Below are positions 1 through 64,000 of a DNA stretch of 64,000 nt, piece after piece; position 1 is the first letter of the stretch; each line of letters begins with the position of its first letter. The position numbers were made by a program, and so were the translations under genes. Below the pieces are notes generated by a model. It made no database searches, was not told where the DNA came from, and saw only the letters and a list, made by a program, of their open reading frames with translations. Location: IMG/VR virus record IMGVR_UViG_3300035670_000148. The stretch is one strand, 5' to 3'. The stretch comes from an uncultured virus (IMG/VR IMGVR_UViG_3300035670_000148) (taxonomy: Duplodnaviria > Heunggongvirae > Uroviricota > Caudoviricetes).

Positions 1-1
1 A

Positions 2-3000
2 AATGTAAGTGGTACTTTCTTAGACCCCGAATATCAGTTTCTTGGCGGTGACTTTGATAAGAAAATGGAGCGTGTTGAAAATCTAGCCTCAGATGTCTCC
101 GATACATTTTCATCATTATTTTCAGGTGAATTTGGCTCTTTCTCCCAAAAAGCAACGAGCTTAATTAAAGGACTTGGCACGAGGTCACGTGCTTTAAGTG
201 AAAAAGTCCGCATGGATCAAGCTAAAAAGGGAATGGGGCAGAGTCTTGGCGGGTCTGCCTTAGGGGGTGCAGGCAAGTTCTTAATGGGTGGGGCTGCAAT
301 AGGAGGCGGACTTTTAGCTGCTGTCTCGGCTATACAATCCGTTGAAGAGAAAATGAAGGGGGTCAATAAAGAGCTCATTCAAACATATGGTGTGACCGAC
401 TTGATGACGGATAGCAGTCAAGACTTCGGCAAACAGATTATGGCTGTGAATAAGGAGTTGTCTGACCCCGACTTCGCAAATACTTTGGGAGTCACCCTTG
501 AGGAATCTCGACAGCTCGTGGGAAACTTACAAGAAGTAGGTCTTAATATCCGCACAATGAAGGGAGACATGAGTGGCTTGAAAGACCTCACTGTAGGGTT
601 TCAAGCAGCCTCTAAGATGTTGGGTATTGAGTTCTCAGATGTCGCCGGTGTCGCTCAGACCTTTAGGGAAGAACTAGGTGTCGCAGTCTCAGAGGGTCAT
701 CTACTAAATAGAATGGCGAAGGAGTTTGGCAAGATTAGAGACATGGCGGCTCAATCGAGCTTCTCCACAAATCGGTTCTTCCAAACCATACAGAGCTTGA
801 CCGATGGTATTGGCTCGATGAATGTCCGTATCGGTGAAGCAGGTAAGCTCTTCATCAGCCTCTCCAAAGTTCTCGGACCGAAAGCGGCTCAAGAGTTTGC
901 CTCAGGTCTGTTGGGAGGCTTCAAGTCTGAGGGCGTAGTTGACCGCTATAGGAGGCTTCTCCTTACAGGTAAGGGGAAGATGCAGTCAACTTTCAAGCGC
1001 AGCTCAAAAGCGACTGACAAGGATTTCATGGAGAACTTAACAGACGCTCAGAAAAAAATAATAGAAAAAGCAGGCGGTTTAAAGAAGATCAAGACTGAGG
1101 CAGACCTTAAAAGAGTTATGGGTGAACTTCGTAGAGGTACCGAGGGAGGGACAGGCGTTGCAAACCAACTCATGCGAGCCTTCAATTTAAGAAAAGCCGC
1201 ACGTGGTAATGAGTCAGATATGGTCAAAGCAATGGGGGACTTGGACTTAAGCGGTACCATGAGCGCGCAGATGCAACAGATTTATGCGTTCTTAGGTCAG
1301 AAGGGTTTTGAAGGAATCAGCGCAGTTCAGTTGGAGGCTTTGGCAAACTACACAGGTAAGAGTATTGAAGAACTGCAACAACTCAAGATGTTGGACTTCG
1401 CATATCAAGATGACTTTAAGAAGTCTCAAGAAATATTAGCTGCGGGTAAGGGGAAAAGTGACGACCAACTGATGGCAGAATTGAAAGCTGCGGGTATTGA
1501 AAATATTAAAGTTAAGGGTGGGAAACTTGTCTCTGAATCAGGTGACTTGATTTCTTCAATAGAAGACTACATCCAAGCTCAAGGAGCGGAAATAGACGCT
1601 ACAGGTGCTTATCAGATAGACCAATTATCGCTTTTGGCAGAGGTTAAGAATGCGACTTTAACTTCTGCCGACATGATCAATAACCACTTAGGGGCGCTCC
1701 TCACTAAAATATATGGTCCTGTGGATTTCTTGACAGGGTGGCTTACTAAAGATGACGCAGATGCGAAGAAAGCAAGAGAAGAAAGACGACTTGTTTCTGA
1801 ACAAATAGGGGCAGAAACAGAGCAGAGAAGAACCTCTCTTATGGAGAAAGAACAGAAGTTAAGAGATTTTGCGGATACTGAAAAGAAGAGGATTTCGGGG
1901 ATAAAAGACCCGAAAGAACGAGCCAAAGAAGTTGCCAAAAGTAATTTAGAGATAGAGAAACAGAAGTCAGATATTGAAAAAGAGAAAGCACAACTGCGTC
2001 TTTTGGAGAAACAACAAGAAACATTAAACTCCTCGGAGGGAATGGATTTAAGTGGTCCGAATATTAAAGAGTACTCGGCAGAGATGGCGAAGAGTTCCCT
2101 ATCTAGAACGAAATCGGGTCGTAAATCTCTAGATATACTATCGGGTGAGGGTTCTGGTGCATTAGCCGCAGTCGCAAGAGTCTTAGGTTTGGGTGAGGGC
2201 TCTTCAGGGCAAGGAGTCATGTCACAGATTTTTGATAAGGGTATTACAGAGGAACAAAAAAGTCAGTTAAAAGCGATGGGGCTTGATGTAGATTTAGCCA
2301 AGTTAGCCTCTGAAACAAAGTTCACTCCACAAGGCACAACTAGCTCAGGTATAGATGTTACAAAAGACCTAACCCGCCTCAATATAAGTGAGGCTGGGGG
2401 GGCTCCTGTAATTAGTCAGTTAGGCACTAAAACTACTTCTTGGGATGCCTCTACATATGGAAGAGGCGGAATCGCTAGAAAAGAATCTACCATGAAGTCA
2501 GAGTCTGCTGTTTTTAGTGACCTAAATCTAGAAGAGGATATAAAGCGTTCCGAAGAACAACAACTACGCTTAAATGAAATCGCAAAAATATTAGAGGATC
2601 AAACTATCACCGACGCAGATAGAAGAAAATATACAGATGAACAAGCTAATATTGAAGCTGAAGTTTTGGCGAAAAATAAGAAATACCAAGACGCGACAGG
2701 TAAGACCTTTTCAGACGCAATTTTAAGTGCCGAGAAACAAAAGTTAAATACTCAAATAGGAAACCTATTGGGTGCAGGTGTCACTCTAGGTGATGATAGA
2801 AATGCCAATCGCGCAATCATTGAGAGACTACGAACAGCACCGAATAGTGAGTCCCTTCTAGCTGAGTTGCCAAAATACTTCGCGACAGATATGAAGTTTG
2901 ACCCTTATGATGACAGACCCATCTTACTCAGAAAGGGGACAGCCACGATTGGAACTTCAACCGATTCGGCTTATTTCAGAGATAATACTGCGGGGGGTTC

Positions 3001-3115
3001 TCCCGTAGGTGGTGTGGGTTCAATGAATATCCATATCACCATCAATGGGGGCGATGAGAATAAGGTGTTCAGAACAGTACAAGACGCAATTCGTAGAAAT
3101 AGGGAGGCGACATGA
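2..3115 (+). CDS. Tail tape measure protein (5'-truncated by the window edge)
   Basis: The frame of ORF 65..3115 is open back to base 2 (NVSGTFLDPEYQFLGGDFDKKM). Long Ala/Gly-rich helical and coiled-coil protein ending in a typical 'MNIHITINGG' tail, immediately upstream of baseplate hub genes. Confidence 0.65.
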   Translation, partial: NVSGTFLDPEYQFLGGDFDKKMERVENLASDVSDTFSSLFSGEFGSFSQKATSLIKGLGTRSRALSEKVRMDQAKKGMGQSLGGSALGGAGKFLMGGAAIGGGLLAAVSAIQSVEEKMKGVNKELIQTYGVTDLMTDSSQDFGKQIMAVNKELSDPDFANTLGVTLEESRQLVGNLQEVGLNIRTMKGDMSGLKDLTVGFQAASKMLGIEFSDVAGVAQTFREELGVAVSEGHLLNRMAKEFGKIRDMAAQSSFSTNRFFQTIQSLTDGIGSMNVRIGEAGKLFISLSKVLGPKAAQEFASGLLGGFKSEGVVDRYRRLLLTGKGKMQSTFKRSSKATDKDFMENLTDAQKKIIEKAGGLKKIKTEADLKRVMGELRRGTEGGTGVANQLMRAFNLRKAARGNESDMVKAMGDLDLSGTMSAQMQQIYAFLGQKGFEGISAVQLEALANYTGKSIEELQQLKMLDFAYQDDFKKSQEILAAGKGKSDDQLMAELKAAGIENIKVKGGKLVSESGDLISSIEDYIQAQGAEIDATGAYQIDQLSLLAEVKNATLTSADMINNHLGALLTKIYGPVDFLTGWLTKDDADAKKAREERRLVSEQIGAETEQRRTSLMEKEQKLRDFADTEKKRISGIKDPKERAKEVAKSNLEIEKQKSDIEKEKAQLRLLEKQQETLNSSEGMDLSGPNIKEYSAEMAKSSLSRTKSGRKSLDILSGEGSGALAAVARVLGLGEGSSGQGVMSQIFDKGITEEQKSQLKAMGLDVDLAKLASETKFTPQGTTSSGIDVTKDLTRLNISEAGGAPVISQLGTKTTSWDASTYGRGGIARKESTMKSESAVFSDLNLEEDIKRSEEQQLRLNEIAKILEDQTITDADRRKYTDEQANIEAEVLAKNKKYQDATGKTFSDAILSAEKQKLNTQIGNLLGAGVTLGDDRNANRAIIERLRTAPNSESLLAELPKYFATDMKFDPYDDRPILLRKGTATIGTSTDSAYFRDNTAGGSPVGGVGSMNIHITINGGDENKVFRTVQDAIRRNREAT

Positions 3116-3732
3116 GTGGTATCTATACGCCCTTTAATAGCCCAAATGATGAGTTTGACAAGAGTCAGGGTAAACGCCCTCTTGTGTTTGATATCATAGG
3201 ACCAGATGGGAAGACCTCTATGTTGGGTGACTATAAGCTAGTTGCCTATGTGGGTCCTTCCTCTTTGTCCTTCTCTTATCAAAAGAAGGTATCTCGGACA
3301 CCCACACTAGGAGGGTGGATAGAGTATTATTGGGGAGATGAACCTTATACTATCACACTTGATTTGGACTCCGGTGGCTTTATCAGAATAGGCTCAGGTA
3401 TTTCTTACACCACAGGTGTCGCAAGTACAAAAAATGCAGGGACGATAGGGATTGATTTGGGTGGTTCTCGTAGAGAGACGATTGCTTACGATAAATACTT
3501 AGATATGTTGGCGTTATTTCACAACAATGGGTCTATTTATGACGCTAGGGGGTTTATCGCACTACAGGGTCGCATACAGATGAGATATGATGGGGGTTTG
3601 TGGTATGGGTGGTTTCAGAGTTTCTCTGTGTCAGAAGACTCTCAGTCTCCTTTTCACTTTAAGATGAACGCAGTCTTTCAAGTAGAGAGAGAAGTTCACT
3701 CAGTAAGAACACAAGGAGGAGACTTTAAATGA
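3112..3732 (+). CDS. Tail tube initiator / baseplate-tube adaptor-like protein
   Basis: Follows the tape measure with an ATGA overlap. Pattern 'GPSSLSFSYQKKVSRTPTLGGWIEYYWG...YGWFQSFSVSED..SPFHFKMNAVF' is typical of tube-fold baseplate proteins of contractile tails. Paralog of the next ORF. Confidence 0.6.
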   Translation: MSGIYTPFNSPNDEFDKSQGKRPLVFDIIGPDGKTSMLGDYKLVAYVGPSSLSFSYQKKVSRTPTLGGWIEYYWGDEPYTITLDLDSGGFIRIGSGISYTTGVASTKNAGTIGIDLGGSRRETIAYDKYLDMLALFHNNGSIYDARGFIALQGRIQMRYDGGLWYGWFQSFSVSEDSQSPFHFKMNAVFQVEREVHSVRTQGGDFK

Positions 3733-4673
3733 AAGGCACTACGAGTACCGTACCCTATATAGATTTAGGGATGACGGAAGAGTTTATTTTATTTCCAGAG
3801 GATAATCCGGGGACGATTCCTGTAGATAACTCAACTCAAGGGCTGAGAGATTATTCTCCCTTCGTGTTAGAGGTAGTTCCGCCTACGACTGAATATGGTC
3901 TAGTTCCATTACCCGATTCAGGAACGCCTAAAGCATTTTTTAGTCCTTTAAGACCTGAAGATTCAAAGCGAAGAAACGAACTTGTGAATGGGTCTTTGCT
4001 GACGAATATTTCTTCATTAGCGGGTGCGCCGATAACTAATAAGAAGACATCTGAGAGTGGCTTGTTGCCTACGATTACAAATCTGACTCCTGCATATACC
4101 GATAAAGAAGGCTTATTAGACTTTGTGACACAGGCTCATGCGTTAGCGACTCTTCCACCGATAGTCTTTATGATAAACCCAAGTACTTTTGAGGTTTCTT
4201 ATAATGGCATCATGGCTTTTCAAGAACAGACTCGATATGGATTTGTATTTCAGAGATTTGGAGAGGAACTTCCTACAATAAGTTTCTCAACTCCAATTGG
4301 GGCATATATGGCGGGGAGGTCTGACGGCAAGGTTGGCACATCGGGACTGCATTTGACCTCAAAGAAGGACAGCGCCGCGTATCGCCATTTAATGGCAATC
4401 TTGGCTGTGTACAGAAATAACTCTGTAATAGTAGATAGAATCGGGAGGTCAAGGGCATTTCATGCGGTGGGTCGTCAAAGGATTTATTTCGATGGTCAGG
4501 TTTGGGAAGGGAGGATTGAGAGTATGTCTTTCTCAGAGGAAGCGGATAAGCCACATGGCGGTATTTCTTTTGATATGTCTTTTACGGTGTATCAACATAG
4601 GTTCGTAGATAAGCTGAAGAGTTCAGAGGTGACTGCTTTGAAGAATATGAACATCAATAATGGAGGTGCTTAA
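3729..4673 (+). CDS. Tail tube initiator-like protein, paralog of 3112..3732
   Basis: C-terminal half 'FMINPSTFEVSY..QTRYGFVFQRFGEELPTISFS...WEGRIESMSFSEEADKP..ISFDMSFTV' aligns with the upstream ORF. Confidence 0.6.
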   Translation: MKGTTSTVPYIDLGMTEEFILFPEDNPGTIPVDNSTQGLRDYSPFVLEVVPPTTEYGLVPLPDSGTPKAFFSPLRPEDSKRRNELVNGSLLTNISSLAGAPITNKKTSESGLLPTITNLTPAYTDKEGLLDFVTQAHALATLPPIVFMINPSTFEVSYNGIMAFQEQTRYGFVFQRFGEELPTISFSTPIGAYMAGRSDGKVGTSGLHLTSKKDSAAYRHLMAILAVYRNNSVIVDRIGRSRAFHAVGRQRIYFDGQVWEGRIESMSFSEEADKPHGGISFDMSFTVYQHRFVDKLKSSEVTALKNMNINNGGA

Positions 4674-7600
4674 TGTCAGTCTTAGATGAACGCCCGTCAT
4701 CAGGGAGTTGGTCACAAGATATTCTGAATAAGCACAGGAAGGTCATCAGTTGGACGCCCGATGCGATTGTTTTATTTAATGGGGATACGAAGATTGCAGG
4801 GTGTAATGAGTGTAAGAACAAGATAGACTTTCAAGCGTTTATTACTTCAGTTGGAGTGAGCGCAGGTACTTCGTCAGGGGATTTGACTGCTTCAATAGAG
4901 ATGTCTATCCCCGCTCATTATGGCGACTCTATTTTTAGAGATGGCGAGTTCATATTCACTCCCGGAGTGGAGGTGAATGTGTATTATCGAGGTTTCTTTG
5001 AGATTGATGGTTTATCTCCTGAAGAGACAGAACCTATTCAGATAAATGAAGCCCATTTTGACTTAAATAAGGTCAAGGCACGACCTTATTATCCTGTATT
5101 TCATGGAGTAACCACGAGCGTATCATTCTCAATGAGTGGGGGTTTTTATTCAGCGAGTCTTTCGTGTAACTCATTACTTCACTTTTGGGCGAATCAAAAA
5201 GTAACTGTCAACGCAGCTGCGATGGCAGCGGCTCCTTCAGGAAGCCGAGGTTCGACTCGGTTTGATGGTCATGTTTATTCTGGATATACACCCCATCAGG
5301 TGATTTATGACTTGTATAGAGACAGCGGAGGGTCGGCGGATGGTGTTTCTTGGGTATTCTCATCATCGGGTAACTTGAAGAGTAAAACTGAGACGAAAGA
5401 GAGCCTATTCTCTTTGACGACTCGTTATTGGGAGACTCGATTTGCACAGGGTCTTTATGGACTCAGAATGTATGGAGCTTCAGGGAAGGCATATACTCAA
5501 CTTCAGACCGCTTTCTTAGGAGACCCCGCAAAAGGAAAAGGCTTAAGGGGGCAAGTTAAATCTGTCGTTAAAGGCACTCAGACAGCGAAGAAAAAGCAGA
5601 CACCTACAAATGTATTACAAGGTGCAAAAATAGTAGGTCTTTCAGAACAAGACGATGTTCAAAGGGTTTTAAGACACCCCGACTTGAACTTCTTATCTGA
5701 AATTGACGACAAATCTACAAGTGGGGGAGTGGGGCTTCTAGCTTCAGAACTATTAGCGTTCGTACCTGATATTGGGGCGATTGGTCAGTTTGACTTATTT
5801 GATAGTCAATACGAGTCCAAACAAGGTATCGCAGACCAAGTGGCTGAAGCAGTCGGTTTTGAGTTTTTCCAAGATGTTGATGGAGACTTGGTTTTCAAAC
5901 CCCCCTTCTATAACTTGGATACGCGCGCTAGTCGTGTACACACGATTAAGAGAGAAGATGTTATAGATATTTCTTTTGAGAACGCCGAGCCTGAATATAC
6001 ATATGCGGTGTGTAAAGGAAGCCTATTCAGAAATATACAAGGTTTGGGTATGGAAGGGACTTGGGGAGCTAAAGGCACTTATGTTGACTATAGACTTGTA
6101 GCGAAGTTTGGCTGGAGACCCTTAGAGTTTGATACGACTTTCTACAACTCAGGAAGAACGGCATTCTTCGCGGCAGTTGTCCAGCTAGAACTCAAAAATG
6201 TAGGCATGAACACCTGTAATCTGAGTATCCCTTTAAGACCTGAATTGAAGCCGGGGTATCCCATCTATGTAGAACATATAGACTGCTTTTATTATGTCAC
6301 AGCAGTTCAGCATAGCTTCTCTTTTGGAGGAGACTGCACAACAGGACTTACTCTGACTGCAAGGAGAAAGAAGTTCTTACCCCCCGGAGTCTCGGATAAA
6401 GAAGGAGTTAAGGGTGTTGATTTATCTGACCCTACGCTTCCTCCTAAGAGTTTAGTGGCTCTTGATACTGAGGGGTATCGCAAGACAATTGGTTTTCCGA
6501 ATGTAGTCATGGCGCTTGACCCTAAGAGACTCGACCCCGCTACTCTTGCATATGGGCTTGATATGCTCCCCGGTCTTTCTTCTCAAAACAAAAATGAGAG
6601 AGAAGCCTATAGAAATATGCTCATCTTGCAGGCGTATGAATTAGGAGTCTTAAAGTTAAGTAATGGCAACGATGTTGATGGAAGCCAACCTGAGTTTTTA
6701 AAAGGACCTTGGACAGTCACATATCAAAATGAGGAAGGTCTTGAGACTACTGCAACAATATCTCTCAAAAGCGGTGAACTGCCTCAAGAGGGGGCGCTTT
6801 CAAAAGCTGTTCAAACACTTGAGTCAGAGAGGTCTGCCGCCCTAAAAGACTATAAGCGGGGCAAGAAAGATGCAGCTCTGAAAAGCCAAGATGTTCAGAA
6901 AAGATTTGACGAAGCTCGGAAAAGTCTAAAAAGCACAAGTCAAGGCACTCTGACTATTGTTGATTTAATAGACATTATTCAGTCAAGCGGAAGGCTCACC
7001 ACAGATTCGAGAGAGGCAAGTAAGACAGTCAATATCATGCAGCTCTTGGCGAGTAAAAAGTCTTCTTTTAATCCAAACCAACCGGGCTATTATCGCTATT
7101 ATAGCTGTTCTCACCCCGACCCTGACCAACAAGGTCCTGTAAAAATAGATGCCGACCAAGATGGAAATATCACATTCTTGGATTATAGCACAGCAGATGC
7201 CACCGATATTAATCAAGTTGTTGACGATGAAAATGGGCTTGTCAGATTTAGTAATGAAGTGAGGTCTGTACAGGGATTCCCTACACGAGTTCAAAGACTT
7301 CCCGGAATCGTGAATGTCCCAACAAAAGACATAAAGTATTTGTCCTTCCAATACCATAACTTCAAGAAGTCCTCACCTGCCCAACAAACCTCTAAAAAAT
7401 CTCGTACTTTCCCCTTCTCGTATGACAAATCAAACCTAAGTAAAGAAATAAAATCCGCTTTTGATGCGAGAGTTAAGTTAATAAGAGGAAATAAGACGGA
7501 TAAGAAGTTCAGAGCTTTATTATTTCGCAGTACGACAACAACTGAGCCACCTTTAGATAAAGTACCTGTTTTAAGCGCAGAGGACCCGAATGTTACACAA

Positions 7601-8698
7601 ACATATGCGGCTAACTTCGTAGCTTATCTCTTAGAGAAATACCCTAGTATAGAGAGCCAAGATACACACAACGAGTTCTTAGGTTTCGTATTAGACACAA
7701 CGGGGATTCGCTTATCTAGTAAGTTTGTCACAACAACGGGCACCACTTATACGGACACGAAGGCGACTTGGAAGAGCGTGATTCTTCCTGTCTCCGATGA
7801 AAATGGCTATGAGGTATTTGGTTCATATCAATATGGCAGAGGTTTGGACATACAGCCTAATGTGGGTTTTGATATACTTTTGAGACAAGACCCGACTCGT
7901 CTTTTGAATCTGACAGCGATAGACGAGTTCCTGAAGGATTTAACGAGTAACTCTGAACGAAAGAAAGCCTACGAGAAAGCGGCGGAGGCAGTTATTTCTG
8001 CGAAGGGAGAGAAGTTGGCGGATGCTTATTTCAGATTAACGGGAAATAAGTACGAGGTTGGGAGTGAAGACAAAAAAACTAAATCTTTGGAGACTTTGGC
8101 AAACGCATTAATGACACAGAACGACTTACAAGTGGTTCAAAATGTGCCTGTTCGTTTATTAGACATAAGACCTGAGACGAGGGGTAATGCGGCGTGTGAT
8201 TGTAGAGGAGATTTGAGTGATATTCAGATACTTTTGGGGGATAGGGGTGAACTACCAACACGAGGAGGTCAGATTTTGAGTGATAGCTCTATTGTACAGA
8301 GTGAGAAGAACTTGATGGCGAGTCGAGCGGAGGCTTGGAAGTCACATCAGGATTTCTTGAAGGGAGTTCAGAAGACCTCAAGTGGGGTAGAGGGTATTTT
8401 ACCTGAGCCTGAGTTTGACGAAGTCTCTGAGTTTAGTGAGGGTGCTTTGGAGTATATTTTATCGAGGAGCGGGGCGAGTGGGAATCCCATATTTGATAGA
8501 TATTCAGAGACACGAGACAAGCTAAATAGTGCGTACACTACCCTAGTGGCGCAGGGGGAGGTTGTAGTGGAGGGGGTTAAGATAACGCTAACTGCGACAG
8601 AACAGCAGGGGGCTGATTTGGATAAACTAGCGAGGAGCAAGAAGCTAGATATATATTATGCGTTAAATGGGCTTAAGAAAATTGTAGAGGGAACATAA
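4673..8698 (+). CDS. Baseplate hub protein (gp27/GpD-like) with large insertions
   Basis: Hub-like motifs 'VAEAVGFEFFQDVDGDLVFKPPFYN' and 'LSIPLRPELKPGYPIYV...YYVTAVQHSFSFGGDCTTGLTL'; lies between the tube initiators and the spike. Confidence 0.7.
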   Translation: MSVLDERPSSGSWSQDILNKHRKVISWTPDAIVLFNGDTKIAGCNECKNKIDFQAFITSVGVSAGTSSGDLTASIEMSIPAHYGDSIFRDGEFIFTPGVEVNVYYRGFFEIDGLSPEETEPIQINEAHFDLNKVKARPYYPVFHGVTTSVSFSMSGGFYSASLSCNSLLHFWANQKVTVNAAAMAAAPSGSRGSTRFDGHVYSGYTPHQVIYDLYRDSGGSADGVSWVFSSSGNLKSKTETKESLFSLTTRYWETRFAQGLYGLRMYGASGKAYTQLQTAFLGDPAKGKGLRGQVKSVVKGTQTAKKKQTPTNVLQGAKIVGLSEQDDVQRVLRHPDLNFLSEIDDKSTSGGVGLLASELLAFVPDIGAIGQFDLFDSQYESKQGIADQVAEAVGFEFFQDVDGDLVFKPPFYNLDTRASRVHTIKREDVIDISFENAEPEYTYAVCKGSLFRNIQGLGMEGTWGAKGTYVDYRLVAKFGWRPLEFDTTFYNSGRTAFFAAVVQLELKNVGMNTCNLSIPLRPELKPGYPIYVEHIDCFYYVTAVQHSFSFGGDCTTGLTLTARRKKFLPPGVSDKEGVKGVDLSDPTLPPKSLVALDTEGYRKTIGFPNVVMALDPKRLDPATLAYGLDMLPGLSSQNKNEREAYRNMLILQAYELGVLKLSNGNDVDGSQPEFLKGPWTVTYQNEEGLETTATISLKSGELPQEGALSKAVQTLESERSAALKDYKRGKKDAALKSQDVQKRFDEARKSLKSTSQGTLTIVDLIDIIQSSGRLTTDSREASKTVNIMQLLASKKSSFNPNQPGYYRYYSCSHPDPDQQGPVKIDADQDGNITFLDYSTADATDINQVVDDENGLVRFSNEVRSVQGFPTRVQRLPGIVNVPTKDIKYLSFQYHNFKKSSPAQQTSKKSRTFPFSYDKSNLSKEIKSAFDARVKLIRGNKTDKKFRALLFRSTTTTEPPLDKVPVLSAEDPNVTQTYAANFVAYLLEKYPSIESQDTHNEFLGFVLDTTGIRLSSKFVTTTGTTYTDTKATWKSVILPVSDENGYEVFGSYQYGRGLDIQPNVGFDILLRQDPTRLLNLTAIDEFLKDLTSNSERKKAYEKAAEAVISAKGEKLADAYFRLTGNKYEVGSEDKKTKSLETLANALMTQNDLQVVQNVPVRLLDIRPETRGNAACDCRGDLSDIQILLGDRGELPTRGGQILSDSSIVQSEKNLMASRAEAWKSHQDFLKGVQKTSSGVEGILPEPEFDEVSEFSEGALEYILSRSGASGNPIFDRYSETRDKLNSAYTTLVAQGEVVVEGVKITLTATEQQGADLDKLARSKKLDIYYALNGLKKIVEGT

Positions 8699-8701
8699 CA
8701 A

Positions 8702-10963
8702 ATGACGAATCCGATACCGACTTTATCAGAGGGAGCTAAGAGATTAGCTGTACAGACGAGTGGCGCTCAAGGAAAGGGTCCGAGCGAAGGGTGGTCTTCG
8801 TTATCTTTAGGGGTAGCGAGGGTGACTCAGGTATATGCGCCAGATTTGAGGTGTACGATAGAGATTGTTGTGGGAGAGAATGGAAGACCCACATATACGG
8901 GGGTTGAGCTTTTAATGCCCTCTGTCGGTTCTCGGCATATTTTAGGGGCGATTCCTGAAGTGGGTGATTATTGTGTGGTTGGTTGGTTTGCGAATAACTT
9001 AGCGAAGGCGGGGAAGAAAGCCCCTGCGATTATTTCTTGGATGCCAAGAACGCCTTATTTAGGGCATGATTGGTTAACGGTACAGGATTTTACGCCTGAT
9101 GAGGGAGTTTTAGAGACAGCGAAGAGTCGTCAGGAGCTTGAATACTCAGCAAATCGAACGCGCTTTAAACTTCGTCATTATGATGAAGGGAATGTGTTTG
9201 CGTCTTCGTCTCAGGGGTCTGACTTAGTTTTAGATGAGGGAGTTTTACTCTCTAATCGAAGAGCGAATGAAATAAGATTAAGGGATCAAGACCAAGCGAT
9301 AGTGATGAGGTCTGTTCAGCAGTTTCATGCGATGTCGGGAGCGCGCGTATATGGAGGTCTTGTTCAGAGAGACGCAAGAAGTATCCCGAATGATTTAGTT
9401 TCTGACGGCACAGATTGGGCAGCCTCGGATCAGTTTGACGATATAGGTCTTATTTCTAATGTGGGGGCATTACCACCTTCTGAGGTGGAAGCTGGTTTGT
9501 TGACACCGCACAAGATATTTCTGAGGGGTTCTGCTGTATCAGAGGATTTTAAGACAGAAGGCGGGAAGATTGCGGATTATTTGAACCCTTATTTCTTTTA
9601 TGAGGAAATGGGGTTAGTAGATGAGGAGGGGCGGGTTTTAGCGACATCGGGGGAGATGTATGGGGGGAAGTCTATTCTTAGGGTGAATCAATCGGGGGAG
9701 TCTTCTTTAGAGAATGCGTTGTCGGAGTATCGTATAGAGGTGAATCATTTAAGTGATGGGACACTTCCTGTCACAGAACAGACAGATGGTTTAGACCATG
9801 AGAAAGCGGTGGGTTCATTACCGCTTGTGGAGTTTGTGTTGGGGAGTGTAGTGGGTAATGACCCTTTTACGAGTAGGGGTTCAGACTTATATGGTCTTCC
9901 ACTTGGACCAAAAGTAGTGGGGGCAGAGGTTGTTTTAGCACCTGAGCTTGAGGACACATCACTTCAGTCTGCGACTTTACTTCAAGTAAATCCGTTATTA
10001 GACACACAGCGTCCTTCGTTTATTTCTATGACAAAGGGGGGTGCGTTATATTCAGAGATAGGAAATACATCAGCGGAGGCGGTAGTTGTGAATGTGGAGG
10101 GTGGTGTTCAGTTTAAGTCAGGGGCTTGTGATATAGGTGCAGGTGGGGATTTAGGTTTATTTGCAGGAGGAGGGGTAGAGGTAGCGTCGAGGGGGGGTGC
10201 AGTTAAGATTGTAGGGGAGGGTTATACGGGAGGGGTGGGGGGAACACAGGCTTCTGTGGTGATAGAGGCGAGGCGGGGTGTGTCTATTCAGTCAGGAACA
10301 GGGGTCGTGTTTTCAGCGCCGTCTGTAGATTTTTCTAATGTGAAGACTTTGAAGTTTGGGGCGACAGACTCTCTTGTCTTGAAGGGAGGGGGTTCTGTGG
10401 TGGTTCAGACTTCAACATTAAACGAGTTTGTGAGTGGGGCGAGAAAGACAACGATAAGTGGTCCGACAGATGGTAACCCATTAAACGACCAAGGTGTTTC
10501 TGAAGTGATAGCGTGTTCTCCCGCAACGGGGAGTGTGGGGGGTGTTGTAAAGAAGGAGACTGTGACAGCGGGAGATGTAGAGCAGACGACCTTGACATTA
10601 GGGGATCGTACAACACAGGTGAACTTGGGGGATATAGTGCAGAGGTCTTTATTAGGGAGTGTGATGATAGAGGCGGGTTTGAATTTGTTTACTCTCTCGG
10701 CGGAGAGTGGGGCGAGTTTGACAGCTTTTATAGGGGATGTGAATTTTACTTCTGTTGCTGGTTCGATTAATTTAGTCGCAACGGCGGGGGTGAATATTAG
10801 GTCTGTGGGACCTGTTGCTATACAGGGTTCTTTAGTGAATCTTGGTGGGGCGGGGACTGCATTTGGACCGATATTATGTGGGTCAGATATAGACCCCGTT
10901 ATAGGACTTCCTTATTCTGCGTTAGGTGTATTACCTAGAGCGCAAAACTTAGTTATCATCTGA
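8702..10963 (+). CDS. Baseplate central spike protein (gpV/gp5-like)
   Basis: N-terminal OB-fold-like 'VARVTQV...GAIPEVGDYCVVGW' and a Gly/Val/Ser-rich C-terminal beta-helix-like repeat region; follows the hub gene. Confidence 0.7.
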   Translation: MTNPIPTLSEGAKRLAVQTSGAQGKGPSEGWSSLSLGVARVTQVYAPDLRCTIEIVVGENGRPTYTGVELLMPSVGSRHILGAIPEVGDYCVVGWFANNLAKAGKKAPAIISWMPRTPYLGHDWLTVQDFTPDEGVLETAKSRQELEYSANRTRFKLRHYDEGNVFASSSQGSDLVLDEGVLLSNRRANEIRLRDQDQAIVMRSVQQFHAMSGARVYGGLVQRDARSIPNDLVSDGTDWAASDQFDDIGLISNVGALPPSEVEAGLLTPHKIFLRGSAVSEDFKTEGGKIADYLNPYFFYEEMGLVDEEGRVLATSGEMYGGKSILRVNQSGESSLENALSEYRIEVNHLSDGTLPVTEQTDGLDHEKAVGSLPLVEFVLGSVVGNDPFTSRGSDLYGLPLGPKVVGAEVVLAPELEDTSLQSATLLQVNPLLDTQRPSFISMTKGGALYSEIGNTSAEAVVVNVEGGVQFKSGACDIGAGGDLGLFAGGGVEVASRGGAVKIVGEGYTGGVGGTQASVVIEARRGVSIQSGTGVVFSAPSVDFSNVKTLKFGATDSLVLKGGGSVVVQTSTLNEFVSGARKTTISGPTDGNPLNDQGVSEVIACSPATGSVGGVVKKETVTAGDVEQTTLTLGDRTTQVNLGDIVQRSLLGSVMIEAGLNLFTLSAESGASLTAFIGDVNFTSVAGSINLVATAGVNIRSVGPVAIQGSLVNLGGAGTAFGPILCGSDIDPVIGLPYSALGVLPRAQNLVII

Positions 10964-11677
10964 GTCGTCAAACAAACCCTCAAAAGGGTCTTTCTCGGTT
11001 TGCTCTTGTTTGTTTTGAGAGAGCCAAGAAATAAATTCTTTCTTATGTTTCTTAAATTCTTGGAAGAGAGCGTAGTCATCGGAAGCCATAGCGGAGGAAC
11101 TCCAATATCGGGGTTTCTCTTTGTTTTGATTAACGCGAGCCTGAGCTTGGGTATCAAAGAGTTCATCGGCTTTGAAGTAGCCCCAATAACCATCTCTCTC
11201 TTTGAGGGGATAGACGACCGCGCCTTGTGTGATGCCTTTTATTTCTCCTTGCCAAGTTTCTCCTTGAGTGGAGACCCAGACGACATCTCCTTCTTTGAGG
11301 GGTCGAGCGCCTTCTGTTAAGATGAACTCAGCGGGTTCTCTTTGGCGAGTGGCAGACATCTTTAAGAGGCGAGTGCCTTTAATATATTCTGATGGTTTAT
11401 GCCCTGTGTCATCAATCTCTTCAGGCACCTCAGTTTGCTCCTCTATGAGAGAGGGTTGAGAAGTGACGCTGATAGACAGGACAAGTCCTTTATCTCTATC
11501 TACTCTGAACTGAGAGGTTTTCTCTCCATTTTGGAGGATCATTTCCCAACGAGCTTCGCCCATCTTTTTGATGTCAAGGGCGGAGCAAACTTGAGCCTTA
11601 ATGTCTTTGAGTTTAAGAGTGTTGTTCTGCTTCAACGCTTCAGAAATAACAGATGTGGCTGTTTTTAGTTCTTCCAT
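10949..11677 (-). CDS. Hypothetical protein
   Basis: 242-aa ORF with an upstream GAGGG SD-like sequence; no recognised domain. Confidence 0.6.
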   Translation of the reverse strand: MEELKTATSVISEALKQNNTLKLKDIKAQVCSALDIKKMGEARWEMILQNGEKTSQFRVDRDKGLVLSISVTSQPSLIEEQTEVPEEIDDTGHKPSEYIKGTRLLKMSATRQREPAEFILTEGARPLKEGDVVWVSTQGETWQGEIKGITQGAVVYPLKERDGYWGYFKADELFDTQAQARVNQNKEKPRYWSSSAMASDDYALFQEFKKHKKEFISWLSQNKQEQTEKDPFEGLFDDSDDN

Positions 11678-11762
11678 AGTGACACCCTCTGTTGTTAATG
11701 ATTGATTGTTTATCTCAGATAGATATATCAGAAATAACTATGAGTCCTTTTAAGGAGACATC

Positions 11763-12914
11763 ATGCGTTCAAGAAATAAGAGAGCCTTTTCTAGCCAGCC
11801 CTTAAGGACAAGAAGGGATTATGGCGAGAGGTCTGCAACTACTTTTATGGAGTTTGACAGAGATTCTGATGGGAGAGTATCTCCCTTAGAATGGGAGGAG
11901 GGCTTTGGTCTTATTGACTCTGAGGGGACAGGTTTTATTTCTGAAGGTCAATGGGAGAATAACAACTTTAAGAAGTTGGATTCCGACAATGACGGAGTTG
12001 TTTCTCTTCAAGATTGGCTTGATGGATTTGATGAGTTAGATTCAGATAAAGATGGTTATCTGAATGAACAAGACTTCTACACTCGCGAGGCTTTTGATAG
12101 GAGAGCCGAAAGTGAAATGTGGGCTGACAACTCTGTTGGTAGAAATACAGGGTACTCTAGTCATCTAAATAAAGTGGGTCCCGGTAACTCTGAGAAAGAA
12201 ATACTAGCCGATTTCTTAGAGGATGATATGGGTCTTGTGGATGATATGGGTCTTGTGGATGATGTGGGTCTTGTGGATGATGTGGGTCTTGTGGATGAGT
12301 TACATGACTTAAATCAATTAGATCAGTTCGAGTCTGAGGAAGATGAGGATGATTTTGACTCTGAGGATGATATGGATGATTTTGACTCGGTAGATGAGTT
12401 CGACGAGTTTGATGAGATAGATAACATGGTAAGGTCTGCGAGAGTCTTAGGGAGAATCGGACCTGATGGTGAGAAGAGGTCTCCCAAAGAGGTTGCAGAG
12501 TCTTTTGAGAACTTAAAGAGCAACATGAGTGCTAAGAGTCTAGAGAGCTGGGAGAAATATGAGGGTGCTATGACTCCTAGTGGGTTAGATAAAGCAAGGG
12601 TGAAGGAAAACTCAAAGAAAGCGAACCATCATAGCGGTGGTTCTTACATGAGCCTCAAGAATCTCCGTCAAATGGAACTCTATATAGACACCATACGGGG
12701 ACAGGTTCATAGCGGAGAGGAACTAGACGATTGGGTTGAGGATAAGATTTCTCATGCTCACGCCATACTGAGTGACTTATTTGGTTATTTCGGTTTTGGT
12801 GATGGTTTCCATGAGCATACGGAGGAGGGTACTTTTGATTACGAGGGGAATCGTTTGGCAGAAGAGATGAGGGCACATTTCGGAGATGATGAAGTTGATG
12901 TGGATGAGTTTTAA
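11763..12914 (+). CDS. Four-EF-hand acidic protein, probably virion-associated
   Basis: EF-hand loops DRDSDGRVSPLE, DSEGTGFISEGQ, DSDNDGVVSLQD, DSDKDGYLNEQD; Asp/Glu-rich middle; SD AAGGAG. Confidence 0.75.
   Translation: MRSRNKRAFSSQPLRTRRDYGERSATTFMEFDRDSDGRVSPLEWEEGFGLIDSEGTGFISEGQWENNNFKKLDSDNDGVVSLQDWLDGFDELDSDKDGYLNEQDFYTREAFDRRAESEMWADNSVGRNTGYSSHLNKVGPGNSEKEILADFLEDDMGLVDDMGLVDDVGLVDDVGLVDELHDLNQLDQFESEEDEDDFDSEDDMDDFDSVDEFDEFDEIDNMVRSARVLGRIGPDGEKRSPKEVAESFENLKSNMSAKSLESWEKYEGAMTPSGLDKARVKENSKKANHHSGGSYMSLKNLRQMELYIDTIRGQVHSGEELDDWVEDKISHAHAILSDLFGYFGFGDGFHEHTEEGTFDYEGNRLAEEMRAHFGDDEVDVDEF
12221..12298 (+). repeat. 18-bp coding tandem repeat, about 4.3 copies (DD[M/V]GLV)
   Basis: GGATGAT[A/G]TGGGTCTTGT repeated at 12221, 12239, 12257 and 12275. 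Confidence 0.95.
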
Positions 12915-13180
12915 TCACAGACCTCATAGATGAAGTCTTGAAGGTTATTTAACATAGTTTGAAAGTCCTGTGTGGACATTTCAAAACCCGGTGTCTCAGT
13001 TTGATAAGAGTTAGAGAAACTACACTCAATAATGAAGACATCTGGGCTTTGATGGTCAAGCCACAAATCGTATCCCTCTGTGGTTAAAGACTCTTTAAAG
13101 AAGAGCAACTTAATCCCGTATTTGCGCGCTTGAAGTATATTATTAGTTATATGTTTTATTTTATCTTCTGTAGTGAACAT
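12911..13180 (-). CDS. Hypothetical protein
   Basis: 89-aa ORF with an AAGGA SD, filling the gap between + strand genes. Confidence 0.55.
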   Translation of the reverse strand: MFTTEDKIKHITNNILQARKYGIKLLFFKESLTTEGYDLWLDHQSPDVFIIECSFSNSYQTETPGFEMSTQDFQTMLNNLQDFIYEVCD

Positions 13181-13205
13181 AATATTCCTTTAGAGGAGAT
13201 GACTC

Positions 13206-13544
13206 ATGCAGACTTTACGAGCGAGAGAGGGTGTTGATTTCCCCCTACAAGCCATATGGCTTGACCCATATGGCAGACCTCTAAGTGTCAATAATGTGAC
13301 CTATGAGGTGTTTTATTATATCGGAGCGAACAAGGAGTTTTTGGTCACCACATCTGCGATGGCAGCTACTGATGAAAACTATAGATTCCTCATTTATTTC
13401 TCACCCCCGGAGGGTTCAGCAGGCTTAACTTTATTTTGTACATACAGAGCGGTGCTAGAGGATGATGACACAGACTTGGTTCAAGAAGTGACTCTTCAAA
13501 TAGAGAAACCGATTGTCCTTCAAAAGATGGGTATTTCTCTATAA
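13206..13544 (+). CDS. Small beta-rich (Ig-like) protein, possibly structural
   Basis: SD GAGGAG; alternating beta-strand pattern; resembles the next ORF (DPYGRPL vs DELGVPF). Confidence 0.5.
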   Translation: MQTLRAREGVDFPLQAIWLDPYGRPLSVNNVTYEVFYYIGANKEFLVTTSAMAATDENYRFLIYFSPPEGSAGLTLFCTYRAVLEDDDTDLVQEVTLQIEKPIVLQKMGISL

Positions 13545-13562
13545 CCTCAAAAGGAGGACTAT

Positions 13563-13874
13563 ATGTTATTTGTGCAAAGAGAGCTTCTAGGTCCAAATGA
13601 CTTAAAAGTTCAGATAACAGATGAGTTAGGTGTTCCCTTCGACCCTTATTTCTTGGTGTACTCTTTTCATAGAAATACACCTACAAGAGGTTGGTATCGA
13701 GTAGGTGATGATAATCGTCAGCCGGTTAGACATCAAGCGGGATATTATTATGTAGGAGAGAGGTTAAGTACCGAGTTTTTGGTGGGGGATTATTATGTTC
13801 AGTGGGTCATGGCTAGAACTCCAGAGAGTCCGAAAGAGATTATAGGTAGGAAAGAGTTTTCTATCATCTCTTAG
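13563..13874 (+). CDS. Small beta-rich (Ig-like) protein, possibly structural
   Basis: SD AGGAGG; 'GYYYV...VGDYYVQW' Ig-like strand pattern. Confidence 0.5.
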   Translation: MLFVQRELLGPNDLKVQITDELGVPFDPYFLVYSFHRNTPTRGWYRVGDDNRQPVRHQAGYYYVGERLSTEFLVGDYYVQWVMARTPESPKEIIGRKEFSIIS

Positions 13875-13927
13875 TTGATATTATTTTTATTTCTCCTTCT
13901 GTAGATGTTTTGCAAAAGGAGAACAAG

Positions 13928-14686
13928 ATGTTATCTCAGCTAGAGTCATTAAATCTTAGAATCGCGCGTTTGGAAAGACTTCATCGTGAGGCAAACTTCC
14001 ATGACCGCTCTGCGGCAGGGAAGGCTTATCTTTTTGATATGGGTCTTACAAGAGATAAGGTCAGAAGTGGCGAAGCCGCCATGCTTTACAAGATAGACCC
14101 TCAGATGAATCAGTCCAAGTTTTATGAGATGCTTATTGTTTCTCGTAGAAGGGGCGTTTTCACACTTATTAAGAAGTGGGGTCGTCTTGGACCTAACTCC
14201 AAGACTATTGAGGCAGACTTTCCCTCATTAGAGGAGGCGCGTAGAGAACTCGCTCAGACTTTACGGAGCAAGTTGAGCAGAGGTTATATTTCTACTTACT
14301 CTCCAGACCACAGAAATACAAATGGAGCAAAACTCCCTGTGGGTCAATATCCTGTCGGATTGGAAAGTAATCCCGGACTTTGGAGAAATCAGAAGGTTAT
14401 TTCTTGCAAGCCCGCTTTACAGAAGTTGCTTGTCCAGCTCACGAAATCTCAGAAGCAGGTCATGCTCGGTAAGTTTGGCAGAACTCTTATTTCTTCCCTA
14501 CAGGAAGCCTTAGCATTAACGAGTGAGCTAGATGAGTCTATGGCTCGTATCGTTTATGAAAAGATTAGAGCACCCCTCAATCGAATCAAGGGAGAGGGTC
14601 GTCATGCGCCCGACCCCGATAAGATCGTAAAAGAGCTTAATTCACTTCGGAGATATTTAGAGCTTCAGCTTTCTACTTGTATGTAA
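13928..14686 (+). CDS. WGR-domain protein
   Basis: 'NQSKFYEMLIV...FTLIKKWGRLG...F.SLEEARREL...KLSRGY' is the WGR domain signature. Start placed at ATG 13928 behind SD AAGGAG. Confidence 0.8.
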   Translation: MLSQLESLNLRIARLERLHREANFHDRSAAGKAYLFDMGLTRDKVRSGEAAMLYKIDPQMNQSKFYEMLIVSRRRGVFTLIKKWGRLGPNSKTIEADFPSLEEARRELAQTLRSKLSRGYISTYSPDHRNTNGAKLPVGQYPVGLESNPGLWRNQKVISCKPALQKLLVQLTKSQKQVMLGKFGRTLISSLQEALALTSELDESMARIVYEKIRAPLNRIKGEGRHAPDPDKIVKELNSLRRYLELQLSTCM

Positions 14687-14687
14687 A

Positions 14688-14732
14688 ATAAGAGGGGGGG
14701 TGATAGTCTTAAACCATCACCCCCCCTCTTAT
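14688..14732. terminator. Bidirectional hairpin terminator between convergent genes
   Basis: Perfect 17-bp stem ATAAGAGGGGGGGTGAT / ATCACCCCCCCTCTTAT with an 11-nt loop, between the stops of 13928..14686(+) and 14753..14974(-). Confidence 0.8.
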
Positions 14733-14752
14733 GAGAGACTCAACTTCAGAGA

Positions 14753-14974
14753 TTACTCTGCGGAGTTCTTGTCATCCTTGAACGAGTCCAAGATAGACTG
14801 ACGGAGAGCCTTCACATTGTCAGAAGCCTCCTTTAAGGTCTTACGAGCGCGAGTGGCGGCGGCACGATTACCCTTGTCAATCTTGGTCACATCGGACTGA
14901 AACTCAGGGTTATTCAGAACATTCAAGAGTGCCTGAACCTGCTCAGTAATCGTCGTCTTTGTATTAGTACCCAT
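14753..14974 (-). CDS. Histone H1-like (Hc1-family) small DNA-binding protein
   Basis: 'DVTKIDKGNRAAATRARKTLKEASDNVKALRQSIL' matches the Hc1-like 'KGNKAAGTRARK' signature. Start reassigned to ATG 14974 (SD GGAGA). Confidence 0.75.
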   Translation of the reverse strand: MGTNTKTTITEQVQALLNVLNNPEFQSDVTKIDKGNRAAATRARKTLKEASDNVKALRQSILDSFKDDKNSAE

Positions 14975-15055
14975 GTCATCTCCATGTAGAGTTAAAACAC
15001 ACTTTAACTTGGTGTGCGCTGATATATACCACAATTTAGGGCTATTTTTTCTTAA

Positions 15056-15289
15056 TTATTTCACTATTTCCATTCTTATCTCACCTTCGTCAGTCACCCA
15101 AACTCTTTCCCACCCTTTTGCTTTTCCTTGTGTGAACAAGATAATCAGTCCATTTTTCTCAATCCAAGTCTTAGCCTCTTGAATAGCTTCGGGCTTCTTT
15201 TGGATGAATTCGTGGACAAGTTTCTTAGGTAGAAGTCCAAATGGAACCAACTCTTTTGACTCGACTTCTCCACTTCTGCCATTCTTCAT
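15056..15289 (-). CDS. Hypothetical protein
   Basis: 77-aa ORF with SD AGGAGG, in the polymerase operon. Confidence 0.55.
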   Translation of the reverse strand: MKNGRSGEVESKELVPFGLLPKKLVHEFIQKKPEAIQEAKTWIEKNGLIILFTQGKAKGWERVWVTDEGEIRMEIVK

Positions 15290-15458
15290 CTGAAAGACCT
15301 CCTATAAACTCAACAGGGACATTTTGGGGCAGGGTGTCTGTAGAAATATGCACAAAGGGTAGGGTGTGCGCGCATAACTTCAGAGAAATAAAAGTCTTAG
15401 GTGACATAATCAAGTGTGTGCCTTTGACGGCAAGTTCGCTGACATACAATTCGTTCAT
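15225..15458 (-). CDS. Hypothetical protein
   Basis: 77-aa ORF coupled (ATGA overlap) to the upstream gene. Confidence 0.45.
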   Translation of the reverse strand: MNELYVSELAVKGTHLIMSPKTFISLKLCAHTLPFVHISTDTLPQNVPVEFIGGLSDEEWQKWRSRVKRVGSIWTST

Positions 15459-15979
15459 TTGGAGTCTCCCATTTTAAAGGTTGCGCCTACTTTTAGGGTT
15501 TTGGGGGGTACTGCCCACTCGTCAACGGGGGCTGCGATTTGATGAGAAGGCAGGTGAAGCTCTACATTCTTAGCAGGGACATTTAACTGCCTAACGGGTT
15601 TCTTTTTGGGTTCGTCAGAACCTGTTTTATTTGTTTCTACAGGTTTAGGGTCTAGGGGTTTAGGGTCTAGATCAACAAATAGAGCGGGTTTGGGTGGGGT
15701 CGGCTCAGATTTCGCACCCCACACCTCTATGATACCTTGATGTGGAAGGGTCTCCAAGTCTGACAGACCTTCCCATCTAGAAGCCTCTTTTTGAGAAATA
15801 ATATTAGGGTTTAAGATAAGTCTATCTACTTGAGTGTTTATGCGTTCGTCCCAGCTTGAAAAAGCCCAGCCTGCTCTTTCACACGACCTATTTTTACATC
15901 TTCTGCAAAACATACCTGTGAAGTCTTTTTCGGGTATGTTTTGGTCATTACAAGAGCTTAACAGGTCGTTTTTTTGCAT
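15455..15979 (-). CDS. Hypothetical protein with an N-terminal Cys cluster (C...CxxCxxxxC)
   Basis: 'SSCNDQ...FCRRCKNRSCERA'; Pro-rich C-terminus; SD GAGGTG. Confidence 0.6.
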   Translation of the reverse strand: MQKNDLLSSCNDQNIPEKDFTGMFCRRCKNRSCERAGWAFSSWDERINTQVDRLILNPNIISQKEASRWEGLSDLETLPHQGIIEVWGAKSEPTPPKPALFVDLDPKPLDPKPVETNKTGSDEPKKKPVRQLNVPAKNVELHLPSHQIAAPVDEWAVPPKTLKVGATFKMGDSK

Positions 15980-15992
15980 TTCTCACCTCATC

Positions 15993-18635
15993 TTAAAAGA
16001 GAGATGACACATCTCTCTCTTGATAATATACCTCTCCATTAGGATTAAGAGATAACCATTTAGCGAGTTCTACTGCGTTCTCTTCTGTAAGGGACTTTAA
16101 GACAAACCTAGACACCTGAGGTTTCTCGTCAAGTTTGACCTCGTTTTGTTCTTGAGCCTCTTCGGTGTGAAATATACGAGCTAAGACTTCGGGGACAGGA
16201 ACTTTGACCTCCACCATGATAGGCTTGCCATCTTCTCCAATTTGGTCAGAAGGCTTTTTCTTTTCTTGATAGCCTCGCTTTAGGTCTTTCAAATCATATG
16301 GGACAGACCAATCCTCACCTACCTCCACATCCACAAGTAGAGGGACATTCCACTTCTGATTCGCGATGGCTTTATTTCTGACCATTAGATTAGAAATAAC
16401 AGGGATTGCTTCTCCGATAATATCCTCATGGATTTCAAACACGATTTCGTCATGCACAGTCAATATCATCTTCAGCTTATCAAACCAACCCCGCTTCTTA
16501 GTCTCTTTGTAGATGAGAGACATAGCCAGCTTAGTCACATCTGCGCTTGTGCCTTGTACGGGACCATTAACTGCCTTGCGCTCATCTTTCGACTTCCTAG
16601 AGAACTCGTCTGACTTGATATCGGGCAAAGGCTGGACACGACCAAAAGCCGTTTTAACATATCCATTTTTCCGCCCAAATTCATGCTGTAAAGACCACCA
16701 AGAAGTCAGCGTCTTATAAGTCTTAGTGAAGGTCTTATATTTCTCTTCTCCCTCATCCGCACTACAGCCGATAGTGCGCTGAACAGCCTTGCCTGTGCCG
16801 CCATAAGACAGAGCGAAGTTACAGCCTTTCCCGTTTCCGCGAAGCTCCTTCCAATCGGGGCGGTCTTTAGCAGAGTCTCCATAAAAAGCCACCGCTGTGA
16901 TTGTGTGAAGGTCGCCTATCTTATCTGACCCACACACGCAGAAAGAAGGGGTGGCTTTGACGATTCCGTCTGTGTCTTGTTCTTGAGAGAACTGACGACC
17001 ACACTCTGAACACTCAAAGAAGGCTTTAATCCACTTCGGCTCGCCTGAGAGATTTGAAACAAGTCGAAGCTCAACACCCGCATAGTCTATCGCGACAATC
17101 CACCAACCCTTCTCTCTCGCTTTTATACAGCTACGCATCTCAGAAATAAATCGGGGCTTTGACTTATCCTTCCCATACGCGGGAATACCTTGAAATGGGA
17201 CACGACAACCTCCATCTTTCGTGACCCAAGGTTCCGAGGTCGTCTTACAAGAGAAACGCCCTGTGTCTGCTGAGAATTGGTCAAACTTCGGCATGAGCGT
17301 GCCGTCTTTGCCCACATCCTCCAACATTGGGATTAAATACTGACTTAGGTTCTTGCTCAAAATACGAAGGTTCTTGATACGCCCCATAAATGGGAACGAA
17401 GCCTCCGCCTCTTCTATCACCTCATCTAGCGCATCACGAGAGGTGACAACCTGTCCAGATTTCTCTGTCGCTTGGAGATTCGGGACACCTAACTCTCTAA
17501 ACATTAAGCCTAGCTGTTGTGGTGACATCACATCGTACACCATCGGAAACTCTACTTCCTCTGTCCCCGCAACACGCCCCAAAATCGGAACAGACTTCTT
17601 CAAGAGTTCCGTAGAGTCAGGATACAAGCGTGAAGCCTCTTTCCGCGCCTCATCTACTCTAATCTTATAAGACATCCTCTCATCCCCGCCCACCTCTAAA
17701 GGAGAAAACTTATTTCTACCTTTCAACTCCCCCTTCATCAGCTTTACATAGTTAGGGGTCACATTTCTACCGAGTATCTCAGAGGCTCCTTGATACACAT
17801 CTAAAAGACTCTCCCACCATAAAGTCTGACCCTCAATACAAGACTTCAGAGCTTTCTCATGGTCTATATAGACACGACACCGGTGCATCCAGCTCACCGA
17901 CACCAAACACATCTTCTCTAAAGCGTACATACTCGCAGTATGTTCGGGTGCGTCTGTGTACTGCTTATTTAAGATTTCCCAAATCCTTAAAGTACAAAGC
18001 GCGTCAGAGGCGGCATACCAAGTGGCAGGTTCCCAAGAGGGGTCTAGAGAAGAGTAATCTTTCTGCTTTGAATCGGGTATCAAGTCGTCTAGCTCTATCA
18101 TCTTCATAGATAAGAGTTCATCTGATAAAGCCTTCAATCCGCGACCACCCTTTTGTCGGGGATTGAGTAAATACTTGATGATGAGAGTGTCCTCCCACAT
18201 CTTATGGTCATCCCATCTATCCTTCCCAAGAGGAGAAAAACCATTATACTCTAAGAAGGTTGCATCGAAAGAGATGTTGTGAAATACAGGTCTAGCTTTC
18301 TGTGAGGGGTCAAATAAACGACCAAACTCCTTCTTCACTAAAGACCAAGGAATATTATACTCTGAACCCTGCTTATGCCCCAACGGGAAATAATAAGCCT
18401 TGTTCGGGAAGGGTGAGATAGAAATACCGACAAGAGAGTCCATCGTGCGACCATCAAAGACTCGTTGGTCTAACCCTGTAGTCTCTGTGTCACACCCATA
18501 AACCTCTACTGAAAGACACTCGTCTATCGCTTGTGTGATGTTCTCCTTTGTCCCTAAGATTAACTCAACATTATTCATCCAATCCTGCTTAGTTATTACA
18601 GGTCTCCGTAGTTCTGACAGAAACTCATCAAACAT
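15993..18635 (-). CDS. polA: Family A DNA polymerase with 3'-5' exonuclease
   Basis: ExoI 'CDTETTGLD', ExoII 'FHNISFD', ExoIII 'YAASDA', 'DTGRFS', motif A 'AIDYAGVELRLVSNLSGE', motif B 'RGNGKGCNFALSYG', 'NGPVQGTSAD', motif C 'TVHDEIVFE'. No 5'-3' exonuclease. Start likely ATG 18635. Confidence 0.95.
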   Translation of the reverse strand: MFDEFLSELRRPVITKQDWMNNVELILGTKENITQAIDECLSVEVYGCDTETTGLDQRVFDGRTMDSLVGISISPFPNKAYYFPLGHKQGSEYNIPWSLVKKEFGRLFDPSQKARPVFHNISFDATFLEYNGFSPLGKDRWDDHKMWEDTLIIKYLLNPRQKGGRGLKALSDELLSMKMIELDDLIPDSKQKDYSSLDPSWEPATWYAASDALCTLRIWEILNKQYTDAPEHTASMYALEKMCLVSVSWMHRCRVYIDHEKALKSCIEGQTLWWESLLDVYQGASEILGRNVTPNYVKLMKGELKGRNKFSPLEVGGDERMSYKIRVDEARKEASRLYPDSTELLKKSVPILGRVAGTEEVEFPMVYDVMSPQQLGLMFRELGVPNLQATEKSGQVVTSRDALDEVIEEAEASFPFMGRIKNLRILSKNLSQYLIPMLEDVGKDGTLMPKFDQFSADTGRFSCKTTSEPWVTKDGGCRVPFQGIPAYGKDKSKPRFISEMRSCIKAREKGWWIVAIDYAGVELRLVSNLSGEPKWIKAFFECSECGRQFSQEQDTDGIVKATPSFCVCGSDKIGDLHTITAVAFYGDSAKDRPDWKELRGNGKGCNFALSYGGTGKAVQRTIGCSADEGEEKYKTFTKTYKTLTSWWSLQHEFGRKNGYVKTAFGRVQPLPDIKSDEFSRKSKDERKAVNGPVQGTSADVTKLAMSLIYKETKKRGWFDKLKMILTVHDEIVFEIHEDIIGEAIPVISNLMVRNKAIANQKWNVPLLVDVEVGEDWSVPYDLKDLKRGYQEKKKPSDQIGEDGKPIMVEVKVPVPEVLARIFHTEEAQEQNEVKLDEKPQVSRFVLKSLTEENAVELAKWLSLNPNGEVYYQERDVSSLF

Positions 18636-18699
18636 ATTATTTCCTTTATACCTCACTCAGTCAGAGGGTCTATTCCCTCATATAAGAAAGAGGTGTGTT

Positions 18700-19062
18700 G
18701 TGTCGAACTTTTGGCTAAACAAGCAGGGTCAGAATACCCTTAAAGGCTCTCTAACGAATCCCTTAAACATACCTGTTCTTCCAGATGATGTGATTCTAGA
18801 GTTTCTTAAAACTTACCCTGTGGCGCGCGCCGACCTCTTTGCGTTGCTCCCCACATTAGAACTAGATGAACAAGCTAGACTTCAAGACTTGATTGACGCT
18901 CACCCCACCATATTAAGAACCGATGTTTACCCTCAAGTTGAGGAAGACCGCTTCCAATCAAAACTCAACTCTACTCGTGTGAATAACTACACCGTAGGTC
19001 TTATGAAAGGAACCGCGCCCGTTAATAGAAGTCCTCGTGTAAACTTCGTTAAGTTGTACTAA
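18700..19062 (+). CDS. Hypothetical protein
   Basis: In-frame GTG at 18700 after SD AGAGG; the longer ORF-track start overlaps polA. Confidence 0.55.
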   Translation: MSNFWLNKQGQNTLKGSLTNPLNIPVLPDDVILEFLKTYPVARADLFALLPTLELDEQARLQDLIDAHPTILRTDVYPQVEEDRFQSKLNSTRVNNYTVGLMKGTAPVNRSPRVNFVKLY

Positions 19063-19096
19063 TAACCTTTTTATCTGCGCGATACTCCAAAGGAGA

Positions 19097-20905
19097 ATGA
19101 CTATGTCCAAGTATTTCTACAAAGTAGCCCTTAGAAAAGGGCAAAAAATTTATAAAAACTACGACAAAGAATTTGATAGTAGAGACTCTTTCGTCTCTGC
19201 CGCGCGCGTTGATTACCTCCGTCTTATTGATACACTTTCTCGCAAATATAACGACCCTGATTTATCCGTATCTGATGTCGTTACCCAACTTTTGGGAGAG
19301 AAGGAACTCAGTACTTTTATAGCAAGAAATATAATCAGTACTCACTATTCAGACTCTGAGCGGAGTTCAAAGGTGTCTAGTGTTTTAGGGGTGACTGCCT
19401 CTGCCCTCATTGACGCAAGCAAGCGAGAAACCGCACGCTCTGTTGTAGAGGGACTTCTTGTTTCTAAGTACAACAAAGATGTGGTGACTCCCCTTCAAGA
19501 GAACATCCTTCGTGCGCTTCCTCCTCAGATTGTTAAAGAACTCCCACAAAACATTATTATTGATGCCGATGCAGACGGGACAATCACCCAAATAAACGAT
19601 AAGCTAGTAAATAAGGGAAGGACACTACTAGAAAAAGCTAATCGTATGAAGAGACTTATAGAGGAATATAATGAAGTCGTTGATCAAGTTAAAGCCGACT
19701 TGAAGTCTCCTCAAGAGATTATCAGAATCTCTGCTATTCTCACTTCTATCATCATGGAAACAGGTATTCGCCCCGGCAGACCCGGACAAAAGGCTGTCGT
19801 AAAAGATAGTGAGGTGGAGACATTCGGAGTCTCTACCTTCACACCCAAGCACATCAAATTTCTAACTGATGTCGCTGAATTAGAGTTCGTAGGCAAGCGA
19901 GGTAAGACAAACTTAGCCGAGTTGAAAGACGCTGAGGTAATCAGTCTTCTTCAAGACTATGTGGATAAAGCAAAAGGTAGGAGTGCAGACCAACCACAAG
20001 TCTTTAGAGATAAACATGGAACTCTCTATCGTTATGAGACTCTCATGTGGTACATGAAGAATAAACTCAAAGGATTCACCCCTTCGGACTTCAGACGACT
20101 AAAAGCAAGTCGAGAAGCATACGCGCAGTTAAAACAAGAATATGCCTTCTTAAAGGAACAAATCGAAAAAGATGTAGATGTGACAGCAGAGAATGCAAAA
20201 GAGAAAGTTGCGAGTCTTGTCGCTTCCAGCATTAACTACTCTATCAAGCAAGCAAGAAAAGCCTTAAGCCATGAGCCTAGCTCCGCAGCTATCTACGCTT
20301 ATGTGACACCAAGTATTGTAATGCAGTTCATCAATAATAATATGAAAGATACTTTTGAAGAGTCTATCCTTCAAGGCGAATCAAAGCTCAGTTTTGATGT
20401 TCAGAAATTCATGGCAGATATAAAATCTAAAACGCCTGCTCAGGCAGAGACTCCCGTTGAGAAACAACCTACTTTGAGAGATGTTCAGAAGGAAACTGTA
20501 GCAGTGATGAAGACTCAAGTTGCTGACGCTACGAGTCGTGCTGAAGCGGTTCTCTCTCAGCCAGACGCTCCCGCTCCTTCTCCCGCTCCTTCTCCCGATC
20601 CTGTATTACCTGAGTCATCACCAAAAAATATCAGAGCACAAATCAAAGAACTTGAAGAACTCCTAGGGTATGGTCGTAAAGACATTAACGATGTTAAGGA
20701 TAGCCTTAATGACGCATATGACTTAAATGAATACTTGGAACGCTTAAAAGAGCTCTATGAAGATAAGCTAATAGAGGATGAGAAGCGAAGGTCTAGACTG
20801 AAAGCCCCACCAGCGCCACCTGCCCCTCCTCCTCCTCCAGCCCCTCCCGCCTCGACAGAGGAAGACGATGATGAGCTGGATTTAGAGGAATTTGATGAGG
20901 GGTAA
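19097..20905 (+). CDS. Type IB DNA topoisomerase with N-terminal extension and Pro-rich/acidic tail
   Basis: Collinear with the poxvirus/bacterial TopIB catalytic domain: 'IMETGIRPG' (Arg), 'TFGVSTFTPKHI', 'LEFVGKRG' (Lys), 'FTPSDFRR' (Arg), 'ALSHEPSSAAIYAYV' (His, Tyr). Confidence 0.85.
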   Translation: MTMSKYFYKVALRKGQKIYKNYDKEFDSRDSFVSAARVDYLRLIDTLSRKYNDPDLSVSDVVTQLLGEKELSTFIARNIISTHYSDSERSSKVSSVLGVTASALIDASKRETARSVVEGLLVSKYNKDVVTPLQENILRALPPQIVKELPQNIIIDADADGTITQINDKLVNKGRTLLEKANRMKRLIEEYNEVVDQVKADLKSPQEIIRISAILTSIIMETGIRPGRPGQKAVVKDSEVETFGVSTFTPKHIKFLTDVAELEFVGKRGKTNLAELKDAEVISLLQDYVDKAKGRSADQPQVFRDKHGTLYRYETLMWYMKNKLKGFTPSDFRRLKASREAYAQLKQEYAFLKEQIEKDVDVTAENAKEKVASLVASSINYSIKQARKALSHEPSSAAIYAYVTPSIVMQFINNNMKDTFEESILQGESKLSFDVQKFMADIKSKTPAQAETPVEKQPTLRDVQKETVAVMKTQVADATSRAEAVLSQPDAPAPSPAPSPDPVLPESSPKNIRAQIKELEELLGYGRKDINDVKDSLNDAYDLNEYLERLKELYEDKLIEDEKRRSRLKAPPAPPAPPPPPAPPASTEEDDDELDLEEFDEG

Positions 20906-20955
20906 GATATAAAAAAGAGACGAATTTGATGAGCGGTAAGATATAAAAAGGAGAC
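20888..20955 (+). repeat. 34-bp tandem duplication (2 mismatches)
   Basis: GAATTTGATGAGGGGTAAGATATAAAAAAGAGAC followed by GAATTTGATGAGCGGTAAGATATAAAAAGGAGAC. Confidence 0.95.
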
Positions 20956-20958
20956 CCT

Positions 20959-21531
20959 ATGAGTAATGAATTTGGCGGAAAGAACCCTTATTCTTTATAT
21001 GTTCCAATATCGGATATTGAACAAGATTTTATATCTAGATTGGTTGAGAAAAATGATGTCTGTGTGATAATCCATGAGTGGGGCTTTGTTGAAAACCCCC
21101 GACTCACATTTGGAGATAAAAACCTCCATGTTGGTTTTAAGATGGTCTTTGATAGACCTGAGTTCCCTATGCCTGTTCACTTCTTTGACTTAGAGTTGAA
21201 GACTCGTAGCGGTATCTGTCTTTTTAGACAGAAGATGAGTACTGAATATGGAGGAGAACCTCTAAGAGTAGCTCAAGGCGTTGAACTAGATATGGTGTGG
21301 GATATAGCTATCAAAAATATAGACCCCGCGTTAATCAAGACTCTTATGCCACACACACTAGGTTTGACCTCTAGACTTCAAGATACGACTTCGCAAGAGA
21401 TTACAGTATTTGGAAATATGTCTCTTACGCAAGCTCAGAAAAATAAGCTACTCGACCTAAATCGAAGAGAGAAGAGTATGCCTTTTATTGCAGCTAAGTT
21501 AAGAGAAGAAGCTCGCAAGAGCAAGAAATAA
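20959..21531 (+). CDS. Hypothetical protein
   Basis: 190-aa ORF, SD AAGGAG. Confidence 0.65.
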   Translation: MSNEFGGKNPYSLYVPISDIEQDFISRLVEKNDVCVIIHEWGFVENPRLTFGDKNLHVGFKMVFDRPEFPMPVHFFDLELKTRSGICLFRQKMSTEYGGEPLRVAQGVELDMVWDIAIKNIDPALIKTLMPHTLGLTSRLQDTTSQEITVFGNMSLTQAQKNKLLDLNRREKSMPFIAAKLREEARKSKK

Positions 21532-21960
21532 TCATATTTCTCTAACGATATAATAACCCTCAGTCCAAGCACTAATCAAGATACGAACGGGTGCAGGTAT
21601 TTCAGAATAGATTGAGAAGCACTCAGGTAAGTTTTTAGATTCGATTGTGCAGGTGTTGGGTTTAAAACTCACGCAGTTATTTCTATCTGAGCAGATTTTA
21701 GGGAGAGGGGCTTTTTTTAAGCACCCTTTTGGGTCTCTTAAACCGATTTTCATAAGAGGTGTACAATCACCCATATACGCGCGCTCTAAAATATCTAATG
21801 GGACTGCGTCAATAAACTTTGCCCACACAGAGTCGGAGATAGAAATAAAATCCCCCCATGAGCCATTTATTTCTGAACTGACAATCTTAGCGACCTTTGT
21901 ATCTCCCCATGAGGGGTCTTTTATTTGGGCAAAGATCAACCCATCTCTTCGATACATCAA
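21532..21960 (-). CDS. Hypothetical Cys-rich protein
   Basis: 142-aa ORF with six Cys in the C-terminal half; coupled to the upstream gene. Confidence 0.6.
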   Translation of the reverse strand: MMYRRDGLIFAQIKDPSWGDTKVAKIVSSEINGSWGDFISISDSVWAKFIDAVPLDILERAYMGDCTPLMKIGLRDPKGCLKKAPLPKICSDRNNCVSFKPNTCTIESKNLPECFSIYSEIPAPVRILISAWTEGYYIVREI

Positions 21961-22259
21961 TGGCGCACCGGCTTATTTTCTTCTAAAGCACGAACACACT
22001 CATTACAAACCACATCGTTAAAAGTAGCCTCTGAACTGAGGAACTCTAACGCAATCTCACTAGGACACGCCACAAACCCCACAACATCTACACCCTTTTC
22101 ATGCTCATAAGAAATAATCTTAAAATGGGGAAATACCTCTAAGACACCAATCCTTTGACCGAGAGTAATCCAGACTCTTAAAACATCTTCGGGCGATTGT
22201 GCTTCTTCAGCTATCTGTTTCAACATCCTCTCGAATATTTCTATCGCGCCCATTTTCAT
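21957..22259 (-). CDS. Hypothetical protein
   Basis: 100-aa ORF, SD GAGGA. Confidence 0.55.
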   Translation of the reverse strand: MKMGAIEIFERMLKQIAEEAQSPEDVLRVWITLGQRIGVLEVFPHFKIISYEHEKGVDVVGFVACPSEIALEFLSSEATFNDVVCNECVRALEENKPVRH

Positions 22260-22785
22260 ATTCCTCTTTTATACTAGGTATTTGTTCTAATAGTCGTTTC
22301 CATTGTGAGTCTGAAACCTCATCTCTTGAACACAACAGATCATACCCTTCCCAAAGTTTTAGTATTAAAGATAAACTAACCTGTCTCTGCTTTGTCAGAG
22401 CCCATAACCTCCCTCTGATTATTTTTGAAATATCGTGACTAGGTGTCTCTATTTCAGAGGGCGCTTCTATTTCTGGTTTTCTGGACTCCGAAACCCACAC
22501 CGCCAATCCGTATTTCTTTTCAAGAAGGAAACACGCTTTCCCAAACTCCACACCCTCTTTCTCCATAACAAGGGCGATACTATCTCTGGCTCGCCCACAA
22601 GCAAAGCAATAAAATGTGTTTGATTGAGGATACACTCTTGCAGAAGGTGCATTATCTGACCCATCTCCATGAAGGTCACAGCGGAACTGCTGTTCCCCTC
22701 CTATTTCTCTTACGCTATATCCATAATCAGAGAGAACGCGCTCTAAAGGTATCTTTTCTTTTATTCTCTTAGCGCGGTCACTCAT
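22207..22785 (-). CDS. Stand-alone CHC2 zinc-finger protein (DnaG primase Zn-binding domain)
   Basis: 'IKEKIPLERVL...FRCDLH...PSARVY....FYCFACGRARDSIALVMEKEGVEFGKACFLL' matches the zf-CHC2 pattern; no TOPRIM domain follows. Confidence 0.85.
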   Translation of the reverse strand: MSDRAKRIKEKIPLERVLSDYGYSVREIGGEQQFRCDLHGDGSDNAPSARVYPQSNTFYCFACGRARDSIALVMEKEGVEFGKACFLLEKKYGLAVWVSESRKPEIEAPSEIETPSHDISKIIRGRLWALTKQRQVSLSLILKLWEGYDLLCSRDEVSDSQWKRLLEQIPSIKEEYENGRDRNIREDVETDS

Positions 22786-22825
22786 TTTAACCCACCTCTC
22801 TAACCCCTACATATCAGACCCAATC

Positions 22826-23722
22826 TTACCCCAAGATACCGCTGTCTGCCACAACCTTCTTAACCTTCTCTTTCACGCGCCTAAGAATAGGAAGCTCCAT
22901 CTTCCAATCATCTGCCCACGCTTGGTCAGTCTCGTACATCTTCTGAGTAGGGTCTTTCTGAACAGACAACACATCCCACACCTTGCACCACATCTCACCC
23001 TCCTCATCTGTAGGAGCTGTCTCCAACAGCGTCTGAGACACCACTTCTCTGATATTTTCCATCAGAAGGTCTGTCTCTAAGGTAGAGACTTGAGAGGGTA
23101 CATACAGGTCTTGCGAAACCTCCTGCCCATCCTCATCCCTCTCAATCACTACAGAGGCTGAGTCGGGAGAGGTAAAGGTAAATGTACCCACTTTTCTCTC
23201 TTGTTGGGTTCTGTTCTTCTTGAAACGAGTTCGCGCATGAGCGTCTTGACCTTCTTTCTCTCTCGAACGCTGAACCCATTGCACAAACATCGTTGACTGA
23301 ACCCAATGAAACATCACCTTCTCTTGAGTTCTACCCTTCAACTTATCCTCTGCACACACCCAAGTCAGAAATGAATACACCAAGTCACGAGCGTCTGATT
23401 CTTGAGTTGAGGCACAACCCATGCGACTCACCAACCCCTTCTTTAAGGAATAAGAAATCAAACTCGCTGACCAAGTCTCCCAATTCTTAGCCTTATTCCC
23501 ATACATGAAAGTCATAGTCTCATTATAACGAGACTCCATCTCTCTCTTAGACTTACGGCTCTTACGCACAGGCTCTGAAATCGCTTTCTTCGACTCACTC
23601 TCCTCCATAAACATCTTGTTCAAATCACCCTCAAGCTCACTCGCCAACTGCGACTTCTCACTCTCCGTCAAGTAGCTCTGCAACTCCATCTCAAGGTCTG
23701 CAAAATCATCAAACTTACTCAT
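22826..23722 (-). CDS. Divergent sigma70/ECF-like factor (tentative)
   Basis: 'ESDARDLVYSFLTWV' resembles ECF region 2 (DAEDLVQE.FL); C-terminal 'ETDQAWADDWKMELPILRRVKEKVKK' resembles a region-4 HTH; SD GAGGAG. Confidence 0.45.
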   Translation of the reverse strand: MSKFDDFADLEMELQSYLTESEKSQLASELEGDLNKMFMEESESKKAISEPVRKSRKSKREMESRYNETMTFMYGNKAKNWETWSASLISYSLKKGLVSRMGCASTQESDARDLVYSFLTWVCAEDKLKGRTQEKVMFHWVQSTMFVQWVQRSREKEGQDAHARTRFKKNRTQQERKVGTFTFTSPDSASVVIERDEDGQEVSQDLYVPSQVSTLETDLLMENIREVVSQTLLETAPTDEEGEMWCKVWDVLSVQKDPTQKMYETDQAWADDWKMELPILRRVKEKVKKVVADSGILG

Positions 23723-23802
23723 CGGTTCTACTCCTCGTAAGGGTTAAGACTGAGCCGTTCTGTGTGCTGTACTACACCGACTCCGCCATCTCATCGCTCT
23801 AA

Positions 23803-23831
23803 GTTTTAGCACATGACCCCCTCCCTGTCAA
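23803..23831 (-). promoter_or_regulatory. sigma70-type (early) promoter for 22826..23722
   Basis: Minus strand TTGACA-N17-TAAAAC with TGn extended -10 and an AT-rich UP-like tract upstream (23843-23880). Confidence 0.7.
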
Positions 23832-23873
23832 GGGCGAGTGTGAAAAAACTTAGAAAAAAAATACTCTCAATAA

Positions 23874-23886
23874 AATCAATCACTTA
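23874..23886 (+). promoter_or_regulatory. IHF-binding consensus site
   Basis: AATCAA-TCAC-TTA matches WATCAANNNNTTR, preceded by A-tracts, in a divergent intergenic region. Confidence 0.5.
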
Positions 23887-23906
23887 GCACAAAACTCATG
23901 TGCGGT

Positions 23907-23919
23907 ATAGTTTATTTAT
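23907..23919 (+). promoter_or_regulatory. Putative late promoter, (A/T)TA-N5-T(T/C)TAT motif
   Basis: ATAGTTTATTTAT; the same motif recurs ahead of other virion genes (13878, 19062, 28658, 38108, 38893, and 56020-56032 on the minus strand). Confidence 0.55.
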
Positions 23920-23959
23920 AGTTCAGAGTGGTCAACGACTTGATGAAAGGCAGATACAT

Positions 23960-26900
23960 ATGTGGAGTATCCCCGAATCTCTAGATGCGCTTGTTATTGC
24001 GCGCACAATCATTCTCAACTCTTCTAAAATGAGAACCGCCAGCGAGCGTTCTCACTTTATGGGTATCGCGGAAAAAATGATCCGCACAGCTCGTCAATCT
24101 CTACGCTTAAAGAGAGCTGCTGATTTTGATGCTCAAGACGTTTACGACACCCTTTTGGGGTATTTAGAAGGGAATAATCGTACAAGCCTCGGAAGGCTTG
24201 TAGGCGGTCTGAGTTCATCTCAAGTGGACGCTCTTTTAGAGCTAGATCAAGCTAATCCCAGACTTACAGAGATTTTAAATGTAAAAAAACAGCAGCTTAG
24301 TGAAGGTGCCTATGATGACCCTGATGACCAGAGTTCATCTCATTACACTACTACATTAGAGAAAAAAGATGAAACTAAACAAATATCATACTTAGAAAAG
24401 TTAAATGAGGCTGAATTAGATAGTCTTTATCAATACTCAGAGTTAATGCAGAATGAAAGCCTCTCTTCTTTAATTGCAAATGTGCTTGCTCAAAAATCAT
24501 CTCGGAAAAAACGAGTCCGAACAGATAATGTTGCACCAAAAGGGACAAGTGGTGGTTATGTCCGTAACCCCCTGTCCTCAGGGGAACTTGACTTTAAGCA
24601 GTTCCAAGAAAATATTATGGACACAGCTTCATGGGCTTGGTCAAGCACTTGGCTCATGATGTGCGGATATAACTTTTATCTAGAGACCGAATCCCTAATA
24701 AAGAGAGAAAGTTTTGTAAAAAAAGATTTAAAGGTTGAGGCGTTCCTAGATGTTCTAGAGAATGAAACCCTTAATCTTTCCGATACCTTCTATTTAGGTA
24801 CGAAGCATGACAGCCAACGAGAAGGTTTTGATTCAGAAAATAGAAAAGACGACCTCAAAGACATTTTAATAAAGACCCGTAAAGCATTAGTTGGGGACAT
24901 TGCAGGAGTCAGTCGCAGATTTGGACCCTCTCGTAGTCCTAAAGAGGAGACAGCGGAGAAAGGGTCTCTCTCATATCTAGTGAGTACGCTCGCTAAGGGT
25001 ACAAGGGGCGACGATAAAGTAGGTTACTTAGGTCAATTTGATGCGTTTTGGGACTTATATGTAGAGTCGTTAACGGGAATTCCCGTTAAGGATACTGAAA
25101 CGGACTTTGAGGCTTTGGCTAGGAAAATTTATAGAACGAGTACAAAACTCAGACCGCACTCAGCCTTCTCTGAAATATATCGTGACTATGCGAGAATGTA
25201 CGCAAAGATAAGAATTGCGAAGGCTACGGGTAACTTTGATTACGAGAAGGGTCAGAACACCGTAACGGTAAGACACCGCAAGGCTTTAGCGACTTGTAAG
25301 TATTTACCCAATAAAATCGCTCAGGTCATGAAAAGATATGCAGAAGAATTTAATGGTCGTAAAACAGTCTTTATTGAAGACGCTGGTTCTAAGCAACTTG
25401 CAGGAGACCCTCTTGATGTTGATGGTGTGAGCGCGACTTTAGAGTCCGCACTTGAGGGCTACTCTGAACTACAAGACAAGGTACTAAGCCAAGCTGAAGA
25501 TATGGAATTTGTTGACGAAGAGGCGGAGGGGGCTCAAACCGCAGAGAGTCGTGCAAACCTGCCTACAATTTCTGAATTAGTTGAGAGCTACACTTCAGGA
25601 CCTAATGAAGAAACGGGTAAAGAAGCGGCACGACTGATTTTTGAGAATCTCTTAAATAATAGACTCCCTGAGAAACATATACGCTTCTTACTACAGAACC
25701 TCAACTTATTATCAAAAGATACGGACGACCAAGAAAAGGCTACTACGATTATATACTCTCGTTTGTTTGCGAGAGGATTCTTAACGCCTGCTGAGAAGAG
25801 CTTGCTTGAGCAGTCGGCTAATGATGAGAGAAGAGACTTTGAACGAAAAGTAAACGAGATTTATTATCAAAAAGTTACTGAGTCCAAAGACAGAACAAAA
25901 GATTGGTTTGAAGACATCTTAGTCACTTTATTTGCTGATGCAAATAAGTCTGCTGCATTTCAAGCAGCAAAGGAAGACCCCGCACGACAAGCCATTTTCG
26001 ATGTCCTACCCTCCGAAAAAATTAAGGAGGTGATCCGGAGGCGATTTGGGAAGGGCACTTTTAATGTTGATTTAATCCCTGAACTTGACTCGTTCCCTAC
26101 TTCCGTACCCCAAACCTTCTTTGAAGCTATACGAAAGATTAGCGATACCGAGCGTAGCAGAACTTTTACTAAAATCTATGATAATAACTCGGATGCTATG
26201 TTGAAGCTACTCCAAAAGGCTTCTAGACTTAGGTATCTAAGAACTTTATTATATAATATACCTGCTAAATATTCAGGCGATAAGAATAGGTTTCTTGTGA
26301 CTGAAATTCAAGAGTCTCGTTATTTGCTTAGTGACGCAGACCAAGTCTTGGTCAATGAATTTCAGGAAGTGAAACACCCTCTAAATAGCTTTAGAAGGGA
26401 TCAATATGAGTCTCTACATAAGTCAAGGCTAGATTCAGACGCATATAGTGCGTATCTTGCAAGTTTTCTAACAGAAGATAAGTTGAAGAGCCTCTTGGAG
26501 TCTGCTAAGAAGGATGATGGGGGGGTTGATTTAAATAAAATTGATTATCCCTCATTATTAAGCGATCCAGATTTGGTTGATTTAGTGCAGTCTGCGACAA
26601 ATAACTTTATAAAAGCGCATTATTCGTCTAGCTTCTTGAAGCGTTCTCGATTAAGACACCCTGATTTTATTAGGGCGGACAGAGTACTGAGGGCACTTTC
26701 TACAGAAAAAGAAAGTGATTCTGATGAGGATACTCAAACAGAGCCTTCTGGAGAAGTCAAAACAAGTCAGGAAGTGAAAAGCCTGAGAGAAGCAGCCTTA
26801 AAACAAGATGTTAGCATTCTCTTAGAGAGTAAAAATAAGGCAGTTTCTAACTATTTAGATTACTCTAAAGCGAGTAATATGGAACCCGCTCATCGCGACT

Positions 26901-28657
26901 TATTTCAGTCGCTCTCTGCCACAGGCGAGGGTCTTGAGGTAAACTCTGATTTGCCTCAGAAGTTTGAGGACTTGAAAGCCGAGACTATTAAGGGTAGGCA
27001 GTTTATATTGAAAGACCTTGAGCAAGGGAGAATTAAGAGAGCCCGTTCTTTACGTGAGAACATGAATCTTGATGCCAATCTCTATCAGGAAGTAGAGAAT
27101 GCTTATGTCATGTTCCATTTAGGGTCAGATGTGCGCGCTAGAGTTAAATTAAAAGTGTGGTCTGATTTTGCAGAACACATTAAAAAGCAAGAGGACAAAA
27201 TCAAAGAACTCGAAGATAGCCAAAACGAGGCTACGTTAGTTGAGCTAGAGGGTGGCTATCATGAGGAGCAAATAAAACTAAAGAGGCTCTATATCCAAAG
27301 GAAAGAGGATTTTAAAAGAAAACTTCTAGCTGCACGTAGAGAGCAAGCAACTCCGCAAGTTGCTTATCACCCTGTATTAGAGTCCAAATACGAGTTTGTA
27401 CGGAAAGAGGTTATTAAGCGGGTCGAGGATACAGTAAAGTTCGCAACTAAGAGCAGGAAGGATTCCACTGAGAAAGCATTAGCCGATTTGAACAAGCTAC
27501 GAGTTCAGTTTGGTGAAAAAGCAATCACAGATATGTTTAGGGATGCGCGTATTTTTGGTAGCCCGACTAATCAAACTGCATCTGCTTTTGTGAACTTCCT
27601 CAGAAATCAAGAGTTTCAAAGGGCGTTTGATTTCCCTGCTGGGGGAAATCTAGACGCACTCTGCGATTTCATCTTAGCTGCTTATTCTGGCGAATCGCTT
27701 TGTGTTTCTGTTACGGGTCAAACTTATACACCTTCAGGACTTTTCCAAAACTTTAACTTACAGGAAGAGATGACCGACTTCTTGAGAGGTTATTTCATCT
27801 ACCACTCATCACAACTTAATGATATAAACGCATCTCTTGAATTTAATCAACTCACAAGGGGTCAGGATACTATCCAAATCAGCGGCGTGATTCCCTTAAA
27901 ATGGAGGGCTACACTCCGTAAGCCCACATACACATTTATGGGAGACCACTTTAGAAATACAGATGTCTCAGGGTCTGCTCAGAAAATGAACACGACTTAT
28001 CGGTTAGCCTTATTAAGGCTAACCGAAGTGTTTATTTCTCCTGATTCCGAGTTAAAACAGGAGGTAAAGGGCATTTTTGAGGGTACTGCTGATACGAGAA
28101 ACCTTTATAGTAGGGCGGGAAGAGCTGTTAAGCAGCGCCTCGAAGAAGAAGAAAATACGCTTAGGAACTTCAAACATAGAGTAGATGTTTTGGGCTATGT
28201 GGGTGACAGAGCAATGGCTCCTGAAGCCGTTGCGACACAGGCTAGGAATATTATCTCTGAGTTAACCGCGAGGGGCGACTCAAAGCTAATTCATACCCTG
28301 TATAATACTTCCACACCAAATAGTCTCATTGAGTTAGACAATGCTTTATTAGATTACCGCTTCGCAGTAGGTTTCTTATCTCTAATTGATCCTGATGAAC
28401 TAGACCCCGAACCTCAGTCTCTGTATCTAGACCGCGCTCTATTAGCCATATCAAACCTACCTTTTAGTTCTTTGAATACTCTTGTCGGCAATATTGCAGC
28501 TGCGGGAGATGAGGCAGTTAAGAGATTTGCACAGGGTGAGGTAGCTGAAATTATTCTTATTGAAAGAAAAGGGGAGGATTGGAGAGCGCACTTTACGGGG
28601 GACGCTCTAGCTCTATTAGAGCACGCCGAACTAGTATTTAAGGCGGAGGGTCTTTAA
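23960..28657 (+). CDS. Very large helical orphan protein (1565 aa), probable internal virion protein
   Basis: ATG 23960 after AAAGG; late-type motif upstream; N-terminal RTA/RTA/KRA motifs; no recognised catalytic domain. Confidence 0.6.
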   Translation: MWSIPESLDALVIARTIILNSSKMRTASERSHFMGIAEKMIRTARQSLRLKRAADFDAQDVYDTLLGYLEGNNRTSLGRLVGGLSSSQVDALLELDQANPRLTEILNVKKQQLSEGAYDDPDDQSSSHYTTTLEKKDETKQISYLEKLNEAELDSLYQYSELMQNESLSSLIANVLAQKSSRKKRVRTDNVAPKGTSGGYVRNPLSSGELDFKQFQENIMDTASWAWSSTWLMMCGYNFYLETESLIKRESFVKKDLKVEAFLDVLENETLNLSDTFYLGTKHDSQREGFDSENRKDDLKDILIKTRKALVGDIAGVSRRFGPSRSPKEETAEKGSLSYLVSTLAKGTRGDDKVGYLGQFDAFWDLYVESLTGIPVKDTETDFEALARKIYRTSTKLRPHSAFSEIYRDYARMYAKIRIAKATGNFDYEKGQNTVTVRHRKALATCKYLPNKIAQVMKRYAEEFNGRKTVFIEDAGSKQLAGDPLDVDGVSATLESALEGYSELQDKVLSQAEDMEFVDEEAEGAQTAESRANLPTISELVESYTSGPNEETGKEAARLIFENLLNNRLPEKHIRFLLQNLNLLSKDTDDQEKATTIIYSRLFARGFLTPAEKSLLEQSANDERRDFERKVNEIYYQKVTESKDRTKDWFEDILVTLFADANKSAAFQAAKEDPARQAIFDVLPSEKIKEVIRRRFGKGTFNVDLIPELDSFPTSVPQTFFEAIRKISDTERSRTFTKIYDNNSDAMLKLLQKASRLRYLRTLLYNIPAKYSGDKNRFLVTEIQESRYLLSDADQVLVNEFQEVKHPLNSFRRDQYESLHKSRLDSDAYSAYLASFLTEDKLKSLLESAKKDDGGVDLNKIDYPSLLSDPDLVDLVQSATNNFIKAHYSSSFLKRSRLRHPDFIRADRVLRALSTEKESDSDEDTQTEPSGEVKTSQEVKSLREAALKQDVSILLESKNKAVSNYLDYSKASNMEPAHRDLFQSLSATGEGLEVNSDLPQKFEDLKAETIKGRQFILKDLEQGRIKRARSLRENMNLDANLYQEVENAYVMFHLGSDVRARVKLKVWSDFAEHIKKQEDKIKELEDSQNEATLVELEGGYHEEQIKLKRLYIQRKEDFKRKLLAARREQATPQVAYHPVLESKYEFVRKEVIKRVEDTVKFATKSRKDSTEKALADLNKLRVQFGEKAITDMFRDARIFGSPTNQTASAFVNFLRNQEFQRAFDFPAGGNLDALCDFILAAYSGESLCVSVTGQTYTPSGLFQNFNLQEEMTDFLRGYFIYHSSQLNDINASLEFNQLTRGQDTIQISGVIPLKWRATLRKPTYTFMGDHFRNTDVSGSAQKMNTTYRLALLRLTEVFISPDSELKQEVKGIFEGTADTRNLYSRAGRAVKQRLEEEENTLRNFKHRVDVLGYVGDRAMAPEAVATQARNIISELTARGDSKLIHTLYNTSTPNSLIELDNALLDYRFAVGFLSLIDPDELDPEPQSLYLDRALLAISNLPFSSLNTLVGNIAAAGDEAVKRFAQGEVAEIILIERKGEDWRAHFTGDALALLEHAELVFKAEGL

Positions 28658-28704
28658 GTAAATGATTTATCTGACCCCTACTAAGAAAAAGCAGGGAGTC
28701 AGAA

Positions 28705-29748
28705 ATGAGTTTAGACGCACAGATTGCACACCCATGTCCTCATCAGATAAGGTTTGAGTTAGTTGGGGTGTCGGGGGGTCGTGAGATAATCACGAGTTCC
28801 CCGATTTCGGGGATGGGTTTAATTGATTTAAGGGTAGATGGTGTGAGTGTGCCTTCTGAGGGATTGGTGAGGCGGGCTGAATGGGTATTAGGACAAGGTT
28901 CTCCCTACAAAGTGAGAGAGGGACAAGATACATTGTCTGTCTATCAGGATCATAACTTGGTAGTGACGGACAAGTTACCTTCGAGGATATATACTCAAGA
29001 AGAGATGAGAAGTTATTTAAGTGGGATATTAGGGCAGGGGTTTAGTGTGTCTTTGAGGGGTAAGTCTGTGGTGGTGGAGATGTTAGATGGGAGAGAGTTG
29101 AGGGTAGAGGGGAGTTTATTGAGAAGTTTGGGTCAGAGTTTTGAGGTGTATGTGACGAGAGAGAAAGTATTATTTCCTTCATGGAGACTTGTGAAGTTAG
29201 CGGGGTCTAGGGGGCATAAGGTTTTATTGAGTAAAAGTTATATTTCTGAGTCTATTTTGGACATGAGTTATACAACGGAGAAGTCATATTGTAGGAGGTG
29301 TGGTGGGACAGGGGTAGAGAACGATATATTATTTGATGAGTTTGGTTCGATGAAGCTAATAGGGGGTTATGATTTATTATATCAGAGGATAGCGAAGTGT
29401 TTATTGACGGAGTTAGGGTCGAATCCATACCATAGTTTTTATGGTTCAAATGCGATGACTTTAATAGGTCAGAAGGTGAGTGCAGGGGTAGTTATTTCTT
29501 TAAGGACTTCTGTGCAGAATGCGTTAGATACTTTGATTGATGTGCAGACCCAGCAGTCAAAGGTGCAAGAGATGAGCTTGGAAGAGAGGGTGAAGAGGGT
29601 AAGGTCAATAGATGTCTCTACGGTGGGTAATGATGAAACATCTTATTTGGTCAGGGTTTCGGTAGAGAGTTTTTCAATGCAACCTATAAGTGTGAATGTT
29701 TTATTCACAGTACCCGGTGCGTTCAATATGGATGGAGAACTAAGATGA
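28705..29748 (+). CDS. Baseplate wedge protein with C-terminal gp25/GpW-like domain
   Basis: 'GYDLLYQRIAKCLLTELGSNPYHSFYGS...ERVKRVRSIDV' is gp25-like; CxxC (CRRCGG) precedes it; upstream of the baseplate J gene. Confidence 0.75.
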   Translation: MSLDAQIAHPCPHQIRFELVGVSGGREIITSSPISGMGLIDLRVDGVSVPSEGLVRRAEWVLGQGSPYKVREGQDTLSVYQDHNLVVTDKLPSRIYTQEEMRSYLSGILGQGFSVSLRGKSVVVEMLDGRELRVEGSLLRSLGQSFEVYVTREKVLFPSWRLVKLAGSRGHKVLLSKSYISESILDMSYTTEKSYCRRCGGTGVENDILFDEFGSMKLIGGYDLLYQRIAKCLLTELGSNPYHSFYGSNAMTLIGQKVSAGVVISLRTSVQNALDTLIDVQTQQSKVQEMSLEERVKRVRSIDVSTVGNDETSYLVRVSVESFSMQPISVNVLFTVPGAFNMDGELR

Positions 29749-32700
29749 GCATAGAAATAATCGCACCTAGTGGTGAGGTATTTACGACACCCACGAGTTA
29801 TACGACTTCTTCACAGGATATATTTCTGAGGGGTCGTGTGTTGGGTGTGACCTCAATGAAGATAGGGTATGGGGGAGAAACATTTGATGGGGGCGACATA
29901 TATTTAGATGGGACGGGAGGCTTTATATTTCCAAATCCTTCTATTTATACGGAGGGTATAGGTTTATCGAAGGGTTTGAATGAGTTTAGAATAGAGGCGA
30001 CGGCGGGAGTAGCTTCATTTGGAGTAGTGTCAATTATATTGGTGGGCGAGGTATTAAACTTAGTAAGTCCACCGAGTGGTGTAGGGGTAAGAAGAACGAC
30101 TAATGCGGTTGAGGTTTATTTCCCTCATGTGGAAGGTGTTTCTTATTATAACTTGTATGCGAGCAGGTTTTCGGGAGGGGGTGCAAGTGGATATACGAGG
30201 GTGAACTTTGAGCCGATAGACCCGATTAAACATGGTGTGAGGAGAGAGGTTATTTCAGAGTATGGGAGTGTTTTTTCAGACATTTCTGTGATAGAGGGGA
30301 GTGTTTTATCTTTAGAGGTACAGGGGGTGCAGAAGGATACGGGGGTAGATGGTCAAGTGGATGTGGTAGGAGAGGTGGGAGTACCGAGCGGAGCGACTCG
30401 ATTAAGAGTGGAGTCCAAAGTGAGTGGTTTGTCTTTGGAGACAGAGGTTTCGTTCAAGCACAATCGTTTAGCGAGGGAGACTTCGATACCGAAGACGAAC
30501 TCAATAGGGGACTTTATAGTCTTATCTTCGAGTGAGCCACTTTACTATGTGGTGACATCGGTGAGTTTTGTGAATGGGGTGGAGGTTGAATCTGCTTATT
30601 CAGCGGAGGCTTCAGGAAAACCGATAGCGGTGAGTCCCTCTAGTGTTTCTCTTCCTGTAGTGACGAGAGACAACTTAGCGCAAGACATGGTGTATAATAT
30701 ACTGAGGGCGCAACCTGATGTGCAGGTACAGGCGGGGTCTGTGATACGAGATGTGTTCATAGACCCTGTAGTCTCAGAGTTTGAGAGGTCTAGGTTTTTA
30801 TTGGACTTTGCGTATCGGGCTTCTAGTTTTTTTGGTTTATTGCAGATAGATGACCCTAGAAATACGGGGGTTTCAGTTTCAGTAGCGAACTCAGCGTATA
30901 AGACGGCTTTGAAGGCGGCTTTATTTTTAGAGTCTGATACGGCAACGCAAGATTTAATAGATGGCGCGTTTGAGAAGTTAGCCTCGAACTTTGGGGTGAC
31001 CAGAAAGACGGGGTCTTATGCTGCGGGAGAGGTGGAGTTTTCGACTTCAAACACCCCAACTTTCACAATAAGCATAGCGCGCGGGACAATCTTAACAGGA
31101 GCCTCCGTCAGATTTTATACGACCAAAGATGTGACGATTCCTTTGGCTGATATTTCTAAGTACTACAATCCAACAACGAAGAAATACTCTGTGAGAGCGC
31201 CTATTTTAGCGCAGGAAGTGGGTCTTTCGGGCAACTTGACTTCGGGTCAGATAAATACAGGGGCACCTTTTGGATTATCGGTGACAAATCCAGCTCCAAC
31301 TTTCGGGGGTAATGGGGCTGAGACAAACTTGCAACTCGCAACGAGAGCTTTAGGGGTGTTATCTTCTGTAGATGTGGGAACGAAGGCAGGTTATGAGAGG
31401 GTTAGTCGAGCAATACCGGGGGTTATTGACTCTTTTGTAGTGGGTGCGGGTGATGCGCTCATGAAGAGAGACTTAGGGTTGGGCGGAAAGGTTGATATTT
31501 GGGTGAAGGGGGAGTCTTTATCAACATATACAGATGTCTTTGCCCCTAAGTTTAACACGCGATTTGGAAGTCGTTTTATTCCTGTGGGGGAGATAGGCTC
31601 TTATCGGTTTAGGGCATTAGACGCGACCCTAGAAAACCCTCTCTTTGAGATGATAAATCGAACAGATTTGTCTGTTCGATATGGTCTAAAAAAGACCACA
31701 TCGGGAGATGAGTTTTTTGATTTAACGGGATATGAAATAGAGGATTATAGGACTATTCGTTTAGATGCAGATATTGAGCAACCTACATATACTATAGCAG
31801 ATATTATCTTAGGAGATTGGAGAGAAGAGTTCTCTGAACAACTCGTTTTGTCTCAACAGCCTGTAAAAGAAATTATTTCTGTTGTTGATGAGAGTAATGC
31901 GGAGATACCTTATAGTTTTGTGAACGAGGCAAACCCCTTATTAGAAGGGTTTTCATCAAGAGAGGGAGGATACTTAGTTTTAGAGAACTTGAGTGGAGAT
32001 AAGATTAAGCAGGTTTTAGAGGAGAAACACACGATAATTGGTTTCTATGTGGAGATGTTGAATAAGAGAGGGGTGAATACTTTAACAATCTCCGTCAGTA
32101 GCTTGAAGGGGGTTGTGTACGCAGGTCCTTTTCAGACAAGTACTCCAGATTATATTATAATAGATGATGGGTTGGGGGAAATAGGGATTAAGAGAACTGA
32201 GGGTAGTTCTATTTTAGATGGAGAAGTGCTTTTGATTTCGTATGAGTATGTTGAGAACATTGTTGTTCGATACCGCTCAAATGCAATCTTAAAAACCGCA
32301 CAAGAGAGTCTAGACGCTCAGAAAAATATAGGGGCGGATGTCTTAGTGAAAGAAATAAGACCTTGTTCGGTGAGTGTTTCAGCGGTAGTTATTTTAGAGA
32401 GAGGTCAAGATGTAGTTCAGGTGGATACAGACTTAAGATTTGCTCTTTCGCGTTTCATTACATCTCAATCTATTGGGGGTGAAATAAGACCCTCAGAGAT
32501 TATTCGAGAAATAAATAATACGGCAGGAGTGAGCCATGTGCGATTGCCTTTAACTCGTATGAGTTTAAAGGAGGACAGCTTCCTTCTGAGGGAAGAAATA
32601 AATGTAGATGTAGGGAACTACAGGAGGGTAACGAGTCTTTCAAATGCGAACGCTTATGTGTGGGTGATAGACACTCGTCTATTAAATATGCCAAAAGACC

Positions 32701-33029
32701 TTGGGGGTATGAGAGCGCGGGTAGTAATAAAGAACGATAGGACTCAAGAAGAGACAGAGATGAGTTTGTTAGATGGGGTAGAGAGACTGAGCGCGTCTTA
32801 TTGGAAGAAGAACACCGCTTGTATTATAGGTTCTTTAGGTGTGGGTTTGATTCCAAATAGTGCGGCGAAAGTTGTTTTAGGTTTGCCGATTGGAGCTGAC
32901 CCTTCAGAATATGTTGTATATGTGGATTATGTCGTTGAGGATAAGATAGAGGTAGTCTCGGAAATCAAACTCAATGCCGTCAGTTATTTTGAGGTTGGAG
33001 ACTTATCTTTCACATATGAGGGTCTATAA
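29745..33029 (+). CDS. Baseplate J / gp6-like wedge protein
   Basis: 'AGSVIRDVFIDP', 'LASNFGVTRKTGSYAAGEVEF', 'AQEVGLSGNL', 'VTNPAPTFGGNGAETNLQLATRA', 'GKVDIWV'. Confidence 0.85.
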   Translation: MSIEIIAPSGEVFTTPTSYTTSSQDIFLRGRVLGVTSMKIGYGGETFDGGDIYLDGTGGFIFPNPSIYTEGIGLSKGLNEFRIEATAGVASFGVVSIILVGEVLNLVSPPSGVGVRRTTNAVEVYFPHVEGVSYYNLYASRFSGGGASGYTRVNFEPIDPIKHGVRREVISEYGSVFSDISVIEGSVLSLEVQGVQKDTGVDGQVDVVGEVGVPSGATRLRVESKVSGLSLETEVSFKHNRLARETSIPKTNSIGDFIVLSSSEPLYYVVTSVSFVNGVEVESAYSAEASGKPIAVSPSSVSLPVVTRDNLAQDMVYNILRAQPDVQVQAGSVIRDVFIDPVVSEFERSRFLLDFAYRASSFFGLLQIDDPRNTGVSVSVANSAYKTALKAALFLESDTATQDLIDGAFEKLASNFGVTRKTGSYAAGEVEFSTSNTPTFTISIARGTILTGASVRFYTTKDVTIPLADISKYYNPTTKKYSVRAPILAQEVGLSGNLTSGQINTGAPFGLSVTNPAPTFGGNGAETNLQLATRALGVLSSVDVGTKAGYERVSRAIPGVIDSFVVGAGDALMKRDLGLGGKVDIWVKGESLSTYTDVFAPKFNTRFGSRFIPVGEIGSYRFRALDATLENPLFEMINRTDLSVRYGLKKTTSGDEFFDLTGYEIEDYRTIRLDADIEQPTYTIADIILGDWREEFSEQLVLSQQPVKEIISVVDESNAEIPYSFVNEANPLLEGFSSREGGYLVLENLSGDKIKQVLEEKHTIIGFYVEMLNKRGVNTLTISVSSLKGVVYAGPFQTSTPDYIIIDDGLGEIGIKRTEGSSILDGEVLLISYEYVENIVVRYRSNAILKTAQESLDAQKNIGADVLVKEIRPCSVSVSAVVILERGQDVVQVDTDLRFALSRFITSQSIGGEIRPSEIIREINNTAGVSHVRLPLTRMSLKEDSFLLREEINVDVGNYRRVTSLSNANAYVWVIDTRLLNMPKDLGGMRARVVIKNDRTQEETEMSLLDGVERLSASYWKKNTACIIGSLGVGLIPNSAAKVVLGLPIGADPSEYVVYVDYVVEDKIEVVSEIKLNAVSYFEVGDLSFTYEGL

Positions 33030-36000
33030 TGACATTACCCTATGACCTAAGAAATACAAGAGACCCTCTAGGCGCGGCGACTACTCGCAAGAGGAGACTA
33101 TTAGAGCTTGTTAAACAAGAAGTTGTGTCCTCTATGGCAGAGGGGACAGCCTCAAACTATTACACAAAACAATACGGTTCAAACCACCGCATTTTTTATG
33201 AGGGTGTCGCAGGAATTGTAGGGGCGCTCTTAATAGAGAGCATTGAGCTATCAGACGACTCTCAGTTTTCAAAAGTACGTTCTGAGTTTCTAGGTCGAAA
33301 AGTCTTAGACCATGTGTTTGTAGAGGAAGCCGATATACCTCTAGTAGCCTCTGAAGAAGCACTCAAGAGCCTGCTAGTTTCCACGATACTGACTCTACTA
33401 AATGGCTCTAAGGAAGAGGGTATTTTACAGCTACTCTCTCAGGTTGTTGAGGAAGCCTCAATTGAGGTGACTCAGATAGACAATCACTTGATAGGCTTAC
33501 TCATTAAATCTTTTGTGTTCACCTCAGAGGAAGCTGGACACAAACACCTAGTAGTAGAGAGTAAAGCACAAGGACTGACATCTACCACAAGTCCAATCTC
33601 ATGGTCGTGGGGAGATGACCTTCACCAACATGATATTATTGATGGGGTGGTTCAAGAGGCTCAAGGACATACACATACGATTCAGTTTCAAGTCCCACAA
33701 GATGTGGTGACAATACAGCAGAATATTCTTAAACTTTTAGCTGTCACGAAGCCTGCTCATATTAAAATAGGGCGAGTGTCAAACCTAGCCTCTGAGTCCA
33801 TAACAAAACCCTCAGAAAATTCTGTCACATATTCTCGCTCGGAGGAGGGTTTTCAAGAAAGTCTCTCTGAAGAGGGAGGCTTAGTGTTTTCTCTAGGTGC
33901 TTCCTTCCAAGAAAACATGAGAAGGTCGCGTCAAGGAGTCTATGAGAAAATCATCTTAGGCTATGCAAAAGGAAGGAAAATCCGCTTTCGCTCAACCCTC
34001 TTAGAAATAAGAGATAGAGTTAGAACTTCTGTGATTAGGCGAGTGACTTCATATGTAGAAGTCACCCCCACAGATGGAGAATATGAATTTTATTTCTTGA
34101 GGCTGGGAGAGACTAGAACTTATACAATATCAAATCAACGGATAGAGGAGACAGATCGCTTTTTTGGAGATGGTGAAATAGTCGTTCTAAGTCAAGGGGG
34201 GGTTGAGAAGGGCGCTTATTTCTTAGAGATATTGAGTCGGACGATTTGTAGGGTGAGCGCGTATGAGGCTACTTTTGATGCGGTTTCCTCTGAGACAGGG
34301 CTAGTTGAGTGTGAGCTTTTAGAGTACTCTTGGAATAATCGCACTCCTAAATATCGAGAGATATATGGAGTTGTAGAGTCTCAAGAAGGGACGACCTCTA
34401 CCTTCAAGCTAAATGCACCTATTCAGAAGGTCTATCAAGGACTACCCCTTCTGAAAAGTATGCTTATTTCTATAGATGAATATGAGCTAGTTTCTTATGA
34501 CGCAATATCAAATACCCTTGTCGTGTCTGCTGTTCTCGCAGTAGGGGAGAGTGCTTTATTTCGAGTTCCTTTTGGTGAGGGTGATATATTTAATTTTTCT
34601 GAGCTTAATAACACAGCGTTTGTGTTGAATAACTTCAGGTCTGTTTATTCACACCCCAATCTTTCGGGCAGAGGTTCTTCAACTCATACATATAGAAGGA
34701 ATGTCGCATTAGCCGATAAGCCCGCTAATGGTCTTTATCCTGTGAGTCAGATAAAACCTCTTATAAAGCAAGAGAGTTCCCTAGAAACGAGTATTTCTCA
34801 AGGAGGCTCTCTAAATGAGGCAGGCTTTACTCTGGGGGGTAAGCTAAGACTCAATCAGTCTCTTCCTATTGCGCCTCTGCCTCGTCTTAATATTAAAGAC
34901 TACGCGATTGGTGTGTCTCTCATACAAGACCATAAAACCCCTCTCCATACTTTTGGCTTCCTCCCCTCTCAGATTATTTCTATCGTTGATTTGACGACCA
35001 ATCTCGAACTCACTTTTTCCCTACGAGACAATGTCTTATATTTCTCAGAGGAAATACCCGATGGGAGACAAATCAGACTAACAGGGATTTCAGAACAACC
35101 CTTAGGGAAGCAGAAAACATGGGCGCGTAGTGAATCCACTCTTAGTGAAGGGCAAGTCTCTTTTTACTCTCCCATAGACGCATCCACGTATGTGTCCTCA
35201 GTAGAAAAAGTAATGTCCAACCCACAAGGAAGGAAGTTGTTATCTACTGATGTTGATGAGCCACGTAAAAATTCATATCAGAGAAATGTAACTACAACAG
35301 GGCAACTTGGAGAGGAAGTCTTCGCAGAGGATGACCTGTTAAGTCTCAATATTGAATCAGTACCCTTCATTATGGATATTGAGATTTTGACCAAGTCTCG
35401 TGAACCATATAAGACAGGGTTAATCTTAAATGACACTCGTTCTAAGCTCGGTTCTCGCATCGCCTTAAACTTCTCTCGAAATGTCCTTCTTGAAAGCGTT
35501 TTCATCCGCCAAATCGGAGAAGATGTAGATAATCTTACTGATACCATCCCAACTATCTCTGATGATGTCCTCACAGCACAGGGTATCGGTGTCCTTGAAA
35601 CCCTCTCTCTTATTTCTGATGATGTCTCCACATCACTTACGCTAGTTTCTATTTCTTTGACAGATATACTCAATCCCTTCTCTGATGTTATTTCTACAAG
35701 TCTTTTGCTCTACCCTAGCAATATCGTTGAAACCCTCCCGCTTATTTCTGACGATGTTTCTATCTCTCAAACTCAATCAGCCAGCTTATTAGACAACTTA
35801 TTTCTCAGCGATGAGGTTTCGACCTCCCTCTCCTTTACTCCTATTGGTGAAGCAGACTCTATCACCCTCTCTGATGACATGACTTATTTCTACACCCTCT
35901 CAGAAATAAGTTTGGGAGATAGTGTGGGAGTGAGTGATGAAGTACAGACAACCATGACTTTCTCACCTATCTTGGTGAGTGACTCAATGAGCTTGACGGA

Positions 36001-38089
36001 TAATGTCGGGGTTGTTATTTCTGAACAGATTAATGTACAAGATACGATAGGTCTTATTTCTGATGAAGCATTAGGGGTGCTTTCTAGTTTAAGTCTCTTA
36101 GATGAACTTAATTTTATTTCTGATGAAATATCTCTGAATGAATCTAGGGTCGTTTCTGATAGCTTACTTGGTTTAACAGATGATGTAGTCGCGTCCTTCT
36201 CATATTTAGGTGTAGAAATAACAGACACGATGGGTCTTATTTCTGATGATGCTAATACACCGCCTAAAGTAGTAGACTCAGTAGGGGCTGTTTCTGATTC
36301 TGTTGAAGTCACACTCTCTCTAAACCCTCTTATTGAATCTGACAACTTCTCACCAATAACAGATGAAGTCACTCTTCTACAAAACAGAGGAGTCTCCGTA
36401 CAAGACACTCTCCCTATTATTTCTGAACACTTGATGACTGATTTATTTCTCACACCTAGTGGAGTGAGTGATACTTTATTGCCTTTCACAGATGAAGTCT
36501 CATTGGTGCAACATATTTCTGTGAGTGTAGAGGATACCTTCACAGCTCTACTAGATGAGGTCAGTAAAGAACAGGCATTATCTATAACTATGTCAGATAG
36601 TGTTGGAATTATTAGCGATGTTATGACAGCAGACTTACTACTAGGTGGTGTTGATGTAGTAGACTCGTTAAATGTTATTTCTGACGAAGTTTCTGTGGCT
36701 GTTGATTTAGGGGGATTAGCTACGGGAGACACGCTTGTTTTGATTACGGATTCAGTAGAAATTTCTTTGAGTTACGCAGCAGTTTTGGTTGAGGATTCGA
36801 TGTCCTCAATTTCTGATGTAGTTTCTATTTCTTATGTGAACTTAGGGTTAGGATTGACGGATACGCTTTCAAGTATCAATGATGAGGTGTCTATATTATT
36901 GAATATGGAAGGGGTTTTGGAGTCTGATGTCTTAGCTCAGATAACAGATGCAGTAGAGACAAACTTAATACTTCAAGCAACGGAGTCTTTACCGGACATA
37001 ACAGATGAGGTGAGTTATCTGAGTCATGTGACGACAGATATTTCTGATGTGATGGGTGTGATAACAGACGATGCGGAAGGCACTTTTAATGCGCCTGCAA
37101 ACTTCACCTTATTTGCAGCGTTGTTAGCGAATAACAAGACAACGACTGACGCGGAGAGATTTATCATTTATACGCAAGACGATTATTTTGCGAGAAGAGG
37201 GTCTTCAACACCTACTTTATTCTCATCTTTTCCAACTTCGACTATCCATGCTGATTCAAATTCAGCCACTTTCTTAACCAACACAGACACGAGAAGGGGT
37301 TTTATTAAGACTCTTATACAGCCTTATACAAACACGACCCCTCCGAGTGCGAATATCAGTTGGGGTTTGCAGGGGAACAGCACAACTGATGGCGAGTTGA
37401 TGCCGAATATTGATTATTTTATAGTGGCTAGGACGCTTTATGACGACACCGCGAGTGATGTGTCTCTCGCTTGGCAGACGGGAGCTGACGGATCAAATAC
37501 TACTACTATCATGGGAGCGAGTCCTTCTTATAATCAGCTATATCCTACTACTACTAATTTAGGTAACAAATACTTCAAACATACTCTTAGCGTCTCTGAC
37601 ACAGGTGTTGTGTCTTTCACCCAAGATACGACAGCAAAGAACTTTGCTTATACCTCTACAACTCGTCTTTATTTCTTCGTGCAGAACTTAGATGGAGGGC
37701 TAGGTGCGGCAGCCTCTGTTAACTCATCTATAAGAGTTACGACAGCTGCGGATTCCTTCATAACTCCGACTATCCATGTGGGGTCGGAAGTTTCGACTGT
37801 GTCGGGGACTGCGACTTTTGTGAAGTCCAACATAACCAATCCGAATAATGACGCACAGGTCAGTTGGGCATTAACTCCTATGACAAGCTATAAGATTATT
37901 CTTAATAGAGATGCCGCAGTAGATATGAAGATATTCATATTGCCGTATGCAAACACTACGCCCTACCCATATAACACGCTTTATTCTTCTGCGGATACTT
38001 TGGACTACAGAGGGTTTGACAACTCAAAGCTCGGTTTGACCTTCTACTTGCAGATATTGGAAGATGGTACCATCTTAATCACAAACTGA
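33029..38089 (+). CDS. Baseplate wedge (gpI/gp7-like N-terminus) fused to an acidic repeat stalk and a C-terminal beta-rich domain
   Basis: Follows baseplate J; 'LLAVTKPAHIKI' motif typical of gpI/gp7-like wedge subunits; long D-x(5,6)-[ST]D repeat region; Thr/Asn-rich C-terminal domain. Confidence 0.65.
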   Translation: MTLPYDLRNTRDPLGAATTRKRRLLELVKQEVVSSMAEGTASNYYTKQYGSNHRIFYEGVAGIVGALLIESIELSDDSQFSKVRSEFLGRKVLDHVFVEEADIPLVASEEALKSLLVSTILTLLNGSKEEGILQLLSQVVEEASIEVTQIDNHLIGLLIKSFVFTSEEAGHKHLVVESKAQGLTSTTSPISWSWGDDLHQHDIIDGVVQEAQGHTHTIQFQVPQDVVTIQQNILKLLAVTKPAHIKIGRVSNLASESITKPSENSVTYSRSEEGFQESLSEEGGLVFSLGASFQENMRRSRQGVYEKIILGYAKGRKIRFRSTLLEIRDRVRTSVIRRVTSYVEVTPTDGEYEFYFLRLGETRTYTISNQRIEETDRFFGDGEIVVLSQGGVEKGAYFLEILSRTICRVSAYEATFDAVSSETGLVECELLEYSWNNRTPKYREIYGVVESQEGTTSTFKLNAPIQKVYQGLPLLKSMLISIDEYELVSYDAISNTLVVSAVLAVGESALFRVPFGEGDIFNFSELNNTAFVLNNFRSVYSHPNLSGRGSSTHTYRRNVALADKPANGLYPVSQIKPLIKQESSLETSISQGGSLNEAGFTLGGKLRLNQSLPIAPLPRLNIKDYAIGVSLIQDHKTPLHTFGFLPSQIISIVDLTTNLELTFSLRDNVLYFSEEIPDGRQIRLTGISEQPLGKQKTWARSESTLSEGQVSFYSPIDASTYVSSVEKVMSNPQGRKLLSTDVDEPRKNSYQRNVTTTGQLGEEVFAEDDLLSLNIESVPFIMDIEILTKSREPYKTGLILNDTRSKLGSRIALNFSRNVLLESVFIRQIGEDVDNLTDTIPTISDDVLTAQGIGVLETLSLISDDVSTSLTLVSISLTDILNPFSDVISTSLLLYPSNIVETLPLISDDVSISQTQSASLLDNLFLSDEVSTSLSFTPIGEADSITLSDDMTYFYTLSEISLGDSVGVSDEVQTTMTFSPILVSDSMSLTDNVGVVISEQINVQDTIGLISDEALGVLSSLSLLDELNFISDEISLNESRVVSDSLLGLTDDVVASFSYLGVEITDTMGLISDDANTPPKVVDSVGAVSDSVEVTLSLNPLIESDNFSPITDEVTLLQNRGVSVQDTLPIISEHLMTDLFLTPSGVSDTLLPFTDEVSLVQHISVSVEDTFTALLDEVSKEQALSITMSDSVGIISDVMTADLLLGGVDVVDSLNVISDEVSVAVDLGGLATGDTLVLITDSVEISLSYAAVLVEDSMSSISDVVSISYVNLGLGLTDTLSSINDEVSILLNMEGVLESDVLAQITDAVETNLILQATESLPDITDEVSYLSHVTTDISDVMGVITDDAEGTFNAPANFTLFAALLANNKTTTDAERFIIYTQDDYFARRGSSTPTLFSSFPTSTIHADSNSATFLTNTDTRRGFIKTLIQPYTNTTPPSANISWGLQGNSTTDGELMPNIDYFIVARTLYDDTASDVSLAWQTGADGSNTTTIMGASPSYNQLYPTTTNLGNKYFKHTLSVSDTGVVSFTQDTTAKNFAYTSTTRLYFFVQNLDGGLGAAASVNSSIRVTTAADSFITPTIHVGSEVSTVSGTATFVKSNITNPNNDAQVSWALTPMTSYKIILNRDAAVDMKIFILPYANTTPYPYNTLYSSADTLDYRGFDNSKLGLTFYLQILEDGTILITN
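35534..37080 (+). repeat. About 25 degenerate ~20-aa protein repeats (D[TS]hxxhSDEV)
   Basis: TDTIPTISDDV, LETLSLISDDV, VETLPLISDDV, QDTIGLISDEA ... SDVMGVITDDA, counted by eye. Confidence 0.85.
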
Positions 38090-38157
38090 AGTTCTCTCGG
38101 TATCTTATTAAATCATTTATGGACACAAAGTAACATATTCTCTGAAAGGAAATACCT

Positions 38158-38889
38158 ATGAAGATCAAGGGTCATGTAGTTGCTACGCTTAAGGATAGGA
38201 ATGGGAAAGTCGTGCAGGTCGTCGAGGGGCCTAACGCAGTCGTAGAAATGTCGAATAACATCTTGATGGATGCGATTTATCCTCGTCTATTAGATACAGA
38301 TGGGACGACTTTGATTGCGGCTGCTAATAGACCTGAGAATACAAACATGACCGATAACACAACCTTCCCCACAGGGGCGAATGTGATTGGTCCTGCGGCA
38401 CTTGGAGGTGCTTCTCGTCAGGTCTTCGCCTATAATCAGATTGCTTATCTTGCGGTGGGTTCAAATGTCGGTACAGACAGCGCGGGTAATGCCCATCTGA
38501 TTGCAGACCAAAATAACGATGTGGGTGCCCCTGCCGAGCAGGTTTCGATGGTTGATTCAAACTTCATCGCGAACATTGACAATGTGGCAGGTGTTGATAC
38601 AGAGGTCTTTGTGCGTAAGATTGACGCTGTGACTTTCCCAGCTGCGAATCAAATGCGTTTTACAACCACATTTGACACGACTGAAGGAAACATCACCAAT
38701 GGTATTGCTGAGATTGGTCTTTGGACTCTTGGCAATAATGGGGATACCGATGGATATGTGACGACCACTACACAGCCTACGACTTCTGTGGGTATGCGTT
38801 TATTTGCGCGCAAGGTGTTGGCGAACACGATTTCTAAGAGTGACGATGGCACTTTGGATATTACTTATACTCTGACTTTTGGTGCTTAA
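38158..38889 (+). CDS. Tail fibre attachment / collar-type structural protein
   Basis: 'IAYLAVG', 'FTTTF...EGN..GIAEIGLW...LFARKVL..ISK..DGTLDITYTLTF' resembles myophage fibre-base proteins; paralog of the next ORF. Confidence 0.55.
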   Translation: MKIKGHVVATLKDRNGKVVQVVEGPNAVVEMSNNILMDAIYPRLLDTDGTTLIAAANRPENTNMTDNTTFPTGANVIGPAALGGASRQVFAYNQIAYLAVGSNVGTDSAGNAHLIADQNNDVGAPAEQVSMVDSNFIANIDNVAGVDTEVFVRKIDAVTFPAANQMRFTTTFDTTEGNITNGIAEIGLWTLGNNGDTDGYVTTTTQPTTSVGMRLFARKVLANTISKSDDGTLDITYTLTFGA

Positions 38890-38902
38890 CTAATAGTCGT
38901 TC

Positions 38903-38963
38903 TATTTACTCCGATTTCTGATTTGTAGGTATCATTCATACAAATCAGAAATCGGAGTAAATA
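38903..38963. promoter_or_regulatory. Perfect 25-bp inverted repeat (11-nt loop) covering the SD and start of 38963..39592
   Basis: TATTTACTCCGATTTCTGATTTGTA (38903-38927) / TACAAATCAGAAATCGGAGTAAATA (38939-38963). Confidence 0.9.
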
Positions 38964-39592
38964 TGAATCGAGTAAAAACTGAAATTCAAAAGCCCCGCAC
39001 GAGTGGGTTTGGGTGTGGGGTTTCTCTTATTGAAAAGCACCATCAAGGTGTTATAGGCGAGGTTTTCGCGGAACTTATTCACCCAAATGGCGAGCGTGAA
39101 CGAGTCCTCGAAAAAAAGAATATTTACACACTTGATGGAGGTATCTTAGCTGCGATGTACTTCGCAGGGGAAACCATTAATCCTGTCTCTATGCTCGCAA
39201 TAGGTAATGGCGCTACAGGCAGTATCGTATCGCCAGATGTTGCGGATAATCGGCAGAGAAAGCTGAATAATGAGATATATAGGAAGCCTTTCTCTTCTGT
39301 TATTTACCGCGCGGCGGATGGCTCAGAATCTAGTGTGCCCACAAATGTATTAGACCTGACAACAGTCTTCACAGAAACCGAGGCTTCTGGGGCAGGTCTT
39401 ACAGAGATGGGATTGCTCTCTACGAAGTCTCTTAATAATTCCGTCACTACTCCAAATACAGATGTGTTCCCGACCCGTACACTCACGACTGACTTAAGAG
39501 AATATGATATTCTCTTAAACTACATCACCTTTCCGGTCATACATAAACTTCAAGGGTCAGTTCTCGCTTTAACTTGGCGTTTGACTTTCTAA
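38963..39592 (+). CDS. Tail fibre attachment / collar-type structural protein
   Basis: 'MLAIGNG', 'LTTVFTETEA..GLTEMGL...LLNYITFPVIHK....LALTWRLTF'; paralog of 38158..38889. Confidence 0.55.
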   Translation: MNRVKTEIQKPRTSGFGCGVSLIEKHHQGVIGEVFAELIHPNGERERVLEKKNIYTLDGGILAAMYFAGETINPVSMLAIGNGATGSIVSPDVADNRQRKLNNEIYRKPFSSVIYRAADGSESSVPTNVLDLTTVFTETEASGAGLTEMGLLSTKSLNNSVTTPNTDVFPTRTLTTDLREYDILLNYITFPVIHKLQGSVLALTWRLTF

Positions 39593-39602
39593 GAGGTGTA
39601 CC

Positions 39603-42600
39603 ATGACTGAATATATTTCTACTACATCTCGACAACTCACTCCTTTTCGTAAGGCATGGTCAAATGTCGTTTATCAGTCAGGAAGGTCTGTTCTAGATAG
39701 CGAACTAAACCTGACTCAAGCGATTCAGAACCAAAGAAAAAAGAAGTCTCTCCCATCAGGGGTTATTTCTGAACAACCTACTGAGTACAGCTCAGATTTT
39801 ATTTTTTACTCTCCCTCTCAAGAAGAATTTATCCCCAACACCTTCTATATCCCCGCTTTTACAGCAAATGTAGCGGGTCTTGAGGTCTTTGTTGCAGGTA
39901 CAGAAATAAATGACCCTGAGCTTAACTTAATCACACTTCCAGAACCCCCCCTCGCTTCTCTCACTCCACCAGACCCAAATGTATTAAACTTCGTCTTCTT
40001 AGAAGTTTGGAGAAGTCTTGTCACTCCGACCTCTTCTGCAACAGGCTATCTCCGCATAACCTCTAATGAGGGTCTAATCGAGGGTGACACAATCACACTT
40101 GATGGTAGTGGACTTGTTGGCGGTGCTTTAATCTCTTTAGAGGCTGGCGTTGACTTTGAAATAGGTTTAACAGCCTCGGAGACTGCTAGAAATATTAGAG
40201 ATTTTATCAATACTATCAGCACTTTAGGTGTTGGTGTTGAGGCTTCCACCGAAGGAACTGAATTTGTATTTTTGAGTTTTACAGGGGGTGTTGAAGGGAA
40301 CGATGTGATTTTAGCGACGAGTAGTAGTTCAATCTTAATCGGTCAACCAAGAGGGGGCACCAATGGAATTGGAACTCCTGTTGCAGATAAGATTTATTTT
40401 GAGGGGAATACTCGCTGTGATAGTGGACTCTATTTAGATGATGACATCCGAGATTCAGAAATAGGTGTAGAGACTACAAAGCGAGTTCAAGTTCAATATC
40501 GCTTAAGAGTCCATGAGACTATAGACATCACAGATGTGTATGGGTTTGAGAACCTAGACATATTTGCACAAGGCGGTTCAGAAAATCCTGTCACCGACTT
40601 TTATTTCTCTAGGGCTAATGGTGAGTCACATACGAGAACAACGGATGGGGGCTTAAACTCTTATCCATATGAGGATACGGGATTATTTGTGTGTGGAGAT
40701 GGCTCGGAGAGTGCGGCTACGAGTCTAAATAGCGTTGATGGTTATGTCTTCGCGATACCTATCTGCGTAGTAGCGCGCAGAAATAATGGGCTGTTTGACC
40801 CAACATTAGCGGTGAATAATGGTCTTTTAAGTACACACACAGGAGAGACAAACACGTCATTGACGGATAACTCTTCCTTCGTTATCGCAGCAGGCACTTC
40901 AGATAGACCCGATGGTTTATTCTCAGATGAAATATCATCTGTGGATGTCTTGGATTTAAGACGAAGTGTGTACCCTGTCGGTTTAGACTACACGAGTGAG
41001 CTAGAGAGACAATTTCAGCTACTTTTAGATAATAGAAATCGCACATGGTTTATGAAGAGTTCTGATTATGAGCCGATTGGTTCATCAAGTGGCGATGTGA
41101 GTACGACTCCTCTGATTTGTAATGAGATTGGAAGAAGCACAGATTTTGGAGGTCAGGGAGGCACGACTTTAAGAGGTACTTTTATACGAAACTTTGACCA
41201 TGTGGCGACTCGATTCTCGGATATACCTACGCTTGAGAGACTCGTGATAGAGGTCTATCCCGATGGGTCAGAGACATATAATGGCGCAGTTTCTGTCACA
41301 AAACAGGATGGGTCTGCCAATTGGTACGAGGGTGATATAATCACAATAGACCTATCAAGTTTGGATGCTTCCTCTAGATTTAGATATTGGGATACGCCCT
41401 CGTCAGCGGGATTAACCCTAGACGCACTTTTCCCCGAAGGTACAAAAGTCATAGATGTCGTTGATTCTTATCACGATGACGGGCATACTCTAAGCTCTGT
41501 GGCGCAAGAAGCAGTTTGGTCTAATGTTTCAGGGCTTGGAACTCTACAGGTGAGTTTGACATTAGATAGAAATCTAAAAGTAGTGAACGGAGGACTTGCC
41601 ACAAACCCTGATTATAAGATGGTGGGGAATGCAACCGAAGGAGATGTGGGTTCTCCGCGCAGGATTATTTTGAAACTCTTAATTGAGTATCCCGCAAATC
41701 TAGGTCTTACAAGTCCACCTACGACAGCTATCTTGCCTAACTCAAATACGGCATATCCAACAGAGAGTCCTGTAATTGAGCTAGACTCTGACCAGCGCGA
41801 CCCCGACTCCATCTTACCTCCTTTTGCTTCTTATCGTGAAGGCATAAGAGAAGTGGTGCTTGAGAGAGTTATGGGAGAAGTTGTTGATTATTATGTTTCG
41901 AGTCAAGGGGGCTTTATTCGTATTCCTTATAAGGTGTATGATGATGGTGATGTCTATACACCTATAGTGTATGACGAAGTAGCGAGCGTTGAAGTGGATG
42001 TGGACTTTGAGTATTCAAGTTTAGGCTCCACTAACACGCAATTGGCTTTTCAGTTTCCTGTGATTGGACAGAAACTATTAAGAGTCACCTACTATCCAAA
42101 AGTTGCGGTATCTAACTACGGGACTACAGGCTATCAAGTGGGTGCTTATTTCAGAGCAGTCACTCCTCAGACCGCAGGTTCAAAAATAGAACCGCTATCT
42201 GTGCCAAGTAGCTTAGTTGTGAAGCCACTTAAGATTTCAGACAAGATATGGGTGATTCAGGGTGGTTCTAGCTCATCTGATGGATTTTATCCTTATCAGA
42301 GTCCTTCTGAACAACTAGGTGTTCACCCCTCAATCTTTGAGTATGATGACGAAGGGGCTTTAGAGACTCCTCCTTTCATACAGCTTAATGACTTTTCTAT
42401 TTCTACAGGGATTGTGTCACTTCCTGTGTTGCTCCCGATGGATAGCACGAGTTTGATGACATTCCAAACGCCTCTTCTAGACCAAGAGGCGAGGGTTTGT
42501 TATACGACCACCCCTTCGGGTCAATATAAACCAAGCGCCTTCGCTAAGAACCTAGATGATTATGCGGCACATAAAAACGCATTACCTATGTTAGCGAAGG

Positions 42601-42782
42601 TTGAAGTAGAGACAGACCTATTCAGAAAAGGTGAGATTGTCTTGATGGTGTTCTCAAGGCTCTCAGAAAATCCTGATCTAAATGTAGGGTCAAACAAGAA
42701 CCAAGTCCTCTTCTCAAGCGAAGAGAGTCGAACTGTCGTGTGTGTGTACCGCACACAAAACCTGCTGTTGGGAGGAGCGTAA
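39603..42782 (+). CDS. Large tail/baseplate-associated structural protein
   Basis: N-terminal 'VVYQSGRSVLDSELNLTQ', 'FVFLEVW', 'TTKRVQVQYRLR', 'DGYVFAIPICVVARRN', 'RPDGLFSD..DVLDLR' shared with 49552..54732. Confidence 0.65.
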   Translation: MTEYISTTSRQLTPFRKAWSNVVYQSGRSVLDSELNLTQAIQNQRKKKSLPSGVISEQPTEYSSDFIFYSPSQEEFIPNTFYIPAFTANVAGLEVFVAGTEINDPELNLITLPEPPLASLTPPDPNVLNFVFLEVWRSLVTPTSSATGYLRITSNEGLIEGDTITLDGSGLVGGALISLEAGVDFEIGLTASETARNIRDFINTISTLGVGVEASTEGTEFVFLSFTGGVEGNDVILATSSSSILIGQPRGGTNGIGTPVADKIYFEGNTRCDSGLYLDDDIRDSEIGVETTKRVQVQYRLRVHETIDITDVYGFENLDIFAQGGSENPVTDFYFSRANGESHTRTTDGGLNSYPYEDTGLFVCGDGSESAATSLNSVDGYVFAIPICVVARRNNGLFDPTLAVNNGLLSTHTGETNTSLTDNSSFVIAAGTSDRPDGLFSDEISSVDVLDLRRSVYPVGLDYTSELERQFQLLLDNRNRTWFMKSSDYEPIGSSSGDVSTTPLICNEIGRSTDFGGQGGTTLRGTFIRNFDHVATRFSDIPTLERLVIEVYPDGSETYNGAVSVTKQDGSANWYEGDIITIDLSSLDASSRFRYWDTPSSAGLTLDALFPEGTKVIDVVDSYHDDGHTLSSVAQEAVWSNVSGLGTLQVSLTLDRNLKVVNGGLATNPDYKMVGNATEGDVGSPRRIILKLLIEYPANLGLTSPPTTAILPNSNTAYPTESPVIELDSDQRDPDSILPPFASYREGIREVVLERVMGEVVDYYVSSQGGFIRIPYKVYDDGDVYTPIVYDEVASVEVDVDFEYSSLGSTNTQLAFQFPVIGQKLLRVTYYPKVAVSNYGTTGYQVGAYFRAVTPQTAGSKIEPLSVPSSLVVKPLKISDKIWVIQGGSSSSDGFYPYQSPSEQLGVHPSIFEYDDEGALETPPFIQLNDFSISTGIVSLPVLLPMDSTSLMTFQTPLLDQEARVCYTTTPSGQYKPSAFAKNLDDYAAHKNALPMLAKVEVETDLFRKGEIVLMVFSRLSENPDLNVGSNKNQVLFSSEESRTVVCVYRTQNLLLGGA

Positions 42783-42787
42783 ATATT

Positions 42788-45700
42788 ATGCCAAGAATAA
42801 GTGACCCAAAGACCTCAGTTTTGATCGGGAATGGGAACTCTCCTAACACCAATATCAATAACTTAAACACTCAGGTAAACATCAATCAATCTGCCTATAC
42901 AGCTAGTCAGATTTCAACTGACCCCTCTATTTCTTATTTAGGTGACGAAGTTCAAAGCCACTTAAATGACTTAGAGGGCTTACTGAGCAGACCCCCTTTC
43001 TTGGGTGAAGGCTCTAAGAGTTTCTCTTTAGGTGCTTTATCAGCCTCGATTTCGGGTTATCCCGATTGGGGTGTCTTAAAGCAAGCAGACAACTCCGTTT
43101 TCACAAGACAAGAGACACTCACTTTTGATGGAGTCTCCGTAGATAGTGACACTTTTACACTTAGTCCTAGTGATACTTTTTTCTACCAAAAAGTGAACCC
43201 CATTCCTTTTGGGTCAGAAGGAGCAGAACCCCCCACAGACCCTATCTTCAACATTGAGCATATAGACCTCGTTGGTGGCGGACAGGGTGCTTCTTTCCTT
43301 GCAGGTAGATTAGGGGACTCTGAAACAAGCTCTCCAAATACAGCTCGCTTATTTCCATTCGTACGAGTCACTTATTCAGAAATAAGTCAGGCTTCCGATG
43401 GGTTTACCTTATCTGGTTTCTTATTTCCTGCGGATAGAGGAACTTTAGCTCTTGTTCATTGGAACTCAGACATAAATAATCTTTTGACCCCCGCCTCAAG
43501 CGTAGAGACCATACGCTCGCGCGTCGTCGCAGCGATAAACTTAAATGGCGGCATCAACCCTAATGACATCTCTATTTTTGACTCTTCTCTGAGTACCGAA
43601 TTATTTCCGAGTGTCCTCACAGGTCAGTATGACTTATATGAGCTACAGACAGCTAAATACCGCTCAGATTTATCAAATGGTGGCGACAATATAGCGGGGA
43701 AAATCGCGGATCACTCTCTTGGGTCAGTCCGATTACTGAGAGATGAGAACGCAGCTTTCTTTGGTGAAGACACAGACACGACTGATACTCTAAGGGGACA
43801 CTTGCCTGTTCTATTTGGTGCTTATGAATGGGATACAGACACCTCAGATTGGGTTGAGACAGAGGCTAACTTCTTAGCGTATAGACTTCCTATGTTGGAG
43901 TCTTATGCCGCGAGTTCTCTATTTACCCCTAACTCAGAACGAGAACGATTCTTTAATGTCGTCCAGCCTGCAAGTACTACGACACCCTTCACTACAGCGG
44001 GTGGATATGTCACTTTAGGAGAAAATCAATACACCTTCCAAGTCGCTCGCTTTCGTCATGTTGTGAAATATGCCGAGGTTGAGGGTGTGTCTCTAAATGA
44101 GAAAGGGTCTTTTGCGCTCCTTCACTTCAAATCTGAGACTGCTTTTGAGAAGTTTGTTCGTGATGGTATCGCACCCTCTTCGGAAGAACTTTGGGGTGTT
44201 AACTTATTCAACTATGCAGATGGCGCAGATGAAGAGAACACTCTTAGAGATGGAGATGAGTTCTCTACTACAGGCACACCGATTATTTCTGAAGCTACAG
44301 AGGCTGATTCCCATTCTATCGTAAGGTCTTATGTCTATGTCTCAGACAGAGTTGTGGATTCAAAGTTAAGTTCCACAGGCTATTATGACGCGACTTTTGA
44401 GCAAGCGCAAGAATCCACAGGGTTTAAGTTTCTTAGAGAAAATGGCTATTACACCACTATTTCCGGTGTCCACTACCTACTCCCACGCTTCCATAGTGGA
44501 AATAATCAGAACATAGAAATAACCGCGACTTTTACAGATGGGGGAGGTGCGACTCCCTTCGCTAATCCTTTCTATACGTCAACCACAGGCGAACTCTATC
44601 AACAGAAATATCGCGCGCCCTTCAATAGCGTAGCTCTTAATGTTTCTGCTCTAACAGGGTCTTCTAATATAGAAGCCGAAACTGAAATAGGAGATATAAC
44701 AGAGAGGGTTTCAACTCAATGTGTCAATGTCCCCCTAGAGTATCTAGCTACAGGTATAGATGAAAGCTCAACCCTTGATATTATATCTGTTCAGATAAGA
44801 CCTTTAGGGGATATTGGTCTTTGTTCCTTCACCGAGGGTCTGACAACGAGTGCTTTAGTAAGAGACCCTCTCTATCACTATGACGGCTTTGGCTTATCTA
44901 AAGTCTTAGTCTCCACAGCAGGGGAGAACTCTAGTGAGGCTCCCACAACAAGGGTACTCTATCACTCAGCAAGACTTCTCTCTTTGATAGAGAACTGCAC
45001 CACAAGTATGGTCAATATTTATGTCAACTATAACGCGCTAGGGCGTGCGGTTGACTGTGCCTTCTCTATATTTAGATATGATGAAGAGGGCTTCAGAGTT
45101 TATCAGAGACTTAACTTAATCGGGAGTGCGCTACAAGAGTGTTCGGGGCTTGGGAAAATCGGAATAGCGGATAACTTTCCTTTATATCCTACATACAGGG
45201 CATCCACATCTAGCGCATATACCGCAACGATAGACATCAACACGCCTAATGCAACTTTTGAAGCTGTAGATGATGGGCAGTACTACATAGAGGTTCACCC
45301 TACAAGTGACTCAAGCTCTAATGCTGATTACTTACAGGTCGTGAAGCTCCCTTCTATCTTCACAGACGGCGATAGTGGGTATGCCGATTATCAAGCAATC
45401 TATGACCAACGGATAACTCAGTCTAAACTCTACGAGAACCCCTCAAATTGGTATGAGTCGTATGGGACTTTAGGGTATCTTCTTGGTCGTTTCTTGACCT
45501 ATGAGAATGGCTACACGAACCATAATAACACAGCTTCTTTTGAACACCCCTATCTACCTGCCCTAGTTGCTTCTGATGACTATGGGAAATGGATAGAAGA
45601 AGTCGCTAAGAGTGACGGGACAGAGCTACCCACTTATGGGAACTTCACCGAAGACGAGCTAGGTATTATTTCTGTGCAGGGTATGTCTGCCCCCTTAGGT

Positions 45701-48700
45701 TTAACAGTATTTGTTCCTGCTTGGGCGGATAGTGGTTCTACACTAGATAGAAGGGGTTTATCTACCCTCTTTACAGCGCGCAAGGACACACAAGAAAGAT
45801 TTCTTGATGAGTCTTATCGTATATACCATACCTTCTTCGGGTTTGATGCGGCATACCTATACAGGGTTCCTGTCCCTACGGGTTGGGACGAGAATACATT
45901 TCTTCAGCTAAGTGGGGATGGGTTCATTTCAGAAGGAGTAACATATGGCGGGCTTCCTTTGGGTGTTTCTCCCATAGAGTTCTTCGTGAGGGATGACAGC
46001 GAGGTCTTGGTTGATGGGGATGCCTTTGGTTCTAATCATAGTGCGGCGGGGTATCTCAGAAATGGGCTTCACCTCAATGTGATAGGGGCTAATGACCTTC
46101 CGACATCAGAGGTGCGCGCGCTACCCCCCATGCCTGATGCTGTTCTCTCAGGGGCGAAATATGGTCAACCTAGAAGGGGTGTGTTAGTCACTCCGGGACA
46201 GACCGACTATACAAGCTCAGACTATATCCCTAACTCAACATATGACGCTTCGTGGACAAATGATGACGGAGCGACACCTGCGTTATGGTTTGACCAGCCC
46301 AATAACACAGAGCCTGCCGTAGATAGGGTGTACTTCGTGCGCGCTTTTGATGTAGGGTTTAGTCGAAGCGGGACTTCTGAAGATGTGGATGGTGATTCTG
46401 AGGTTAAACTGAGACTAGTGGGCGTACTCTTTGAGGATGTAAGCAAAGCAGACAGAGGTCTTATAATTCAAGTTAAGATACCCGGCAAAACTGCATGGCT
46501 AGATATAGGGAAGCCCTTTGGTTATGGAGACATCACGAGCCCTAGTCGAGATGGTGCTGGTTGTACTCTCTCTGTCAGAGATGGGGTGCTTGTAGATGAA
46601 GGAATCGTTTGTTGTGACTTCAACTTAAACTTAGGGGAGACATTATTTCTGAACTCCGAGGGAGAGGCTACGATTTTGGTGCGTGTAATACACACGATGA
46701 CCTCAGAGGGAAGGGCATTAAATTTCGGAGGAGCTTCTAAGACTCCATTTAGAGACAGGCGCGGTCTTGTTGGGATAGAGGTGTTAAGAAACTCAACGGG
46801 CGCGAACTTTGATGGTGATGCTGTGATATTGGGGGCAACTCGCACACTTCAAGCCTTCTCTGTATCTGTCTCTGATGAGATGAGTTCTATGTCGGACACG
46901 ACTTCTGAGACATCTAACTCCTTAGCTTTAAGGTTTGGGCTGACAACAAACTCAAATACAGTTGCGGATAGCGAGAACTTCAGTATTTATACGGGGACAG
47001 GCATTACAGATATCAGTTATCCTTCTGTGATTCCTTATCCAATCACAGTATTCCCATTAACTTATAACATCACAGTCACAACGCAGAGTTCTCCTGCTCG
47101 GATTAAAATAACGCCTAAGTCTTCAATCACCCAAAATCTGACAAACTTTAATGCGGGATATCTCCCCAACATCTCAACATCTACTTATTACTTGTATGCG
47201 GAGACAGAGGGTGATGAGGCTACCTCTGATGTGAGTATTGCTTTTGATGTGACAGATGGGAATGCCAATGACACGAGCGCGGAGAACCCGCCTCTTGTAT
47301 ATAATGAGATATTTACAGGTTCTACGGGTACTGCGAGATATTATATTTATGAAGTCTCGGTCAATCCAGACCTTTCGGTTGATTTTACATCGGCTTCTAC
47401 GGGGAGTTTATTAACCTCGTTAACGCTGAACTTCACTTTTGAGGGAGCAAATACGAACAAGATATATTTCTCAGTCTATGACACTACGGATGAAGTTTTT
47501 GTAGAGTTGACTGCCCTAACTTCGCCTTTAGTTTGGCAGATTGAGAATGATGGTTATACAGCCGCTTTCCAAGCGGGTCAGGATTTAACAGGTGTAAATA
47601 CCTTGATGATAGAGGGTGTGTTCACAGTAGGACACAGCTATCTGATGAGTTGTTGGGGAGAAGAGGGAGACACTTTAGGTGTGAAAATGTATGTTTCAGA
47701 AAAACTGAAATGGATAGAGGGTCCTTATGGCAGTTCAACTACAACAGAGGGTGAGGGTTATGTGGATATTAAGGCTACTAGTGAGGGGTCTTACTCTCAG
47801 TACTTTTATGTGCGTGGAGATGGTTACTTGGTGTTTGAATATAGTGATACTCCTGACCCAAGACCTTTTTATCTCGGATTCAGTTTAGAAACGAATGGGA
47901 CAGTCACACCAGCTAAAGAAAACTTTAGCTTTTATAGAGCCTCAGATATAACAGACATTTCATATCCTAATGTGGTGATATTAGAAGACCTAGCTCTCTC
48001 TAAAGAGGCTCACTCTAAGCCTAGCTTTGTGAGCTTATTTCCTGAGAATAACTATCCTCAAAGCAATACCTTTGAAGGATACTTTGAGGGGGTGACTCCG
48101 GGAACTTATTGGATTTATTCGGAGTCTACGATAGACACTAGCGCCGACCCCGAAATGAATATCGCGTTTGAGACTCAGAGAATAATCCCTTCCACCGCGC
48201 TGACTACATTAACCTATAACAACTTATTACCCGGAGACCCCGCCAATAACTATTGGCATATCCATGAGGTAGTTATTTCTCCAAATGGTTTGGTGAACTT
48301 CGTTTCAGATGTATCATCGGGAGCGAAGGGGTCTTTTGATTCAGTCTTAAACGCAACACTTTATATACAGGGCACAAATCAAACGGGTTCGAGTGAGACA
48401 CCCACGCTCAGACTTGCTGTTTATGATTTATATGACGATGACTTCGTGACCTTGAATCAGGTGTTGATTGTTGATGGTGGCGATGAGAATTGGACTTCAA
48501 GTGTGGATTATTCTACGGCAACCTTCACAGGTGATTTTGTGAATAGTACAGACTTGGAGTCTCTGATTCTCAATCTTCAGATCGGACACCACTACAAGAT
48601 TACTTGTTATGGCTCGCATAATGCTTCGCTACAGATAAAGATTAAGACTATCCCTAACTTTACAGACAAGTGGATAGAGGGTCCTTATGGTAGCTCTACA

Positions 48701-48826
48701 ACCACAGCGGGTGAGGGTTATGTAGAGCTTATGCCGAGCGGAGGTGGTGGAAATACATATGAACATTATTTCTATGTGCGCGCTGATGGCTTCTTGGTAT
48801 TTCAATATAATACGAACCCCATATAA
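42788..48826 (+). CDS. Very large tail-associated structural protein with a duplicated C-terminal domain
   Basis: ATG 42788 behind GGAGGAG; S/T/G-rich beta protein in the tail operon; two copies of a ~315-aa C-terminal module containing 'KWIEGPYGSSTTT.GEGYV...YFYVR.DG.LVF.Y'. Confidence 0.65.
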   Translation: MPRISDPKTSVLIGNGNSPNTNINNLNTQVNINQSAYTASQISTDPSISYLGDEVQSHLNDLEGLLSRPPFLGEGSKSFSLGALSASISGYPDWGVLKQADNSVFTRQETLTFDGVSVDSDTFTLSPSDTFFYQKVNPIPFGSEGAEPPTDPIFNIEHIDLVGGGQGASFLAGRLGDSETSSPNTARLFPFVRVTYSEISQASDGFTLSGFLFPADRGTLALVHWNSDINNLLTPASSVETIRSRVVAAINLNGGINPNDISIFDSSLSTELFPSVLTGQYDLYELQTAKYRSDLSNGGDNIAGKIADHSLGSVRLLRDENAAFFGEDTDTTDTLRGHLPVLFGAYEWDTDTSDWVETEANFLAYRLPMLESYAASSLFTPNSERERFFNVVQPASTTTPFTTAGGYVTLGENQYTFQVARFRHVVKYAEVEGVSLNEKGSFALLHFKSETAFEKFVRDGIAPSSEELWGVNLFNYADGADEENTLRDGDEFSTTGTPIISEATEADSHSIVRSYVYVSDRVVDSKLSSTGYYDATFEQAQESTGFKFLRENGYYTTISGVHYLLPRFHSGNNQNIEITATFTDGGGATPFANPFYTSTTGELYQQKYRAPFNSVALNVSALTGSSNIEAETEIGDITERVSTQCVNVPLEYLATGIDESSTLDIISVQIRPLGDIGLCSFTEGLTTSALVRDPLYHYDGFGLSKVLVSTAGENSSEAPTTRVLYHSARLLSLIENCTTSMVNIYVNYNALGRAVDCAFSIFRYDEEGFRVYQRLNLIGSALQECSGLGKIGIADNFPLYPTYRASTSSAYTATIDINTPNATFEAVDDGQYYIEVHPTSDSSSNADYLQVVKLPSIFTDGDSGYADYQAIYDQRITQSKLYENPSNWYESYGTLGYLLGRFLTYENGYTNHNNTASFEHPYLPALVASDDYGKWIEEVAKSDGTELPTYGNFTEDELGIISVQGMSAPLGLTVFVPAWADSGSTLDRRGLSTLFTARKDTQERFLDESYRIYHTFFGFDAAYLYRVPVPTGWDENTFLQLSGDGFISEGVTYGGLPLGVSPIEFFVRDDSEVLVDGDAFGSNHSAAGYLRNGLHLNVIGANDLPTSEVRALPPMPDAVLSGAKYGQPRRGVLVTPGQTDYTSSDYIPNSTYDASWTNDDGATPALWFDQPNNTEPAVDRVYFVRAFDVGFSRSGTSEDVDGDSEVKLRLVGVLFEDVSKADRGLIIQVKIPGKTAWLDIGKPFGYGDITSPSRDGAGCTLSVRDGVLVDEGIVCCDFNLNLGETLFLNSEGEATILVRVIHTMTSEGRALNFGGASKTPFRDRRGLVGIEVLRNSTGANFDGDAVILGATRTLQAFSVSVSDEMSSMSDTTSETSNSLALRFGLTTNSNTVADSENFSIYTGTGITDISYPSVIPYPITVFPLTYNITVTTQSSPARIKITPKSSITQNLTNFNAGYLPNISTSTYYLYAETEGDEATSDVSIAFDVTDGNANDTSAENPPLVYNEIFTGSTGTARYYIYEVSVNPDLSVDFTSASTGSLLTSLTLNFTFEGANTNKIYFSVYDTTDEVFVELTALTSPLVWQIENDGYTAAFQAGQDLTGVNTLMIEGVFTVGHSYLMSCWGEEGDTLGVKMYVSEKLKWIEGPYGSSTTTEGEGYVDIKATSEGSYSQYFYVRGDGYLVFEYSDTPDPRPFYLGFSLETNGTVTPAKENFSFYRASDITDISYPNVVILEDLALSKEAHSKPSFVSLFPENNYPQSNTFEGYFEGVTPGTYWIYSESTIDTSADPEMNIAFETQRIIPSTALTTLTYNNLLPGDPANNYWHIHEVVISPNGLVNFVSDVSSGAKGSFDSVLNATLYIQGTNQTGSSETPTLRLAVYDLYDDDFVTLNQVLIVDGGDENWTSSVDYSTATFTGDFVNSTDLESLILNLQIGHHYKITCYGSHNASLQIKIKTIPNFTDKWIEGPYGSSTTTAGEGYVELMPSGGGGNTYEHYFYVRADGFLVFQYNTNPI

Positions 48827-48838
48827 TGGAGTAGCCGA

Positions 48839-49540
48839 ATGATAGTTTTTGATAGAAGATATGAAAGTGTCCAACAAGTCGTTTCAGAAGTTCCCTCATA
48901 TAGTATGAACGGGAGATTCTTATTAGATTATCCCGACAACATAGAACTTGAGGAGGAAAACCTTGTTTTTACAGGTATTTATGGTCTTGTCACAGAGATT
49001 ATTCCGAATAAGATACTAGAGTTATATCCGAGTTATGATTCAGTCATCTATGAGCCTCTTTTGGATTCTAGTTTGACCTTTGATAACAGCGTTTATTTCC
49101 CTAGAGACTTTGGTTTCCAGAGGACTAGAAATAAGTCAGGTACGACACCGAACTGTGCGAGTCTTCTTAAAACTAGTGATGTGGGGTGGTATGGAGTGGG
49201 TATTACCCATGAGATAGACATTACAGCGGAGACGAGTGATGGGTTGGGGAGAGAGACCTTCATGGTGTATTGGAGGTTTGTGACGAAGTCTTTCACACAA
49301 GATAAGACACCGACTATACACGACCCCTCAAATGAGGGAGCTTCTGTGACATATACGGAAGTCTCAAATCCTAGTCTATACTCAGTTTATATTAGCGGAG
49401 ATAATGGCTCAACATATCAAGAGGTTCAGAACTTGTCTCCTTATTCATTTTCAAGTCGAGTATCAAGTATTCGATTAGCTTTTGTGAATAAGACTACGAG
49501 TGATGATGTGTTTCTCTTGTCCTACGCTTTGTTGTTTTAA
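48839..49540 (+). CDS. Structural protein of the tail operon
   Basis: SD GGAG; 'VYISGDNGSTYQEV...IRLAF' beta-sandwich pattern. Confidence 0.55.
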   Translation: MIVFDRRYESVQQVVSEVPSYSMNGRFLLDYPDNIELEEENLVFTGIYGLVTEIIPNKILELYPSYDSVIYEPLLDSSLTFDNSVYFPRDFGFQRTRNKSGTTPNCASLLKTSDVGWYGVGITHEIDITAETSDGLGRETFMVYWRFVTKSFTQDKTPTIHDPSNEGASVTYTEVSNPSLYSVYISGDNGSTYQEVQNLSPYSFSSRVSSIRLAFVNKTTSDDVFLLSYALLF

Positions 49541-49551
49541 GGAGAGGTCAC

Positions 49552-52500
49552 ATGGCAGATAACTTTCAAGATGGCGTAAGCAGAGTCTTATCGCTCTTAA
49601 ATCGTCAACTCACCCAAGTTGTTTGGCAGGCGGGCAAGCCACCTCTTGATAGTGAGCTGAACCTAGTGGGTCAGATTTCATTTGAAAACTTGGCGGATAA
49701 CTTAAGAAGTCTTGCACATAGCGGGTTCTTACTTGACCCCCTTAGAGCGACGGAAGATTTTATTCTATATCCTAACGGAGTTAATTACCTTGAACTAGGT
49801 AGAGAACCGAGTGCTTCTGAAGAGACTGCTCAACCCTTAGTGGCTCTTGTGAATGGCTGGGTTATCCCCATACTCGGTTTTGAGACTTCTACGGGGAAGT
49901 CTAATGCCATCTCTATATCTACACCACCCTCATCAGGTTCAGCCACTAGCTTTGTATTTCTAGAAGTTTGGAAGGCTGTGTTAGACGCAGACTCTGATGT
50001 CAATCGCCCTTCTGACTCCACTATTTATCCTTTTGGAAATACAGGCTTTACAGCCTTCTCTTATCCCGATGAGATGATAGACCCCTCTTTAGGATTCTCT
50101 ACCACAAAGAGAGTACAGATTCAGTTTCGGATTAGAACACAGACTTTAGGTGTGGATTTAGTCTCATATCCTCGTGGGTTAGGTAGTTCAGAAATATATG
50201 CTCAAGGGACTCAATCTAGTCCGATTGAAGGATATAGTTTTGAACCACATACCACAGACGCAGGTTTGTTTATTGCGGGTAACGGAGACTCAACCTCACA
50301 AGAAGACCTCGGCACGACTGATGGATATGTCTATGCGATTCCAATCTGTGGTGTATTTAGAAGGAACTCTGGAGAGTTCCAAGCCGTATCTATTGGAGGA
50401 ACACCCAATCACAATGGAGCCTCTCGTAGAACTACTCTGATTGAGTCCGGCTTACTAACAGAAATATCTTTAGCTGAAGATATTTCTGCTCTTAATACAG
50501 GAGTTGTCGCAGTATCTAATCTTATTGGTTCAGGGATAGACGATACGACTCTTATTTCTGATGGTGAAAGGTTTTTAGTCTTAGGTGAAGGAGTTGGACG
50601 AGAGGTTATTTCTATTTCTGAGGTAGATACAGCAAATGACACAATCACAATTCTCTCTAGAGGTCGAGCTGGCACTCAAGCTAAACCCCATGCAATGGGA
50701 GTGGTTATTTCTGCTTATAACACAAGACCCGATAATTATTTCTCTGATGGTGTGTATGCTGACGACATATTAGACCTAAGGCATGGGGTTTCATTTGGGG
50801 ATTGGGATTATCAAAGACTGCTTGAGGGTTCTGTCTCTAGTTTACTCAGAAATAATTTAAGGACAGCTTTTAAGCAAGCGGGTGTGGGAAGCAACAGCAT
50901 AGGTGTCTCGGTCAAAGAGGTCAGCTCTTTGTCCAACGAGACATATACCTATACAAATCAAGTGGATGCACCAAACGGGATTCGTCAGATATGGTCTGAC
51001 GCTGCGGTGATGCAGTCAAATGTAGAGTTTCTAGTGGACTTTGGAGTGACCTTAGATGATTCGGGCTTCGCGACAGAAATAGATGCGGGCTTAACGGACA
51101 CATGGACCACGAGCGCCAAGTTTGCCCCTCGTGGTTTTTTCCAAACCACAGAACGCATTAAGAATGGAACGACTATCTTCTTTAGCGTAGGGGGGGCGGA
51201 TGGCTTATCGGGAGCGCGCGCAGGGATTCAATCCACAAATAAACAAATCGTGAGGTTCGTAGCTCCTTTTGAGAAGCCTTCCTTGTCTCCCGTTAAAGTC
51301 AGATACATGGGACACAATCGAGCAAACTTAATAGGGTCGTCTAACTCGGAGGTTTATTTAACTCCGACAGAAATCTCAAACTTTGAAGAACCCTATTTAG
51401 TCTTGGGTGGTGCAAAAGATACTTTTGCGGGAAGAACTGCGAGCCTCGTCAGCACAGGTTCTCTTCGTAATCTAAAAGCGGTTGACCCTATTTCTTTGAG
51501 TGAGACTCAGATTTGGGCGGTCAATATAGGCGAGAACTCTGAGACCCTCTTCAACACACAGGTTTTAGATGACGGGACAACCATACAAGACCTTGTCACA
51601 GACTATGGGAAGAACATCTATGGGACAACTTCTCAGATATATTTGATTTCATTCGGAGACACGACAGACCCTAACAACAATGGAGCGTTTCGTGTTGTTG
51701 GGAATGATCTCAGTCTATATCACGATGTGCTTGAGTATAAAGGTCTTGTCCTTCAAGGAGTGGCTGGAGATAAGACAGATGGAGATGAATGGACAGGGGA
51801 GACTACGCCTTCAAATTGGCTTTATCTGACTCGTGTAGGGTCTACCTCTGATGTGTTCACGACTACGAGTAAGACACTTACTTTTGAAATCAGAACACAG
51901 AAGATAGATAGTCGAGATGAGTCTTGTGCGATTGTTTTCACAGCAGTCAAAGACTCAGATGGTGTTGACCTTCCTGCCGAAAGCACTCGCACAAGTGGAA
52001 ATCTACTTATTTCCACTACACTCTTATATCCTCCGGGTAGAGGGGCAACTGCAAGGACTCTAGATAGAATTGAGCAAGTAGTCATTCACGAAGCCTCAAA
52101 TGAGTATCTGAGAAATAATCCAGCATCTCTTGATCCTAGCGGAGTAGCCTCAATACCCTTACAGACGGGAGAGACATATTTACCTACCCGCCATCATATT
52201 TCTACATCAAGTAGTCTCCAAAAGGCGGGTCAGTATGTGAAGAACTCTGAACAACAGGGTTCTTTAGACACAGAGTGCTTTATAGATGTTGGCTCAAAGA
52301 GCTTATATCTTAAGCCTTTGCGTACTCATGGTATGAAGTTATTTGAACATGACTTAGGGGAGAACCCTTTAGGGGATTCTCTATATGCAGACGGCTCAAC
52401 TCCATTACTAGATGGTTCTTTTAAGACCACAGGTTCTGTCTATGAAGTTCCTTTTGAGGCGCTCCCTAACTTTGGAAGGAACGATATTCCTTTCCACAAA

Positions 52501-54732
52501 AAGATAAGCAGTACAGACCCTTACATGGAGGGGTTCAATCAAGTATTCTTATCTCAGAGAAACACATCTAATGGCGTGTTTAAGTTCATAGGTGGTGAAT
52601 CAGATGGTGCGACAGGAGGAGTGTCTCCTTATTTATTCGTGACCGGTGTAGGGAGTGCGTATGGTGGGAAGCAGACATCTGCCTTAGTCGCTAATCAGTC
52701 TTGTATTACAGCTCAGAAAGTTGTTTTAACGAATCCGACCCCTGAGTTTGGAGATACTCATAACGGGATAAAGCTACCGCCCTATTATGGGATAGCTCGT
52801 TTATATGGTGTCTATGAGCTTGCGGAGTTCAATCTTAAAGCTCCTTCTGCGGGTAGAGGCGCGCACCAAAGTGACCGAGAAACTCTCATCACAAATGGTC
52901 CGACTAACCTACTTCGTAAAGACGCTTCTCTCTATCCAATACATATTCTTAAAGATGGAGGGAGTTCCGCGACAGGTTTGCTAGGTAGTCACACTTATGT
53001 GGTGATGGAACACGCGATAGACATCACTAAGGCTTCTAACTATACAGCGGGAGACTCCTTCACTACTTTTGATTATGTGATTGAGTGTGAAGTGTTTGTG
53101 TTTGCGCGCGGCTTTATCAGCCACAACAACTTTATCCTTCCTCGTGTATATGGCGGAGATGGTGCTCTCGTAGGGACTTCAGATTACGAAAATATCCGCA
53201 TGGCAATTGCGTCAGCTGTCCCTGCGACAGATAGCGTATATGTCACAGGAGCGCGCACAGTTTATCAAGGAGACCCTTACCACACCATAGGTGGTTCTAG
53301 TCACTCTGTTGCAGACTCCCCTTCTCGATATGGGCTTGTCACATCAAGTGACGCTTATAAGTTGGCGACTCCTAGAGGGCAACTTCTAGAAGACGGCACA
53401 TCAGCCATCGAACTCGCCAATCCGAGGTCTGTTGAGGTCGTGGCTTCTCTTGATTTCTTCACAACACTAGGTTCGGGCTCTATTGGTGGTCCTGTAATTG
53501 AGAATAGCCTTAGTGATGTGGGCTTCGTGAGATATGCAAGACAAGGAGTCTCTGCCGAACTTGCACGCATACCCGCCTCTGCTGTAGAGCCTCTACCACA
53601 GACACAGGTGAACTTATTTACAGCTCCCTTAGATAATCAGTCTGACTATTCGTATGCGACTTTAAAACTATACTCTTACACAGAGAATGTAGTCATCACA
53701 TATGAGGACTCGTTTGGGAGTATAAACTATCCGACCATCACAGATACTCCCGCTTCATTAAGTGAATTGGCTTCTCTCATAGAGGCTTATTTTGCGGATA
53801 ATGGATTATTAACGACATCTATTTTAGGAGATGGGTATCTCTTAGTCTTATTTCAGAGTCGAAATAGAGGGGATAATAGTGCTACGCTATCGGTTCTTGC
53901 GGACACTCAATACAGAACGCGCGTTCTGACAAGACTTTATTCGGGGAAGTTCACTTATGATATGACGGCGACGACCCCGAATAAAGTCTCTTTTGAGGTG
54001 GGTCGAATAACCCCTGTCAATGGAGCTTCTGAGGAACACCAAGTAGATATTTCGCTAGTGGGAATGACGAGTCGTCTTCCCTTAGGTATCCTCGTGAGTG
54101 ATTTTGATTTCATGGGAGAAGACCCGTTGAGAGATGAATCCGGTGCGTTCCAAACATTAGGGGCGAACTCAACATCTTATCCTTCCTCTTTGTCTGTAAA
54201 TGAACTAGGTGAGCAATACACGAAGGTGAGTGGTTCGGCTGGAGAGATTCTCCAAATGGGAGATGGAGCGTTATTGACTTATGGAGCTTATCCTCTGAGT
54301 GGAGGTACTCAGAAATATAGAATCACGAGAGGTGGAGGTAGTCTTTTTGGGGCGTTTGGCAGAGCGCCCGGTGCTCCTTTGACCTTCTTAAATAAATCAA
54401 TCCCCGCGCAGTTATCGCCTGTTTTGAAGGGTTCTGTTTTGGCGTGTAGGGCGATGTTAGTGAAAAACTTTAAGGAGGAATCTTTCACAGGTGCTAATTT
54501 AACTCTTAACTCTGAGGGTTCAGAACTACAGCTTGTGGTTGTGACTTCAGCTGTTTATCAAAACTCGTCTCAAGAGGGCAGGTTCTCACCTATTGTTTTG
54601 AAGGGAGAAATCTCTCCTAGTGGTTTTGGTGAAGGATTTGTCGCTTCGGATAGATATAAGATTTCGGGGGCTCCGCTCGTGAAAGAAATCACTAAGAAGC
54701 CTGAGCTTCAAACCCCCGCAAAGAAGGTATAA
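49552..54732 (+). CDS. Large tail/baseplate-associated structural protein, paralog of 39603..42782
   Basis: 'VVWQAGKPPLDSELNLVGQ', 'FVFLEVW', 'TTKRVQIQFRIR', 'DGYVYAIPICGVFRRN', 'RPDNYFSD..DILDLR'. Confidence 0.65.
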   Translation: MADNFQDGVSRVLSLLNRQLTQVVWQAGKPPLDSELNLVGQISFENLADNLRSLAHSGFLLDPLRATEDFILYPNGVNYLELGREPSASEETAQPLVALVNGWVIPILGFETSTGKSNAISISTPPSSGSATSFVFLEVWKAVLDADSDVNRPSDSTIYPFGNTGFTAFSYPDEMIDPSLGFSTTKRVQIQFRIRTQTLGVDLVSYPRGLGSSEIYAQGTQSSPIEGYSFEPHTTDAGLFIAGNGDSTSQEDLGTTDGYVYAIPICGVFRRNSGEFQAVSIGGTPNHNGASRRTTLIESGLLTEISLAEDISALNTGVVAVSNLIGSGIDDTTLISDGERFLVLGEGVGREVISISEVDTANDTITILSRGRAGTQAKPHAMGVVISAYNTRPDNYFSDGVYADDILDLRHGVSFGDWDYQRLLEGSVSSLLRNNLRTAFKQAGVGSNSIGVSVKEVSSLSNETYTYTNQVDAPNGIRQIWSDAAVMQSNVEFLVDFGVTLDDSGFATEIDAGLTDTWTTSAKFAPRGFFQTTERIKNGTTIFFSVGGADGLSGARAGIQSTNKQIVRFVAPFEKPSLSPVKVRYMGHNRANLIGSSNSEVYLTPTEISNFEEPYLVLGGAKDTFAGRTASLVSTGSLRNLKAVDPISLSETQIWAVNIGENSETLFNTQVLDDGTTIQDLVTDYGKNIYGTTSQIYLISFGDTTDPNNNGAFRVVGNDLSLYHDVLEYKGLVLQGVAGDKTDGDEWTGETTPSNWLYLTRVGSTSDVFTTTSKTLTFEIRTQKIDSRDESCAIVFTAVKDSDGVDLPAESTRTSGNLLISTTLLYPPGRGATARTLDRIEQVVIHEASNEYLRNNPASLDPSGVASIPLQTGETYLPTRHHISTSSSLQKAGQYVKNSEQQGSLDTECFIDVGSKSLYLKPLRTHGMKLFEHDLGENPLGDSLYADGSTPLLDGSFKTTGSVYEVPFEALPNFGRNDIPFHKKISSTDPYMEGFNQVFLSQRNTSNGVFKFIGGESDGATGGVSPYLFVTGVGSAYGGKQTSALVANQSCITAQKVVLTNPTPEFGDTHNGIKLPPYYGIARLYGVYELAEFNLKAPSAGRGAHQSDRETLITNGPTNLLRKDASLYPIHILKDGGSSATGLLGSHTYVVMEHAIDITKASNYTAGDSFTTFDYVIECEVFVFARGFISHNNFILPRVYGGDGALVGTSDYENIRMAIASAVPATDSVYVTGARTVYQGDPYHTIGGSSHSVADSPSRYGLVTSSDAYKLATPRGQLLEDGTSAIELANPRSVEVVASLDFFTTLGSGSIGGPVIENSLSDVGFVRYARQGVSAELARIPASAVEPLPQTQVNLFTAPLDNQSDYSYATLKLYSYTENVVITYEDSFGSINYPTITDTPASLSELASLIEAYFADNGLLTTSILGDGYLLVLFQSRNRGDNSATLSVLADTQYRTRVLTRLYSGKFTYDMTATTPNKVSFEVGRITPVNGASEEHQVDISLVGMTSRLPLGILVSDFDFMGEDPLRDESGAFQTLGANSTSYPSSLSVNELGEQYTKVSGSAGEILQMGDGALLTYGAYPLSGGTQKYRITRGGGSLFGAFGRAPGAPLTFLNKSIPAQLSPVLKGSVLACRAMLVKNFKEESFTGANLTLNSEGSELQLVVVTSAVYQNSSQEGRFSPIVLKGEISPSGFGEGFVASDRYKISGAPLVKEITKKPELQTPAKKV

Positions 54733-54763
54733 TAGCGCACCCTCTTTACTCTAAAGGTGTGCT

Positions 54764-55021
54764 ATGTACTATTACTTTGAAAATGATGACTTATTTCTCA
54801 TAGGCGAAAATGCTTCATATCTAGCCGACAGCTTAAGCACTTTGGTTTATTCGCACCTAGAAATAATGCCTTTTCGTACCGATATTGACTCAGAGAGCGT
54901 TGTTTTCAAGAGAGTGACTTTTATGCAGTCTATTTGGTTCTTAAATTGGCTAGATATGTATCAAGTAGAAAAGCACCCTAAGTACAAAAGTCTTAATACC
55001 TCATGTCAAATCCGAGTTTAG
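54764..55021 (+). CDS. Hypothetical protein
   Basis: 85-aa ORF, SD AAGGTG. Confidence 0.5.
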   Translation: MYYYFENDDLFLIGENASYLADSLSTLVYSHLEIMPFRTDIDSESVVFKRVTFMQSIWFLNWLDMYQVEKHPKYKSLNTSCQIRV

Positions 55022-55550
55022 GTTCTATACTAGAGGGTATTTTACATACATTTCCGATCACGACAGTCTCATCACCACCTGTAGCTAGTAAGAGTCTGTC
55101 ATCGGGGTCGTTGCAGAGTAGCCCATTTTCGCTGATTTTGAGCTTTTCATTTAAGCGATACACTATGGGAGGTCCTTGTCTTACTCCGCCCGCATCTAGA
55201 GAAATCGTTTCAAATTCTGAGAATAAAAAACGACCCCCGCCCGAAATTAAGGTTAAGACAGCAGAACCATTTGCATTTGCAAGAAAACCTGCATTCTGAT
55301 AGGATGTGTAGTTCCTATAGTTAGAAATCTGAGGGTCTGTGTAGTCTTCACTTCCATAAAGCAAGAAGCCTGCTACATCAACCCCATCGGACCTTTCTAC
55401 GGTATATTCATCTGTAGCGGTTTCATCCTCAACATATTTAACAAAAATACCCGCTTTCCATTTTGACCTTCGCAAAATGGGTCCAACGGTTATTCTATAT
55501 TTATCTCCATTTCTTATGACGGTTATGTCCTCGTTAACGACGTTGATCAT
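54993..55550 (-). CDS. Hypothetical beta-rich protein, possibly capsid decoration/cement-like
   Basis: SD GAGGAGG; 'VAGFLL...YRLNEKLKISENGLLCN...VIGNVCKIP' loosely recalls cement-type proteins; co-transcribed behind a late-type motif. Function tentative. Confidence 0.4.
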   Translation of the reverse strand: MINVVNEDITVIRNGDKYRITVGPILRRSKWKAGIFVKYVEDETATDEYTVERSDGVDVAGFLLYGSEDYTDPQISNYRNYTSYQNAGFLANANGSAVLTLISGGGRFLFSEFETISLDAGGVRQGPPIVYRLNEKLKISENGLLCNDPDDRLLLATGGDETVVIGNVCKIPSSIEPKLGFDMRY

Positions 55551-55989
55551 AACCCATCCTCCTCATAACTTTTTTTACTACTTCACGTTTTATATCTTTG
55601 GTAGTCTTTTCAGACTCAGGGATGATTTCCTCAGACTTCGGAGCTTGCTTGAAGCCTTTTGGAACTCGCTTAATATCCTCCTCAGTATCTACAACGAACT
55701 GATTAAGAGTAGATAACTGCTTACCCCCCGGCTTTTTTCTTATTTCGTCTGGAGGAGGGGGTGCGAGAAGTGCATCTTTTTTTGAATCTCTGATACACTT
55801 TGCAGACTCATCTTGTTCTTCGAGAGCGGTCTCTGTTATATCTACATCGTTTGAAACAGCACCCGACTCCGCAAACTCTCGTACAGATTTCTTTGTCGGA
55901 TTGTCAAAGAACTTATTTTCCGCAGACGGCGCGACTTGATTTATATTTGCTCGCAAGTTGCGATATTGAGTGGGTTTATAGCCGTACAT
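55534..55989 (-). CDS. Hypothetical charged protein
   Basis: SD AAGGAG; late-type motif ATAGTTCATCTAT upstream. Confidence 0.6.
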   Translation of the reverse strand: MYGYKPTQYRNLRANINQVAPSAENKFFDNPTKKSVREFAESGAVSNDVDITETALEEQDESAKCIRDSKKDALLAPPPPDEIRKKPGGKQLSTLNQFVVDTEEDIKRVPKGFKQAPKSEEIIPESEKTTKDIKREVVKKVMRRMGYDQRR

Positions 55990-56050
55990 CTAAACTCCTT
56001 TGTCTCCAACCAAGAGAATATAGATGAACTATACTATCTAAACCTCAACT

Positions 56051-56368
56051 TCAGTTAGCCTTTTTTCTCTGCTTATACGCATATCTATTTGCGCGCTTTC
56101 GACAAACCTCGGAGCAATGATTTTGTTTATTCGCAGCTACAGGATTATTGCAGTTTCTCTCCGCACATATCCTAACCTCTATTGAGGGGGGGTTCTCAAT
56201 CTGTATTATCCGAGGGATAGGCTTTTCTGACCTTCCGGGGCAACCATACATATAACATTTATCTAAGGAAGCTCTCTGCTTAACAGAGAAACCCATCATG
56301 AACTTATTACAAGTCCAATAGTCTTCTCCATTCTCGTCTACAGACCATTGGACTCTACACTTTGACAT
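56051..56368 (-). CDS. Small Cys-rich zinc-finger protein
   Basis: 'CAERNCNNPV....HCSEVCRKRANR' resembles CGNR-type Zn fingers; start ATG 56368 behind GAGGAG. Confidence 0.6.
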   Translation of the reverse strand: MSKCRVQWSVDENGEDYWTCNKFMMGFSVKQRASLDKCYMYGCPGRSEKPIPRIIQIENPPSIEVRICAERNCNNPVAANKQNHCSEVCRKRANRYAYKQRKKAN

Positions 56369-57362
56369 GGTCTTGAGTCTCCTCAACTGCCTCCGAAACA
56401 TCTACAGGAGTTTCCTCTATAGAAGTCTCCTCAGATTTCTCTACTTCTGCGGGAGCCTCAGACTCCTCTACAGGAGCTTCCTCACTCTTAATTACCTTAA
56501 GAACATCATTCATAATCATGGGGGGGACATGAATGTCGAGAACATCTTCCATTGATAAATAGATATTCTCACCCTCTAGGGAGATACCTTTACCCTCAAT
56601 GTACTCTGCCTTACGCAACACTAAGTACCCATTTAACTTTGAAATACTCTCGCCCGCCATGATGACACAAGCAGCCAAGAAAGGGTCTTGTCGAGCCTGT
56701 AATGCGTCTAGCTTTTCCTGATAGTTATCTCCAAAACTATCTCTCATCAGCCTATCAAATGTTGCTTTCATATCTTCAAGCGATGTAGGAGCTTCCTCAG
56801 TCTCGGCTTCCTCAGTCTCAGTTTTCTCTACAGGGGCGGACACCTCTGAAACAGGGTTCTCAACCTCGTCAACCTCGTCAACCTCATCAACCTCATCAAC
56901 CTCATCAGACTCCTCTAGGTCTTCAGAATTATCATCATCAACTAAGAAGAAAGAGAAGGCATTTATTTGAATCGTATATCCCTTAATCTCAGGGTTCCAA
57001 AGCTCTGTGAGATAGTCTTTGACAAGAGGTAGTGAGGCGCGCGGAACCCAAGTTAAAGGTTCAGATACTTGTAGGTTTCCTTTAAGAACTACGCCTCTAA
57101 CACCTACTGAGAAGCAAGTATCTGCACCCATTTTCTCTATAAAATCTCTAGTTTGTTCAAGTGCCCCATTCTTTTTAAAGAAATAATTTACGCCACTCTC
57201 TAGGTATTTCATAGAAACCTCAACCATATTGTCAAGGATAGACTTCATAGCATGGTTTCTAAGTGAGGGTGCAGTCTTCTTCTTATTTTTTAACTTTAAA
57301 GCACGAGCCGCTTTACGCTTTGCCATCTTAATTGTGTGCTTCTTATTCGCAGTCTTTTTCAT
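56355..57362 (-). CDS. Hypothetical protein, basic N-terminus and acidic repeats
   Basis: Lys-rich start, (DEV)n linker; ATG 57362 behind GGAGA. Confidence 0.6.
   Translation of the reverse strand: MKKTANKKHTIKMAKRKAARALKLKNKKKTAPSLRNHAMKSILDNMVEVSMKYLESGVNYFFKKNGALEQTRDFIEKMGADTCFSVGVRGVVLKGNLQVSEPLTWVPRASLPLVKDYLTELWNPEIKGYTIQINAFSFFLVDDDNSEDLEESDEVDEVDEVDEVDEVENPVSEVSAPVEKTETEEAETEEAPTSLEDMKATFDRLMRDSFGDNYQEKLDALQARQDPFLAACVIMAGESISKLNGYLVLRKAEYIEGKGISLEGENIYLSMEDVLDIHVPPMIMNDVLKVIKSEEAPVEESEAPAEVEKSEETSIEETPVDVSEAVEETQDHVKV
56860..56907 (-). repeat. 9-bp coding tandem repeat, 5 copies (DEV)
   Basis: TCAACCTC[G/A] x5 on the + strand. Confidence 0.9.
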
Positions 57363-57474
57363 TCTATTCTCCAAATGAGTGTGTGCCTAGACGCGAGTGT
57401 TATACCGAAATAACGCCGAGAGAAATCTTGTATAATCTGATATAGGTGTTTGCCACTTACTCAGAGGAGAATAA

Positions 57475-57684
57475 ATGAGTCCAGAGAACGAGATTTTATC
57501 TTTCCTAAGAAATAATCCTCACAGACTACATCAGCTTCACGAGGTCAACGATATAGAAGACTCCGCAGATATTGTCTTTAAGTTGGCTCATCAGGGTCAT
57601 ATAGACATTTATCTTGTTCGACTCTCAAAAGATGAACCCCAAAGCCTATATTTTACACTTCCCATAGGAGACAATGATGAGTAA
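57475..57684 (+). CDS. Hypothetical protein (possible winged helix)
   Basis: 69-aa ORF, SD GAGGAG. Confidence 0.55.
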   Translation: MSPENEILSFLRNNPHRLHQLHEVNDIEDSADIVFKLAHQGHIDIYLVRLSKDEPQSLYFTLPIGDNDE

Positions 57685-57946
57685 TGCTTTGATTTTATTG
57701 ATTTTTATTGGGGGTTCTATTGGACTTCTTACCCATCATGCTGAGAGCGAGATAGAGATTGTTATTTGCAAAGGTTCTGAAGCACCTTTTCTGTTTATAG
57801 GTGAGAAAAGAGACTACAAGTACTTACTAAATCAGGGTATTTTGACTGAGCTTACTGTGTGTCAGACAAAAAAGATGACTCACGATACTTGGTATCAGAC
57901 GCGAAGTGCGCTCAACCGCTCTTTTTTGAATACTAGGGAGAAATAA
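57674..57946 (+). CDS. Small protein with N-terminal hydrophobic anchor/signal
   Basis: 'NALILLIFIGGSIGLL'; SD AGGAG. Confidence 0.55.
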   Translation: MMSNALILLIFIGGSIGLLTHHAESEIEIVICKGSEAPFLFIGEKRDYKYLLNQGILTELTVCQTKKMTHDTWYQTRSALNRSFLNTREK

Positions 57947-59141
57947 TCTCTTCTAGTTTAGATTCAACTTCGGGTGTGTATTTACTATGCTGATTTGAGA
58001 GTTCGGCTAACTCGTCAATCTCGTCTTTCTTAGAAAGACCGAGCATATGAAGAAGACTACGAACAGGTCCAGACTTCATTACTCCATTTGCGATTTGCTT
58101 AAGAACCCACCAAACGCCTTGAAGAGGCATAAGCAAAAGAACTTTTGGAGGGATAGCTAAGAGCTTACCCCCTGCTTGATAAACTTGAGAGACTAATAAC
58201 CAAACCACGAGAACTGCACCTAAACCGATAACAATCACATTGTGAGGGATATTATCGTATATTGCTTGACATAAGAACTTAAACGCACTATAAATGTTGT
58301 CTAGTGCCCCACCTAAGACAAATGCTAGTCCTTTCCCTAAGTTCTTAAGTAAAAACCATAGAGCTTCAAGAGCGGATTCTACTGCACTTGGAACTTCTGG
58401 AAGGAGTTTCCCAATCCACCCTGTTATAACACCACCTACCCAAGCCATCGCATCGCTTCCTAAGATAGTCTTAATAAGACCCCAAGCAGCTGGTCCAATC
58501 CATTCAATAATATTTGTCCAAACCCACCCTACACCATCTAGAATCATAGTTGAAACGGCAGGTATCGCGGTCTTTTTTAGAGAAGCCGTTTTGAATTTCT
58601 TAGGGTCTGCCATCAGTATATAAACCACTTTAGGGTCTACACCTAAGAGTTGTGCGATTTTATCTGGGTCCTTTTGATTAGCCCCGATTTTCCCAACAAT
58701 CTCAGATTGTTGGGCGAAGGATAATCCGGATAAGCGATTGTCTAATAACTTATCAAAAGGATTTTTTTCGGTGTTTTTGGCTAATTTTTCTACTACTTTC
58801 ATATAATCTAAGGTGTTTTTAATCCCCATCTGTTTATGTATCAGAGAGAAACCTTTAACAGCTTCTCCAGATAAAGGGGGTAGCTTTGCCACCTCATCTT
58901 GAACAACCGCAGTCACGACTGCTTCTTTAAGTTGTTCTGAAGATGCCGTTCTTATGGTGTCTCTAGGGTAAGAGCTACGAACAATTTGTGAGGCGACTCG
59001 CACTTCGTGCGCGCTAAGATATCTCCCTCGAATCAAACTCATCCTCATTTTATCGTAGTCAAGTGGGGTTCTTGGAATCGCCACATTTAGACCTCTCTGT
59101 GAGAGGTATGCACACCTAGTCTGAATATCTGCCAAACTCAT
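57933..59141 (-). CDS. Membrane protein, divergent member of the 59205/61309 family
   Basis: Helical module (KNPFDKLLD...IAQLLGVDPK) followed by long Trp-rich amphipathic/hydrophobic helices and a clear TM 'VIVIGLGAVLVVWLLV'; RVA/RTA/KTA motifs. Confidence 0.7.
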   Translation of the reverse strand: MSLADIQTRCAYLSQRGLNVAIPRTPLDYDKMRMSLIRGRYLSAHEVRVASQIVRSSYPRDTIRTASSEQLKEAVVTAVVQDEVAKLPPLSGEAVKGFSLIHKQMGIKNTLDYMKVVEKLAKNTEKNPFDKLLDNRLSGLSFAQQSEIVGKIGANQKDPDKIAQLLGVDPKVVYILMADPKKFKTASLKKTAIPAVSTMILDGVGWVWTNIIEWIGPAAWGLIKTILGSDAMAWVGGVITGWIGKLLPEVPSAVESALEALWFLLKNLGKGLAFVLGGALDNIYSAFKFLCQAIYDNIPHNVIVIGLGAVLVVWLLVSQVYQAGGKLLAIPPKVLLLMPLQGVWWVLKQIANGVMKSGPVRSLLHMLGLSKKDEIDELAELSNQHSKYTPEVESKLEEIISP

Positions 59142-59218
59142 AACGGGCTCCTTTTTTTTCTTTAATACTTTTGTTCTCTCATTAAAGAAAAAAAGGAGCC
59201 CGTTATGAGTTTGGCAGA
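59128..59218. repeat. 38/39-bp inverted repeat with a 14-bp spacer, containing the SD and first codons of two divergent genes
   Basis: TCTGCCAAACTCATAACGGGCTCC(T8)CTTTAAT (59128-59166) / ATTAAAG(A7)GGAGCCCGTTATGAGTTTGGCAGA (59181-59218). Confidence 0.95.
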
Positions 59219-61307
59219 GCTAGAGAAAGTCTCTAAAAGCACCGCAGAGGAAAATCAAAAAAGCCTCATACAGATGATAAAAGATGCAGTTAGAAGTACT
59301 TCTTTGAGTACTTCTCAGATCAACTTAATAAAAGATACAGCTACTGAAGTGGGGATTGTTAACTTTACAGATATTCTTAAGATGAAAGGACCAGCTCCCA
59401 AGAATAATCTAGAGAAATTCATGATGTTGAAAATGCAAGGTATCTCAGACCCTGCGACAGTCGCTCGCATGATAACTGAAATACTTGCAGCTCAAGACCA
59501 AGAACAGCTGGCTGCGGCACTAGAAGTCCCGTCTGCAAAGTTGCAGGCACTACTACCCGGACCAACGATAAAAGAAATTCTGACTAGCCTCACAAAGAAG
59601 TTCTTAGTCACTTTCTTTATCTCCTTCATCACTTCTTTCCTTTTTAAGTTCTTTCAAGCATCCTCCGCCTCTAAGATTTTAGAGTTTTGCACGAATGCTA
59701 AAACAGCTTCGGGGAAGAAATTTAAGGTCAGAGTTGCGTGGGACGCTGACTATGCGGTGGATACCCACACTGCGCCAATGATGGCAAAGAAAGTTGAAAA
59801 AGTTATACAGGAACGAGTCATTAAAGATATTCAAATACAGCAACAGGCAGACGCAATGAACATCTATTCGGGGGATAAAGTACTAGAAGTTCCCTCAAAC
59901 CAAATTGAGTATAACGCCAGCACAGGGGAATATAAAATGTGGGTCTATAACGACCCCGCTAAGAATGTCCCTGCTGAAATAACAGAGGTGGGTGGCGTGG
60001 TGAACGCAAAGCCAACTTCCGCACGTTACCTTAACATCGGTGAGGTTGAGGGTAAGGTAGTTACAGACAAAGAATCGGGTAGGCACATTTGGCAGCCCAA
60101 AGAGGGTGATACGGTGCGTATGTTTAAGAACGAGGATGGTAAATGGGTTCGTTTTAAGGATTTAAGCGAAGAAGAGCAAGCTAGATTAGGAGATCGGGAT
60201 TACGACCCCTCACAGGCGGGTGTTGCTCTACATAAGAAGATATTATGTGGAACTATCAATTGGGCTACATATAGCTTCTTAGGGAGTATTTCTAAGTTCT
60301 TCGTAACTGTTGCGAAAGGGTTCGTAGCTGAATTGGGGAAAACAAGCGTACTTTACGGATTCTTAGCTTCAGCCGCAACTGCGATACTCTTATTCGGATC
60401 AAGCATAGTTAAAGGTATTTTCAAGGTCTTTTCTTTTGGGAAGGACTTGGTAGTAAATGGAGTTAAAGCACTTTGGAACTTAGCCACAAAAAGAGGTAAG
60501 TCAGCTTCAATCCCAAGAAGGAAACTTGCTCTAGAGGAAGCCGTAAACCCCAAAGAGGTGATTGACGAGACTTCCAACACAATTATGGGTGTCGTGGGAG
60601 AAAAAGTCAAAGAGGTTCAGAAATTCTTAGGTTCTAGTTCGCTCACAGCCATGAGAGACTTGGCAGCTAAAGCAGGTATGTCTTCTTTCAAAGAGTTGTC
60701 TAAAGGAGAAGAACCCGTACCCACAAACCCTCTAGAGAAATTGATTGTTGAAAAGCTCAAGAGAATATCCTCTGCGAAAGAGAAGATATTATTTCTAGAG
60801 GGTATTCATAAGGCTTCCTCTAAGGAGGAACTTAGTAGTGTCTTAGAGATAGACCCTGCAAAGTTAGAGTCTTTTTTCGGAGATGAGACAAAGACAATAA
60901 AAAGGACTATCGTTATCTCACTAGGTATTATAAGCATAGCCTTCTTGTTGGGTGCGTTTATCCATGTGGTAATGACGACACCGATTTTAACAGGTGCTTG
61001 GTTAACTCTAAAATCTTCTTTGATGCCTTTAGTGAACTTCTTACCTGTCGCTACAAACATGACGGCGACAGAGTTTTATAAGATGTTGGCTATTGGGGCG
61101 GCTAAGTCTGCCTTAATACAGACTACGATTATCGGAATTGTTATGTATGGCCCATCGTGGATAAGAAAGAGCTTATCCGCAATAGGTTCTTGGGTGAAAC
61201 AATCTATTATTGGTATATGGGACAAAATAAAAGCACCTTTTAGAGAGGCTTCTCAAATATCTCCTGAAAGAGCTTTACTCAACATACTTAGTTACAGAGG
61301 AGTCTAA
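59205..61307 (+). CDS. Multi-pass membrane protein, two tandem copies of a helical+TM module, first copy with a Cys-bracketed insert
   Basis: Internal repeat (aa ~1-440 vs ~445-700); hydrophobic segments 'FLVTFFISFITSFLFKFF', 'VLYGFLASAATAILLFG', 'IVISLGIISIAFLLGAFIHV'. Confidence 0.75.
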   Translation: MSLAELEKVSKSTAEENQKSLIQMIKDAVRSTSLSTSQINLIKDTATEVGIVNFTDILKMKGPAPKNNLEKFMMLKMQGISDPATVARMITEILAAQDQEQLAAALEVPSAKLQALLPGPTIKEILTSLTKKFLVTFFISFITSFLFKFFQASSASKILEFCTNAKTASGKKFKVRVAWDADYAVDTHTAPMMAKKVEKVIQERVIKDIQIQQQADAMNIYSGDKVLEVPSNQIEYNASTGEYKMWVYNDPAKNVPAEITEVGGVVNAKPTSARYLNIGEVEGKVVTDKESGRHIWQPKEGDTVRMFKNEDGKWVRFKDLSEEEQARLGDRDYDPSQAGVALHKKILCGTINWATYSFLGSISKFFVTVAKGFVAELGKTSVLYGFLASAATAILLFGSSIVKGIFKVFSFGKDLVVNGVKALWNLATKRGKSASIPRRKLALEEAVNPKEVIDETSNTIMGVVGEKVKEVQKFLGSSSLTAMRDLAAKAGMSSFKELSKGEEPVPTNPLEKLIVEKLKRISSAKEKILFLEGIHKASSKEELSSVLEIDPAKLESFFGDETKTIKRTIVISLGIISIAFLLGAFIHVVMTTPILTGAWLTLKSSLMPLVNFLPVATNMTATEFYKMLAIGAAKSALIQTTIIGIVMYGPSWIRKSLSAIGSWVKQSIIGIWDKIKAPFREASQISPERALLNILSYRGV

Positions 61308-61308
61308 A

Positions 61309-64000
61309 ATGGAAGAGACTGATTTAAAGTCAACTGTGGATAGTTCATTGGCCGCTAACCAAAAGTCTTTGATTCAATCAATCAAAGACGCGGTGCGCGA
61401 CACCTCTCTTAATGACTCTCAGTTAGCTGCAATTAGAGATATGGCAGCTAAAGTCGGTATTAAGTCATTTAAGGATGTAGTCTCTGCAAATAAAATACCT
61501 CCTAAGACTAAACTTGAAAAGTATATGCTCTTACAGATGGAGAAGTTAGGGACACCTGCCAAGATTGCAACTTTCATAAATGATGTGGTGAGTTCTAAGA
61601 CACAAGAAGAACTAGCAAAAGCCCTAGATTTACCTCCTGAGGATTTGGAAAAAATCCTACCGACTCCAACCATCTCAGAAATATTTACGAGTCTTTTCAA
61701 GAAGTTCCTCGTGACCTTCTTTATTTCTTTCTGTTTCTCGTTCATGTATCAGTTTGTGAGTAAGCTAGAGCTAGTTAAAAAGGCAATGGAAGGGTGTCAT
61801 AAATTTGTGAAGTTTGGTTCTCAACACAAGATTAAGATGGCGAGAATCGCTCGGCTTATAAAAAAAGCTGAGGGCTTTACTAGTCCAGAAAGACCTCGTA
61901 TAAATTTCACAAAAGTACCCAAAGCACAAATGCTAGATATGCAAGTTTCTGAGAACCCTGCTCTTTTAGACAGAGACACAATTAGGGAAATAAATGTAAG
62001 ATTGCAGGACTCTAGCAAGTCACTTTCATTGACTGCTGTAGCGGTAGATGAACGAGTACAATTCCTTGATAATGAGGTCTCATTTGCGCGTGATCGGTTG
62101 TTAAATGTTGCCAAAAACTCACCCGATGCGTTGCCCTTAGCTAGAGAAGAGTTTAACTCGCTTTTATCTAAGGTTGAACAGGCTAAAGAGGTACAAAAGA
62201 AAATACAAGAAACTCGTGAATTGCTTGAGGCGGCTTCTACTCCAAGAGTTACCCCTGATTTAAATCAACTAAGAGTTGAATTAGTGAATGGCGATTTGGC
62301 GGACAGGTTGAACCAGATTAATGCGAGTACGAAATATCTAGATAGAATAACTCAGCAAGCTCAAGTTGACAGCTTCCATATTCAGGTATCTGACCAAAAC
62401 ATAGGCGGAACAGTAAGCTACGAGGGTCTAAGTGACTCTATGAAGAGAAAGGTAGAACTTAAAATAGAAACTGCTCTAATAGAGGCACAGAAATCCCAGA
62501 AAGATCTACTTGAAGTCAGAGATAAAATCCAAAATTACCAACAACAATTACTAGAACAAATACAAAGCCGCAATCAAGCGGGTATTTCTAGCACTACGGG
62601 TACTCAAGAATATGTGAAGGTTGTTAAAGAGCTTCAGGAAGCTCAAGCAGCTGTAGATAAGAGCACACAGCAACTAGAAATATTGCAAGAGGCTTCAAGG
62701 AGACCTAGTCTCAAAATTTACAACGACATAAATGAACGTCTTTTGAGAGAAATACAAGACAACAAGCAAGTCGGAGGTAGTGTAGGTCTTACAGTAGAAC
62801 AAGATTTTGAAACGGCTCAGAGAGCTATTGACCCTACGGATACAGAGAGAGGTTGGAAATTCGTAGACAGGAGTGAGCAGAAAAGATGGCTGAAAGATAT
62901 TTATGACCAACAGGATACTTTGGAGGATGCAAGAAAAACAATAGAAAAGAGTATTGCGCGCGCAGATAAGCAACTCGCAGAGCTTGAGAAAATGAAGAAC
63001 GCTCCGAATGTGCATCCCGCAGATGCTAAGAGTGTAGACGAACTGATAAACCAAACAAGAGAAAAACAGAGGGTAATGACGGAGACATTAGGGGATATTC
63101 AAGAACAAGAAGGATACTATCGGCAGTTGGCAACCAAACCTTCTATTGCGGGTGTGCGTGACCATGTAAAAGATTTCCAGCAAGTTATACAGGAGACAAA
63201 TCAAGAGCTTCAGAGTTTTAATGCCGAAAGACCGCTTGAAAAGGCTAGAGAGATTATTCATTCAGCTATCGGTAGACGAAATGCGGAGATATTTCAGCAA
63301 ATCCTTCAAGAAGATGTCAAAAGACATAATTGGCTTAATGAACTAAAGACGAAAGACCCTACTCTATATGCAGAGGCACTCGGCTTAGAGGATAGCTATA
63401 TATTAGCTTTTGACCAAGCACAGAAAATAATTGGTGACGACCCTAAGGTTTGGGCACTCGTGTTTGAGCAACACCCTGAATTAGACCCCCTACAATATAG
63501 TATTAGAGAAAACTTCGGTACAGGTACGCCTGAAATAAATATCAATGAGTTGAGTGAGCTATATCAGGATGCACAAGAACAAGTATATGACGGAGAAATT
63601 CCGACAATTAAGAATGTAAAGAAGGTCGAAGACCAGATGACAGAGGTAAAAGATAAGGCATCTTACAATATTTTGTGCGGAGCTGCACAATGGGCAGGCT
63701 TTAGCTTTTTGAAAACATTTACAACCTTTATTACCGGACTCGCGGGTGGACTCATTAAAGAATATATATTACAAGGGGCGCTTCCCGCGTTCATCACAGC
63801 CTGCGCGGTATCTGTCATTATTGTGGGCAAAGGGATTATTTCTAGCATATTTGGTTTTATCACGAAGGGGGTTGGTTTTGTGAAGAATATGGTGTCTAGC
63901 TTATGGCAAAAGATTTTAGGTAAGCGTAAAAAGTTAGCCTCATCAAAAGCACTCCTTAAGCAAGCCAAAGCTAGAAATAAATATGCGGCGGCGGCGATTC
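61309..64000 (+). CDS. Membrane protein paralog of 59205..61307 with a long coiled-coil insert (3'-truncated; absent from the ORF track)
   Basis: Translated by hand from ATG 61309 (SD GAGGAG): MEETDLKSTVDSSLAANQKSLIQSIKDAVRDTSL...KKFLVTFFISFCFSF...; no stop codon before the window end. Confidence 0.85.
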   Translation, partial: MEETDLKSTVDSSLAANQKSLIQSIKDAVRDTSLNDSQLAAIRDMAAKVGIKSFKDVVSANKIPPKTKLEKYMLLQMEKLGTPAKIATFINDVVSSKTQEELAKALDLPPEDLEKILPTPTISEIFTSLFKKFLVTFFISFCFSFMYQFVSKLELVKKAMEGCHKFVKFGSQHKIKMARIARLIKKAEGFTSPERPRINFTKVPKAQMLDMQVSENPALLDRDTIREINVRLQDSSKSLSLTAVAVDERVQFLDNEVSFARDRLLNVAKNSPDALPLAREEFNSLLSKVEQAKEVQKKIQETRELLEAASTPRVTPDLNQLRVELVNGDLADRLNQINASTKYLDRITQQAQVDSFHIQVSDQNIGGTVSYEGLSDSMKRKVELKIETALIEAQKSQKDLLEVRDKIQNYQQQLLEQIQSRNQAGISSTTGTQEYVKVVKELQEAQAAVDKSTQQLEILQEASRRPSLKIYNDINERLLREIQDNKQVGGSVGLTVEQDFETAQRAIDPTDTERGWKFVDRSEQKRWLKDIYDQQDTLEDARKTIEKSIARADKQLAELEKMKNAPNVHPADAKSVDELINQTREKQRVMTETLGDIQEQEGYYRQLATKPSIAGVRDHVKDFQQVIQETNQELQSFNAERPLEKAREIIHSAIGRRNAEIFQQILQEDVKRHNWLNELKTKDPTLYAEALGLEDSYILAFDQAQKIIGDDPKVWALVFEQHPELDPLQYSIRENFGTGTPEININELSELYQDAQEQVYDGEIPTIKNVKKVEDQMTEVKDKASYNILCGAAQWAGFSFLKTFTTFITGLAGGLIKEYILQGALPAFITACAVSVIIVGKGIISSIFGFITKGVGFVKNMVSSLWQKILGKRKKLASSKALLKQAKARNKYAAAAI

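Follow-up and report, generated by a model that had tools for sequence, protein, structure and literature searches.

The closest described systems to the locus analyzed here come from phiKZ-like phages, whose E proteins (SPN3US gp47 and gp53/gp54; phiKZ gp93/94/95/162/163, PF12699) are paralogous head cargo that the prohead protease cleaves at a short motif. A family of paralogs injected by phiKZ is likewise processed by protease (bioRxiv 10.1101/2024.03.24.586471), and N-terminal pieces of 111-254 aa are removed from phiKZ-like head cargo (PMC10052503). In SPN3US, the head protein gp47 is cleaved by the protease, has a predicted transmembrane helix, is inferred to be ejected and occupies a variable gene position; gp53 and gp54, of the SPN3US paralog family A, present identical N-termini despite an identity of 34% (PMC5694885). 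The other system is the podovirus/crassvirus ejectosome, whose capsid cargo (T7 gp14-16, crAss001 gp45/gp46) carries predicted membrane helices and is expected to make up the DNA entry channel (PMC10172136).

The sequence studied here is a 64-kb stretch of an uncultured virus (IMGVR_UViG_3300035670_000148; the whole stretch of 64,000 nucleotides is called the window), which contains three paralogous genes, A, B and C. By analogy, their products may be likened to the phiKZ-like E proteins, and the identical N-termini of gp53 and gp54 recall the identical starts of A and B. Unlike the E proteins, however, the present proteins have no PF12699 match (E <= 0.05 for A, B and the portion of C inside the window; E <= 0.5 for 14 homologs and inserts), their motif is [KR]xA instead of A-x-E, and B and C combine a two-unit membrane plan with a cysteine-bounded hypervariable insert that was not seen in the descriptions of the E proteins cited above. 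The likeness to the ejectosome would lie in cargo with predicted membrane helices, but here the family is accessory, has no sequence match to those proteins and belongs to a phage whose tail is contractile and which has a tape-measure candidate of its own.

AB toxins and class I fusion proteins such as haemagglutinin combine a basic cut site beside a cysteine pair with a membrane-inserting scaffold and a variable inserted head. The design of B and C may resemble this plan, although no enzyme domain was found, cleavage would fall to the head protease of the phage itself, the C-side of the insert would stay attached, and no sequence or fold match was obtained (the models being poor). Amphipathic helices with spaced Trp/Phe, hydrophobic segments and weak PHROG matches recall phage tape-measure proteins, from which the family differs by its three to four divergent paralogs, repeated H domains and Cys-bounded insert.

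The A/B/C cluster and its paralog family

The window encodes baseplate, PolA and topoisomerase IB genes, and the top match of its baseplate protein is a 485-kb phage; the source of the cluster is a jumbo myophage. This phage has three to four paralogs, A, B and C plus D, an insert-less member that probably lies further along the same contig (candidate P0036, 508 aa). Their features are as follows.

57933..59141 (-): paralog A, 402 aa, single unit, head-to-head with B
within 57933..59141 (-): N-terminal 66 aa of A, with two conserved [KR]xA-S sites
58593-58943 (-): helical H domain of A, from hhalign comparison with the B/C H domains
58566-58592 (-): KTAS/KTA joint of A
past the KTAS/KTA joint (-): Trp-rich amphipathic helices and one strongly hydrophobic helix of A
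59128..59218 (no strand): A/B inverted repeat, perfect over 31 bp, spanning the 63-bp divergent gap
59205..61307 (+): paralog B (P0001), 700 aa, two-unit, short insert
59205..59564 (+): helical domain H1 of B, aa 1-120, homologous to H2
59601..59657 (+): hydrophobic helix 1 of B, aa 133-151, moderately hydrophobic (KD 1.7) and a candidate membrane helix
59688..59690 (+): Cys162 of B, first of the pair
59691..60245 (+): insert of B, 185 aa, with variable (181-225), conserved beta core (226-285) and variable (286-347) blocks
59700..59738 (+): [KR]xA cluster of B, aa 166-178, candidate head-protease sites
60246..60248 (+): Cys348 of B, second of the pair
60246..60491 (+): last part of unit 1 of B, hydrophobic helix 2 (aa 384-402) with an amphipathic helix on either side
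60492..60530 (+): basic inter-unit linker of B with a [KR]xA site at aa 440
60531..61250 (+): unit 2 of B, H2 (aa 443-560) and hydrophobic/amphipathic helices (aa 561-682)
61309..64000 (+): paralog C (P0005), first 897 of 1167 aa, two-unit, long insert
61795..61797 (+): Cys163 of C, first of the pair
61798..63675 (+): insert of C, 626 aa, acidic, probably helical
61843-61869 (+): [KR]xA cluster of C, aa 179-187
63676..63678 (+): Cys790 of C, second of the pair
63925..63993 (+): basic linker of C ahead of unit 2, with [KR]xA at aa 875 and 884

The open reading frames of B and C lie where the initial annotation had placed them (59205..61307 and 61309..>64000), and the likeness that it had described on both sides of the insert was recovered, with 44% identity over 179 aa in the N-terminus (E 8e-40) and 34% over 91 aa after the insert (E 5e-12). 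The building block of A, B and C (and probably D) is a unit in which a helical H domain is followed by hydrophobic and amphipathic helices, and each protein has it once or twice. B and C have two copies; H1 and H2 are related with an hhalign probability of 99%, and the corresponding hydrophobic/amphipathic parts, M1 and M2, with 54% (E 1e-4). Unit 2 of B has neither insert nor Cys, and unit 2 of C sits past the end of the window. Concerning A, its H domain matches those of B and C with a probability of 50-55% (E about 1e-4), and no relation was detectable by hhalign between its hydrophobic part and theirs. The hydrophobic scaffold is conserved across the family, which includes a distant ortholog of A (L069:17816-18880, E 8e-8) and a third insert-bearing class besides B and C, called E. 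Insert-less members probably occur in the same genomes as insert-bearing ones.

The internal duplication, the third paralog A and the inverted repeat over the A and B starts had been overlooked initially. The repeat takes in both ribosome-binding regions and both first codons (DNA fold z -14), and the metagenomic locus L001 presents another hairpin at the equivalent place (z -6).

The family had been thought undescribed, and this agrees with Pfam, PHROGs and NCBIfam scans, which gave nothing at curated cut-offs. Family loci were returned from metagenome_contigs alone (L001 and L002) and none from genome_contigs or from viral_contigs, where one relative was reported without a locus; a search of genome_contigs with a neighbouring gene as query was also empty, and no RNA holder came up. 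A protein search with alignment A6 retrieved known B members only, and cultured phage records contained no match. Whole-family alignments gave 0/1 and 0/20 against genome records, with a prefilter that missed homologs later seen in G007 and G010. Proteins of G001, G003 and G008 sharing a DUF3140-like N-terminus were considered as relatives and discarded, since they lack the H domain. Moreover, the family was found in none of the 3844 ORFs of LR745208.1 and not in the related phage G002, which indicates that it is not a clade-wide core entry machine.

Regarding structure, the ESM Atlas gave two unnamed matches for B at 0.76, which is chance level, and none for its insert, and the PDB sequence search returned two rows (E 0.17-0.18). 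The mean pLDDT of the AlphaFold2 models was 37.6 for B and 43.3 for D, with only the H domains at about 60-74, values too low to read a Cys distance. Fold searches with these poor models gave nothing above background (best Foldseek E 0.02 viral and 0.78 PDB; best VIA Z 7.3 and 6.3) and, given the confidence of the models, indicate neither a new nor a known fold. The prediction of a complex between B 1-168 and B 336-442 scored 0.02, which weighs neither way.

Lineage-specific inserts bounded by two cysteines

The inserts of B and C are free of Cys and unrelated to each other (hhalign probability 0.3%), just as the initial annotation had described them, and with E they make three mutually unrelated classes, so the homologs do not all share one insert. 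The C and E inserts resemble each other slightly at their ends, a likeness that was dismissed (hhalign 0.6%). The B insert had been called largely beta-rich; this holds for about 225-316, whereas about 190-218 is predicted as helical, both from a low-confidence model. The Gln content of the C insert is 10% in P0005 and 6% in P0007. No insert matched an enzyme or toxin family in the Pfam, PHROGs and ESM Atlas scans, and the B insert, searched as part of profile A5, retrieved no protein from outside the family among 1.84 billion representatives.

The region between the cysteines had been proposed as hypervariable, and the comparison of close homologs bears this out: identities of the N-part, insert and C-part are 96/62/96% for P0001-P0002, 99/67/99% for P0003-P0004 and 94/75/93% for P0005-P0006. 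In the pair P0002-P0008 the insert is 94% alike and the N-part is lower, at 84%. Furthermore, four other runs gave 12 loose ends, of which 10 fell within inserts, those of the B insert at 59734 (two runs), 59818, 59853 and 60105, and the remaining two at the A/B hairpin. In the sequences compared, the inserts thus vary strongly and block-wise between strains. On the scaffold tree, a small sample of 15 rows, each insert class occupies one side of a well-supported branch with one change each (supports 100/99, 99/98, 100/100 and 100/99). The C-terminal tree was relied on here; in the N-terminal one, row P0018 was cut wrongly and B was poorly supported (63/67). The type of insert therefore appears fixed in each paralog lineage, with variation confined to blocks within a class, and the idea of interchangeable payloads put forward at first finds no support here.

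B has cysteines at positions 162 and 348 only, in line with the first description of this 700-aa protein, and the window part of C has them at 142, 163, 790 and 832, so that two (142 and 832) are additional to the pair. Both cysteines of the pair are present in 27/27 full-length insert-bearing homologs, with scaffold identity down to about 30%, and neither is found in the 10 insert-less ones, an association that represents a single split on the scaffold tree (D versus the rest) and hence one evolutionary event. The retention of the pair in homologs is what the initial annotation had anticipated. In the six insert-bearing proteins checked, the stretch from one Cys to the other is free of hydrophobic segments, so the pair would share one membrane face. 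In a low-confidence model, the insert takes the place of a turn, about 16 residues long, that connects two predicted helices. The equivalents of both Cys in the insert-less hairpin (about 162 and 178) are asymmetric about this turn, which leaves their adjacency unsupported. The absence of Cys from the inserts is weak evidence by itself because Cys is scarce (0-1.2% of residues) in the other structural ORFs of the window.

From this pattern, we infer that Cys1 and Cys2 could form a disulfide bond. Phage heads assemble in the reducing cytoplasm, and therefore any such bond must form later. It is very improbable, in our view, that the two residues are conserved for some other reason, such as helix packing, an inter-subunit bond with another paralog or acylation. 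No structure model brings them together, and the single conserved Cys of A (291) and the extra Cys142, located within helix 1 in several B/C proteins, could pair between chains. However, both members of the pair are gained or lost together with the insert and, as regards acylation, inspection of the residues before Cys1, at position 162, reveals no lipoprotein signal.

The [KR]xA motif and a putative head-protease code

The basic [KR]xA cluster that had been noted after the first Cys is present at aa 166-178 of B and aa 179-187 of C and is similar to head-protease sites. Because the window does not include the head genes of this phage, the test of the motif code is confined to relatives, whose mean identity to the window ORFs is 41-50%. 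By capsid protein, the nearest cultured relatives are Tunturi_5 (47%) and phage G (38%), and the head protease of one relative is found at L081:12137-13582. In LR745208.1, the scaffold-like gene ranks 1/531 for excess of [KR][TVILKQ]A (12 seen, 2.5 expected) and the head protease ranks third. With the pattern fixed, the scaffolds of three closer phages rank 2/261, 1/307 and 1/422, and their head proteases 10th, 4th and 4th. The motif is concentrated in the head scaffold and protease of 4/4 related phages.

In the family, 23 of the 37 motif matches of eight representatives (3/3 in B alone) fall in three joints that make up 10% of residues, although these zones were drawn after the motifs had been seen and the sequences are related, so this count is not an independent test. 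A loose [KR]xA occurs within 25 aa after Cys1 in 27/27 insert-bearing proteins and in 0/10 equivalent loops of insert-less ones; a stricter pattern is missing there in 9/27 (the P0017 group and P0023). The bare motif is not enriched in B (7 seen versus 8.4 expected) or C (15 versus 13.6). Several joints keep the Ala at the third position, both in A to E and in three distant single-unit homologs, and in A the motif would cut off the H domain and the N-terminal 66 aa, like a propeptide. Judging from the residues at these joints, they resemble head-protease sites and could be cleaved. The candidate sites gather on the N-side of the insert and not on its C-side; the insert would thus keep its covalent tie to the membrane part, and reduction would free the N-terminal piece instead of the insert.

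Leaders similar to capsid-targeting sequences were found on 10, 18 and 27 proteins of three relatives. A profile of these 55 leaders did not match A, B or C, its sole match in the window being ORF 13910 (E 0.02), and the membrane proteins next to the A ortholog of G007, which bear such leaders, had no detectable H-domain homology (probability <3%; controls up to 2%). Neither a K/R-x-A phage protease motif nor this family was found in the literature searched, which covered mainly open-access texts; cleavage tables such as those for phage G (PMC12484599) could be relevant to the motif.

Possible functions of the family

Taken as a whole, we give about an even chance to A, B and C (and probably D) being head-packaged, protease-cut and ejected membrane proteins in which, where there is an insert, a disulfide closes a variable host-facing domain and ties the cut N-terminal piece. 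The one- or two-unit proteins, in B, C and E with a fast-varying, lineage-specific insert between two invariant Cys in the loop after hydrophobic helix 1, would be taken up into the prohead and cleaved there at [KR]xA sites by the head protease, right after Cys1, in the inter-unit linker and near the C-terminus. The oxidising conditions met by the virion would then allow the Cys1-Cys2 disulfide to form at the base of the insert, holding the cut N-terminal piece to the remainder. On infection, the ejected pieces would insert into the inner membrane of the host, forming a mixed assembly that may help or shield DNA entry, and contacts of the insert with host components could account for its variation. 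A more elaborate version, in which the family is a virion-borne hetero-oligomeric entry device, with B, C and E working like cleaved fusion proteins (cut by the head protease next to a Cys, with the disulfide as a redox latch and the insert as a diversifying head domain that reads the host envelope) and A and D as headless scaffold subunits, seems unlikely.

There is also an appreciable, if clearly smaller, chance that these are ordinary inner-membrane proteins made during infection and placed in the membrane by the host machinery, with cytoplasmic H domains and a periplasmic insert closed at its base by a host-made disulfide, acting in superinfection exclusion, lysis timing or counter-defence. 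The order helix, Cys, domain, Cys, helix on one face is the usual plan of a periplasmic domain, the pair occurs only with the insert, the genes have no cargo leader, the family is accessory in its clade, and fast variation also suits a periplasmic domain facing host or phage. Nevertheless, the basic clusters, which would be topology signals, would then lie outside after Cys1, contrary to the positive-inside rule, and both the Ala conserved at joints throughout the family and the propeptide-like pattern of A count against this reading. It is improbable that they are tail-associated or tape-measure-derived proteins kept in the tail tube or at the baseplate, where the insert would bind a receptor or set length. 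The amphipathic helices weakly match PHROG tape-measure proteins (4/14 queries, E 0.0012-0.045), the cluster lies about 3 kb beyond a run of large tail/baseplate genes, and hypervariable host-facing domains are typical of fibres. However, the usual tape-measure place, between the tail tube and baseplate hub genes, is occupied by a separate candidate at 65-3115, upstream of the tail genes, whose LR745208.1 homolog weakly matches PhageMin_Tail (E 0.007, below the curated cut-off); several divergent paralogs with [KR]xA joints suit head cargo better, and no Pfam tape-measure or fibre match was obtained.

The initial annotation had also suggested an AB-toxin-like payload, that is, a polymorphic effector whose scaffold is a translocation module and whose insert is an interchangeable toxic or enzymatic part released by reduction. 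A candidate cut site adjoins the Cys pair, one scaffold carries three unrelated inserts, and blocks seem to be exchanged between strains, as in P0002-P0008. We regard it as highly improbable, though, since each insert class is bound to its own scaffold lineage, no insert matches an enzyme or toxin family (nor, for that of B, any outside protein among 1.84 billion representatives), reduction would release the wrong piece, and insert-less members exist, probably in the same genomes. Within the window, the A, B and C genes have no small gene between them, and none of their neighbours was recognised as immunity-like.

If the inner-membrane reading holds, the locus would still represent a phage membrane protein family that lacks annotation and is strongly driven to diversify. 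If the disulfide and the cleavage hold, it would represent a cleaved, disulfide-linked membrane protein design not found for phages in the literature searched. The family offers mapped parts, namely candidate cut sites, a Cys pair, natural insert-less controls and strain-variable domains, and a testable [KR]xA protease code tied to membrane cargo. It is thus a concrete candidate for the way in which DNA and cargo of giant phages outside the phiKZ group may cross the inner membrane of the host.

Architecture of the paralogs and their homologs

Re-examination of the sequence bore out what the initial annotation had read in the adjacent genes B (59205..61307, plus strand, 700 aa, P0001) and C (from 61309, continuing beyond the window): both open reading frames, the common N-terminus, the positions of the two cysteines (Cys162/Cys348 in B, Cys163/Cys790 in C; hereafter Cys1/Cys2) and the segment where the proteins rejoin. 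Full-length C measures 1167 aa (P0005), and over the full sequence it can be aligned with B end to end except for the insert between the cysteines. Both proteins consist of two units in tandem, a unit being a helical domain of ~120 aa (H domain; H1 and H2) followed by hydrophobic and amphipathic helices; the probability of homology is 99% for H1 and H2 and 54% for the membrane parts of the two units. In the related locus L001, where B is 47% identical, a paralog A transcribed in the opposite direction again precedes B and C.

59141-57933, minus strand: paralog A, a single unit
59128-59218: near-perfect hairpin forming the gap between A and B, both start codons included
L001:8580-8685: a different, shorter hairpin at the equivalent place

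The H domain of A is weakly related to those of B and C (probability 50-55%, E about 1e-4), and profile comparison detected no relatedness between their hydrophobic parts. Since the window hairpin takes in both start codons, A and B share their first four residues; this hairpin may act as a bidirectional regulatory element or may have arisen by gene conversion.

Searching 1.84 billion representatives with a profile of B and C gave 11 proteins, every one a family member, and added two classes. In class E (P0016, P0017) both cysteines are present and flank a third type of insert, which is acidic and 259 and 225 aa long; class D (P0018-P0020) has a short turn only, lacking insert and cysteine pair. 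P0018 is also longer by 170 aa at its C-terminus (residues 520-690), and this extension, which lies beyond the C-terminal motif, contains six cysteines. The cysteine pair had been expected to recur in homologs with differing inserts; this held among the 44 family proteins (many of them near-copies, and 7 of them fragments excluded from the count), where both cysteines are present in all 27 full-length insert-bearing members, whose inserts belong to several classes, and neither in the 10 insert-less ones. A search of 1997 related-phage proteins added three distant single-unit homologs (E 7e-9, 3e-5 and 2e-5; best reversed-sequence control 0.34), none of the three with an insert or the cysteine pair.

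Class D members are recorded on contigs equal in size to those that carry B and C; one such size, 72968 nt, is shared by P0001, P0005 and P0036. These sizes suggest that the cluster has D as its fourth gene. On a 15-row tree of the C-terminal scaffold, a starred branch separates each of the classes B, C, D and E from all other rows, and the link between cysteines and insert is therefore a single event. The inserts had been proposed to be swappable, a view not sustained in this sample, where insert type never moved between lineages.

Concerning topology, hydropathy gave one candidate membrane helix before Cys1, the next after Cys2 and none between in six insert-bearing proteins (in P0016 the first lies below the threshold), so both cysteines would share one face. 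The corresponding positions in class D flank a predicted turn and lie ~16 residues from each other (structure models were too poor to give cysteine distances); the insert would therefore occupy the loop of a helical hairpin, with the cysteines at its base.

Insert variation between strains

Strain comparisons agree with the suggested hypervariability of the inter-cysteine region, the insert being the fast-changing part of the protein. P0001 and P0002 differ at 32/45 and 30/62 positions in two insert blocks, at 9/60 in the beta core and at 22/515 outside the insert. P0002 and P0008 are alike in the same two blocks (3/45 and 7/62 differ), yet 12/50 positions differ in residues 51-100, which is a mosaic pattern. 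Between P0005 and P0006, 161/598 positions are changed in residues 196-789 and 36/541 outside the insert. Contigs of four other runs have 12 loose ends. Of these, 10 fall at nine places within inserts, which account for 41% of the three genes; the remaining 2, from two runs, lie at the A/B hairpin. Two runs depart from the window sequence at 59734, directly past the motif cluster, into an identical alternative.

Among the differences listed, residue-altering codons were 16/17 in the C insert (run X7) versus 2/9 in the B scaffold, outside the insert (run X6; Fisher p 0.0004), a comparison of different genes and runs on single contigs that used 36 of 40 listed differences (200 further exist) and included codons near an indel; leaving these codons out, the C insert gave 7/8 (p 0.015). 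The four B insert codons in X6 split two and two. These changes hint at diversifying selection.

Candidate cut sites and likely head cargo in related phages

The window comes from a jumbo myophage and carries genes for a family A DNA polymerase, topoisomerase IB, sheath initiator and baseplate J; the best phage match of its baseplate protein is LR745208.1 (a 485-kb record, 35%).

65-3115: probable tape-measure gene (1016 aa, no cysteine), with homologs in LR745208.1
11763-12914: acidic protein with several EF-hand repeats
13910-14686: WGR-domain protein whose N-terminal leader resembles the cargo leader common to related phages
19097-20905: topoisomerase IB whose C-terminal tail is long, acidic and rich in proline

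Downstream of the tape-measure gene lie two paralog-like small tail genes and then probable hub and spike genes, with homologs in LR745208.1.

Copies of the motif [KR]xA lie past Cys1, in the linker that joins the two units and close to the C-terminus; in A it flanks the H domain on both sides, as in the L001 ortholog. In LR745208.1, a scaffold-like gene flanked by those for the head protease and the major capsid protein (both identified by PHROGs) has the greatest excess of [KR][TVILKQ]A among 531 genes and the protease the third, the pattern having been picked after inspecting this genome. With the pattern then fixed, the scaffold homolog ranked 2/261, 1/307 and 1/422 in three phages nearer to the window, and the protease 10th, 4th and 4th. 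Since head proteases typically cut scaffold and protease tails (PMC5694885, PMC10052503), [KR]xA is most likely the cut site of this clade's head protease. The head-scaffold homologs of G007 and G010 contain low-complexity EF-hand-like stretches resembling the repeats of 11763-12914.

Relatives share a leader of ~25 aa, usually ending in [KR]xA, which is likely a capsid-targeting tag. Two observations speak against cut head cargo in the case of the family: this leader is absent from it, and whole B and whole C show no enrichment of bare [KR]xA.

L079-L097 (G010): 27 leader-bearing proteins
L064-L078 (G007): 18 leader-bearing proteins
L050-L063 (G002): 10 leader-bearing proteins
L068:4962-6419 and L086:16047-17495: DUF3140-like N-terminal domain followed, after [KR]xA linkers, by an H domain and a hydrophobic hairpin

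Several leader-bearing proteins of these genomes also have hydrophobic hairpins, and in G001, G003 and G008 the same DUF3140-like domain is joined to other sequences. In the closer relative G002 (L030:1-9100), the genes that the window has between 48839 and about 57946 keep their order, but the place of A, B and C is taken by small leader-tagged genes, which points to a cargo island of variable content.

Possible role of the family

We give an even chance to a role as head cargo, in which the proteins would be carried in the head, cut and then ejected, and the pieces would insert in the host membrane. A disulfide would close the base of the variable domain, which would face the host, and would also tether the piece severed after Cys1. 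If the proteins were instead ordinary inner-membrane proteins, each with a domain in the periplasm, the cysteine pair would be explained equally well but the motif would not; we consider this unlikely. A tape-measure or tail role, which draws weak PHROG support, is improbable, the phage having another tape-measure candidate.

The proposed design resembles that of AB toxins and cleaved fusion proteins, and the insert had been viewed as an AB-toxin-like payload. The candidate sites cluster on the N-terminal side of the insert, so reduction would free the N-terminal H1-plus-helix piece and the insert would stay behind, which argues against such a payload and makes it very improbable.

As head cargo, the family would have its closest functional counterpart in the paralogous, protease-cut head proteins of phiKZ (bioRxiv 10.1101/2024.03.24.586471) and SPN3US (PMC5694885); no Pfam family matches it at its curated cut-off, and it is not a member of PF12699. 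The family is real, narrowly distributed and without a library match, and its design, combining a candidate cut site, a cysteine pair and a variable insert, is unusual.
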